Shown here one piece after another: positions 1 to 43,242 of a stretch of 43,242 nucleotides of DNA. The notes beneath the pieces are model-generated. The model was not told the origin of the DNA, did not search any database, and worked only from the letters and a program-made list of their open reading frames with translations. Position numbers and translations under genes: made by a program. The stretch covers positions 1 through 43,242 of the forward strand of contig JBFMCP010000028.1 of assembly GCA_040754455.1 (NCBI GenBank), written 5' to 3'. This DNA comes from Nitrospirota bacterium. Its GTDB lineage: Bacteria > Nitrospirota > Thermodesulfovibrionia > Thermodesulfovibrionales > Dissulfurispiraceae. Numbering within the stretch: position 1 is the first letter of the stretch; each line of letters begins with the position of its first letter.

Positions 1-110
1 GCAAGCACTTTCGTGATTGCCGCCGTCAAGGTCGTCTTGCCGTGGTCCACATGCCCGATCGTACCTACATTCACATGCGGCTTTACTCTCTCAAATTTTG
101 CCTTGGCCAT
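1..110 (-). CDS. tuf: Elongation factor Tu, N-terminal part (runs off the window start)
   Basis: Reverse strand from ATG at 110 reads [36 protein letters not shown] (EF-Tu P-loop). AGGAGGAG RBS at 113-120. Preceded by the Thr-Tyr-Gly-Thr tRNA arrangement typical of tufB. Confidence 0.98.
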
Positions 111-130
111 ATCTCCTCCTTACGTAAGAA

Positions 131-199
131 CTCAAAATTTAAAAATCAGAATGCAAAATTATGGATGCCGTAATTTTAATTTTGCTCATTTCACTTTTT
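131..199. repeat. Heptamer-repeat inverted hairpin element (TCAAAAT/ATTTTGC family)
   Basis: Left arm ctcaaaa-tttaaaa-atcagaa-tgcaaaa; right arm aatttta-attttgc-tcatttc-acttttt. Lies between tRNA-Thr and tuf. Confidence 0.7.
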
Positions 200-202
200 C
201 AG

Positions 203-275
203 AGCCCATGACCGGAATCGAACCGGTGACCTCTTCCTTACCAAGGAAGTGCTCTGCCGACTGAGCTACATGGGC
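203..275 (-). tRNA. tRNA-Thr(GGT), CCA not encoded
   Basis: Reverse complement GCCCATGTAGCTCAGTCGGCAGAGCACTTCCTTGGTAAGGAAGAGGTCACCGGTTCGATTCCGGTCATGGGCT forms a full cloverleaf. Confidence 0.97.
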
Positions 276-284
276 ACTCGCCAA

Positions 285-388
285 ACGCGCTGCAGCGTTT
301 ATCGCGTGCAGCGTTGAGCGTTTGCAGCGTTCATGGCGCTTTGAAATTCATCTCTCTCGATTGTTCGCTCTAACGCAGTACGCTGTAC
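285..388. repeat. Short-repeat inverted element (GCAGCGT/ACGCTG family)
   Basis: Reiterated gcagcgtt/gagcgtt/atcgcgt units on the left, cgctct/acgcag/acgctg units on the right. Same family as 1297-1379. Confidence 0.65.
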
Positions 389-397
389 AGTCTTAAA

Positions 398-469
398 AGC
401 GGGAAACGGGATTCGAACCCGCGACCCTCAGCTTGGAAGGCTGACGCTCTACCACTGAGCTACTCCCGC
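398..469 (-). tRNA. tRNA-Gly(TCC), CCA not encoded
   Basis: Anticodon arm TCAGC-CTTCCAA-GCTGA; T-loop GGTTCGAATCC; acceptor GCGGGAG/TTCCCGC. Confidence 0.97.
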
Positions 470-570
470 AGACGAACTACTATTATAAATAAAAAACAAG
501 TGTTTATGCCATACCTTTTTATGCCGGTCAATGGCACAACGCTCTTCTCAAACAAACCGCAGTTCTTGTA

Positions 571-655
<85 letters not shown>

Positions 656-663
656 TAATTTAA

Positions 664-757
664 AGTCAGAAGTTGGAAGTAGGAAGCAAAAAGGATGGGG
701 GGCATTCGCAATCTCTCCCCTTGCAGTACAACTTCTTACTTTTCACTTCTTACTTGC
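664..757. repeat. Heptamer-repeat inverted hairpin element (GTNAGAA/CTTCTTA family)
   Basis: Left gtcagaa-gttggaa-gtaggaa-gcaaaaa; right cttctta-cttttca-cttctta-cttgc. Confidence 0.8.
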
Positions 758-762
758 TCTCA

Positions 763-838
<76 letters not shown>

Positions 839-849
839 GATAACTAAAT

Positions 850-879
850 AATATAGGGAATTTATTATAAAATTGTCAA
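850..879 (-). promoter_or_regulatory. Sigma70-type promoter of the tRNA-tuf operon
   Basis: Reverse strand TTGACA-N18-TATATT ending 11 nt before tRNA-Thr(TGT). Confidence 0.6.
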
Positions 880-1016
880 CAATCTTTTTGCAACAGCGCA
901 CACCCCTTTTTATAGTTTACTAAACTCCGTCTTTATACGATAGGTACGCACCTTTCGGGAGAAGGTGGGCAAGCAAGTACCGTCACCATGGGAGACTGTT
1001 CGCAATTCAAAACAAA

Positions 1017-1046
1017 TTGACTTTTTCGACCTTTTCTCAGTATCCT
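1017..1046 (+). promoter_or_regulatory. Sigma70-type promoter of the Pro-Arg-His-Arg tRNA operon
   Basis: TTGACT-N18-TATCCT ending 9 nt before tRNA-Pro. Confidence 0.6.
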
Positions 1047-1055
1047 AAACAGTTA

Positions 1056-1134
<79 letters not shown>

Positions 1135-1138
1135 GTTT

Positions 1139-1206
1139 GTTCACTATTCATCGCTCATAGTTCATAGTAAAATATACAAATAGACAGTGAACGATGAACT
1201 ATGAAT
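1139..1206. repeat. Heptamer-repeat inverted hairpin element (GTTCATA/TATGAAC family)
   Basis: Left gttcact-attcatc-gctcata-gttcata; right acagtga-acgatga-actatga. Confidence 0.8.
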
Positions 1207-1212
1207 GGTAGT

Positions 1213-1286
<74 letters not shown>

Positions 1287-1296
1287 TCAGCAGATC

Positions 1297-1379
1297 GTGC
1301 AGCGCAGAGCGTTATAGCGTTTATCGCGTTATACTATAAAGTTTTTACGCGGCACCCTGAATACGCAGCGCTGTACGCG
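1297..1379. repeat. Short-repeat inverted element (GCAGCGT/ACGCTG family)
   Basis: cgtgcagcgcagagcgttatagcgtttatcgcgtt ... tacgcggc..tacgcagcgctgtacgcg. Shares agcgtttatcgcgt with 294-307. Confidence 0.65.
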
Positions 1380-1383
1380 TGAT

Positions 1384-1459
1384 GGTGGGCGTAGCTCAAT
1401 GGCAGAGCACTGGACTGTGGCTCCAGGTGTTGCGGGTTCGAGCCCCGTCGTCCACCCCA
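1384..1459 (+). tRNA. tRNA-His(GTG)
   Basis: G-1 present, CTGGA-CTGTGGC-TCCAG anticodon arm, C discriminator, CCA. Confidence 0.97.
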
Positions 1460-1464
1460 AGATT

Positions 1465-1536
1465 AAATCCGAAATTCTAAATAGGAAATCCGGATTCCTC
1501 AGTTGTTTAGAATTTAGGATTTGGTGCTTCGGATTT
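1465..1536. repeat. Heptamer-repeat inverted hairpin element (AAATCCG/CGGATTT family)
   Basis: Left aaatccg-aaattct-aaatagg-aaatccg; right gtttaga-atttagg-atttggt-gcttcgg-attt. Confidence 0.8.
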
Positions 1537-1547
1537 TCCATAAAAAT

Positions 1548-1621
1548 GCGCCTGTAGCTCAGTGGATCAGAGCATCAGCCTCCGGAGCTGAGGGTCGGAG
1601 GTTCGAATCCTCTCAGGCGCG
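1548..1621 (+). tRNA. tRNA-Arg(CCG), CCA not encoded
   Basis: TCAGC-CTCCGGA-GCTGA anticodon arm; GCGCCTG/CAGGCGC acceptor. Confidence 0.96.
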
Positions 1622-1631
1622 CTTTCTTTAT

Positions 1632-1729
1632 AAAACTCCAATATCCCAATCACAAATTCACAAAAACAAATTCCGATGCATCTGTACGCATCGGAATTTG
1701 TTTTTAATGGTGCTTGGGACCTGGAATTT
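1632..1729. repeat. Heptamer-repeat element enclosing a perfect 18-bp inverted repeat
   Basis: Left aactcca-atatccc-aatcaca-aattcac; right tggtgct-tgggacc-tggaatt. Confidence 0.65.
1662..1705. terminator. Probable bidirectional intrinsic terminator between the tRNA operon and convergent ribBA
   Basis: AAAAACAAATTCCGATGC-8 nt loop-GCATCGGAATTTGTTTTT, a perfect inverted repeat with T-tracts on both strands. Confidence 0.75.
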
Positions 1730-1732
1730 TCT

Positions 1733-2947
1733 TTATACGTTTTCCAGCATGTGCCCGAGTTTCTTCTTTTTAGTCTGCAGATAGACAATGTTCTTGTCGT
1801 GAGGAGATACCTCTACCGGCACCCTCTCCACAACCTTAAGTCCGTATCCTTCAAGACCGACGATCTTCTTGGGATTGTTCGTCAGGAGCTTCATCTTCCT
1901 CACGCCGAGATCGACGAGGATCTGTGCGCCGATACCGTAGTCCCGCAGGTCGGGCTTGAACCCGAGCTTTAAGTTTGCCTCCACGGTGTCGAGCCCCTTG
2001 TCCTGAAGCTCGTAGGCACGCAGCTTGTTGGCAAGACCGATTCCCCTGCCTTCCTGACGCATATAGAGAATAACGCCCTTGCCTTCCTGCTTCATTATTT
2101 CCATTGCCTTATGGAGTTGATCACCGCAATCGCACCGTTTCGAACCGAAGACATCGCCGGTCAGGCATTCGGAATGGACCCTGACCAGGACCTTGTCGTC
2201 AGGGGTGATGTCTCCCTTAACGAGGGCGATATGGATATTCGGATCGACGTCATTGGCATAGGCGATTGCAGTGAAATCGCCTCCGTACTTGGTAGGCATC
2301 TGCACAGTGGCGACCCTGCGTATGAACCGCTCGGTCCGCATTCGGTATTGAATAAGATCTTTTACCGTGATGATCTTCAATCCGTGCTTTTTCGAAAATT
2401 CCATCAACTGCGGCACCCGTGCCATGGTACCATCATCGTTCATGATCTCGCAGATAACCCCTGCGGCATACAATCCGGCGAGCCGTGCAAGGTCGACCGA
2501 TCCTTCGGTCTGTCCCGCCCGCTGCAGCACGCCTCCCGGCTTTGCTCTCAAAGGGAAGACATGGCCCGGACGCGCTATATCTTCGGCGCCTGATTTGGGG
2601 TCTATCGCCGTCAGGATCGTCGTTGCTCTGTCTTTTGCGGATATTCCCGTGGTAACGCCCTTTTTGGCCTCGATGGAGACGGTGAAGGCGGTACCGAAGG
2701 ACGAGGTGTTGTCGTCGGTCATCATGGGGAGCTTCAGTTCATCAACTCTTTGTGGGGTAAGCGACAAGCAGATAAGCCCCCTCCCATATTTCGCCATGAA
2801 ATTGATGGCCTCGGGAGTCACTTTCTCCGCAGCCATGCACAGATCACCTTCGTTCTCCCGGTCCTCATCATCCACAAGGATTACCATTTTGCCCTTGGCG
2901 ATATCTTCCAGGGCCTCTTCTATGGTATTGAATTTATGCTTCTCCAC
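1733..2947 (-). CDS. ribBA: Bifunctional DHBP synthase / GTP cyclohydrolase II
   Basis: [46 protein letters not shown] and LLTNNP motifs. GTG at 2947 with GGAGG RBS. Confidence 0.97.
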
Positions 2948-3152
2948 GAACAACCTCCATAAGCGTTTATTGCGTTACAGAGCTACAGCATCCCTACTCT
3001 TACGGTATGCCATGTAATATAACGCGCTGTGTGTAATGCACTTTAAGTATAGCAAAATCAAACATTTTCTTTCCATTTGCAGTCCTTCTCAATGTGTTTA
3101 TCGTCCATGATTCTGATATAATACCCAAATTCTCGCACCCTGGAGGCGCACC

Positions 3153-5165
3153 GTGACGGAGCATGCTCTGTTCGGAAAGAGTCCCTTCAATCATCTGACT
3201 GGAGGAGCAAGAAAGCACCGCGCAGCCACTGTAATCGGCATGGTTATTACCGCATCTATGACCATCCTGATGCTCCTCAATCCCCCGCCTCTGGAGCTTC
3301 TCGAAGACAAGTTGCTTGATTATCGGTTCAGAATAAGGGGGACACTGCCCCATTCTGATAACGTCGTTATTGCCGCTATCGACGAAAAGAGCATCACAAA
3401 ACTGGGGAGATGGCCCTGGAGCCGGGACAAGATAGCCCTTCTTGTACAGCAGTTGAATAAGCTTGGCGCCGAGGTCATTGTCTTTGATGCCTTTTTCAGC
3501 GAGCGCGAGGAGAATGATCCACTCCTTGGCAAGGCTATCAATGATGCGGGGAATGTTCTTCTATCGATCGTTTTTGACTTCCATGCCGCATCTCCTGCAT
3601 CTGAAAACGAGTATTTGCTCGCCGCAGCGTTCCCGTCGATCGACAACCCGGAAAAATTCAAACTGTATGCTCCGATTTCCTTGACCAATGTCCTCCTCCC
3701 TACGCCAGACCTCATTAAAGAGGCGATGCTGCTCGGCCATATCAATATGTTCCCTGACCGCGACGGCACAGTGCGATGGGAGACCTTGGTGATAGAGCAC
3801 AACGGGTATCTCTACCCCTCCATTACCCTGCAAGCTGCAGCCGCTTACCTTGGAGTTCCACGCGAGAAGATCACCCTCAAAGCGACTGAGGGGGTCCAGC
3901 TCGGGAAGCGATTCATACCGACAGATGTCTGGGGCAGGATGCTGATCAACTTCTATGGTCCGTGGAACACCTTCAGACACATCCCCATTGCGGATATTAT
4001 AGAAGGCTCGGCTAACCCAGAGCTTTTACGCGGCAAAGTGGTGCTGATAGGGGCAACGGCGGTCGGCATTTATGATCTGCGGATAACTCCCTTCTCTGCT
4101 GCAATGCCGGGGGTCGAAAAGCATGCAAGCGTCATCACCTCGATCATTGAAAACAAGTTCCTCCAGCGTGTCCCCCGATCCGCGGACATGATCATCCTGC
4201 TGATAACGGGAACCATGCTGTCGCTCCTTCTTCCCCGCTACAGGGCAGCCGGCGCTTCAGGCATCACCCTGCTCTTTCTGATCCTCACGCTCGGCACCAA
4301 CTATTACCTCTTCGCACAAAGGGGGTTCTGGGCGAACATCGGTTATCCCTCACTCACTATCGTGCTCATATTCATTGTCGTTATGGCCTACAGCTATGCG
4401 GTTGAGGAAAAGAACGCCAGCAGGATCAGGGCAATGTTTTCCAGCTATGTTACCGAGCGGGTAGTGAACGAGCTCATCAAGAACCCCGATATGGCGAAGC
4501 TCGGCGGCGAGCGGAGGGAAGTGACCGTCATCTTTTCCGACGTGCGGGGATTCACCAGCTTTTCCGAGAAGCATTCACCCGAAGAAGTCGTTGCAATCCT
4601 CAATGAGTACCTCAGCGCCATGACCGATATCGTGTTCAAGTGGGAAGGCACGCTTGACAAATTCATCGGCGACGCCATCCTCGCCTTCTGGGGAGCTCCC
4701 ATGAAGCAGGAGAATCACGCGGAGCTCGCAGTGCGGTGCGCCTTGCATATGGTCAAAAGGCTCGAAGAGCTCCAGCAGAAATGGCAGGCTGAGGGCAAAC
4801 CCGTTCTCGACTGCGGCATCGGCATCAACAGCGGCGTGGTAATTGTCGGTAACATCGGTGCCGAAGGGAAGAAGATGGACTACACGGTCATCGGTGATCA
4901 TGTCAATCTCGGCTCAAGGGTTGAAGCCCTCACCAGAAAGTACAGCACCCGTATTCTGATCACCGGATTTACGCTGGAAAAAATCAGAAACCTCATCGAA
5001 TCACGCAAAATCGCCAACATCTCGGTAAAAGGTCTTGAAAGGGTCGTGGTGAAAGGCAAGGAAAGTCCTGTTGAAATCTACGAGTTAGCCTCACTGTGGC
5101 ATGGAGAAGAGTCGATCATTACACAGTGCGACACAGCATGCGTAGTCGAGCACAGAGAGAAATAG
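3153..5165 (+). CDS. CHASE2-domain membrane adenylate cyclase (class III)
   Basis: IDEKS..LGRWPW CHASE2, three TM helices, FSDVRGFT, DKFIGDA and DYTVIGDHVNLGSR (K/D ATP-specifying residues). GGAGG RBS. Confidence 0.93.
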   Translation: MTEHALFGKSPFNHLTGGARKHRAATVIGMVITASMTILMLLNPPPLELLEDKLLDYRFRIRGTLPHSDNVVIAAIDEKSITKLGRWPWSRDKIALLVQQLNKLGAEVIVFDAFFSEREENDPLLGKAINDAGNVLLSIVFDFHAASPASENEYLLAAAFPSIDNPEKFKLYAPISLTNVLLPTPDLIKEAMLLGHINMFPDRDGTVRWETLVIEHNGYLYPSITLQAAAAYLGVPREKITLKATEGVQLGKRFIPTDVWGRMLINFYGPWNTFRHIPIADIIEGSANPELLRGKVVLIGATAVGIYDLRITPFSAAMPGVEKHASVITSIIENKFLQRVPRSADMIILLITGTMLSLLLPRYRAAGASGITLLFLILTLGTNYYLFAQRGFWANIGYPSLTIVLIFIVVMAYSYAVEEKNASRIRAMFSSYVTERVVNELIKNPDMAKLGGERREVTVIFSDVRGFTSFSEKHSPEEVVAILNEYLSAMTDIVFKWEGTLDKFIGDAILAFWGAPMKQENHAELAVRCALHMVKRLEELQQKWQAEGKPVLDCGIGINSGVVIVGNIGAEGKKMDYTVIGDHVNLGSRVEALTRKYSTRILITGFTLEKIRNLIESRKIANISVKGLERVVVKGKESPVEIYELASLWHGEESIITQCDTACVVEHREK

Positions 5166-5232
5166 CTCTTGTGCAGAGGCCCGGCGTACGTCACTTATTG
5201 TAATGGAGCAAATAACGATGTTATCCCCCGGC

Positions 5233-5250
5233 CTGCCGGACTTCCGGCAG
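5233..5250. terminator. GC-rich hairpin between the cyclase 3' end and a convergent small ORF
   Basis: CTGCCGG-ACTT-CCGGCAG perfect stem; no strong U-tract. Confidence 0.35.
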
Positions 5251-5253
5251 CGT

Positions 5254-5340
5254 TCAACTGAACAGCCGCCCCCAGACCGTCACGAGAACAACAATCAAAA
5301 GCACAACAACGACGTAACTGAACAGAGCCTGCTTTATCAC
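5254..5340 (-). CDS. Candidate 28-aa single-pass membrane peptide (MIKQALFSYVVVVLLIVVLVTVWGRLFS)
   Basis: GTG start with AGGAGG 4 nt upstream, an uninterrupted hydrophobic helix, and a hairpin right after the stop. Confidence 0.4.
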   Translation of the reverse strand: MIKQALFSYVVVVLLIVVLVTVWGRLFS

Positions 5341-5578
5341 TACGCCTCCTGTGGTACCTGCATCAATATCTGTGGTATAGTTATCGACCTTATTCGGATT
5401 TTCTGCACTCCGATCGAAAGGCGAAAAAGACCTCATTGAAACCATTAAGAATGTGCTACAATTTATCCCAATAGGACTTTTACCCGAAGATAAATACCCG
5501 ATCCCAAGATAAGCACAACGCACGACTGAATGCTGAGCTGCACAGTGGTCACGATATACATACGAGAGGCAGAAAGAC

Positions 5579-6346
5579 ATGCGGATTAAGGTTCTCGGCT
5601 GTTCAGGAGCCGAGTTCCCGAGGCACAATCCTCCCGGGTTCCTGCTGGACGGCATAATTCTCTTCGATGCGGGAAGTCTGACCAATGTCCTGGACAGCCG
5701 CGCACAGTCCAGGATCAAACACATATTTATTACCCACGCCCATCTCGATCACATCAGGGACATCCCGTTTCTCGCAGATAACATCATTGTCGAGAAGAGG
5801 AAGCAGCGTGTCAACATCCTCAGCATCCCGCCGGTACTGAGGACCATCAAAAAGCATCTGCTCAATGATTCGCTCTGGCCCGACTTCACCATTATCCCTG
5901 GCTACGAGAACGCCGTATTGAAATACTATGAATTGAAAGAGGGGCAACACATAAAGGTAAACTCTTACTCCATTACTCCCTACAGGGTACACCATTCGGT
6001 CCCCGCGGCAGGCTACCTGGTCGAAGACAGCAGTCGCCGGCGCTTCTTTTACACCGGGGACACAGGGCCTACCGATGCGACATGGAAAAAGATAGGGGAT
6101 AAAAAGCTCCATTGCCTCATCATCGAAGCATCATTCCCCGATAGATTAAGCAAGCTGGCGAGGATGACCGGACACCTAACTCCCCGGCTGCTCAGAGAGG
6201 AACTCCTGAAAATGGAGCAGATGCCTGAAAATATCTACATTACCCATCCCAAGCCCCAGCATTTAAAAACAATCAAGGCGGAACTTGACAGGCTCAGGAT
6301 CAGCAATCTCAGATTATTGAAAGAGGGAGAAACAATCAGGATATAA
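5579..6346 (+). CDS. Class II 3',5'-cyclic-nucleotide phosphodiesterase (metallo-beta-lactamase fold)
   Basis: VLGCSG, THAHLDH, YTGDT, IEASFP, GHLTP and THPKP motifs; adjacent to the cyclase. Confidence 0.88.
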   Translation: MRIKVLGCSGAEFPRHNPPGFLLDGIILFDAGSLTNVLDSRAQSRIKHIFITHAHLDHIRDIPFLADNIIVEKRKQRVNILSIPPVLRTIKKHLLNDSLWPDFTIIPGYENAVLKYYELKEGQHIKVNSYSITPYRVHHSVPAAGYLVEDSSRRRFFYTGDTGPTDATWKKIGDKKLHCLIIEASFPDRLSKLARMTGHLTPRLLREELLKMEQMPENIYITHPKPQHLKTIKAELDRLRISNLRLLKEGETIRI

Positions 6347-6980
6347 AACCTGATTGCTTCAGCGCTGAAAGCAGCGAGGAATCCTTATCCTTGTCGATCT
6401 GCAGAAACTTCGCTACATATTTGGCGAGGATATCGGGCTCGAGATTTACCGTATCGCCCGTTGTTTTGATGCCGATGGTCGTCATCGATGCGGTATGGGG
6501 AATGATCACGATGCTGAAGGCGTCCTTCAGGACATCAACCACTGTCAGGCTGATACCGTCCACTGCCACGGAACCTTTTCCTACGAGGTACTTCAGTACG
6601 CTCTCCGGAGATTCTATCTCGATTCTCATGGCATTGCCCAAAGGTGCCTTTGAACGTATCTTTCCTATGCCATCCACATGGCCGGTAACGAAATGGCCTC
6701 CCAGTTTTGAAGTGGGCCTCAGTGACGGTTCGAGGTTCACCTTATCCCCCCGCTTGAGACTGCCGAGGTTGGTGCTTTTGAGCGTTTCATAGGAAACATC
6801 GAAGGAAAGCGCCTCTTTATCGACAGCGACGACGGTAAGGCACACACCGTTGATAGCGATGCTGTCCCCGAGAGCAGCATCCTTTACCACCTCGCTGCCC
6901 CGGACAGAAAGGCGTGCGCTCTCGTTTCTCCTGTCGAGGGAGATCACCTCACCGAGCTCTATGATCAATCCGGTAAACAT
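6336..6980 (-). CDS. ribE: Riboflavin synthase (alpha chain)
   Basis: MFTGLI N-terminus, SIAINGVCLTV, GGHFVTGHVD, KGSVAVDGISLTV. Confidence 0.97.
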   Translation of the reverse strand: MFTGLIIELGEVISLDRRNESARLSVRGSEVVKDAALGDSIAINGVCLTVVAVDKEALSFDVSYETLKSTNLGSLKRGDKVNLEPSLRPTSKLGGHFVTGHVDGIGKIRSKAPLGNAMRIEIESPESVLKYLVGKGSVAVDGISLTVVDVLKDAFSIVIIPHTASMTTIGIKTTGDTVNLEPDILAKYVAKFLQIDKDKDSSLLSALKQSGFIS

Positions 6981-6982
6981 AA

Positions 6983-7055
6983 ACGTGTTGTGCGTTTATA
7001 GTGTTATAGTGTAAATTAAAGCGGTGTATTCTTTATGTCGTTTGCGCGACAAACG
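6983..7055. repeat. Degenerate short-repeat element between lepB and ribE
   Basis: gcgtttatagtgttatagtgt resembles the gcgttatagcgtttatcgcgt family; arms pair only weakly. Confidence 0.4.
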
Positions 7056-7661
7056 CTAATGAATCAGGTTCCCTATCCTTCCGAAACGGGGGAAGCTCTT
7101 TATCTTATCCCATGACCAGTAAATAATAAAGGCCTTGCCCCTGACGAGCTTCATGTCCACATACCCCCAATACCTGCTGTCATAGCTCTGGTCCCTGTTG
7201 TCGCCCATGACGAAGAGCTTGTCCTTGGGGACCAGGTAGGGGCCGAAATTGTCCCGCGGCTCCATGCCACCCGCACGTATAGCAAAGTCAGTAAACTGTA
7301 TATAGGGCTCATTGATACGTCGCCCATTAACATAGACCACCTTATTCCTTCCCTCGACGATATCGCCTTCAGTGCCGATAACCCGTTTTATGAAATCCTT
7401 ATTGGGGTCCTCAGGATATTTGAACACCACAATATCACCCCTTTTGGGCTTAGTGATAACCAGGACCCTCTTATCATTAAAGGGAAGCTTTGTTCCGTAG
7501 ATGAATTTATTCACCAGGATATGATCTCCTATGAGCAACGTGGGGATCATGGAACCGGAGGGTATCTTGAACGCCTGGATGACATAGGCCCTGATGACCA
7601 GGGCGAGGACCAGCGCGGTGCCGATCGCCTTTGTATATTCCCAAACCTTGTTCTCTTTCAT
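7056..7661 (-). CDS. lepB: Signal peptidase I
   Basis: IPSGSMIPTL (catalytic Ser), FIKRVIG (catalytic Lys), MGDNRDQSYDSRYWG. Confidence 0.97.
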   Translation of the reverse strand: MKENKVWEYTKAIGTALVLALVIRAYVIQAFKIPSGSMIPTLLIGDHILVNKFIYGTKLPFNDKRVLVITKPKRGDIVVFKYPEDPNKDFIKRVIGTEGDIVEGRNKVVYVNGRRINEPYIQFTDFAIRAGGMEPRDNFGPYLVPKDKLFVMGDNRDQSYDSRYWGYVDMKLVRGKAFIIYWSWDKIKSFPRFGRIGNLIH

Positions 7662-7692
7662 TATCGTTTATTTCTCCTCGCACAATCCATCG

Positions 7693-7783
7693 TTCAGAAC
7701 TCAGGAGCCAGGAGTCAGAACCCAGAAGAAGGATACGTTTTATATCTTTTATTCTGACTTCTGTATTCTGGCTTCTGGATTCT
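7693..7783. repeat. Heptamer-repeat inverted hairpin element (TCAGAAN/TTCTGAC family)
   Basis: Left tcagaac-tcaggag-ccaggag-tcagaac-ccagaag; right attctga-cttctgt-attctgg-cttctgg-attct. Sits inside the lepA-lepB operon spacer. Confidence 0.85.
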
Positions 7784-7788
7784 TTCTA

Positions 7789-9579
7789 TTATTCCTGCAC
7801 CTTCAGGACCGACAGGAATGCTTCCTGGGGGATCTCGACCCTGCCGATCTGCTTCATCTTCTTCTTCCCCTCTTTCTGCTTTTCGAGCAGCTTTCTCTTG
7901 CGGGTAATATCACCGCCGTAGCACTTCGCGAGCACATTTTTCCGCATCGCCTTCACGCTCTCACGGGCGATGATCTTTCCGCCGATCGCGGCCTGTATGG
8001 CGATCTCGAAGAGCTGCCTCGGGATGACCTCCCTCAGTTTCTCGACAATCTGCCTTCCTTTATAAGAGGCTTTCTCGCTGTGGACGATCAATGAGAGCGC
8101 GTCCACGGGGTCGCCGTTGATCAGCACATCGAGCTTGACCAGCTTGGATTCCTGGTAGCCGATGAATTCGTAATCCATCGATGCATAGCCCCTCGAGACC
8201 GACTTGAGCCGGTCGTAGAAATCCCACAGTATCTCGTTCAGTGGGATATTGTAGGTGACCATAATCCTATCTTTGCTGATAAAGGAGAAATCCTTTTGAA
8301 TGCCGCGCTTGTCCTGGCAGAGTTCGAGGATCTGGCCGACATACGTCTGAGGGACAAAGACCGTCACTTTGACGTAAGGCTCTTCTATCCGTTCGAATCT
8401 ATCAGGGAGGCTGCTCGGATTGTCGATATATACCACGCTGCCGTCCTGCTTTGTCACCCGATAGATAACCGTGGGGGCGGTCGTGATAAGAGAGAGCTGA
8501 AATTCCCGCTCCAGACGCTCCTTGATGATCTCCATATGCAGGAGCCCCAGAAAGCCGCACCTGAAGCCGAAACCTAGAGCGGAAGAGCTCTCCGGCTCGA
8601 AGCTGAAGGATGCGTCGTTCAGCCGGAGCTTTTCGAGAGCGGTCTTCAGGTCCTCATACTGGTGGGTCTCTACCGGGTAGAGGCCGGAAAAGACCATCGG
8701 CTTAATCTCCTTGTACCCGGCGAGTGGTTTGTCGGCAGGACGACTCGCATCGGTGATGGTATCGCCTATTTTCGTGTCACCCACATTTTTGATGCTCGCA
8801 ATCACATAGCCGACCTCGCCTGCGGAAAGCTGCTGCGCTTCCGTCATTTTAGGCGTAAAGACCCCCACCTTCAAGACTTCATATTCTTTTTCCGCTGCCA
8901 TCAGCCTGATCCTCATGCCGGGACGGACGGTGCCGTCAAAGATCCTGACCAGCACGATAACGCCCTGATAGTTATCGAACCAGGAATCGAAGATCAGCGC
9001 CTTCAGCGATGCAGTATCATTCCCCTTCGGCGGCGGTATTTTTTTGACGATCGCTTCCAGGATTTCCCTGGTGCCGATGCCCTCTTTTGCACTCGCAAGA
9101 ATCGCTTCGGAGCAATCAATGCCGATCGCCTCTTCGACCTGCTCCTTGACCCTCTCCGGCTCTGCGCCGGGCAGGTCTATCTTGTTGATGACCGGGATGA
9201 TCTCATGGTTGTGCTCGATGGCGAGATAGGTGTTGGCGAGGGTCTGCGCCTCCACGCCCTGCGTCGCATCAACGACCAAAAGACTCCCCTCACATGAAGC
9301 AAGGCTCCGTGACACCTCATAAGAGAAATCGACATGGCCGGGCGTATCGATGAGGTTAAGGATATAGGGAGTGCCGTCGTCTGCGGTATAGGTGAGACGG
9401 ACCGCGTGGGCCTTGATCGTGATACCCCGCTCTCTTTCAAGATCCATGGAGTCGAGAACCTGTGCCGTCATCTCCCGGGAGCTCAGGGCCCCGGTATATT
9501 CGAGGAGCCGGTCGGCAAGCGTCGATTTTCCGTGGTCGATATGGGCGATTATCGAGAAGTTTCTGATGTTCTTTGTCAT
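7789..9579 (-). CDS. lepA: Translation elongation factor 4 (LepA)
   Basis: [52 protein letters not shown]. Confidence 0.99.
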
Positions 9580-9639
9580 ACTCTTGTGTTCATCATGGTG
9601 TTCCGGAGATTATACACTATGGCCAACGATGATGAACAA

Positions 9640-10584
9640 TTACCCTTTGCATTTTTCGAGTATAAGATTGGCTGCACCGATCATCCCCGCATCATCTCCC
9701 AGGGAAGAGGGGATGATCTTCACCCTGTTGTACAACTCCTTGAACGCTCTCTTCGATGCCTCCTGGATTGCGGCCTCCACATAGATATTCCAGGCGCCGA
9801 TCAGTCCGCCGGTAAGGACCACGGCATCGGGGCTGAAGATATTGATGACGCTCGCAATCCCGACGCCGAGGCTCTTTCCGGCATCTCTCAATACGCCGCG
9901 CGCCAGGGTGTCGCCTTCGAGTGCCGCCTTGTACACATCCTCTGCCTTGATCTTGTAGAAGTTGCCGTGGTAAAAATCTTTCAGAAGGCTGTTCTTCCCT
10001 TTTTCGATCTCGGCAATGGCCGTGCCGATAATCGCCGTTGCTGAAGCGTACAACTCGAGGCATCCTACATTGCCGCAGGGGCACTGCTGATGGGCTCCGG
10101 CGCTTATGCTCATGTGGCCTATCTCGGCGGCAACCGGCAGGAGCTTGTCATCGATCACGACGCCTCCGCCAATGCCGGTGCCGAGTGTCAGCATGACGAA
10201 ATTCCTGATATCCTTCCCGACACCGGAGAATTTCTCGCCATAGGCAGCGGCATTGGCGTCATTCTCGATAGCGACAGTAGTCTTGTACCACTTCCCGATC
10301 TCGGCGCTAAGCTGCACGCCGTTGAGCTTCGGGATATTCGGCGATCTCAGAACAATGCCGTTCTCACGGTCCACAACCCCGGCAACGGCAACGCCGATCC
10401 CGCATATTTCTTTCGCATGCGGTGCATATACCAATCCCAGCAGCTTGTGCAGCGCCGCGACCGGGTCTTTCCCGGTTGCTGCCTTCGCCTTCGAGTCCGG
10501 GACCACCTCGCCGTTGAACGTAATCAGGGCCGCACGTATATTGGTGCCGCCAATATCAACTCCTACGATATATTTCTTTGCCAT
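9640..10584 (-). CDS. ROK-family sugar kinase (probable glucokinase)
   Basis: GVDIGGT, ENDANAAA, TLGTGIGGG, EIGH and CPCGNVGCLE Zn motif. No HTH. Start could be 10617. Confidence 0.9.
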   Translation of the reverse strand: MAKKYIVGVDIGGTNIRAALITFNGEVVPDSKAKAATGKDPVAALHKLLGLVYAPHAKEICGIGVAVAGVVDRENGIVLRSPNIPKLNGVQLSAEIGKWYKTTVAIENDANAAAYGEKFSGVGKDIRNFVMLTLGTGIGGGVVIDDKLLPVAAEIGHMSISAGAHQQCPCGNVGCLELYASATAIIGTAIAEIEKGKNSLLKDFYHGNFYKIKAEDVYKAALEGDTLARGVLRDAGKSLGVGIASVINIFSPDAVVLTGGLIGAWNIYVEAAIQEASKRAFKELYNRVKIIPSSLGDDAGMIGAANLILEKCKG

Positions 10585-10846
10585 AGGTTCTCTCGCACTA
10601 GAATAGAACGTTTTCATGTTTTGTGAGTGCTGTTTTTAAGGGTTTGCAGTGAGCAGTTTCCCGCATGCTTAAGCGCCATTTTCTAAAAAGGTTATCTGAG
10701 GTATTCAGGACCGTGCCCGCGAGGGACTTCCGTTTTAAAATCAAACATTATATTACCATATTCCCGGGGTTTAGGCAATTTACGAACAGGCCTTGCACAC
10801 GAGGACAGAGGGAGGTGCGGAAAGGAGCTTTCGAGAGGAATCAAAC

Positions 10847-10896
10847 AGTAAAGAGCAAAATGAAAAAATATGTGATACTTAATTTTGCTCTTTGCT
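10847..10896. repeat. Inverted repeat of the CAAAAT/ATTTTG heptamer family upstream of polA
   Basis: AGTAAAGAGCAAAAT ... ATTTTGCTCTTTGCT, 15 bp with one G-U pair. Confidence 0.7.
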
Positions 10897-10955
10897 TTCC
10901 TTCCCCTGCCTTCACCCACGTACACATATCTTCATCCCGGCCCAACAAACGCTTC

Positions 10956-10964
10956 TGTTATAAT
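10956..10964 (+). promoter_or_regulatory. Extended -10 promoter directly before polA
   Basis: TGtTATAAT ends 5 nt before the ATG at 10970; no SD present. Confidence 0.55.
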
Positions 10965-10969
10965 TAAAT

Positions 10970-11893
10970 ATGAACCTCTATCTTATTGACGGAAGTTCCT
11001 ACTTCTACCGGGCGTATCACGCCATCAAGCGGTTATCCAATTCAAAGGGATTTCCCACCAACGCCATTTACGGGTTCACGAACATGCTCTTCAAGATCAT
11101 CAAAGACCGCCGGCCCGGCGCCCTGGCGATCACCTTCGATTCAGCCGTCCCCACTGAGCGGCACCGGATCTATGAGGAATACAAGGCGCAGCGGCCCGAA
11201 ATGCCCGGAGATCTCGCTGTCCAGATCCCTTACATAAAAGAGATCGTAAAGGCTTTCAACGTCCCTTTATTTGAGATACCGGGCTGCGAGGCCGACGATA
11301 TTATCGGCACTATAGCGAAGAAAGCCGCAGCGCAGGGAGCAACGGTCTTTATTGTGAGCGGTGACAAAGATATGATGCAACTGGTGCAGGAAACGATAAA
11401 GATCTACGATCCCCTGAAGGATACGGTCATCGATGAGGCACAGGTGCGGGAGCGTTTCGGAGTCCCACCCGAAAGGATTCCCGAGATCATGGCGTTGACC
11501 GGCGATGCGGTCGACAACATTCCCGGAGCAAAAGGGATCGGCGACAAGACGGCAAAGGAACTGATCCGGAAGGCCGGGACCCTTGATGCACTCCTGAGCC
11601 ATCCCGAAGCCATAGAGAAAGAACGGATACGACGGCTGATAACGGAGAGCATCGAAAATATCAAGCTAAGCAGGGTGCTCGCGACGATCGATACCAATCT
11701 GCCGATCGAAGTAGACCTCACCGATCTCGCCGTGCGCGAGCCCGACTGGCCGGCGCTCCTCCGCCTCTTCACCGAATTCGAATTCAAGAGCCTGATAAAG
11801 CTCATCCCTGCGCACGGGACGCCGTCGAGAGGCCAGTATCTTACTATTACCGACACCGAACAACTCCTCGAATTCCTCGGAATATCGTCATGA
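10970..11893 (+). CDS. polA: DNA polymerase I, N-terminal polypeptide (5'-3' exonuclease/flap endonuclease)
   Basis: LIDGSSYFYRAYHA, TNAIYGF, YKAQR, EADDIIGT, SGDKD, GDAVDNIPGAKGIGDKTA. Ends at TGA overlapping the next ATG. Confidence 0.93.
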   Translation: MNLYLIDGSSYFYRAYHAIKRLSNSKGFPTNAIYGFTNMLFKIIKDRRPGALAITFDSAVPTERHRIYEEYKAQRPEMPGDLAVQIPYIKEIVKAFNVPLFEIPGCEADDIIGTIAKKAAAQGATVFIVSGDKDMMQLVQETIKIYDPLKDTVIDEAQVRERFGVPPERIPEIMALTGDAVDNIPGAKGIGDKTAKELIRKAGTLDALLSHPEAIEKERIRRLITESIENIKLSRVLATIDTNLPIEVDLTDLAVREPDWPALLRLFTEFEFKSLIKLIPAHGTPSRGQYLTITDTEQLLEFLGISS

Positions 11894-13722
11894 AACAGCA
11901 TTCATTGTTTGAGGACGACAACAACCGTAACGAGTTGTCAGGAACGGGTAATGGGTTAAACAAAGAAAAAATCAACGATACCTCATCACGCATTACTCAT
12001 CACGCACCACTTACTGAGTTATCCTTTGATGTCGAAGCTACCGGAACAAATCCGCTATCGGACATTGTCGTGGGGATCGCGCTCTGCAAGGAAAAGGGCA
12101 CTTCTTATTATGTCCCCCTGCGCCATACCCAGGGGCCCAATGTCAGCAATGCACTGGACATTCTCAAAGGAGTTCTTGAGGATGCGTCGATCCCGAAGAT
12201 AGGGCACAACCTGAAATACGACATACTCATATTGCGCAAAGAGCACATTGCCGTCAGGGGAGTGCTCTACGACACGATGGTAGCTTCCTACCTGCTCAAT
12301 CCCAACAGGACGAGCCACAGTCTTGAGGAGGTCGGCCTCGAATATCTCTCCCATAAGAAGAGGGCCTTCCTCGAGGTGCTCGGAAAGCACGGCACCTTTG
12401 CGGAAGTCCCGGTTCCCGAGGCCACCCTGTATGCTGCCGAGGATGCGGCCCTCGCGATGGAACTGAAAGAGCTCCTCTTCGAACAGCTGAAGGCAAGAGG
12501 TCTTGAGCGGTTATATTTTGAAATTGAAATGCCGCTGATCTATATCCTTGCTGATATGGAGGAGGCAGGGATCAAGGTTGACAAGGAGCGGTTGGAGGCG
12601 TTATCGCGGGAGCTGGAGCAGGAGCTGGAAGGATTGCAGCAGAAAATCTATACCCTCGCCGGTTCCACCTTTAATATCAATTCGCCCCGTCAGCTCTGCA
12701 AAGTGCTCTTCGAGGACCTCGGGTTGAAGCCGCTCAAAAAGACAAAGACCGGGTACTCCACGGGAATGGATGTGCTTGAGGAGCTGGCGAAGAGCCATGA
12801 GATTCCCGGAGAAATCCTCAACTACCGGACGCTCTATAAATTGAAGACCACTTATGCGGACACCCTGCCCCACCTCATTAATGAGCGGACAGGGAGAATC
12901 CATACCTCTTTCAACCAGACCATAACCGCGACAGGGAGATTGAGCAGCAGCGATCCCAATCTTCAGAACATTCCGGTTCGGGGAGAGTGGGGAACGAGAA
13001 TACGGGAATCTTTCATAGCGGAAAAAGACAACGTGCTCATTTCAGCCGATTATTCACAAATCGAGTTGAGGATCCTGGCGCATGTAAGCAAAGACAGGGG
13101 GCTGGTCGATGCCTTCGCACACGATGTGGATGTCCATGCAAGGACCGGGGCCGAGCTCTTCGGCGTGCCGGTCAAAGCGATCACCGGCGATATGCGGAGG
13201 ATTGCGAAGACGGTAAACTTCGGAGTCGTGTACGGGATAAGCCCCTACGGGTTGTCCGAATCCCTCGGCATCACCCCCAAGGAAGCAGCGCATTTCATCG
13301 ATCAATACTTCAAACAGCATCCCGGGGTAAAGGAATACGTGGAGACTTCGATCAAGACAGCACAACAGCAGGGATACGTCTCGACCCTGCTCGGGAGGAT
13401 CCGTCCCATTCCTGAAATCAACAGCACCAACGCCTCCTCCAGACAGCAGGCCGAACGGCTGGCGGTCAACACTCCCATCCAGGGGACAGCCGCCGATCTG
13501 ATCAAACGGGCAATGATCAATGTCTCACGACAGCTGCGAGAAGAAGGGCTTGCAACGCGCATGCTCCTTCAGATCCATGATGAACTGCTCTTCGAAGCGC
13601 CGGCGCAGGAGTTGGAGAGGGCCGTCGAGATAATCCGCTACGAAATGGAGCACGCCCTCACCCTTTCAGTGCCGCTTAAAGTCGAGATCGGCTGGGGAAA
13701 AAGCTGGGCAGAAGCCCACTAA
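11890..13722 (+). CDS. polA: DNA polymerase I, C-terminal polypeptide (3'-5' exonuclease + polymerase) with a ~42-aa novel N-terminal extension
   Basis: ExoI FDVE, ExoII GHNLKYD, ExoIII YAAEDA; TATGRLSSSDPNLQNIP; motif A DYSQIELR, motif B RRIAKTVNFGVVYG, motif C QIHDE. Confidence 0.93.
   Translation: MKQHSLFEDDNNRNELSGTGNGLNKEKINDTSSRITHHAPLTELSFDVEATGTNPLSDIVVGIALCKEKGTSYYVPLRHTQGPNVSNALDILKGVLEDASIPKIGHNLKYDILILRKEHIAVRGVLYDTMVASYLLNPNRTSHSLEEVGLEYLSHKKRAFLEVLGKHGTFAEVPVPEATLYAAEDAALAMELKELLFEQLKARGLERLYFEIEMPLIYILADMEEAGIKVDKERLEALSRELEQELEGLQQKIYTLAGSTFNINSPRQLCKVLFEDLGLKPLKKTKTGYSTGMDVLEELAKSHEIPGEILNYRTLYKLKTTYADTLPHLINERTGRIHTSFNQTITATGRLSSSDPNLQNIPVRGEWGTRIRESFIAEKDNVLISADYSQIELRILAHVSKDRGLVDAFAHDVDVHARTGAELFGVPVKAITGDMRRIAKTVNFGVVYGISPYGLSESLGITPKEAAHFIDQYFKQHPGVKEYVETSIKTAQQQGYVSTLLGRIRPIPEINSTNASSRQQAERLAVNTPIQGTAADLIKRAMINVSRQLREEGLATRMLLQIHDELLFEAPAQELERAVEIIRYEMEHALTLSVPLKVEIGWGKSWAEAH
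11927..12014. repeat. Heptamer-repeat inverted hairpin element inside the polA coding region (GTAATGA/TCATTAC family)
   Basis: Left gtaacga-gttgtca-ggaacgg-gtaatgg; right ctcatca-cgcatta-ctcatca-cgcacca; A-rich loop. Translated as ...SSRITHHAPLT. Confidence 0.75.
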
Positions 13723-13784
13723 CAGTGTCAGTTTAAAGAGGCATATCGTTTTTATTCCGTCGTTAACTGGCACTGGGTACTGCC

Positions 13785-13813
13785 TTGACAAACATGCCTC
13801 TTCTTGGTATTGT
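13785..13813 (+). promoter_or_regulatory. Sigma70 promoter of the HU gene
   Basis: TTGACA-N17-TATTGT with TG extension. Confidence 0.7.
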
Positions 13814-13877
13814 GTATGTCTCTTAAATCCAGACCGGTTATTTCAAAAATACACACAGAAAGGGGGGGAGGAAGCAC

Positions 13878-14150
13878 ATGACAAAAACAGAGCTGATCGA
13901 CAAGATCGCCGCTGGTGCAGACCTGAGCAAGGCTGATGCAGACAGGGCTCTCAATGCTGCACTCGATGCAGTCAAGGCCGCTCTCAAAAAAGGACAGAAG
14001 GTGACGCTCGTAGGGTTCGGCACATTCTCGGTTTCCAAGAGAAAGGCAAGAAAAGGCCGTAATCCGAGGACCGGCGCAGAGATCAAGATACCCGCAACAA
14101 AGCTCCCGAAGTTTACCGCAGGCAAAACACTCAAAGACGCAATAAAATAA
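13878..14150 (+). CDS. hup: DNA-binding protein HU
   Basis: [41 protein letters not shown]. Confidence 0.97.
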
Positions 14151-14178
14151 CAGCACTTCTTTTTGTTTTTTTCCCTCA

Positions 14179-14204
14179 GGGGACAGCTGTCTCTCGCTGT
14201 CCCC
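14179..14204 (+). terminator. Hairpin downstream of hup
   Basis: GGGGACAGC-N8-GCTGTCCCC stem; only a short T tail. Confidence 0.5.
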
Positions 14205-14332
14205 CTTCATGCCCTCCTGGCGCTGACCATCATTTCTGATGCACCTCCGGGCAATCGGGGATATAATTTAATCAGGATTTATACAAGGGGCATTTTTGAA
14301 CATCTGAGCACAAAAACTCTACGGAGGTGTAT

Positions 14333-14638
14333 ATGCTTGCAGAGTTCAGTATTATTCCGATCGGCAGCGGAAGCAGTATCGGCGACCAGCTCGCCGCAGT
14401 GCTCAAAATAGTCGACGAGAGCGGTATCCCCTACCGGATCAACCCCATGGGCACGGTCCTCGAAGGCGAGTGGAATGACATCATGAAGCTGATCAAGAAA
14501 TGCCACGACGAAATCATGAAGCGGGAAGAACGGGCGTTTATCAGCATCACCATCGATGATCGGAAAAATAAGCCCGACCGTATTGCAGAAAAGATAGCGT
14601 CCGTCGAGAGGAGGCTGGGGAAGAAACTGAGCAAGTAG
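14333..14638 (+). CDS. MTH1187/YkoF-like thiamine-binding protein
   Basis: AEFSIIPIG, NPMGTVLEGEW, ITIDDR; ~100 aa; GGAGG RBS. Confidence 0.88.
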   Translation: MLAEFSIIPIGSGSSIGDQLAAVLKIVDESGIPYRINPMGTVLEGEWNDIMKLIKKCHDEIMKREERAFISITIDDRKNKPDRIAEKIASVERRLGKKLSK

Positions 14639-14683
14639 GCATGAAAAAAAAGGCTTTTTAGTGTATAGTATAAAACGCTGAAC

Positions 14684-14722
14684 GGCTGAAAGGATTGCTT
14701 CGGCAGTCCGGCAGCCATTTTT
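14684..14722 (+). terminator. Intrinsic terminator-like hairpin with UUCG loop upstream of usp
   Basis: GGCTG-aaa-GGATTGC-TTCG-GCAGTCC-gg-CAGCC-ATTTTT. Confidence 0.55.
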
Positions 14723-14770
14723 ATTGTTGCCGGAGAGCGGCACCAGAAGAATGCACCGCACAGGGGAGAC

Positions 14771-15640
14771 GTGATGAAAAGGATACTCGCCGCCGTTGAC
14801 CTCGGTCCCGACACCGAGCGCATACTCGCCTATGCGCTGTGGCTCGACAGGACATTCGGAGCCCGTGACAGTATAACACTGCTTAATGTCATGGATTATG
14901 CTTTCACTCCTCCTGCCTATCTCCAGTCCTACATCGAAAAAGAAAAGGCGCGGAATGAGGAAAGTCTGAGACAATGGGAAGAACGGCTGCGTTCTCACGG
15001 AGCACAGGCGGATCATGTGATTGCGGCAGGCAGACTAGTCGAAACCTTCAGCGCCGCAATGAGAGAGCTGCATACCGATATACTCGTCCTCGGCTATAAG
15101 TCACATGTGATCAAACCGAGCAGCTCCGAACGACTGATCAAGTCACTCGCCGTCCCCATGCTCGTGGTCAGAGGGCAGAAATCGGAGGGGGCGACGCTCG
15201 GATCAATCAAAGCAACAAAGATCCTGTGTGCCGTTGATTTCTCTGATAACTCAAAAAAGGCGCTCGAATTTGCGCTCACCTTGTCACAATCGAGCTCATC
15301 GCACCTCACGGTCATCAATGCGGTTTCAAGCGTGGATATGGAAAAAAGTTTCAAGAGCTTAAAAGGCATGAGCGAAAAAGACCGTGCCGACTACAAGACC
15401 CATCTAGTCCGCGAGGCCGAGGAGAGGATGTGCTCCTTCCTGGATGTCTGCAGCAGCGCCGACCGCCGGGTGAGCATCGGCGATCCCTACAAGGTCATCA
15501 ATGATGCGGCAGCAGAAGCGGCGAGCGATCTGATCGTCATGGGAGCACGGGGCCTTTCCTATACGAAAGGAGTGCTGCTGGGCAGCGTTTCCGAAGCAGT
15601 CATCAAATCCTCACCCTGCCCGGTAGCGATCGTCCATTAG
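14771..15640 (+). CDS. Universal stress protein (tandem USP domains)
   Basis: KRILAAVD, KILCAVDFS, DLIVMGARG...LLGSVSEAVIKSSPCPV. Confidence 0.93.
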   Translation: MMKRILAAVDLGPDTERILAYALWLDRTFGARDSITLLNVMDYAFTPPAYLQSYIEKEKARNEESLRQWEERLRSHGAQADHVIAAGRLVETFSAAMRELHTDILVLGYKSHVIKPSSSERLIKSLAVPMLVVRGQKSEGATLGSIKATKILCAVDFSDNSKKALEFALTLSQSSSSHLTVINAVSSVDMEKSFKSLKGMSEKDRADYKTHLVREAEERMCSFLDVCSSADRRVSIGDPYKVINDAAAEAASDLIVMGARGLSYTKGVLLGSVSEAVIKSSPCPVAIVH

Positions 15641-15643
15641 CCA

Positions 15644-16669
15644 ATGATCGAAATAGTACTCCTTGTCTTTAGTCTCCTGTCCATTCTCCTGAGTGCCGAA
15701 ATCTTTACGAACGGCGTTGAATCGCTCGGGAAAAGGCTTTCGCTCTCCCAGGCGGTGGTCGGCAGCATCCTCGCAGCGGTTGGCACAGCGCTTCCAGAGA
15801 CCATCCTCCCGATCGTCGCCATCCTGATGCGCGGCGGTGAGGCGGCCAAGAGCATCGGCGTCGGCGCGATCCTCGGCGCACCGTTCATGCTCTCGACACT
15901 CGCCTTTTTCCTTATTGGCGTCACGGTGCTCATCAGCTATCTCAGGAGGAAAAGGAAATTCGAGCTGATCATCGAGGCGCATTCCATGAGGCGCGACCTC
16001 CTCTTCTTCGTTCCCATGTATGGAACGGCAATCTTCCTTCCCATGGTTATTACCGGCTCGCGTACTTTCGTCGCCATAGCCCTTGCGGTCGGGTATCTTG
16101 TCTACGCCTATTTTACCTTCAGGGGCGAAAGCGCCGATATCATGCATACGGAAGAACTGTACCTGAAACGGGTCTTTCGCTCTCTCAAAAGAGGACGTCC
16201 CGCCGGGAAGGGAGAGGACGCGACATCGGTGATGCTCATTATTACCCAGGTGCTCGGGGCACTGGCGATCATGGTCGGCGGCGCGCATACGTTTGTGGGA
16301 AGCCTGGAAAAACTTTCCCATGCATGGGGAGTGAATCCATTGATCTTTGCCCTCCTGATCGCGCCGGTGGCGACAGAGCTCCCCGAAAAATTCAATAGCA
16401 TCACCTGGACTCTCAAGGGGAGGGATACCCTCGCCATGGGAAACGTTACCGGCGCAATGGTCTTTCAATCTACATTCCCGGTGTCGGTAGGATTGCTCTT
16501 TACTGACTGGCATATCTCGGGTCTGGCGCTTCTTTCCGCGGTGCTGGCGCTCGCATCGGCCGTGATCGCCATTGTTGAGGTATCGTTGCGGGGGAGACTC
16601 TCGCCTACAACAGTGCTTCTGGCCGGCGGGCTCTATCTCGTCTATGCCGCAGCAGTGTTCCTCGGATAA
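15644..16669 (+). CDS. Sodium:calcium antiporter (CaCA family)
   Basis: Alpha repeats AVGTALPE and PVATELPE, GNVTGA; about 10 TM helices. Confidence 0.9.
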   Translation: MIEIVLLVFSLLSILLSAEIFTNGVESLGKRLSLSQAVVGSILAAVGTALPETILPIVAILMRGGEAAKSIGVGAILGAPFMLSTLAFFLIGVTVLISYLRRKRKFELIIEAHSMRRDLLFFVPMYGTAIFLPMVITGSRTFVAIALAVGYLVYAYFTFRGESADIMHTEELYLKRVFRSLKRGRPAGKGEDATSVMLIITQVLGALAIMVGGAHTFVGSLEKLSHAWGVNPLIFALLIAPVATELPEKFNSITWTLKGRDTLAMGNVTGAMVFQSTFPVSVGLLFTDWHISGLALLSAVLALASAVIAIVEVSLRGRLSPTTVLLAGGLYLVYAAAVFLG

Positions 16670-16705
16670 AAATTATTCATCATCGCAATGTTGAATGTCA
16701 TTGTC

Positions 16706-17119
16706 CTACTCGACCACTTCCAGCACGCCCTCCATGCCCCTGTCGCGATGGCTCTTGAAGAAAAGAAATTTGTGGTCGCAATAGAAAGGATATGTTCCCG
16801 TTTTCTTCGGCGTAAAGGTAATGATCTTTGGCTCCGAGCTCAATGATTCATAAATATCGATGCCTGCCTCAGGCGCTTTGAGGACAATACGATGGGGTAC
16901 CAAGCTGGGCTCTTTCTTGATCCTGAGCTCTACTGGAACGTTCACTTTTACGATGACACGGGAAGGATTAAAAAAGAACTCACCTGCCGCCATCTCGATC
17001 CGCTGCACACCATCGCTGCCAATCGGTGCCTTATACGTCGTCTGCTCCCCCTGCACTGCAACAGCAAACCAAAGGCAGGCAACAGCCATTACTATAGCCG
17101 CGCTTCTCATCCTGCTCAT
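16706..17119 (-). CDS. Exported cupredoxin-domain protein
   Basis: Signal peptide, FFFNPS, PH...GTYPFYC...H...GM type-1 copper ligand pattern. Confidence 0.85.
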   Translation of the reverse strand: MSRMRSAAIVMAVACLWFAVAVQGEQTTYKAPIGSDGVQRIEMAAGEFFFNPSRVIVKVNVPVELRIKKEPSLVPHRIVLKAPEAGIDIYESLSSEPKIITFTPKKTGTYPFYCDHKFLFFKSHRDRGMEGVLEVVE

Positions 17120-17147
17120 CGCCGATCCCTCTCTTCCTTAATATTAT

Positions 17148-19121
17148 CTAAAAGCGCTTTTCCGCCGCCTCTATAAACTCATAGAGCTGCTCCTGGCTTT
17201 CGAGAGGCTCATAGCACGTATCTTTAATACAGGGGATGATCCGGCTGTTGTCTTTGCCGTAAGCGATCGCTGTATAAGGTCTGAACAGGGAGAGCGCTGC
17301 TTTGGCGAGCGGGCTGCCAGGCGATGCCTCCACCGTCAGCTTGAAGCGGTTGGAATAGGCGTCAACAGCGCAGAAATACGTGCCTGCATGGATACCGAAC
17401 TCCTTCGTCTTTGTGGCGAAAGCTTCCAGGGCTGTTTCCGCGTAGCGGAGGTAGATCGGCTTATCCAGTATCGCATGGAGCTTGATCAACAGCATGATGC
17501 CCGTCGCATTCGCCGAAGGATGCGGGACATCTTCTATCCCTTTCAGTCGCACCCCGAGCACTTCGGTATCGGTGTCAAAGAATCCCCCTTCAGTCCGGTC
17601 CCAGAACCGCTCAATGCATTGCTCCATGAAAGCTTCCGCTCGTTCAAGACAACGCTGGTCTCCCGTCGTCTCATACGCAGCGACCAAAGCCTCGATGAGG
17701 TAGATATAATCATCCAGCAGCGCCTTTATTCCGGACGTATGCATAGGCTCATTGTCATGCACATTAAAAGCCATTATACGGGCAAGACTTTTCAGTGCAG
17801 ATTCCTTTATCTCTTCATTTCCGAACACACGGTACGCCTTCAGAAGCGATGCGATGAGCATCCCGTTCAGCGATGTGTAGAGCGTGCGATCGATAAAGGG
17901 CGTCTCCCGCGATGCCCGTGCCTTGAGCAATTTCCTCTTGCCGCGCTCGATGATCCCGGCTATATCCACTGCATCCATTCCGATCTGCTTCGCAATGTCC
18001 CCTTCTTCCCCTGCAACAAACAGGACCCTCTTTGAAGGGTCGTGGTGCATCGCTCCCCTCTCGTGGAACAGGTGGAGTGAGATGGCCATGAATTCCTCGT
18101 CGTCGAGCACGTTCCTGAGCTCCGCTTCAGTCCAGGTGAAATAGCCGCCTTCGTCATCGGGTGTAACATCGGCATCCTGGCTCGCGTAAAACCCTCCTTG
18201 AGCATCAGAGAGCACTTCTTTGATGAAACGGATAACCCCCTCTGCCACCGTCCTGAAATGCATGATGCCGAAGGCAGCATAGGCATCACAGTAGTTTCTC
18301 AGGAGCCATGCATTGTCATCAGCCATCTTCTCAAAGTGAGGAACAATCCACGCCTCATCGACAGAGTACCGGTGGAACCCTCCTGCAAGCTGGTCATGGA
18401 ACCCTCCCTTTGCCATAGCTTCGAGTGTTCTCGTTACAACATATTTTATTGCCTCATCCCCCGTAAAGAAGTACTGGTTGAGCATGAACGCCAACGCTCC
18501 CGGCATGGGGAATTTCGGTGCAGCGCCGAAGCCGCCGTTCTGGGGGTCGAAGACAGCGGTGATCTTCTGCACCGCATCGTCAATCAGCTCTGCTGTAATT
18601 TCTCCCCTCGCTATCGGCTCAGGTTTGATAAAGTCCATGAGTCGCTCGGTGTACTGCACGACCTCATCTCTCTTTGCAGAGTACAAGTCAATGATCGCCC
18701 GCAGCACCTTCTTGAAACCGGGCCGTCCGTAGCTGTCTTCCGGCGGGAAATAGGTGCCGCCGAAAAAGGGTTTCTTGTCCGACGTGAGGAATACGCTCAG
18801 CGGCCAGCCTCCAGCCGACCCCATGGCGGCAACCGCCTGCTGGTAACGCCGGTCGATATCAGGCCGCTCGTCGCGGTCGAGCTTTATACTGATGAAGTGC
18901 CTATTGAGGAGCTGAGCAATCTCGTCCTCGAAGAAGCACTCCTTTGCCATCACATGGCACCAGTGGCACCACACTGCCCCTGAGCTCAAAAAGACGGGCT
19001 TGTCCTCCTGTCGGGCCCGCTCAAAGGCCTCTTCGGACCAGGGATACCAATCGATCTTCTGGTCTGCGGCATGCCTGAGGTAGGGCGACCTTTCGTCGGC
19101 AAGCCTGTTCATATCGATCAC
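17148..19121 (-). CDS. YyaL/SSP411-family thioredoxin-domain protein
   Basis: NRLADERSPYLRHA, WCHWCHVM, DRDERPDID, GGWPLSVF, VPHFEKM. Confidence 0.93.
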   Translation of the reverse strand: MIDMNRLADERSPYLRHAADQKIDWYPWSEEAFERARQEDKPVFLSSGAVWCHWCHVMAKECFFEDEIAQLLNRHFISIKLDRDERPDIDRRYQQAVAAMGSAGGWPLSVFLTSDKKPFFGGTYFPPEDSYGRPGFKKVLRAIIDLYSAKRDEVVQYTERLMDFIKPEPIARGEITAELIDDAVQKITAVFDPQNGGFGAAPKFPMPGALAFMLNQYFFTGDEAIKYVVTRTLEAMAKGGFHDQLAGGFHRYSVDEAWIVPHFEKMADDNAWLLRNYCDAYAAFGIMHFRTVAEGVIRFIKEVLSDAQGGFYASQDADVTPDDEGGYFTWTEAELRNVLDDEEFMAISLHLFHERGAMHHDPSKRVLFVAGEEGDIAKQIGMDAVDIAGIIERGKRKLLKARASRETPFIDRTLYTSLNGMLIASLLKAYRVFGNEEIKESALKSLARIMAFNVHDNEPMHTSGIKALLDDYIYLIEALVAAYETTGDQRCLERAEAFMEQCIERFWDRTEGGFFDTDTEVLGVRLKGIEDVPHPSANATGIMLLIKLHAILDKPIYLRYAETALEAFATKTKEFGIHAGTYFCAVDAYSNRFKLTVEASPGSPLAKAALSLFRPYTAIAYGKDNSRIIPCIKDTCYEPLESQEQLYEFIEAAEKRF

Positions 19122-19131
19122 TCTTTCTTCG

Positions 19132-19569
19132 CTAGAGGGGCTCTTTATGCGCGTACATCAAGAGCCCCAGCCTCTCCATCTGATGTATAACCCATTCATC
19201 TTCGAGCCGCTCATCTTCAACGAGATTCCGTTTGGTCCGCGCATATTCCTTCAGGAACGCATAGGCGAGCTTCTTCTCGACCGTGTCGAACTGGAACAGA
19301 AGGTTTGCCCTGTTGTCCACCACCTGCCAGCGCACATCGAGGCCAGTGATCATGCTGTCGAGGACACTCTCATCGATCTCCGATTGGATAACCATAGCCA
19401 GCTGGTCGCCACGCGTCGTAATCAGTTTCATGGGCTGGGCCGGCTCATCGAGGCCGACGTTGTTCTGCTTCGCCCAGGCATTCAGATCGGCAACATAGCG
19501 GATATCAGTAATAAAATACTCTCTCCCGAGATTCCTCAGCATATCGTCATAGTCCTGTGCGACAATCAT
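19132..19569 (-). CDS. Hypothetical protein
   Basis: 145-aa ORF in operon order with GAGGAGG RBS; no recognised motif. Confidence 0.75.
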   Translation of the reverse strand: MIVAQDYDDMLRNLGREYFITDIRYVADLNAWAKQNNVGLDEPAQPMKLITTRGDQLAMVIQSEIDESVLDSMITGLDVRWQVVDNRANLLFQFDTVEKKLAYAFLKEYARTKRNLVEDERLEDEWVIHQMERLGLLMYAHKEPL

Positions 19570-19588
19570 TCCGCCCTCCTCGTTATGG

Positions 19589-20086
19589 TCATTTTCCGGA
19601 GATTTTCGCCATCATGTTTCTGAGGTAGTCGATATGCTTAATCTCCTGTTCCATCATATTCTTGAAGACAACCCGCGCATTGGCATCGGAAGCGCCCTTC
19701 GAAAGTTTCCAGTAGAGGTTGTACGCCTTGCCTTCTATATCCAGTGCAAGCTCGATGGCTCCCATATCATCAGTAACGGTGTATTTCTCAATACGCGCTT
19801 CGAGGTCCTTGACGGGAATCCCCCCCTCGGTAACAAGCGTAGGACTCTTCTTGCTGAAATTATCAAATCCTTCGATATCCCTGTCCTCCGTGATCGCCTG
19901 GTAGAGGAACCGAATGAACTCCGCGTGCCGGTCCTCCCAGGCTGAAAGCTCTTTGAAGGTTTCGCGCGCCTCGGGAACAGCCGCCTTCCGGGCAGCCTGA
20001 TCATAAAACTCATGCGTTCCCTTTTCCATTAAATACGCATCAATCAGCGCCTGCAGCAAGTCCTCTTTTCCTGTTACCATCTGCAC
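19589..20086 (-). CDS. Ferritin-like / rubrerythrin-type di-iron protein (no rubredoxin domain)
   Basis: E...FY...EDRH and E...Y...EIKH di-iron motifs. Confidence 0.88.
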   Translation of the reverse strand: MQMVTGKEDLLQALIDAYLMEKGTHEFYDQAARKAAVPEARETFKELSAWEDRHAEFIRFLYQAITEDRDIEGFDNFSKKSPTLVTEGGIPVKDLEARIEKYTVTDDMGAIELALDIEGKAYNLYWKLSKGASDANARVVFKNMMEQEIKHIDYLRNMMAKISGK

Positions 20087-20143
20087 TGTCTCCCTTCACC
20101 TTCATTTATATTTCTCGTACATTACGAATGCATCGAGGTTCCG

Positions 20144-20338
20144 TCAGAATGCCCTCTGGAGGAGCGCCCCCGGACGGAGATACTCCACAACAATGATTAT
20201 GGGGATGATCTTGTCTTCAAGAATCCCACATTCTTTCTTTATACATCCCTCATCGAATCCGTCCATGGGATGAGCGTCGTGGCCGAGCCCCCTTGCCGCG
20301 ATCATAAGGCTCATGGCATAGAGCCCCCCTTTAATCAC
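20144..20338 (-). pseudogene. Nitroreductase remnant (C-terminal third only)
   Basis: AMSLMIAARGLG..HPMDGFD..IKKE.GI..DKIIP matches the nitroreductase C-terminal half; the N-terminal FMN-binding RRS segment is absent. Confidence 0.7.
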
Positions 20339-20364
20339 GTCTGCTCACCCTATCCTGCCCTATA

Positions 20365-20392
20365 GGATATCAGATAAAAAGGCGATGTCAAG
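20365..20392 (-). promoter_or_regulatory. Sigma70 promoter upstream of the nitroreductase remnant / ferritin-like operon
   Basis: Reverse strand TTGACA-N16-TATCCT with TG extension. Confidence 0.5.
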
Positions 20393-20409
20393 GCCTCCCG
20401 CTGTGCCGC

Positions 20410-20940
20410 TTAAGCAAAAAAGAGGGCCGCCCCTTGCGTCTCCCTGATTAATTTGATCGCCTCTCGCATAAAAGCAGGCAGGTCGGATGGCTGCCGGGAG
20501 GTGACAAGATTACCGTCCACAACCACTTCGGTGTCGTCGTACACAGCTCCTGCATCCTGCATCTCTTGGGCTACCGAGCTGTAGCAGGTGGCATGCCGTC
20601 CTTTGAGCAGACCCGCTGAGATCAACGTTTGCGGACCGTGGCATATGGCAGCCACCGGCTTGTTTTTTTCAAAAAAGTGGCGGGCGATCTCAAGGGCCTT
20701 CTGCTCTTTCCGGACTGCAGCCGGAGCCTTTCCTCCGGGGAGGAGGAGAACAGCATATTCTTCCGGGTTCACTTCGTTCAATGATTTATTTACTTCGATC
20801 TCATACCCGTGCTTCCCCTTTATCGTCCCTTTGCTCATTGACGCGACATCCACAGCAATTCCCTCTTCGAGCAGACGATAATAAGGCACAAAAAGCTCCA
20901 GGTCCTCGAAATTATCGGCGCTGATCAGTAATGCTTTCAT
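20410..20940 (-). CDS. PfpI/DJ-1 family protein (type 1 glutamine amidotransferase-like)
   Basis: FEDLEL, LLPGG, AAICHGPQ nucleophile elbow, VVDGNLVTSRQPSDL. Confidence 0.95.
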   Translation of the reverse strand: MKALLISADNFEDLELFVPYYRLLEEGIAVDVASMSKGTIKGKHGYEIEVNKSLNEVNPEEYAVLLLPGGKAPAAVRKEQKALEIARHFFEKNKPVAAICHGPQTLISAGLLKGRHATCYSSVAQEMQDAGAVYDDTEVVVDGNLVTSRQPSDLPAFMREAIKLIRETQGAALFFA

Positions 20941-21137
20941 AAGGAGCACCTCCTGCATAATAATGTGACCACTCTACTGCCGACACCGCTCTGTTTGTAT
21001 CAGGCACCCGGTGCGTGATCATTTCGGCTCAGGTCATGTAGGCAATGTGGTTCCTCTCGAGATCGATCGAAGGAGTTCCGGGCAATCCGCCCGAGGCAGA
21101 AAACGGCGGGGAAGGAAGCATCAGCAAAATACCTGCA

Positions 21138-21653
21138 TTATTTCATGATATCTTCGGTCATAATGTAATCATTTGCCGCACGCTGGCCATGGCATTTGAT
21201 GCAGCCCTCGAGCTTTCCCGAAGCCTCGACGCTGCCGTCCGGCCGGTATTTTGCCCAGAACCAGTCTCCCCCTGCAGGGTGATAGCCTTTGATCCTGTAC
21301 ATAACCGTAACCGCAGCAAGTTGTTTGTCGGGCGTGTAGTTCTCTTTTACGATGACGGAACCGTCGGCCATTCCTTTTTTGCTTCTTATTGAATTGTAGG
21401 CAACATCATTGACATAGGTGGTCAGCAGCGCCCCGTGCGGCTCGGTCCCCTTGTAAAAGGCCTGCTTGCCGGGCCACATGTTCCATTGCGTGTAAGGATT
21501 AGTCTTCGTAATAAAGTCGCCAAGCGCCTTGGCATCGGGTCCCGGCATGACCGCCGGTGTCTCTGCAGGGACTATGCCGTGGACGGCATAGGCAATCGAT
21601 ATAATCCCGAACATTGCTACTGCTGTCAAAAAAAGTAATGCGAGATGTTTCAT
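21138..21653 (-). CDS. Cytochrome P460 family protein
   Basis: Signal peptide, TYVN, DGSVIVKE, VMYR, GDWFW, C-terminal CIKCH followed by DYIM. Confidence 0.85.
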   Translation of the reverse strand: MKHLALLFLTAVAMFGIISIAYAVHGIVPAETPAVMPGPDAKALGDFITKTNPYTQWNMWPGKQAFYKGTEPHGALLTTYVNDVAYNSIRSKKGMADGSVIVKENYTPDKQLAAVTVMYRIKGYHPAGGDWFWAKYRPDGSVEASGKLEGCIKCHGQRAANDYIMTEDIMK

Positions 21654-21789
21654 AAGGTCTCCTTTCTGACACAGCAATAAATGTTACCTGATCATCTATT
21701 TAAATTCTCGTCAATCTACGGTGAAATGTCAATCAGTTAATAGGTCGAACTAAAGCCCTGCCTTCACCACCTACGCGTGGAACTTGGCA

Positions 21790-22236
21790 TTAGAAAGTAG
21801 AAGGATCTTCAGACGGCAATTCGTGCTCATCAAAGGGCATAACGCCGAGCTGGGTCATCACCGACTCAAAGCCCCTGAGCATTTCGGCATAGTCGTACTC
21901 GCGCATCTCATCATGCAGTGCCCGCTCGACGAGCGCATCGAAAGCCCGGTAATCAAATGCACCATCGAGCACCCCTGAACGGACAAGCACCTCATAAACT
22001 GTCCTGTCGTCATTCAGATTATCATTTTCATTAATGATGAGCTTTTCCCTCCGTTCGGGGGCGATGATATACCACTGCATGGCGCTGATCAGCGCATCGT
22101 AGAGGGTCACAATGCCGGCAGCGATCTTTCGCTGCCTCAGCCGTCGCTTGCCGCCGCGGATATGGAGCTTTGCCTGCTGCAGCGCCGCTGCTTCAGGACC
22201 GAGGGCATCGGCATCCATCAATCCGGCATGGGGCAT
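21790..22236 (-). CDS. Hypothetical protein
   Basis: 148 aa, TGATG-coupled to the upstream ORF, GAGGAGG RBS. Confidence 0.75.
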   Translation of the reverse strand: MPHAGLMDADALGPEAAALQQAKLHIRGGKRRLRQRKIAAGIVTLYDALISAMQWYIIAPERREKLIINENDNLNDDRTVYEVLVRSGVLDGAFDYRAFDALVERALHDEMREYDYAEMLRGFESVMTQLGVMPFDEHELPSEDPSTF

Positions 22237-22490
22237 CAGGAGTCCTCCTCGAACCCCTGCTGCACCTGCCGGATCCGTTTTGCCAGCTCTCTCAGAGCGT
22301 CTGAAAGGCTTACCCCCTTTACGATCTGTTCACTTACGAACTCTGCTTTCGCGAGCTCGTTGATGATCTCATCAGCAGGCCTGCTGTCAATACAGACGTT
22401 TGCCCCGGTCTCCAGCTGCTGGTGAATGCAATGCTCCAGCTGCTCGGGGGTGAAGCGTTTTGCAAGCTCCCGCAATTCCTTCGTGCTCAT
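22236..22490 (-). CDS. Hypothetical protein
   Basis: 84 aa helical protein directly downstream of sod. Confidence 0.75.
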   Translation of the reverse strand: MSTKELRELAKRFTPEQLEHCIHQQLETGANVCIDSRPADEIINELAKAEFVSEQIVKGVSLSDALRELAKRIRQVQQGFEEDS

Positions 22491-22511
22491 GGCGCCTGCT
22501 GCAATCGGCCT

Positions 22512-23117
22512 TTAGACCGCTCCGGCAAGGGCCGGCGCCTGCTGCAGCCGTGCCTCGACCGCATCCCAGTTGATATTCTTGAAGAACGACGCTATATAAT
22601 CGGCCCTCTTGAGGCCGTAGTCGATCATGAAGGCATGCTCGAAGACATCCATGATCAAGAGGGGAGCACATCCCGCAGGATGGGCCACATCGTGCTCGTT
22701 GATCCAGAAATTGATAAACCGCCCGTTTGTCGTATCCAGGTAGAGCACTGCCCAACCGATGCCCCTCATTGCTCCTGTTGCTTTAAAGTCCTTCTCCCAC
22801 GCCTCGTAGCTCCCGAAATCCTCGGCCATTTTCTTGGCGAGCTTTCCGTTCTTGTCGATGCCGCCGTTGCCGCCGAGGTTTTCGAAATAGTATTCATGGA
22901 GCCTCATACCGTTGAACTCCCACCCGAGGCGCCGCTTCATTTCGGCATACTCGGGAGATGACTCTTTCCCGTCCTTGAGCAGCCCTGCCAAAGAGTCAAG
23001 CAGCTTGTTGGTGTTCGTTACATACCCCTGATAAAGGGTAAAGTGGTTCTTAAGCAGCGTCTCGCTGAATCCTTCCATCCCTATAAGCTTGCTGTAATCC
23101 TTTGCCGTGTACGCCAT
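22512..23117 (-). CDS. Fe/Mn-family superoxide dismutase
   Basis: NHFTLYQGYV, LHEYYFENL, GIGWAVL and DVFEHAF metal ligands; AGGAGGAG RBS. Confidence 0.93.
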   Translation of the reverse strand: MAYTAKDYSKLIGMEGFSETLLKNHFTLYQGYVTNTNKLLDSLAGLLKDGKESSPEYAEMKRRLGWEFNGMRLHEYYFENLGGNGGIDKNGKLAKKMAEDFGSYEAWEKDFKATGAMRGIGWAVLYLDTTNGRFINFWINEHDVAHPAGCAPLLIMDVFEHAFMIDYGLKRADYIASFFKNINWDAVEARLQQAPALAGAV

Positions 23118-23419
23118 GGTATACTCCTCCTTGCTGAGATAGATATGACACCTGCTTCACAGTGAAGTGAATGCCTTTTCTCTCATATTATCAAGCACAA
23201 ACGTTTTATTTACCCTCTGCGTTCCCTCCTCCCGGCGCGACTTATCTAAATGCTATCAAATTTGAACCAAAAATCAAGTTATGGACACACTGTACATACG
23301 CGCTCAATGCATCCGAAAAGAAGGCCCCTGCTCGTTCCTTTCACCGCCAAGCTCCTTTATAATTTGTTATAGAGGGAGGGCTCCCATCAATATTCATTTA
23401 ACGAAGGGGCGCACTGTGT

Positions 23420-24019
23420 ATGACCACTCTTAAATCCGTTCTGTTTGATTTCGGCGGCGTGCTTGCCGAAGAGGGATTTAGGGAAGGGCTCAAGGCTGTC
23501 GCTAGAAAGAACAGCCTGGACCCTGACCGTTTTTTTGAACAGGCACGGGAGATCATCTACCGGACCGGCTATGTTACCGGACATTCAGATGAGGCGAGCT
23601 ACTGGAACACGCTCCGGCAGGAGACCGGCATCTCCGGAAGCGATGCGGAGCTCAGGGATGAGATCCTCAGAAGGTTCATTCCGCGGGCCCGCATGCTGGA
23701 GCATGCTGAAAAGATCAGATACTACGGCATTATCACCGCCATACTAAGCGACCAGACCAACTGGCTCGATGAGCTCAACCAAAGGGATCACTTCTACCAC
23801 TATTTCGACTATGTCTTCAACTCATTTACTCTCAAAAAGAGCAAGCGTGACCCATCGATCTTCCTCGATACCGCTGCGCATATCGGTGCAAAACCCGAAG
23901 AGATGCTCTTTATTGACGATGACGAAGGCCATATACAAAGAGCCGCCAGCGTCGGATGCAGGACAATCCATTTCAAAAGCATCGATGACTTTGAGGAAAA
24001 GATCAAACAGTTCATTTGA
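23420..24019 (+). CDS. HAD-family phosphatase
   Basis: LFDFGGV motif I, ILSD, K, FIDD motif IV. Confidence 0.9.
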   Translation: MTTLKSVLFDFGGVLAEEGFREGLKAVARKNSLDPDRFFEQAREIIYRTGYVTGHSDEASYWNTLRQETGISGSDAELRDEILRRFIPRARMLEHAEKIRYYGIITAILSDQTNWLDELNQRDHFYHYFDYVFNSFTLKKSKRDPSIFLDTAAHIGAKPEEMLFIDDDEGHIQRAASVGCRTIHFKSIDDFEEKIKQFI

Positions 24020-24152
24020 CCAGCTCCTGTTATCTGATACAATTTTCTTATGGGATTACAAAAGAGAAGGCTCGGCAAGACAGGACCTTGTAAGCAACAT
24101 CGTTCCCTTCGCACAGCAGCTCATGTGCTACAAACCCCAATAAATACAGAGG

Positions 24153-24227
24153 AACTCAAAACTCCAAATCCGAAACAAAGGAATTCTTTCCGTTCGTTTA
24201 GAATTCAGTGCTTAGGATCTCGAGCTT
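24153..24227. repeat. Heptamer-repeat inverted hairpin element (AAATCCG family)
   Basis: Left aactcaa-aactcca-aatccga-aac; right gtttaga-attcagt-gcttagg-atctcga-gctt. Resembles 1465-1536. Confidence 0.7.
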
Positions 24228-24246
24228 GTCGTTAAAGGGAGGCTTT

Positions 24247-24723
24247 ATGGCAATTAATGAATCACCTGCGGAAACGGGCGTATCGGAGATTACCGGCAAG
24301 AGGGTAACGGTGCGGCACGCTACCGAAGCGGATATGCCTTTTATCGAAGAGAAGATACACCGCTACGGGTTTGACGACCACAACCTCAACCACCGGCAGT
24401 TCGTTGTTGCTGCCGAAAACGGTGCCATCATCGGCTTCGGCAGGCTCCAGCAAATCGGAGAGCTGTACCACATAGGCTGCGTTGCCGTTGTCGAGGAACG
24501 GAGGGGAATGGGGATAGGATCTCTGATAATGCAGCATCTGCTCGATATCGCTCCGGTGGACATGGTCTACGTCCTTACTGACCAGGTCGATTATTTCAGG
24601 AAGTTCGGTTTCAGCGAAATGGAAACCGGCTCGAAAGAGCTCTTCGATGATCTCGACAGTGCATGCAAAGCAGCAGATAAGCAGCACAGGGTGCTGATGG
24701 TTCATGAGAAGAGAGCGAGGTGA
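24247..24723 (+). CDS. GNAT-family N-acetyltransferase
   Basis: VRHAT, VAVVEERRGMGIGS acetyl-CoA motif, YFRKFGF; GGGAGG RBS. Confidence 0.9.
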   Translation: MAINESPAETGVSEITGKRVTVRHATEADMPFIEEKIHRYGFDDHNLNHRQFVVAAENGAIIGFGRLQQIGELYHIGCVAVVEERRGMGIGSLIMQHLLDIAPVDMVYVLTDQVDYFRKFGFSEMETGSKELFDDLDSACKAADKQHRVLMVHEKRAR

Positions 24724-25625
24724 CCACCGATATGGCAGAAAGCAAAGTATACGACTGCATCATCATCGGCGCCGGCCCCGGCGGCCTCCAGGCGGCCATT
24801 TATCTTGGACGGTTCTGCCGGGATGTCCTGCTCATCGATAGGGGCGGCGGCAGGACATCACATGCCCGACACATCGAGAATTTCCTGACGCAACCGGTAA
24901 TCACCGGCAAAGAGATCATCGAGCGCGGCATGGAGCAGGCAAAGCACTTCGGTGTAACGATCGAAAAAGGGCTTGTCACCAATGTGGAGAAGAAGGGGCT
25001 TTTTGAAGTCTCTGCCGGCGATGTCGTCTATCGTGCGCCCTTCGTGCTTGTTTCATCAGGGGCATACGACAACCTCCCCCCTCTCGAAAATCTTCCCCGG
25101 TTCTTCGGGACGAGTTTATTTACCTGCGTTGATTGCGACGGCTACCGGACCAAAGGCAAAAAGCTGGTCATCATCGGCAATTCGATAAAATCAGCCGATC
25201 TCGCCCTCGCTATGAAGGCAATGTACACAAAAGACCTCACCCTTGTGCTCTATACCGATAAGCTCCCGGACGAGTACAAAGAAGAGCTGACTGAGGAGAA
25301 CATACGTTACATTGTAGGGAGGCCCTTACGCATTCTCGGTGAGGACCGTATCGAGGCGCTGGAACTCGAGAGCGGCGAGCGGATCGCCTGCGAAGTCATC
25401 ATGTCCCACTTCGGGTTCAAACTGAACGATGCCTTTCTTTCAGGACTCGATCTCAAGAAGGATGCCCAGGGATTTAAATACGTCGTCAGCAGCACCTATG
25501 AATCATCTCTGAGCGGCCTCTACATTGTCGGTCCGCTCAATACCGGCAACGACCAGGTGGTAATTGCTGCCGGCGAAGGTGCGGTCGCTGCAATCGATAT
25601 CAACAAGCGGCTACTGCAACGCTAG
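24720..25625 (+). CDS. Thioredoxin-reductase-like FAD-dependent oxidoreductase
   Basis: IIGAGPGG, CVDCDG redox motif, QVVIAAGEGAVAA. Confidence 0.9.
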   Translation: MTTDMAESKVYDCIIIGAGPGGLQAAIYLGRFCRDVLLIDRGGGRTSHARHIENFLTQPVITGKEIIERGMEQAKHFGVTIEKGLVTNVEKKGLFEVSAGDVVYRAPFVLVSSGAYDNLPPLENLPRFFGTSLFTCVDCDGYRTKGKKLVIIGNSIKSADLALAMKAMYTKDLTLVLYTDKLPDEYKEELTEENIRYIVGRPLRILGEDRIEALELESGERIACEVIMSHFGFKLNDAFLSGLDLKKDAQGFKYVVSSTYESSLSGLYIVGPLNTGNDQVVIAAGEGAVAAIDINKRLLQR

Positions 25626-25945
25626 TAATCTCCCCTCTCTTTCTGTCTCTCATAGTTTGTCGCTGCTTCCATTATCCTAAAGAGCCCTTTCGCCCGCTTG
25701 CGGATGATCTCGAAAAGGTTCTCGAGCTTCTCAGAGCTGTCTTCCCGATAGACATCGACAAAGGCCTCTTCCGCCTCTCGTATGGCCCTTGCCAGTTCAC
25801 TCTCTTCATGCTCTTGTTCCAGCTCTTTTCGCCAAAGATCCTTTGCCATCAGAAGCGCTCCGAGGAGCAACTTTCTTATCTCAGCGGCCTGCTGCTCAAG
25901 CCCTTTCATTCTCTCGGTATCGATAAGATCTGCAAAGACCGTCAT
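25622..25945 (-). CDS. Hypothetical helical protein
   Basis: ATG at 25945 with AGGAGGAG RBS; 107 aa. Confidence 0.7.
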   Translation of the reverse strand: MTVFADLIDTERMKGLEQQAAEIRKLLLGALLMAKDLWRKELEQEHEESELARAIREAEEAFVDVYREDSSEKLENLFEIIRKRAKGLFRIMEAATNYERQKERGDY

Positions 25946-26108
25946 ATCTCTCCTCCTTTTATACATGAAAGGGGACAGCCCAGGATCGTGCCTCGTCCTC
26001 TTTTGCAGCACGCCATGGGGCATCGAAGGTCTGGTACATCCATCTTGAAGCGGGTCGCCAAAGGAAGTCCGGTAGAGCTGAACGTACAAAAAAAATGTCT
26101 GTTTGCCG

Positions 26109-26345
26109 CTATGCCTCTTTCCGCCTTCTGATCCGGTACATCACGGCCGGCTGTTTGTCCTTTATCTCTTCAAGCTCTCCCCGTTCCACCAGTGTTTTAA
26201 GCGCATCACCGATGTCTTTGATACTGTGCGATCCCTTATCAGCCCTTACCCACCAGTTCATTATGCTTTCGAGGGTGGCTTCACCTTCGGGCTGACGCGA
26301 GAGGTATCCCAGTATCTCATCGGCAATCGTTGACTGTTCCGGCAT
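26109..26345 (-). CDS. Small winged-helix-like hypothetical protein
   Basis: EILGYL..PE...TLESI..WW....ALKTLVERGEL pattern; AAGGAG RBS. Confidence 0.7.
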   Translation of the reverse strand: MPEQSTIADEILGYLSRQPEGEATLESIMNWWVRADKGSHSIKDIGDALKTLVERGELEEIKDKQPAVMYRIRRRKEA

Positions 26346-26439
26346 GGCACGCTCCTTCCGTGGTATTTACTTCCTCCCTGCTCAAACACGAGATGCAGCA
26401 CGGCAGAAATGGCTGAAAGGCACCTCGTTAACAGAGAGA

Positions 26440-26607
26440 TTATGACTTTTTACTCGTCTTCGCAAAAAAGCCGGTAAGCTTTTTCGTCGTAGCGTCACTC
26501 TGACAGTGCGGGCAACTAATCTTCGATACGGTGCCAGCCTCTTTGAGCGACAAGAAGACAGTAAAGTCCTTTTTGCAGTCATTGCAGGTATATTCGTATG
26601 CCGGCAT
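26440..26607 (-). CDS. FmdB-family zinc-ribbon protein (55 aa, absent from the ORF track)
   Basis: MPAYEYTCNDCKKDFTVFLSLKEAGTVSKISCPHCQSDATTKKLTGFFAKTSKKS; AAGGAGG RBS. Confidence 0.9.
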   Translation of the reverse strand: MPAYEYTCNDCKKDFTVFLSLKEAGTVSKISCPHCQSDATTKKLTGFFAKTSKKS

Positions 26608-26654
26608 AGAGACCTCCTTTCAGACGCTCTGTTTCTGTTTACGGTATGAATAAA

Positions 26655-26906
26655 TCATATCACGGAACTGCGGCAAATTCGATATCCCTTGCTGCCGGGA
26701 GGGACAATCGTGCGCATGCGCTCCCGGAGCGTCAAAAAGTAGCAGTAACAAAACAGTTCCTCATCCGCAGGATACCCCTTCCGGAGGATCGCCTCCTCGG
26801 CATTTTTCAGGAAGAAGACCTTTCCAGAGGGCGTCAGCTTCTTTAAAATTTTCCGGATCTGCACGTTTTCGGCAGCCTTAGCAATCCGCAGGATATCTGA
26901 TACAAT
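26655..26906 (-). pseudogene. Possible degraded hypothetical gene
   Basis: Protein-like open frame (SDILRIAKAAENVQIRKILKKL...YCYFLTLRER) without a good start codon or RBS outside gltB. Confidence 0.3.
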
Positions 26907-26954
26907 TTGATTAAGAAAAAGAAAAGCGTCCGAAATCAACCAAAAGGTGCGTAT

Positions 26955-29900
26955 ATGCATAGTGCCCGCCATTCAGGCTCCTGCGGTGTCGGCTTTGTCT
27001 GTCATACGAAGGGGATAAAGAGCCATGACATTGTGGCATGGGGCGTCGAGGCAGTGAAGAACCTGACCCACCGCGGCGCTGTCGGCGCCGACGGCAAGAC
27101 AGGAGACGGTGCCGGCGTGCTCACCCAGATACCCCGGGCATTCTTCCAAAAGGAAATCGACAGGACCGGTGCAGTACTCTCTCACAGGAAAAACCTCGCG
27201 GTCGGCGTCTTCTTTCTTTATGAGGAAACAGAAGCAAGGATTGAAGCTGTTCTCAAACGATACCATTTCAGAATACTCGGATGGAGGGATGTCCCCACCA
27301 ATGACAGCGCCCTCGGCGAGTCCGCTCTCACTACGAAACCAAGGATACGACATCTTCTCCTCGATACGGCAGAGGTCGGGGAGGAGCGTAGAGAGATCAG
27401 CCTTTATCTTGCACGAAAGACAATCGAAAAAGAGTACGGCACAGCAGTGTATGTGCCTTCGCTCTCCGCAAAAACAATCGTCTACAAAGGGCTGCTGGTC
27501 GCCACCCACCTCGCAGAATTCTATCCTGATCTGGAAAGCCCTGACTTCGAATCCGTCTTCTGCCTCTTTCACCAGAGATTTTCGACCAACACGCTCCCTG
27601 ATTGGAATATCGCTCAGCCTTTCAGGGCACTTGCTCACAACGGCGAGATCAACACCATCCAGGGCAACAGGAATTGGATGCACTCCCTCGAGCATGAAGT
27701 CTGGCACGAGCGCTTCGGCAATGATAAAGAATTACTCAGGCCCCTCGTCCTCGATACCGAGAGCGACTCGGCATCTCTCGATAAGATCATAGAGCTGCTT
27801 ATGCTCTCGGGGCTCTCTCCTGCCCATGCCATTAATATGTGTATTCCGCCTGCATGGGAAAACGCGGCGCTGAATGAGCATGAGCGCGCCTTCTTCGAAT
27901 ACCAGTCGCTGCTCATGAAGCCTTGGGACGGGCCGGCTGCTGTGGTGCTCACCGACGGCGATACCGTAGCTGCCCATCTTGACCGCAACGGCCTCCGACC
28001 GCTCCGCTATGCACTGACAGAGGACGGCATCATTGTTCTGGGCTCGGAGATCGGCATGGTCGACCCCGGCAGGACCATCATAGAGAAAGGGAGGCTGGGT
28101 CCCGGCGAAACCATTGCGGCGGACCCTTCACAGGGGATATTGAAGCACACCGATGCAATCATCAGGGAGCTCGCCGCACAACAGCCCTACAAAGAATGGA
28201 TCGACCGCTCCCTCCTCCGGATCAAAGCGCGGAGAGTCCCTACTCCGAAAAGCGATCGTGAGCTCATGCGAAAGCAGATCGCCTTCGGCTATACTGCCGA
28301 GGAAATCCAGACCCCCTTGACGGCAATGGCAACAACAGCAAGAGAGATGACCTATTCAATGGGAGATGATACGCCCCTCCCCCCTCTCGCAAAGAACCCA
28401 CCGCTCCTTTTCAGGTACTTCAAACAGAAGTTTTCACAAGTGACCAACCCCCCTATCGACTATATACGGGAACGGAGGGTAATGTCCCTCGTCATGAACG
28501 CTGGCTACAAGCGGAATTTTCTCCGCGAAGACCCTGAAAAGGCGCGACGGCTCCATCTCGGATCACCCGTGCTCCTCGGGGGAGACATGTGGGAGATCGA
28601 GGGCCAAACCACCGTGACTTTTATGCGGATACTGACGACCTTTCCCTGCTCTGTCCCCTTGCCGTTCCTTGCGCATGTGATCCCTGTTCTTCGGGAGCAG
28701 GTCGTCAAGGCAGTGGAAGGCGGCACCGAGCTCATCATTCTCTCGGATATCGATATCGCGCGAAGCCGGGCGGCGCTGCCGTCACTGCTCGCCGTGTCAG
28801 CCGCCTTCAAGGCCCTCCAGAAGAAAAATCTTGCGAACAGGGCAAGCATCATCGTCGAGACCGGAGAAGCACGGGACATCCACCATATCGCCTGTCTCAT
28901 CGGCTACGGCGCCTCGGCAGTCTACCCCTATCTCGCCTTGCAGACCATCAACGACCTCTGCCGCAAAGGGGAGATCGCCCTTCCCTATGAAGAAGCAGCG
29001 CTCAATTATAAAAAAGCCCTTGAAGACGGCCTGCTCAGAGTCATCGCTCGGATGGGCATCTCCACCCTCAACTCCTACCACGGCGCACAGCTCTTCGATA
29101 CAATCTGCCTGAACAAAGAGGTCGTCGACGAGTTCTTTACCGGAACGCCGGTCACGGTCGAGGCGGACGGGCTGGTCGAAATAGAAGAGTCGCTGCTCGA
29201 CCGGCATAATGCCGGCTTTGAAGTCCGGAACCCGGCGCTCGATTATGGAGGCGATCTGCGCTACCGGAAAGAGGGGGAGTGGCACGCCTGGTCAGCCTCC
29301 TCGGTAGCTGCCCTGAACAAATTCATTAAGGCGCCTGATCACGCTTCTTTCAAATCTTTTGTCAGAACCTCCTACGAGCACCCGATCTTTCTACGCCATC
29401 TGCTCGGCTACAAGAGAGGGTACAGCATCAACCCCGAAGAGGTTGAACCGGAAGAAGCGATCCTCGCCCGTTTTTTTTCAGGGGCCATGTCGATCGGCGC
29501 GCTCTCGCCCGAGGCACATGAGACCATTGCAGAGGCCTGCAACCTCCTGGGCATCAAGAGCAACAGCGGCGAAGGCGGCGAAGACCCGGCGCGTTACTGG
29601 GGGATCAGGAACAGCGCCATAAAGCAGGTCGCCTCGGGCAGGTTCGGAGTGACCCCTGCCTATCTCGCCTCGGCAAAGGAGCTCGAAATCAAGATCGCCC
29701 AGGGAGCGAAACCAGGAGAGGGCGGGCATCTGCCGGCGAACAAGGTAACCGGCTATATCGCCATGCTCAGGCATTGCAATCCCGGCATCCTCCTCATCTC
29801 ACCGCCACCCCACCATGATATTTACTCGATCGAGGATCTCGCCCAGCTCATCAATGATCTCAAAGAGGCGAACCCTGCGGCAAAGGTCTGTGTGAAGCTG

Positions 29901-31307
29901 GTGGCGCAGACAGGGGTCGGCACTGTTGCGGCAGGTGTTGCAAAAGCCTATGCGGATATCATCCAGATCAGCGGCTGCGAAGGCGGCACCGGCGCCTCTC
30001 CTCTCGGTTCCATACGAAATGCGGGCGGCTATTGGGAGATAGGCCTTCTGGAAACACAACGGGTATTAATCCAAAACGGCCTGCGCCAGCGGGTCACCCT
30101 CAGGGTAGACGGATGTCTGCGGACCGGCAGGGATATTCTCGTTGCCGCACTGCTCGGCGCCGAAGAGTTCGGCTTCGGCACTGCCACGATGATCGCTACC
30201 GGTTGTGTTATGGCCCGGCAGTGCCATTCAAACACCTGCCCGACCGGCATCGCCACGCAGGACGAACGATTGAGGAGGAAGTTCAGAGGCACGGTCGAGG
30301 GGGTAACGGCCTTCTTCCGCATGCTCGCCCGGGACACGAGGGAGCGGCTCGCGGAAATGGGCTACCGCAGCATTGACGAAGTGATCGGGCGGACCGATCT
30401 CCTTACCACTGCTGCAGCCTCCACCTATCCGGGCAATCACGGTGCGCGACGGGTCAACCTCGCCCCGCTCTTTGCCGATTATCCCGAGCGCTACCGCGCC
30501 GAATGCTTCAGAAAGGGTTCTGCAGCGGAGCGGAACGATAATCCGGCATACGCTTCGTCGCTCAATCAGCAGCTGGTCGACGAGCTGCTGCCCTTTATCG
30601 AGAAGGGCAAGCCCATTCAGCGCGAGTACCCCATACGCAATGTCCACCGGAGCGTCCCTGCACGTCTCAACTATCATATTGCACTGCGCTACAGAGATGA
30701 GGGTCTCCCCCCTGATACCCTTCAGCTCACCTTCAGGGGTACGGCAGGGCAGAGCTTCGGCGCCTTTAATCACCGGGGTGTGTCGCTGACGCTGATCGGC
30801 GATGCAAACGATTACGTCGGAAAGGGAATGTTCGGAGGAAGAATCGTCATAAAACCTTCGGATGTCAAAGACCCGCATCGTCACGTGCTCGTAGGGAACA
30901 CCGATCTTTACGGCGCCATAGGAGGCAACTTCTATGCAGCGGGACGTGCAGGGGAGCGTTTTGGCGTGCGGAACAGCGGCGCTGTCGCCGTGGTGGAGGG
31001 CGCCGGCCACCACCTCTGCGAGTATATGACAAGGGGAACGGTCGTCGTCCTGGGGAGCGTCGGCTATAACATCGGTGCCGGCATGACCGGCGGCGTCATC
31101 TATCTCCTTGACGAGCGCGCAACGGCGGCAACAAACCTCAATCCTCACTATGTCAAAGCAGAGGCGCTCGAGACTGAAGACGAAATGACTGCCCTGCGTA
31201 CACTCATACAGGACCATTACCGCTACACCGAAAGCCCCCGAGCCGGAACACTCCTCTCTGATTTCGACCGGCTCGCAACACGTTTTATAAAAATCGTTCC
31301 GTTGTAG
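26955..31307 (+). CDS. gltB: Glutamate synthase large subunit
   Basis: SCGVGF (Ntn Cys1 after processing), HRGA, HQRFSTNT, HNGEINT, PWDGPA, QVASGRFGV, QGAKPGEGG and CVMARQCHSNTC [3Fe-4S]. Confidence 0.98.
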   Translation: MHSARHSGSCGVGFVCHTKGIKSHDIVAWGVEAVKNLTHRGAVGADGKTGDGAGVLTQIPRAFFQKEIDRTGAVLSHRKNLAVGVFFLYEETEARIEAVLKRYHFRILGWRDVPTNDSALGESALTTKPRIRHLLLDTAEVGEERREISLYLARKTIEKEYGTAVYVPSLSAKTIVYKGLLVATHLAEFYPDLESPDFESVFCLFHQRFSTNTLPDWNIAQPFRALAHNGEINTIQGNRNWMHSLEHEVWHERFGNDKELLRPLVLDTESDSASLDKIIELLMLSGLSPAHAINMCIPPAWENAALNEHERAFFEYQSLLMKPWDGPAAVVLTDGDTVAAHLDRNGLRPLRYALTEDGIIVLGSEIGMVDPGRTIIEKGRLGPGETIAADPSQGILKHTDAIIRELAAQQPYKEWIDRSLLRIKARRVPTPKSDRELMRKQIAFGYTAEEIQTPLTAMATTAREMTYSMGDDTPLPPLAKNPPLLFRYFKQKFSQVTNPPIDYIRERRVMSLVMNAGYKRNFLREDPEKARRLHLGSPVLLGGDMWEIEGQTTVTFMRILTTFPCSVPLPFLAHVIPVLREQVVKAVEGGTELIILSDIDIARSRAALPSLLAVSAAFKALQKKNLANRASIIVETGEARDIHHIACLIGYGASAVYPYLALQTINDLCRKGEIALPYEEAALNYKKALEDGLLRVIARMGISTLNSYHGAQLFDTICLNKEVVDEFFTGTPVTVEADGLVEIEESLLDRHNAGFEVRNPALDYGGDLRYRKEGEWHAWSASSVAALNKFIKAPDHASFKSFVRTSYEHPIFLRHLLGYKRGYSINPEEVEPEEAILARFFSGAMSIGALSPEAHETIAEACNLLGIKSNSGEGGEDPARYWGIRNSAIKQVASGRFGVTPAYLASAKELEIKIAQGAKPGEGGHLPANKVTGYIAMLRHCNPGILLISPPPHHDIYSIEDLAQLINDLKEANPAAKVCVKLVAQTGVGTVAAGVAKAYADIIQISGCEGGTGASPLGSIRNAGGYWEIGLLETQRVLIQNGLRQRVTLRVDGCLRTGRDILVAALLGAEEFGFGTATMIATGCVMARQCHSNTCPTGIATQDERLRRKFRGTVEGVTAFFRMLARDTRERLAEMGYRSIDEVIGRTDLLTTAAASTYPGNHGARRVNLAPLFADYPERYRAECFRKGSAAERNDNPAYASSLNQQLVDELLPFIEKGKPIQREYPIRNVHRSVPARLNYHIALRYRDEGLPPDTLQLTFRGTAGQSFGAFNHRGVSLTLIGDANDYVGKGMFGGRIVIKPSDVKDPHRHVLVGNTDLYGAIGGNFYAAGRAGERFGVRNSGAVAVVEGAGHHLCEYMTRGTVVVLGSVGYNIGAGMTGGVIYLLDERATAATNLNPHYVKAEALETEDEMTALRTLIQDHYRYTESPRAGTLLSDFDRLATRFIKIVPL

Positions 31308-31329
31308 TGCAACGCTCACGGACTATCAG

Positions 31330-33861
31330 GTGGATGATATGAAAAATGCCGTTCTTCATCCGTTGAGAAAGAAATCCATACCATTCAAGACATCTGCGAT
31401 TTATGCGCTTATCGGGGGGCTGTGGATTCTGTTCTCAGATATGCTCGTTGCCGCTCTGTCACAGGACCCCGCTACCCTGAGCCGTCTTCAGACCTTTAAA
31501 GGCTGGTTCTTCGTCGCCGCAACAGCGCTCATGCTGTATGTACTCATTCGGCGCAGTGTTTCACTCTTCGAGGAGACCGAGCGGGCGCTGCGGGAGAGTG
31601 AAGAGAAGTTTACCGCCCTGGCCGAGCATGCCGCCTCTGCAGTCTTTATCTGCCGCGAACACTTCGTTTTCGTGAATAATGCAATGGAACGCCTTACCGG
31701 GTACAGCAGAGAAGAGCTTATGAAGATGAGCCTCTATGACATCGCCTCGCCCGAGTTCAGGGCTCTGGCAAAACAGTGCGGGGAGGGCTACCTTCGAGGC
31801 CCTCTCACCCCCGCACGGTACGAATTCACTATCCGGACAAAATCCGGAGAGGACCGCTGGGTCGACTTCACTGTGAGCTCAATACGGTACCGTGGGGCAA
31901 CAGCAATCGTCGGCACCGCCTTTGACATCACCGACCGCAAGCGGGCCGAGGCAGCGGTATGGGAGGCGAATCGCACCCTGAACTCGCTGATCCAGGCGGC
32001 TCCGCTCGCCATCATCGCCCTTGATACTGAGGGGAAAGTGACGCTCTGGAACCCTGCTGCCGAACGCATCTTCGGATGGAGCGCCCAGGAGGCCACAGGT
32101 AGACTCAACCCGATCGTGCCTGAGGACGAGAAGAAGGAATATCAGACTTTGAGAAGAAACGTGCTTCAGGGGGCGATTTTGACCGGCATCGAGCTGCGGC
32201 GGCAACGGAAAGACGGATCGCCCATCGATGTGAGCCTCTCCACTGCTCCACTGTACAGCGCGGAAGGCGCAATCGAAGGCACCATTATCCTGCTCTCGGA
32301 TATTACCGAAAGAAAACGGGCTGAAGAGGCCCGGCGTGAAAGCGAGGAACGCTACCGCATTATCGCCGAGGCAGCTCTGGATGCTATTATCACCATTGAC
32401 GAAGGGAGCACGATCCTGCTGATCAATCCGGCTGCAAAGCATATCTTCGGATATGAAATTGATGAGATGCTCGGCAAACCGCTCACTATGCTCATGCCCG
32501 AGCGCATGCGTCCGCTCCACCTCGCCGGGATACGGCGGCATATCACGACCGGAAGGCGGCACATGCCCTGGGGAGCGGTCGAGCTTCCCGGCCTGCACAA
32601 GGACGGCAGGGAGATACCCCTTGAGATATCCTACGGTGAATTTGTAAAAGGGGGGCGATACTTTTTCATCGGCATTGTCAGGGATATTACCGAAAAGAAA
32701 AAGCTGGAGCAGCAATTGATCCAGTCACAGAAAATGGAAGCAACAGGACAGCTCGCCGGCGGGATCGCCCATGACTTCAACAATATCATCACCGCGATCA
32801 TCAGCTACGGCAGCCTCATGCAGATGTCCGTGAAGGAAGATGACCCCTTGCGTCCCTATGTAGAACAGGTGCTGATGCTCGCCGACAGGGCCGCGCACCT
32901 GACGCAGAGCCTCCTCGCCTTCAGCCGCAAGCAGATCATGAACCCGACAGAGGTCGATCTGAATGAAATCATCAGGAAGGTGGAGAAGCTCCTGCTGCGG
33001 CTCATCAGTGAGGATATCAAGTTGAGAACGATTCTTACCGACGAACCGTTGATGATCATGGCGGACAGCGTGCAGATCGAGCAGGCGCTCATGAATCTTA
33101 CCACCAATGCACGCGATGCCATGCCCGAAGGCGGCACCATCATCATCAGCACGAACCGCCAGGAGATCACCGAAGCATTCACAAGAGCCCACGGCTTCGG
33201 CACTCCCGGACGGTATGCCCTCCTCTCGTTTACCGATACCGGGACCGGCATGGACGAGCAGACGAGGCAGAGGGCCTTCGAACCTTTTTTCACAACGAAA
33301 GAGATCGGCAGGGGAACCGGCCTCGGACTTTCCATTGTCTACGGCATCATCAAACAGCATAACGGGTACATCAGCCTGTACAGCGAGCCGGGGAAAGGCA
33401 CCACCTTCAAAATCTACCTGCCGCTTCTCAGGCAAAAGCACGAGGAGCAGGCACCGGCAATGCCGGCGGCCCTTACGAGGGGGACCGAGACTGTGCTTTT
33501 GGCGGAGGACGAGACAGAGGTGCGGAAAACCACAAAAACAGTGCTCGAAAGTCTCGGCTACACCGTTATAGAGGCAGCGGACGGGGCGGAGGCGCTCCGT
33601 GCATTCTACGAGCATCAGGACCGCATCCAGCTCCTCATCCTCGATGTCGCTCTGCCCCAGAGAAACGGCAGAGAAGTATATGACGAGATACGGGCGACGA
33701 ACCCTGATATCAAGGTGCTCTTTACAAGCGGCTATACTTCGGATATCATGCATACAAGAGGCATCCTCGAAGAGGGGTTGTCCTTCATTTCGAAACCCTA
33801 CGCTCCCCATGAACTTTCAGAGAAGATAAGAAAGGTCCTGGAATATGAACCGGCACGATAG
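31330..33861 (+). CDS. Membrane-anchored hybrid histidine kinase (2 TM, 3 PAS, HisKA, HATPase, REC)
   Basis: LWILFSD/KGWFFV TM pair, three PAS/PAC ending DIT, AGGIAHDFNN H-box, NARDAM, GTGLGL, C-terminal LLAED...LILD receiver. Confidence 0.95.
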   Translation: MDDMKNAVLHPLRKKSIPFKTSAIYALIGGLWILFSDMLVAALSQDPATLSRLQTFKGWFFVAATALMLYVLIRRSVSLFEETERALRESEEKFTALAEHAASAVFICREHFVFVNNAMERLTGYSREELMKMSLYDIASPEFRALAKQCGEGYLRGPLTPARYEFTIRTKSGEDRWVDFTVSSIRYRGATAIVGTAFDITDRKRAEAAVWEANRTLNSLIQAAPLAIIALDTEGKVTLWNPAAERIFGWSAQEATGRLNPIVPEDEKKEYQTLRRNVLQGAILTGIELRRQRKDGSPIDVSLSTAPLYSAEGAIEGTIILLSDITERKRAEEARRESEERYRIIAEAALDAIITIDEGSTILLINPAAKHIFGYEIDEMLGKPLTMLMPERMRPLHLAGIRRHITTGRRHMPWGAVELPGLHKDGREIPLEISYGEFVKGGRYFFIGIVRDITEKKKLEQQLIQSQKMEATGQLAGGIAHDFNNIITAIISYGSLMQMSVKEDDPLRPYVEQVLMLADRAAHLTQSLLAFSRKQIMNPTEVDLNEIIRKVEKLLLRLISEDIKLRTILTDEPLMIMADSVQIEQALMNLTTNARDAMPEGGTIIISTNRQEITEAFTRAHGFGTPGRYALLSFTDTGTGMDEQTRQRAFEPFFTTKEIGRGTGLGLSIVYGIIKQHNGYISLYSEPGKGTTFKIYLPLLRQKHEEQAPAMPAALTRGTETVLLAEDETEVRKTTKTVLESLGYTVIEAADGAEALRAFYEHQDRIQLLILDVALPQRNGREVYDEIRATNPDIKVLFTSGYTSDIMHTRGILEEGLSFISKPYAPHELSEKIRKVLEYEPAR

Positions 33862-34972
33862 CCATACGCTCCTCCTTGTCGATGACGATACGTTTGTGCT
33901 CAATGCCGCTGACCTGCTATTGAAGGGCGCCACGTACAATGTTATCCCCAGCGAAACCGCACAGCGCGCCCTCGTGCAGTTTCAGGAGAACAGCGTCGAT
34001 GTCGTGATAACGGATATCAAGATGCCGGTCATGTCGGGCATTGAGCTGCTCGAACGGATTCGCACGCTCAATCCCGAGGTGCCGGTGATCCTGATGACCG
34101 CCTATGCCGAGCTGGATGTTGCCATCGATGCAATAAAAAAAGGCGCCTTTGACTTCATCACCAAACCTTTCAAGCCCCAGCAGCTGCTGCACTCGGTCGA
34201 AAAGGCGGTCAGGTACCGGCACCTCTTGCAGGTTGAGAAAGATTACAAGCGTATCCTGGAAGAGTTCAACCAGGAAATGGAAACCCTGGTCGCAGAGCGG
34301 ACCATGAGCCTGATGTCCCTTGCCATAGCCGACAAAGTGAGGAATCCTGCCGCTGCCATCGGATGGACAGGGCGAAGGCTTCTTGAGAAAGAGCAGCTGC
34401 CGGACCGGGCGCGTGAAGGCATCAAGGAAATCATTGTCCAGGCGGAAAAGCTTGAGGCCATCGTCAAAGACTTCCATACCTTCCTCAAGAACAGGCAGTC
34501 GATGTTCAAGTACGAAGACATCAACGAAATCGTTCGTGATGTCGTATCGGTTGTTGCACGAGAGGCCGCAGACAGAAAGGTGCTGCTGAAAGCGCAGCTC
34601 GCGGAGCAGCCGCTGAAGATCAATGCCCAGAGGAGCCTGCTCAGGGTCGCGGTCTTTCATATCCTGAGGAATGCCGTCGAAGCAGTGCCTGAGAACGGAT
34701 GGGTCGAGGTGACGACCTCCGGCGACAAGGACAACGTGGTCCTTACGGTTGCGGATTCAGGCCCCGGGATATCTGAGAGCGATATTGACAAGATATTCGA
34801 ACCCTTCTTCAGCACGAAGAAACGCAAATTCGGTATGGGATTGCCTCTCGCGAAGCAGATCATAACAGAGCATCTGGGCAGCATCACCGTAGAAAGCGAG
34901 CCGGGGAAAGGCACCACCTTCAGAGTGCTCTTCCCTTCCCGCTGGCTCGAAAAAATACAGGCAGGGACATGA
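33845..34972 (+). CDS. REC-HisKA-HATPase protein with degenerate H-box
   Basis: LLVDDD, ITDIKMP, FITKP receiver; H-box reads IADKVRNP; NAVEA, DSGPGI, FEPFFST, GMGL. Confidence 0.88.
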   Translation: MNRHDSHTLLLVDDDTFVLNAADLLLKGATYNVIPSETAQRALVQFQENSVDVVITDIKMPVMSGIELLERIRTLNPEVPVILMTAYAELDVAIDAIKKGAFDFITKPFKPQQLLHSVEKAVRYRHLLQVEKDYKRILEEFNQEMETLVAERTMSLMSLAIADKVRNPAAAIGWTGRRLLEKEQLPDRAREGIKEIIVQAEKLEAIVKDFHTFLKNRQSMFKYEDINEIVRDVVSVVAREAADRKVLLKAQLAEQPLKINAQRSLLRVAVFHILRNAVEAVPENGWVEVTTSGDKDNVVLTVADSGPGISESDIDKIFEPFFSTKKRKFGMGLPLAKQIITEHLGSITVESEPGKGTTFRVLFPSRWLEKIQAGT

Positions 34973-35331
34973 AAGACAGAATCTTGTTTATCCGGGGAAT
35001 AGAACTATTCAATCGCGGCGAGTTCTTTGAAGCTCATGAGACGTGGGAAAAATTATGGAGGGCTGCAGCCGGCCGGGACGAAAGAATGTTTTTCCAGGGC
35101 ATGATCATGATCGCAGCGGGCCTGCATCATTACCGGAAACAAGAGTATGCAGGGATGGTCCGGCTGATCGAGAAGGGGACGACGCTGTTGAAAGAGTCAG
35201 GATATAGCACCGCGCTATTCGACAAAGAGATGTTTCTTGCGGAGGTAAGATTGTTCTACGTGCAGTTCACGTCGGGAGCAGAATTGTATGCTGATGCGTT
35301 TCCCCGTATAAGGACGGCAGCGTATAAATAG
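34969..35331 (+). CDS. DUF309-family protein
   Basis: GIELFNRGEFFEAHETWEKLW...FQGMI..AAGLHH. Confidence 0.9.
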   Translation: MKDRILFIRGIELFNRGEFFEAHETWEKLWRAAAGRDERMFFQGMIMIAAGLHHYRKQEYAGMVRLIEKGTTLLKESGYSTALFDKEMFLAEVRLFYVQFTSGAELYADAFPRIRTAAYK

Positions 35332-35376
35332 CCACCCGCTTGTCATGATCAGACGAAATAAGATAATCTGAAAGCC

Positions 35377-36009
35377 ATGGACAAACAGGAAAAGGTCCTC
35401 GAAATCATCAAGCGGCTCAAAAAAATCTATCCTGAGCCAAGGACCGCTCTGCACTTCAAGACCCCCTTCGAACTCCTCGTTGCAACCATCCTCTCGGCGC
35501 AGAACACCGACGCAGGGGTGAACAAAGTGACCGAGAGCCTCTTTAAGAAATACCGGACGGTCAAGGACTACGCCGAGGCCCCTCTCGAAGTATTCCAGGA
35601 AGATATCAGGACGATCAACTTCTATCGGGGGAAGGCGGCGAGCATCAAAAAAGCAGCACAAATGATCATCGAACAGTTCAACGGTAAAGTGCCGCGTACC
35701 ATGGCGGAGCTCATCACCCTCCCTGGTATCGCCCGGAAGTCCGCGAACGTGATCCTCAACGGCGCCTACGGCGTCAACGAGGGCATCGCCGTCGACACCC
35801 ACGTCAAACGGCTCGCCCAGCGACTGGGGCTCACCTCGAACGGGGACCCGGTAAAGATCGAGGCCGATTTGATGGCGATCACCCCGCAGAAGGAGTGGGG
35901 CAACCTCTCGCACCTACTGATCTTCCATGGCAGGAATATCTGCATCGCAAAAAAGCCGAAGCACCGGGAATGCGTGCTCTACGACATCTGCCCGTCGAGA
36001 AATATATAA
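35377..36009 (+). CDS. nth: Endonuclease III
   Basis: FELLVATILSAQ, HhH LPGIARKSAN, AVDTHV, C-terminal Fe-S motif with one His. Confidence 0.96.
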   Translation: MDKQEKVLEIIKRLKKIYPEPRTALHFKTPFELLVATILSAQNTDAGVNKVTESLFKKYRTVKDYAEAPLEVFQEDIRTINFYRGKAASIKKAAQMIIEQFNGKVPRTMAELITLPGIARKSANVILNGAYGVNEGIAVDTHVKRLAQRLGLTSNGDPVKIEADLMAITPQKEWGNLSHLLIFHGRNICIAKKPKHRECVLYDICPSRNI

Positions 36010-36079
36010 AACAAAGATCAAAGAACAAAAATAAAGTTAAGGATTCTTTGTTTTTTATTCTGCTTTTCAAATTGTGATT
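36010..36079. repeat. Heptamer-repeat element (NNCAAAR family) between convergent nth and CBS genes
   Basis: Left aacaaag-atcaaag-aacaaaa-ataaag; T-rich complementary right arm ctttgtt-ttttatt-ctgcttt. Confidence 0.55.
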
Positions 36080-36286
36080 TTATTTATGGCTCATGAACTC
36101 CGGCTCGACAAAGGACTTGAGAATGTCGGAACGTGCAATGATGCCTACCAGATATCCCCGCTCGGTCACCGGCATGCCGCTGTACGCGCCGGAGAGCATC
36201 TGCAGGGCGATATCCCTTGCCGAGGCGTTCTGCAGTGCCGAATTAACCGGCCTCGTCATGATGTCCCGCGCCGTAAGGTCTCTCAT
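36080..36286 (-). CDS. Single-CBS-domain protein, probably an internally deleted CBS pair
   Basis: TARDIMTRPV...SGMPVTERGYLVGIIARSDIL; only 68 aa. Confidence 0.65.
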   Translation of the reverse strand: MRDLTARDIMTRPVNSALQNASARDIALQMLSGAYSGMPVTERGYLVGIIARSDILKSFVEPEFMSHK

Positions 36287-36322
36287 TCTCTATCGCCGGG
36301 CTGAGAGAGCGGATGCCGGAGG

Positions 36323-36790
36323 CTATGCTCCGGCACCTATTGATTCAGCTCTGACTCTTTTCTGAAATTCATGCTCGGGCCAGAATCCTGTCTCGGCCAG
36401 TGCATTGATGATCTGCTTCCTGCTGATGATCCCGACGAGTTTGTTATGCTCGACAACGGGGAGTATCGTAAAGTTGAGGGAATACATGATCTCGACAATA
36501 TCTTCGATAGGGGTTTCGGGCATCACAGTCACCGGTTGTTCGCAAACACCGTGCTCTGCATGGCCGCAGCTCATAATCGACTCAGCAGTAATTTCATACA
36601 AGGTCCTTCCCTCCCTGACCACACTGAGCACATCGTATTCGGAGACGATACCGATTACTTCGAGGTTCTCATTCACTACCGGCAGAGCTGGATAGGGACA
36701 CATGAGCCGTTTCACGATATCCGTTCCCCTGTCTTTTGCGGGAATACTTAACCGTGGGTGCATGATATCTTTCGCTGCTATGCACGACAT
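36323..36790 (-). CDS. CBS-pair protein
   Basis: AKDIM, LPVV...IGIVSEYD, AESIM, LPVV...LVGIISR; AAGGAGG RBS. Confidence 0.92.
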   Translation of the reverse strand: MSCIAAKDIMHPRLSIPAKDRGTDIVKRLMCPYPALPVVNENLEVIGIVSEYDVLSVVREGRTLYEITAESIMSCGHAEHGVCEQPVTVMPETPIEDIVEIMYSLNFTILPVVEHNKLVGIISRKQIINALAETGFWPEHEFQKRVRAESIGAGA

Positions 36791-36825
36791 AATAGTGGAC
36801 CTCCTTTGCGTTGAAGGCGTATCGG

Positions 36826-37338
36826 TTATTGATGCGTATATTCGCCGGTCTTGGCCCGTTCGATGTCCGACGGCGAACGTTCGATATATCCATAGGAGCG
36901 CGCGCCGGTCGACGTAGGGACCACCGCCCTTTTCAGGTCATTCAGTTGATTGATCAGGCCGTGGTGCTTTGCCTCGTCGGCAATGAGGTAGGAGAGGAGA
37001 AAACGGGTAAAGAACAATTCGCTCTTTGCAAAAGCGGCATCCGCGAGGCAGAGGGATTCTGCTTCCGCTTCCATGTGCTTGTTGAACATATCCGAGAGTG
37101 CATTAAGTTCATCCGGACTGATATGCACCGCCTCTTTGGTGAGGCTATCGATGATCATCTGCTGGATGAGCTTGTGCTTTTCGGAATCGTGCTTGATCGA
37201 TTCCATGATCATTTTCACGAGTGAGTTGCCGGTTTTGTTCATCAACGAATCCGCACTTGCGATGGTTTTGTCCTCCAACGCCTTCCACTTCTCCATGAGC
37301 GCCAAAAATTCCTTGGAACTCTCTGCAGGCTCTTTCAT
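36826..37338 (-). CDS. Ferritin-like four-helix-bundle protein
   Basis: E...DSEKH and E...DEAKH di-metal pattern; AGGAGG RBS before ATG at 37338. Confidence 0.75.
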   Translation of the reverse strand: MKEPAESSKEFLALMEKWKALEDKTIASADSLMNKTGNSLVKMIMESIKHDSEKHKLIQQMIIDSLTKEAVHISPDELNALSDMFNKHMEAEAESLCLADAAFAKSELFFTRFLLSYLIADEAKHHGLINQLNDLKRAVVPTSTGARSYGYIERSPSDIERAKTGEYTHQ

Positions 37339-37475
37339 GTACGTTCCCCTCCTTTGTCGAGTAAATAATCCCCTTAATAAATTTATAGCAGAAAAAAGGG
37401 GGTATTGCAACCGGACAGTACAACAACAGAAGAGACGGAGTAATGGAACAGAGGAATAATGGATCGATAAATGTC

Positions 37476-39317
37476 TTAGAGGAGCTTCCTGATCACTTTT
37501 ACGATCGCGTCTTTAGAAATTTCCTCATAATCGAGAAGCTCTTCGGGTTTTCCGCTCCGCGGGATCTTCCTGACCGCGAGAGAGTAGAAGGGCACCGGGC
37601 AGCCGGCCAGGGCGCTCCTGACCGCCTCTCCTATGCCGCCCTCGGCAACATGATCCTCTACGATGACGATCGCTTCCGTGCTGTTCGCCGCTTCGGCAAG
37701 CGTTGCCGTATCGATAGGCTTGATGCAATAGAGATCAATAACGCGGATATACGTATTCTCCTTTTTGAGCTCCGCATATGCTCCGAGCGCCTCATGGAGC
37801 GTGATGCCGGCAGCAACCACCGTGACCCGGTCATGCCCGCTCTTCCTGACTACCTTGCAACCGCCTATCGGAAATTCCTCATGCGTGCCGTAGATGAGAG
37901 GGGTGTCTTTCCTTGTAGTGCGCAGGTATACAATGCCGTTGTGCCGTGCCGCCGTTTCCACCAGCTTCTCCGTTGCGACGGCATCCGACGGATAGAGCAC
38001 GACACTGCCCAGGACCGTCCTGAACATGGCGATATCCTCCAGCCCCATCTGCGAGGCGCCGTCCTCGCCGATGGATACCCCCGCGTGGGAGCCGACGAAC
38101 TTGATGTTTGCGTCAGAGTACCTGCTCATCCTGATCTGGTCAAAAGCGCGGGTAAGGAACGCCGCAAAGGTGGAAACAAAAGGAATCTTGCCGCGAAGGG
38201 AGAGGCCGAGCGCCGCGCCGACCATATTCTGCTCGGCAATATACATTTCGAAGAAACGCTCGGGATACACTTTCTTGAAGATCTCGGCAAAGGTGGAATT
38301 CCCCACTTCCGCATCCAGTACCGCCATACCAGGGAATTCAGGAAATATCCGCACCAGGGCGTTGCCGTAGGCCCTTCGTGTCGCTACCATCTTTTCAGGA
38401 GGGTACGAAATCGCCGCTGCCTTCCGGCGCTCTTGTGTTGCAGGTCTGAGGTCCTCAGGCGGCGTTATTGTCCCCCGAAGCGACCGATCAATCTCTCCCA
38501 GATCTCCGAGCGCCCGTGGGAGGTCTTCCTTCGTGAGCGCCTTCCCGTGCCAGTTGTCGCCGTCTTCGAGGAAGGAGACCCCTTTGCCCTTGATAGTCTT
38601 TGCAATGATCATGACCGGAGCATCTCCGGGCTGCTGTGCTTGCTCATAGGCGTCAAGAATCTCGGAAAGGGAATGTCCATCGATCAAAATCGTCCTCCAT
38701 CCGAAAGAGGCAATGCGCCGATCATAGGCATGCAGGTCATGGCCGTACATAGTCTCACCCCGCTGACCCAGTCGGTTCACATCGAGTATCCCGATGAGAT
38801 TGCCCAGGCGGTAATGGGCTGCGAGCTGAAGCGCTTCCCATTGAGAGCCCTCCGCCATTTCGCTGTCCCCCAGGAGTACATACGTGCGATACGGAAGTTT
38901 ATCGATATACTTCGCATTCAGCGCCATGCCGAAGCCGATCGAAAGCCCCTGTCCGAGTGAGCCGGTGGCTGCCCCGGCATAGGGGAATGCAGCAGTCGGA
39001 TGGCCCTCGAGACGGCTACCGAACTTTCTCAAGGTCATCAGTTCCTCTTCCGCCACTTTCCCGGCTGCGGTCCACAAAGCATATAAGAGAGGAGTAGCAT
39101 GTCCCTTCGAGAAGATAAGCCGGTCATTGTTGGGGTGATCCGGATGATCAGCGTCGAACCTGAGGATACCGCCGAAAAGAAGCGCTGTCATCAGGTCGGC
39201 AGCCGAAAGCGAAGAGGTAGGATGTCCGGAGCCCGCCTCGGCTGTCGCAGTAAGAATGTAAAAGCGGACCAATCGGGCAAGCTTCTCGAGATCGGCTATT
39301 TTCTTATTATCGTGCAT
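37476..39317 (-). CDS. tkt: Transketolase
   Basis: SGHPTSS, DRLIFSKGH, LEGHP, TGSLGQG, GDSE...N TPP motif, IAEQ, EDGASQ; the short (~610 aa) type. Confidence 0.95.
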   Translation of the reverse strand: MHDNKKIADLEKLARLVRFYILTATAEAGSGHPTSSLSAADLMTALLFGGILRFDADHPDHPNNDRLIFSKGHATPLLYALWTAAGKVAEEELMTLRKFGSRLEGHPTAAFPYAGAATGSLGQGLSIGFGMALNAKYIDKLPYRTYVLLGDSEMAEGSQWEALQLAAHYRLGNLIGILDVNRLGQRGETMYGHDLHAYDRRIASFGWRTILIDGHSLSEILDAYEQAQQPGDAPVMIIAKTIKGKGVSFLEDGDNWHGKALTKEDLPRALGDLGEIDRSLRGTITPPEDLRPATQERRKAAAISYPPEKMVATRRAYGNALVRIFPEFPGMAVLDAEVGNSTFAEIFKKVYPERFFEMYIAEQNMVGAALGLSLRGKIPFVSTFAAFLTRAFDQIRMSRYSDANIKFVGSHAGVSIGEDGASQMGLEDIAMFRTVLGSVVLYPSDAVATEKLVETAARHNGIVYLRTTRKDTPLIYGTHEEFPIGGCKVVRKSGHDRVTVVAAGITLHEALGAYAELKKENTYIRVIDLYCIKPIDTATLAEAANSTEAIVIVEDHVAEGGIGEAVRSALAGCPVPFYSLAVRKIPRSGKPEELLDYEEISKDAIVKVIRKLL

Positions 39318-39397
39318 TCTCAAGCTCCAGGATCCTATTATACCAGGACTCTGTAGCACAATCCGTATTGCAGGGCACCTCAAAAGTCTCCATATTC

Positions 39398-39426
39398 TTG
39401 ACGACCTTCAAAAGCATTGATAGACT
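39398..39426 (+). promoter_or_regulatory. Sigma70 promoter of the Zn-ADH gene
   Basis: TTGACG-N17-TAGACT with TG extension. Confidence 0.55.
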
Positions 39427-39458
39427 TTTAGTATACCCTGAGAGGAAGGATATATCTG

Positions 39459-39548
39459 AAATCCTAAGCACCAAACTCTAAGCAAACCCCAAATTCTAAG
39501 CAGAGATACATAGGTTTTGAATTTTTGATCGTGCGAATTCAGGATTTC
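39459..39548. repeat. Heptamer-repeat inverted hairpin element (AAATCCT family) in the ADH leader
   Basis: Left aaatcct-aagcacc-aaactct-aagcaaa..aaattct-aagc; right ggttttg-aattttt-gatcgtg-cgaattc-aggattt. Confidence 0.75.
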
Positions 39549-39601
39549 CACCTCTGTGTCTCTGTGATCTCACGGTTACATTTTTGAAAAAGGAGGTCAC
39601 T

Positions 39602-40825
39602 ATGAAAGCGGTGGTGTTTCATGGAATAGGCGATATCAGACTGGATGACGTTCCTGAGCCGAAGATCCAGGACCCGCACGATGCGATTGTGCGGCTTACG
39701 ACCTGCGCTATCTGCGGGACCGACCTTCATATAGTCCGGGGCACCATGTCCGGCATGGAGCCCGGCACCATTCTCGGACATGAGGGCGTCGGCATTGTCG
39801 AGGAAGTCGGCTCCGCAGTGCGCAACCTCAAAGAGGGCGACCGCGTTGTCATTCCTTCGACCATCGGGTGCGGCTACTGCTCGTATTGCCGGGCGGGCTA
39901 TTTTGCACAGTGCGATAATGCCAACCCGCACGGTCCGCGGGCGGGCACCGCTTTTTTCGGCGGCCCCAGGATGTCAGGACCCTTCCACGGCCTGCAAGCG
40001 GAGCGGGCGCGCATCCCTTACGCGAACATCGGCCCGGTAAAACTCCCTGATGAGGTCACCGATGATCAGGCTATCATGCTCTCCGATATTTTCCCTACTG
40101 GGTATTTCGGAGCGGATATGGCGGAGATAAAGTCGGGAGATGTGGTGGCGGTCTTCGGGTGCGGCCCTGTCGGGCAGTTTGCGATCCTGAGCGCCTATAT
40201 GTTCGGCGCCGGAAGGGTCATCGCCGTCGACCGGGTTCCCTCTCGGCTCGACATGGCCAGAGCGCAGGGGGCTGAAGTCATTAATTTCGAAGAGGAAGAC
40301 CCGATTCAGGTGATCCTGGACCTTACCGGTGGCATCGGCGCCGACAGGGTCATCGATGCCGTCGGTGTTGATGCCGTGCATCCCCACAGAGGACCGGCGG
40401 CAAAAGATATCTGCGACAGGCACAAGGAGTTCATGGAAGAGGTAAAGCATATTACAAAAGAAGTGCATCCACCCGGCCAGCCGTGGAGGCCCGGCGATGC
40501 GCCGTCACAAGTGCTGCAGTGGGCGGTTGAGGTGGTCGATAAGGCCGGCACCATATCAGTCATCGGCGTATATCCGGAAACAGTGAAGTTCTTCCCCTTC
40601 GGCAAGGCAATGAACAAGAATCTCACGATCAACGCAGGGAACTGCAATCACCGGAAATATATTCCCCTGCTCCTCGAAATGGTCCGGAGCGGAACCGTGG
40701 ATCCGAAAGGGGTCCTCTCGAATGTCGAGACCCTGACGTCGGCAATCGATGCATACAGGGCATTCGATGAGCGGCAGCCGGGATGGGTCAAGGTCGCCCT
40801 GGTGCCCGAGGCGGCAGTCGTTTGA
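39602..40825 (+). CDS. Zinc-dependent alcohol/formaldehyde dehydrogenase (MDR family)
   Basis: ICGTDLH, GHEGVG, CGYCSYC...C, LSDIFPTG, GCGPVG; AAGGAGG RBS. Confidence 0.95.
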   Translation: MKAVVFHGIGDIRLDDVPEPKIQDPHDAIVRLTTCAICGTDLHIVRGTMSGMEPGTILGHEGVGIVEEVGSAVRNLKEGDRVVIPSTIGCGYCSYCRAGYFAQCDNANPHGPRAGTAFFGGPRMSGPFHGLQAERARIPYANIGPVKLPDEVTDDQAIMLSDIFPTGYFGADMAEIKSGDVVAVFGCGPVGQFAILSAYMFGAGRVIAVDRVPSRLDMARAQGAEVINFEEEDPIQVILDLTGGIGADRVIDAVGVDAVHPHRGPAAKDICDRHKEFMEEVKHITKEVHPPGQPWRPGDAPSQVLQWAVEVVDKAGTISVIGVYPETVKFFPFGKAMNKNLTINAGNCNHRKYIPLLLEMVRSGTVDPKGVLSNVETLTSAIDAYRAFDERQPGWVKVALVPEAAVV

Positions 40826-40835
40826 ATAACAAGGA

Positions 40836-41588
40836 TTAAAGCGTGTTCAAAAAGGCGATGATATCCTCCACCTCGCGCTGCGAGAGGTAGTTGAAGGAGG
40901 GCATGTCACTGTAAGGTTTTTTCAGTTGCTGTGCTATGTTTTCGGCGGTAGCAGGGCGGCCGCTGACAGGTAGCGCCGCCTTTCTGAGAAGACCTTTATG
41001 CCCCGGACCGATAATCGTTTTTGTGCTGCCGGGATCGTGGCATGAGAAGCACTTGGACTCATAAAGCGCTCTTCCTCTTTTTATACTTGCCGGATCTGTT
41101 TTTACCGTGATTTTTTCCTCCTTCGGGGCCCCTCCTGCCTTACGCTCCAGCGTCCTGCCCACTGCCTGGTTCGTGCCAAATTCAGTCACGAGGAGGTAAT
41201 AGCCTCCCGAAGTACCGAACATGAGGAAAGTGAGTACGGCAATGGAGATCCCTATGGCCGGCACTCTCCCGTAAAACTGCTTGTACCATTCAATGAAAGA
41301 CACTTTGATCGCAATAATGACGATTATCGCAACGGCGAACACTGCGTGAAAAGCGGCGCGTGCTGAATGCTCCGCCTTTGTGTCGATGATAAACCGCAGA
41401 CAGAAATACGCTACAAAGAGGTAAAGCAGCGTGTAGATGAGCCCGTTGATCCTGTGGATCTTCTTGAGCTGCTCTGTAGTATATTTTTTCTGAACCCTTC
41501 CAAGGGCTTCAAACATAGTGAACATGGCCACCACTGCCAGCACGAGCATGACAGCAGCGAATAGCGTCTTGAAAAGAAAGATCGGCAT
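40836..41588 (-). CDS. Membrane protein (4 TM) fused to a C-terminal monoheme cytochrome c
   Basis: TM helices with His (IHRING, FHAVFA); CFSCH and distal MP. Confidence 0.85.
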   Translation of the reverse strand: MPIFLFKTLFAAVMLVLAVVAMFTMFEALGRVQKKYTTEQLKKIHRINGLIYTLLYLFVAYFCLRFIIDTKAEHSARAAFHAVFAVAIIVIIAIKVSFIEWYKQFYGRVPAIGISIAVLTFLMFGTSGGYYLLVTEFGTNQAVGRTLERKAGGAPKEEKITVKTDPASIKRGRALYESKCFSCHDPGSTKTIIGPGHKGLLRKAALPVSGRPATAENIAQQLKKPYSDMPSFNYLSQREVEDIIAFLNTL

Positions 41589-41639
41589 TCAACCCTCCGG
41601 GAGGAGAAGAGCAATCGCTTTCCCCTCCCCGGTTCGTCT

Positions 41640-41999
41640 TTAGTAGCCAGCTGACTTTGGCGCTTTTTTCTTTAAAGATTTGATATAGGCAACCATATCC
41701 TTCATCTGTGCTGATTTCAGATCAATGGCTTTTCCTTTATTTGCATTGACGATGCAGAAGTTTATCGCCTCTTCAAGGCCCTTCTGGGTCTTTCCCATAA
41801 TGGAGAACTCTTTTTTGTCAGCCGCCTTCTCCAGCCCTCTGCCGCCGGGATGACAAGAATTGCATGCCTTTTCCCCGCCGGCGAACTTAGGATCGTTGAA
41901 AAGTGCCTTCCCTGCGTCTGCGTTGCCTGCAGCAGAAGCAGGGGACGAGATCAACCCCAGGATTACAAGGCAGCCTAAAAGCACGACCATGCGTTTCAT
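41640..41999 (-). CDS. Periplasmic monoheme cytochrome c
   Basis: Signal peptide ending ASA, GKALF, CNSCH, AINFCI; AAGGAGG RBS. Confidence 0.88.
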   Translation of the reverse strand: MKRMVVLLGCLVILGLISSPASAAGNADAGKALFNDPKFAGGEKACNSCHPGGRGLEKAADKKEFSIMGKTQKGLEEAINFCIVNANKGKAIDLKSAQMKDMVAYIKSLKKKAPKSAGY

Positions 42000-42230
42000 T
42001 TTACAATCCTCCTTAATTCATGAATGGTTCACCAACATCGATGTCCCTTACCGCCATTCTATTAAAAAAAATTCCGATGCGCAAGCGGCGGCGTCTTACG
42101 TCTGCAGGCTGGAATCCAAATAAGGTCATCATGAGGACCGGCGCGGTAAAGCAGTCATGTCTCTCCTCGTAATTCCACTTTCGGAATAGTATAATCATAG
42201 AAGCAGAGAAGCGCGGCAAGGAGATACATA

Positions 42231-43043
42231 ATGATCGAGTTCATCAGCAGCATGCATCCTGTAGTCCAGGCGCTTCTGGCAACCGGCTTTACCTGGTTCG
42301 TGACTGCGCTCGGTGCATCCTTTGTATTTCTTCACCGGGAGGTCAGCAGAAGAGTGCTCGACGGTATGCTCGGGTTCGCAAGCGGCGTCATGATCGCTGC
42401 GAGCTACTGGTCTCTCCTCGCCCCTGCCATCGAGATGTCGAGGGAGAGCAGCCTCCCTGTCTGGTTCCCGCCGGCTGCCGGTTTTCTCGCAGGCGCTGTT
42501 TTTCTCCGCATTATCGACGGCGTACTGCCGCATCTCCACCTGTGGTTTCCCTTAAAGGAGGTGGAAGGGATCAAAACCTCTTGGCGCCGCACCACGCTCC
42601 TCGTCCTGGCGGTCACCCTCCATAATATCCCCGAAGGGCTTGCCGTCGGAGTTGCCTTCGGCGCCGTCGCAGCCGGCCTCCCCGAAGCAACGCTGCCGGG
42701 CGCCCTTGCCCTCGCGCTCGGCATAGGGCTGCAGAACTTTCCCGAAGGGCTCGCCGTCTCCATGCCGCTCAGACGTGAGGGACTGTCCCGGATGAAAAGC
42801 TTCTGGTATGGTCAAGCATCGGGGATGGTCGAGCCGGTCGCCGGTCTCCTCGGTGCTGCAGCGGTCATTGTTTCAAAGCCCCTTCTGCCCTATGCCCTCA
42901 GTTTTGCTGCGGGAGCGATGATCTTTGTCACGGTTGAAGAGCTCATCCCGGAATCGCAGCGCGGCGGCAACACCGATCTGGCGACCCTCGGTGCCATTCT
43001 CGGGTTTGCCGTCATGATGATCCTCGATGTAGGGTTATCCTAA
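42231..43043 (+). CDS. ZIP-family metal transporter (GufA/ZupT-like)
   Basis: GFASGVMIAAS, LHNIPEGLAVG, QNFPEG, FAAGAMIFV..EELIPE. Confidence 0.95.
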   Translation: MIEFISSMHPVVQALLATGFTWFVTALGASFVFLHREVSRRVLDGMLGFASGVMIAASYWSLLAPAIEMSRESSLPVWFPPAAGFLAGAVFLRIIDGVLPHLHLWFPLKEVEGIKTSWRRTTLLVLAVTLHNIPEGLAVGVAFGAVAAGLPEATLPGALALALGIGLQNFPEGLAVSMPLRREGLSRMKSFWYGQASGMVEPVAGLLGAAAVIVSKPLLPYALSFAAGAMIFVTVEELIPESQRGGNTDLATLGAILGFAVMMILDVGLS

Positions 43044-43119
43044 CCCCTCCTGCAAACAACAGCGACGCTTTTCTGTTGCCCGGCCTTACACTTTTCCTTG
43101 AGGCATCAGGAACCCTTTA

Positions 43120-43242
43120 TTACGGCACATCGATTGCGTCAAGGTCGTTGGCACCCAGCCCGTACACGCTGCCGTCAAAGAAGAGCGAGTAGGTGCAGGC
43201 CGTCGTATCGCCCAGCGATGTCGGTGTGCAGACAATCACATC
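43120..43242 (-). CDS. C-terminal end of a protein entering from beyond the window, probably a secreted beta-rich protein
   Basis: Reverse strand reads DVIVCTPTSLGDTTACTYSLFFDGSVYGLGANDLDAIDVP-stop. Confidence 0.65.
   Translation of the reverse strand, partial: DVIVCTPTSLGDTTACTYSLFFDGSVYGLGANDLDAIDVP

Follow-up and report, generated by a model that had tools for sequence, protein, structure and literature searches.

DNA polymerase I (Pol I) is the textbook example of a single-chain enzyme with three activities. The window analyzed here (43,242 nucleotides [nt] of contig JBFMCP010000028.1, from a Nitrospirota bacterium of the family Dissulfurispiraceae) encodes those activities in two overlapping open reading frames (Table 1), raising the question of whether this polA is misassembled, recoded, or expressed as two proteins. 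This polA is genuinely divided into two genes, a conclusion that we hold with near certainty. Beyond the gene structure, the two products quite likely rebuild a heterodimeric Pol I by fold complementation, with the tail of ORF1 inserting into the exonuclease domain of ORF2, as judged from conserved sequence and predicted structure.

Table 1. Features of the two-gene polA locus, with positions numbered from the first nucleotide of the window
Feature	Position	Strand	Description	Pfam
ORF1	10970..11893	+	307 aa; split Pol I subunit, 5'-3' exonuclease / flap endonuclease	PF02739, PF01367
ORF1 C-terminal tail, residues 285-307, PSRGQYLTITDTEQLLEFLGISS	11822..11890	+	First strand and helix of the 3'-5' exonuclease fold; proposed docking element	
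ATGA	11890..11893	+	Overlap of the ORF1 stop and the ORF2 start codon; ORF2 in the -1 frame	
ORF2	11890..13722	+	610 aa; Klenow-like subunit (3'-5' exonuclease without first strand and helix; polymerase)	PF01612, PF00476
QHSLF, ORF2 residues 3-7	11896..11910	+	Candidate beta-clamp-binding motif	
Linker, ORF2 residues 8-43	11911..12018	+	Predicted disordered; variable in length and sequence; includes the 'hairpin' of the initial annotation	
ExoI strand of the 3'-5' exonuclease, LSFDVEA (D47, E49)	12019..12039	+	Aligned with Klenow FAFDTE; strand at residues 44-50 in the model	
Family A polymerase domain	12586..13713	+	PF00476 positions 2-381 of 381	PF00476

ORF1 matches both of its Pfam families strongly (PF02739, 2.1e-62; PF01367, 8.1e-28), aligns over residues 4-277 with residues 15-283 of Taq Pol I, and ends in ...YLTITDTEQLLEFLGISS, followed by TGA. 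ORF2 matches PF00476 (5.9e-164) and PF01612, the latter only over profile positions 16-172 of 173. The reading of the junction in the initial annotation is borne out: the ORF coordinates place the end of ORF1 at the TGA and the start of ORF2 at an overlapping ATG in the -1 frame, and the roughly 42 non-Pol residues described at the start of ORF2 number 43 when counted up to LSFDVEAT. The exonuclease motifs, which were also thought to be intact, are conserved at D47, E49, N107, D111, Y181, and D185 in at least 90% of 20 ORF2 sequences. Together, the pair has the domain set that defines the Pol I ortholog PolA1 (a FEN-like 5'-3' exonuclease, a DEDDy DnaQ-like 3'-5' exonuclease, and a family A polymerase), but whereas PolA1 has all three in one polypeptide, here they are spread over two ORFs. 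Identity to fused proteins of the same order is 52 to 63%, in support of orthology with the fused Pol I of sister families. A search for a second intact polA returned no PF00476 match other than ORF2 in the genome, which is scored as 100% complete. ORF1 is annotated by pipelines as either "hypothetical protein" or "5'-3' exonuclease H3TH domain-containing protein."

By sequence comparison, the fission is common to the whole family Dissulfurispiraceae, that is, to every member examined, save for two later re-fusions. The 41 relatives compared include 22 strongly matching family genomes, all with open frames of 597 to 730 amino acids (aa), and 16 genomes from 12 sister families, all with open frames of 850 to 1121 aa, corresponding to one gene of ~880 aa. 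A sample of 301 genomes from the phylum follows the same pattern, with one exception, a re-fused family member. Five of the places with short frames outside the family were inspected in this sample, and they comprise three contig-end truncations (L043-L045), one frameshift at another site (L042), and the family re-fusion (L041). The best 120 homologues of ORF1 are 292 to 325 aa long throughout and come only from family members. The split and the coding linker that follows it, which the initial annotation had suggested seeking in close relatives, are both family-wide.

In phylogenetic analysis, the proteins with split and linker form a supported clade (97) placed within the fused proteins of the sister families, and the two fused forms that carry the linker are nested inside this clade. 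Two canonical fused proteins with a dead exonuclease (L072 and L076) fell within the split clade in the first tree; their placement was treated as a search artefact because the tree constrained to a single split clade is 17.3 lnL better (AU test, p 0.869). The fission of polA is best explained as both old and selected, and it has occurred in the only family A polymerase of the genome. No earlier report of such a split was found in the literature covered, which did not extend to subscription journals.

Assembly error and programmed frameshifting are ruled out because the split is family-wide and the genes are in places separated by mobile cargo or located on different contigs. Although one indel near position 11890 would join the frames, a 1-nt assembly error or a decaying pseudogene has a negligible probability, since all four independent contig sets (three studies, depths 13.9 to 564) agree in having no indel over 11600-12200, two of them being strain variants with SNPs that retain the ATGA overlap, and since both halves of this sole polA score at full length in Pfam. 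Recoding, such as programmed -1 ribosomal frameshifting that yields a single Pol I of ~100 kDa, is very improbable. In the window, the ORF2 frame does extend 101 open codons upstream of its ATG, but among the 14 relatives whose genes are adjacent, 10 have it opening just 2 to 12 codons upstream, and no slippery heptamer of the form X XXY YYZ occurs within 11587-11893. Nor is the frame relation constant: most relatives with adjacent genes have an overlap of 4 nt or 1 nt, and others have a gap of 7 to 8 nt with ORF2 in the +1 frame. In nine genera the genes are apart altogether, with four having a gap of 1.2 to 1.9 kb that contains DNA methylases, an IS200-like transposase, or HicAB, and five having ORF1 and ORF2 on separate contigs. 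Translational coupling is the probable mode of expression where the genes overlap in ATGA; a GGAG- or AGGA-like Shine-Dalgarno word precedes ORF2 at only 9 of 21 loci.

The position of the break, within the exonuclease fold and with the first strand and helix left on ORF1, is as the initial annotation described it, and the Klenow alignment, the Pfam boundaries, and the model of a fused relative all agree on this point. On the Klenow numbering, the break maps to the interval from residue ~346 to residue 352: the part retained on ORF1 corresponds to residues 324 to about 346, and in ORF2, residue 44 is aligned to residue 29 of the Klenow chain. In the predicted structure of the fused relative L057, the equivalent of the ORF1 tail forms a strand and a helix (block pLDDT of 92 and 87, from a shallow alignment of 13 sequences), and superposition on the Klenow structure 1kfs_A (Z 26.2; 215 residues, rmsd 1.9 A) puts the ORF1-type tail over the stretch that starts at Klenow residue 324. 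The tail also aligns with the Y-E-T-V...L..I..S segment of fused sister proteins, ending 3 to 6 residues before their ExoI strand.

Several findings indicate that the tail is under selection. It is present in all 23 split ORF1s, including nine that are not adjacent to ORF2, and among these 23 proteins L299 is invariant and both Y290 and R287 occur in 22. Its mean pairwise identity is 0.41 among split ORF1s (253 pairs), compared with 0.34 for the same columns in fused sisters (36 pairs). Of the best 120 ORF1 homologues, 117 match the tail pattern, the remaining three being visible variants, and the tail is retained even where the catalytic residues of ExoI have been lost.

Because the tail is conserved even when the genes are unlinked, we infer that ORF1 and ORF2 dock by fold complementation to give a two-subunit Pol I. 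ORF1 would supply the 5' nuclease along with the first beta-strand and helix, ORF2 would supply the rest of the exonuclease fold and the polymerase, and the tail of ORF1 would slot into the exonuclease domain of ORF2. Among the three readings first offered (a reassembling two-subunit enzyme, recoding, and assembly error), this one fits best; its two cistrons and the conservation of the tail in unlinked genes are observed, and the reassembly itself is what those observations suggest.

The main competing view is that the two products are independent enzymes that form no stable complex, a solo flap endonuclease and a Klenow-like polymerase, with the tail being a leftover or serving ORF1 itself. 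Conservation of the tail could indeed have a cause internal to ORF1, the genes are unlinked in several genera, and ORF2 is confidently folded without the tail in an AlphaFold2 model built from a shallow alignment of 20 sequences (mean pLDDT of 83.6). Moreover, solo FEN nucleases that replace a missing 5' nuclease are described as widespread (PMC12926913). Nevertheless, we consider independent enzymes unlikely. The tail occurs in every ORF1 and in all of the best 120 homologues, at a conservation at least equal to that in fused sisters. The strand and helix are, in addition, a core part of the PF01612 fold, beginning at residues 1 to 4 in stand-alone nucleases such as NrnC, and without the tail the sheet of ORF2 would be one edge strand short.

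Two known arrangements resemble the heterodimer that we favor. A solo FEN-like 5'-3' exonuclease paired with a family A polymerase that lacks this domain is known (PMC12926913), and such systems are similar in having the 5' nuclease and the polymerase as separate proteins with the nuclease function kept. They differ in that the cut reported here lies off the domain border, leaving ORF1 with ~20 residues of the exonuclease fold that are absent from ORF2, and in that ORF1 and ORF2 clearly correspond to the two parts of the orthologous Pol I found in sister families. In T7-like cyanophages, PolA is split into exo and pol genes whose products are modelled to reassemble (PMC10201439), again giving a family A polymerase from two genes. 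The cyanophage break, however, lies at the exo/pol border of a phage enzyme; the present break is cellular and inside the exonuclease domain, away from that border, and is accompanied by a new linker and motif.

The N-terminal extension of ORF2 is predicted to be disordered, with pLDDT below 50 over residues 1-38 in the shallow-alignment model. Across 35 ORF2s, the linker spans 11 to 42 aa (median 29) and is rich in S, E, and P; it evolves so fast that the extension cannot be aligned beyond the motif at its tip. Its G+C content is 0.40 to 0.44, compared with 0.50 to 0.63 in the flanks. The initial annotation had placed a hairpin at 11927-12014, within an in-frame repeat insertion, and neither element is supported. 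The hairpin has a folding energy of -12.4 kcal/mol (z -0.43), a value equalled or bettered by 61 of 200 shuffled sequences; folding of 11880-12040 likewise gave no significant structure (z +0.66). No tandem repeat was found, and the extra ~120 nt are a family-wide coding linker rather than an insertion private to this genome.

The tip of the extension is, in contrast to the linker, strongly conserved. Q3, L6, and F7 are invariant in all 20 aligned ORF2 sequences, the next invariant column being G62, and Q..LF begins at residues 3 to 6 in all 35 ORF2s. The start M-x-Q-x-x-L-F is constant even in genera with unlinked genes, and the two re-fused relatives retain the motif within an internal loop, the linker of the fused L057 (residues 53-79) having pLDDT below 50. 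The initial annotation does not mention this motif. The consensus for beta-clamp binding is given as QL(S/D)LF (PMC9690074). The ORF2 pentapeptide has Q1, L4, and F5 in a flexible terminus or loop, as clamp motifs do, but its position 2 is variable (H, F, Y, C, P, A, K, R, G, or E) and is never the consensus L in the 35 ORF2s. From this pattern of conservation, we regard it as probable that the fission came with a new disordered extension of ORF2 whose Q-x-x-L-F tip binds the beta clamp, DnaN. The clamp-bound tip would tether the polymerase subunit to clamps remaining at the ends of Okazaki fragments.

Alternatively, the motif may not be a clamp hook but may bind another partner, such as ORF1 or SSB, or act in translation initiation, and both the deviation at position 2 and the proximity of the motif to the start codon are in line with this possibility. 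We consider it doubtful. The motif codons vary synonymously (CAG 10 and CAA 11 for Q, all six codons for Leu, TTT 15 and TTC 6 for F), which argues against an RNA or initiation signal and for selection at the amino acid level. Persistence of the motif inside the two re-fused proteins, in which a tether to ORF1 would be needless, also speaks against it, as do the modelling of the same motif class on DnaN for PolA2 (PMC12926913) and the occurrence of the identical pentapeptide at the C terminus of the organism's own ligase.

Clamp binding by ORF2 would have partial precedents. PolA2 of Actinobacteria (APEX) carries a QxxLF motif, 120-QSSLF-124, in an unstructured loop of a vestigial exonuclease domain (PMC12926913), a motif of the same class, likewise in a disordered segment attached to a family A polymerase at its exonuclease domain. 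PolA2 is a paralogous, single-chain, exonuclease-dead group, whereas the candidate motif reported here is N-terminal in a Pol I ortholog that retains intact exonuclease motifs. A clamp motif in mycobacterial Pol I, 457-QLSLLDD-463, is reported only in Mycobacteriales (bioRxiv 10.64898/2026.09.19.751633); it similarly represents a lineage-restricted motif gained by a Pol I ortholog (a candidate motif in our case), but at a different position in the protein and in a different lineage. The same source reports that E. coli Pol I lacks a clamp motif and does not bind the clamp, which counts against the clamp reading.

Taken as a whole, the combination of an old two-gene Pol I, fold complementation, and a clamp-binding tip is a likely description of this enzyme. 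A whole bacterial family, with a named species (Dissulfurispira thermophila) in it, has long been running on a Pol I cut within a folded domain. To our knowledge, Pol I is usually taken to act without a defined clamp-binding motif. The split enzyme offers natural tests of protein-fragment complementation in an essential enzyme, of how tightly 5' nuclease and synthesis need to be coupled, and of whether clamp tethering can evolve upon a change of architecture, with the two independent re-fusions, both of which have retained linker and motif, serving as built-in controls. Since the split could be mistaken for a frameshift or a pseudogene, the gene pair deserves a proper name.

The organism's NAD-dependent ligase, LigA, ends in ...QHSLF, a pentapeptide identical to that of ORF2. 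LigA ends in ..LF, ..LFS, or ..LFE in all five close relatives; such an end is missing from 3 of 9 LigAs in the family, and across the order only 13 of the 35 C termini examined end in ..LF. In eukaryotes and archaea, Okazaki fragment maturation is centered on PCNA, with the polymerase, FEN1, and ligase each bound to the clamp (PMC9690074). If our reading holds, the arrangement would be similar in having clamp hooks on the polymerase subunit and the ligase and in having a separate flap nuclease; the parallel is an analogy only, given that ORF1 is without such a motif and the clamp hooks here are predicted. Tentatively, the system may constitute a bacterial counterpart of the PCNA tool belt, in which a polymerase and proofreading subunit riding the clamp through its N-terminal QxxLF hook would reversibly dock the flap nuclease through the detachable strand-helix plug, and ligase, with its identical pentapeptide, would compete for the same clamp pocket. 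Exchange of subunits, not one polypeptide, would then control the passage from gap filling through flap cutting to sealing.

Other proteins of this genome bear on clamp binding. The DnaN gene lies at L126:1501-2607. A terminal motif was sought in the DinB-like protein, and none was found there, a point against the clamp reading. DnaE contains the sequence GPGLFGDF, at what we take to be the place of QADMF in the E. coli protein.

The polA gene of this genome is divided between two overlapping frames, ORF1 (5' nuclease) and ORF2 (3'-5' exonuclease and polymerase), and their coordinates agree with the ATGA overlap and frame relation recorded in the initial annotation. ORF1 contains both 5'-3' exonuclease domains, and ORF2 contains a family A polymerase domain and a 3'-5' exonuclease domain that is matched only from position 16 of the 173-position profile (Pfam). 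The second polA elsewhere that might have discredited this copy is not found: ORF2 is the sole family A polymerase in the genome, whose completeness score is 100%. The setting is ordinary chromosome, with ribBA, a CHASE2 cyclase, riboflavin synthase, signal peptidase, lepA and a ROK kinase upstream and HU, a universal stress protein, glutamate synthase and transketolase downstream. A 100-aa ORF directly 5' of ORF1 (10665-10967, +) has no Pfam match and probably does not represent a gene; it sits in the divergent intergenic region adjoining the ROK kinase gene.

Features of the split polA and related loci (L, fetched locus; G000, the window's own genome; C, contig)
Feature	Location	Strand	Description
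ORF1	10970..11893	+	307 aa; C-terminal end ...YLTITDTEQLLEFLGISS-TGA
ORF2	11890..13722	+	610 aa; start = ATG of ATGA, -1 frame relative to ORF1
Gap cargo between polA halves, four genera	L048:3881-4831, L032:2564-3856, L050:3942-4649, L038:1634-2081		
NAD-dependent DNA ligase LigA	L160:501-2546 = G000:C16:26782-28827	-	682 aa, Pfam confirmed

Close relatives share the split. Among 41 relatives, open frames around the polymerase span 597-730 aa in all 22 strongly matching genomes of the family (Dissulfurispiraceae) and 850-1121 aa in 16 genomes of 12 sister families of the same order. A 301-genome sample of the phylum gave the same picture, with the split in the family versus long frames elsewhere. 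Five of its odd cases were fetched (three further short frames were left out), comprising three contig-end truncations, one frameshift at another site in polA (L042, from another family) and one truly fused polA inside the family (L041). In L042 (G106), the polA frame changes near the equivalent of ORF1 residue 278-290, away from the family split site, possibly through sequencing error or as a pseudogene in this one genome. The best 120 database homologues of ORF1 all measure 292-325 aa, among them one from the named species Dissulfurispira thermophila.

Recoding, one of the options first offered, is excluded, as the halves are unlinked in several genera, their frame relation is inconstant and a slippery heptamer is absent. 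ORF1 and ORF2 are adjacent in 14 family loci, and in 7 others no ORF1 occurs within 1.5 kb of ORF2. Genome searches for the loci lacking an adjacent ORF1 located it on the same contig at a distance of 1.2-1.9 kb in four genera and on another contig in five (in G002 and G010 a contig ends near one gene, such that only the distance between the halves is shown). What fills the gaps differs (N6/N4 DNA methylases, an IS200-like Y1 transposase, a HicB/HicA pair), and inserted DNA seems to have landed at the junction repeatedly. In named relatives the two genes overlap by 4 nt or by 1 nt, or are 7-8 nt apart and ORF2 lies in the +1 frame; no X XXY YYZ heptamer occurs in 11587-11893 of the window, and of the 14 relatives whose genes are adjacent, 10 have an ORF2 frame that is open for just 2-12 codons ahead of its ATG. 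Together, these features make programmed frameshifting untenable as a general mechanism. In L013:1501-3303 (-) (G018), CTG replaces ATG at the conserved ORF2 start position, and an unrelated upstream ORF in the same frame stops directly before ORF2.

The 1-nt assembly error also proposed is excluded by the family-wide occurrence of the split and by contigs of four public runs (three studies), which span 11600-12200 unbroken and show no insertion or deletion; the comparison used assembled contigs rather than raw reads, and the window itself may derive from two or three of these runs. Two of the four contig sets differ from the window by 1 and 3 substitutions and therefore represent other strains. 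A strain variant at a depth of 564 carries 11889 C>T, changing the last ORF1 residue from S to L and leaving the ATG, TGA and ATGA overlap intact.

The break falls inside the proofreading fold, as initially described. By alignment, ORF1 residues 4-277 correspond to Taq Pol I residues 15-283, and ORF2 residue 44 to Klenow chain residue 29, in the FAFDTE strand, so ORF2 lacks Klenow chain residues 1-28. When 23 split ORF1s were aligned with 9 fused sister proteins (MAFFT), the ORF1 C-terminus fell 3-6 residues short of the ExoI strand, and the final ~20 residues of ORF1 matched the Y-E-T-V...L..I..S segment of the fused proteins. For a naturally fused relative, an AF2 model (L057 segment; alignment of 13 sequences, mean pLDDT 84.4) predicts the equivalent of this tail as a strand at 33-36 followed by a helix at 40-47 (block pLDDT 92 and 87). 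The model superposes on the Klenow fragment starting at Klenow residue 324 (1kfs_A, Z 26.2, rmsd 1.9 A, 215 residues) and on stand-alone nucleases of the same fold starting at their residues 1-4.

This tail (ORF1 residues 285-307, 11822..11890) is retained in all 23 ORF1s, including nine away from ORF2, with Y290 in 22 and L299 in 23; a clade-specific R-G precedes its strand (22/23 and 19/23, respectively). Its mean pairwise identity is 0.41 (253 pairs) versus 0.34 in the same columns of fused sisters (36 pairs), and 117 of the best 120 database homologues match its pattern, the remaining three being visibly variants. The tail is kept even where ExoI catalytic residues are lost (L016, L025, L030). 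This conservation suggests selection for a structural role, the simplest of which would be docking into the ORF2 exonuclease domain, the native place of that strand and helix. A two-subunit Pol I, the remaining initial proposal, is probable and well supported by comparative evidence; such a split form is new relative to the searchable literature, and related kinds are already known. The ExoI strand has lost catalytic residues in some members (L016, L025, L030, L055, L066; FTIETA, LDIVAA, ITLRAM, FGIEAT), all of which still carry the tail and the QxxLF motif described below.

Split ORF2s bear extra N-terminal residues and a motif that are both absent from fused sister proteins. All 35 start with M-x-Q-x-x-L-F (motif from residue 3 in 32), followed by an unalignable, S/E/P-rich linker of 11-42 residues (median, 29). 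Across an alignment of 20 sequences, Q3, L6 and F7 never vary, and no further column is invariant until G62. Motif codons vary freely (Q, CAG 10 and CAA 11; Leu, all six codons; F, TTT 15 and TTC 6), indicating that selection acts on the peptide. ORF2 residues 1-38 have pLDDT of <50 and no secondary structure in AF2 (the remainder is confident, mean 83.6), and thus ORF2's own N-terminus is not predicted to substitute for the missing strand. Of the initial observation as a whole, the split and its position are real, and the hairpin insertion at 11927-12014 is rejected: its folding z is -0.43, with 61 of 200 shuffles as good (wider stretch, +0.66), and no tandem repeat was found.

The motif at ORF2's flexible end agrees with the bacterial clamp-binding consensus, given as QL(S/D)LF (PMC9690074), making a clamp-hook role, not considered initially, plausible. 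The same QxxLF form, QSSLF, lies in an unstructured exonuclease-domain loop of actinobacterial PolA2, which a 2026 survey modeled on DnaN with AlphaFold and called the first of its kind in a bacterial family A polymerase (PMC12926913). A 2026 preprint assigns mycobacterial Pol I a different motif and reports that E. coli Pol I does not bind the clamp (10.64898/2026.09.19.751633). Scanned blind to function, the window's genome has 3683 ORFs of 150 aa or longer, of which 8 carry Q..LF within the first 12 residues and 5 within the last 12. Among the ten other terminal-motif ORFs submitted to Pfam, domains occurred only in a membrane NrfD protein and one PNPOx ORF, the latter probably mis-started, which leaves ORF2 and LigA. 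LigA ends in ...SPRQHSLF, its pentapeptide identical to ORF2 residues 3-7. Five of five close relatives have LigA ends of QASLF, PRLF, QQKLFS, PRLF and LRLFE, and ends of that ..LF kind occur in only 8 of 30 across the order and 13 of 35 relatives examined. This circumstantial evidence points to a terminal hook shared by two enzymes that finish Okazaki fragments. The genome's DinB-like protein (L157) lacks a terminal motif. A 784-aa ORF (L127:181-2535 (+) = G000:C2) resembles a methyltransferase in its N-terminal half and has a second DnaN-like sequence (TIGR00663, 163 bits) as its C-terminal half, and may be a mobile-element clamp. The genome's DnaE (L159, residues ~916-925 of the open frame) reads CGPGLFGDF at the presumed position of QADMF in E. 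coli alpha, which would make it an internal clamp motif lacking the Q.

When 54 polymerase parts were placed in a tree without the N-terminal extension, split and linker-bearing rows formed one clade (SH-aLRT 97), and two fused proteins with linkers, L057 and L068 (= L041), each fell within a different subclade of split forms (support 100 and 99). Constraining all 37 split or linker-bearing rows together improved the likelihood by 17.3 and was not rejected (p-AU 0.869). The most economical history would be a single fission, arriving with linker and motif, then two re-fusions and several separations of the halves through inserted DNA. In both re-fused proteins the linker and the motif (QYALF, QQTLF) persist within the chain as a loop.
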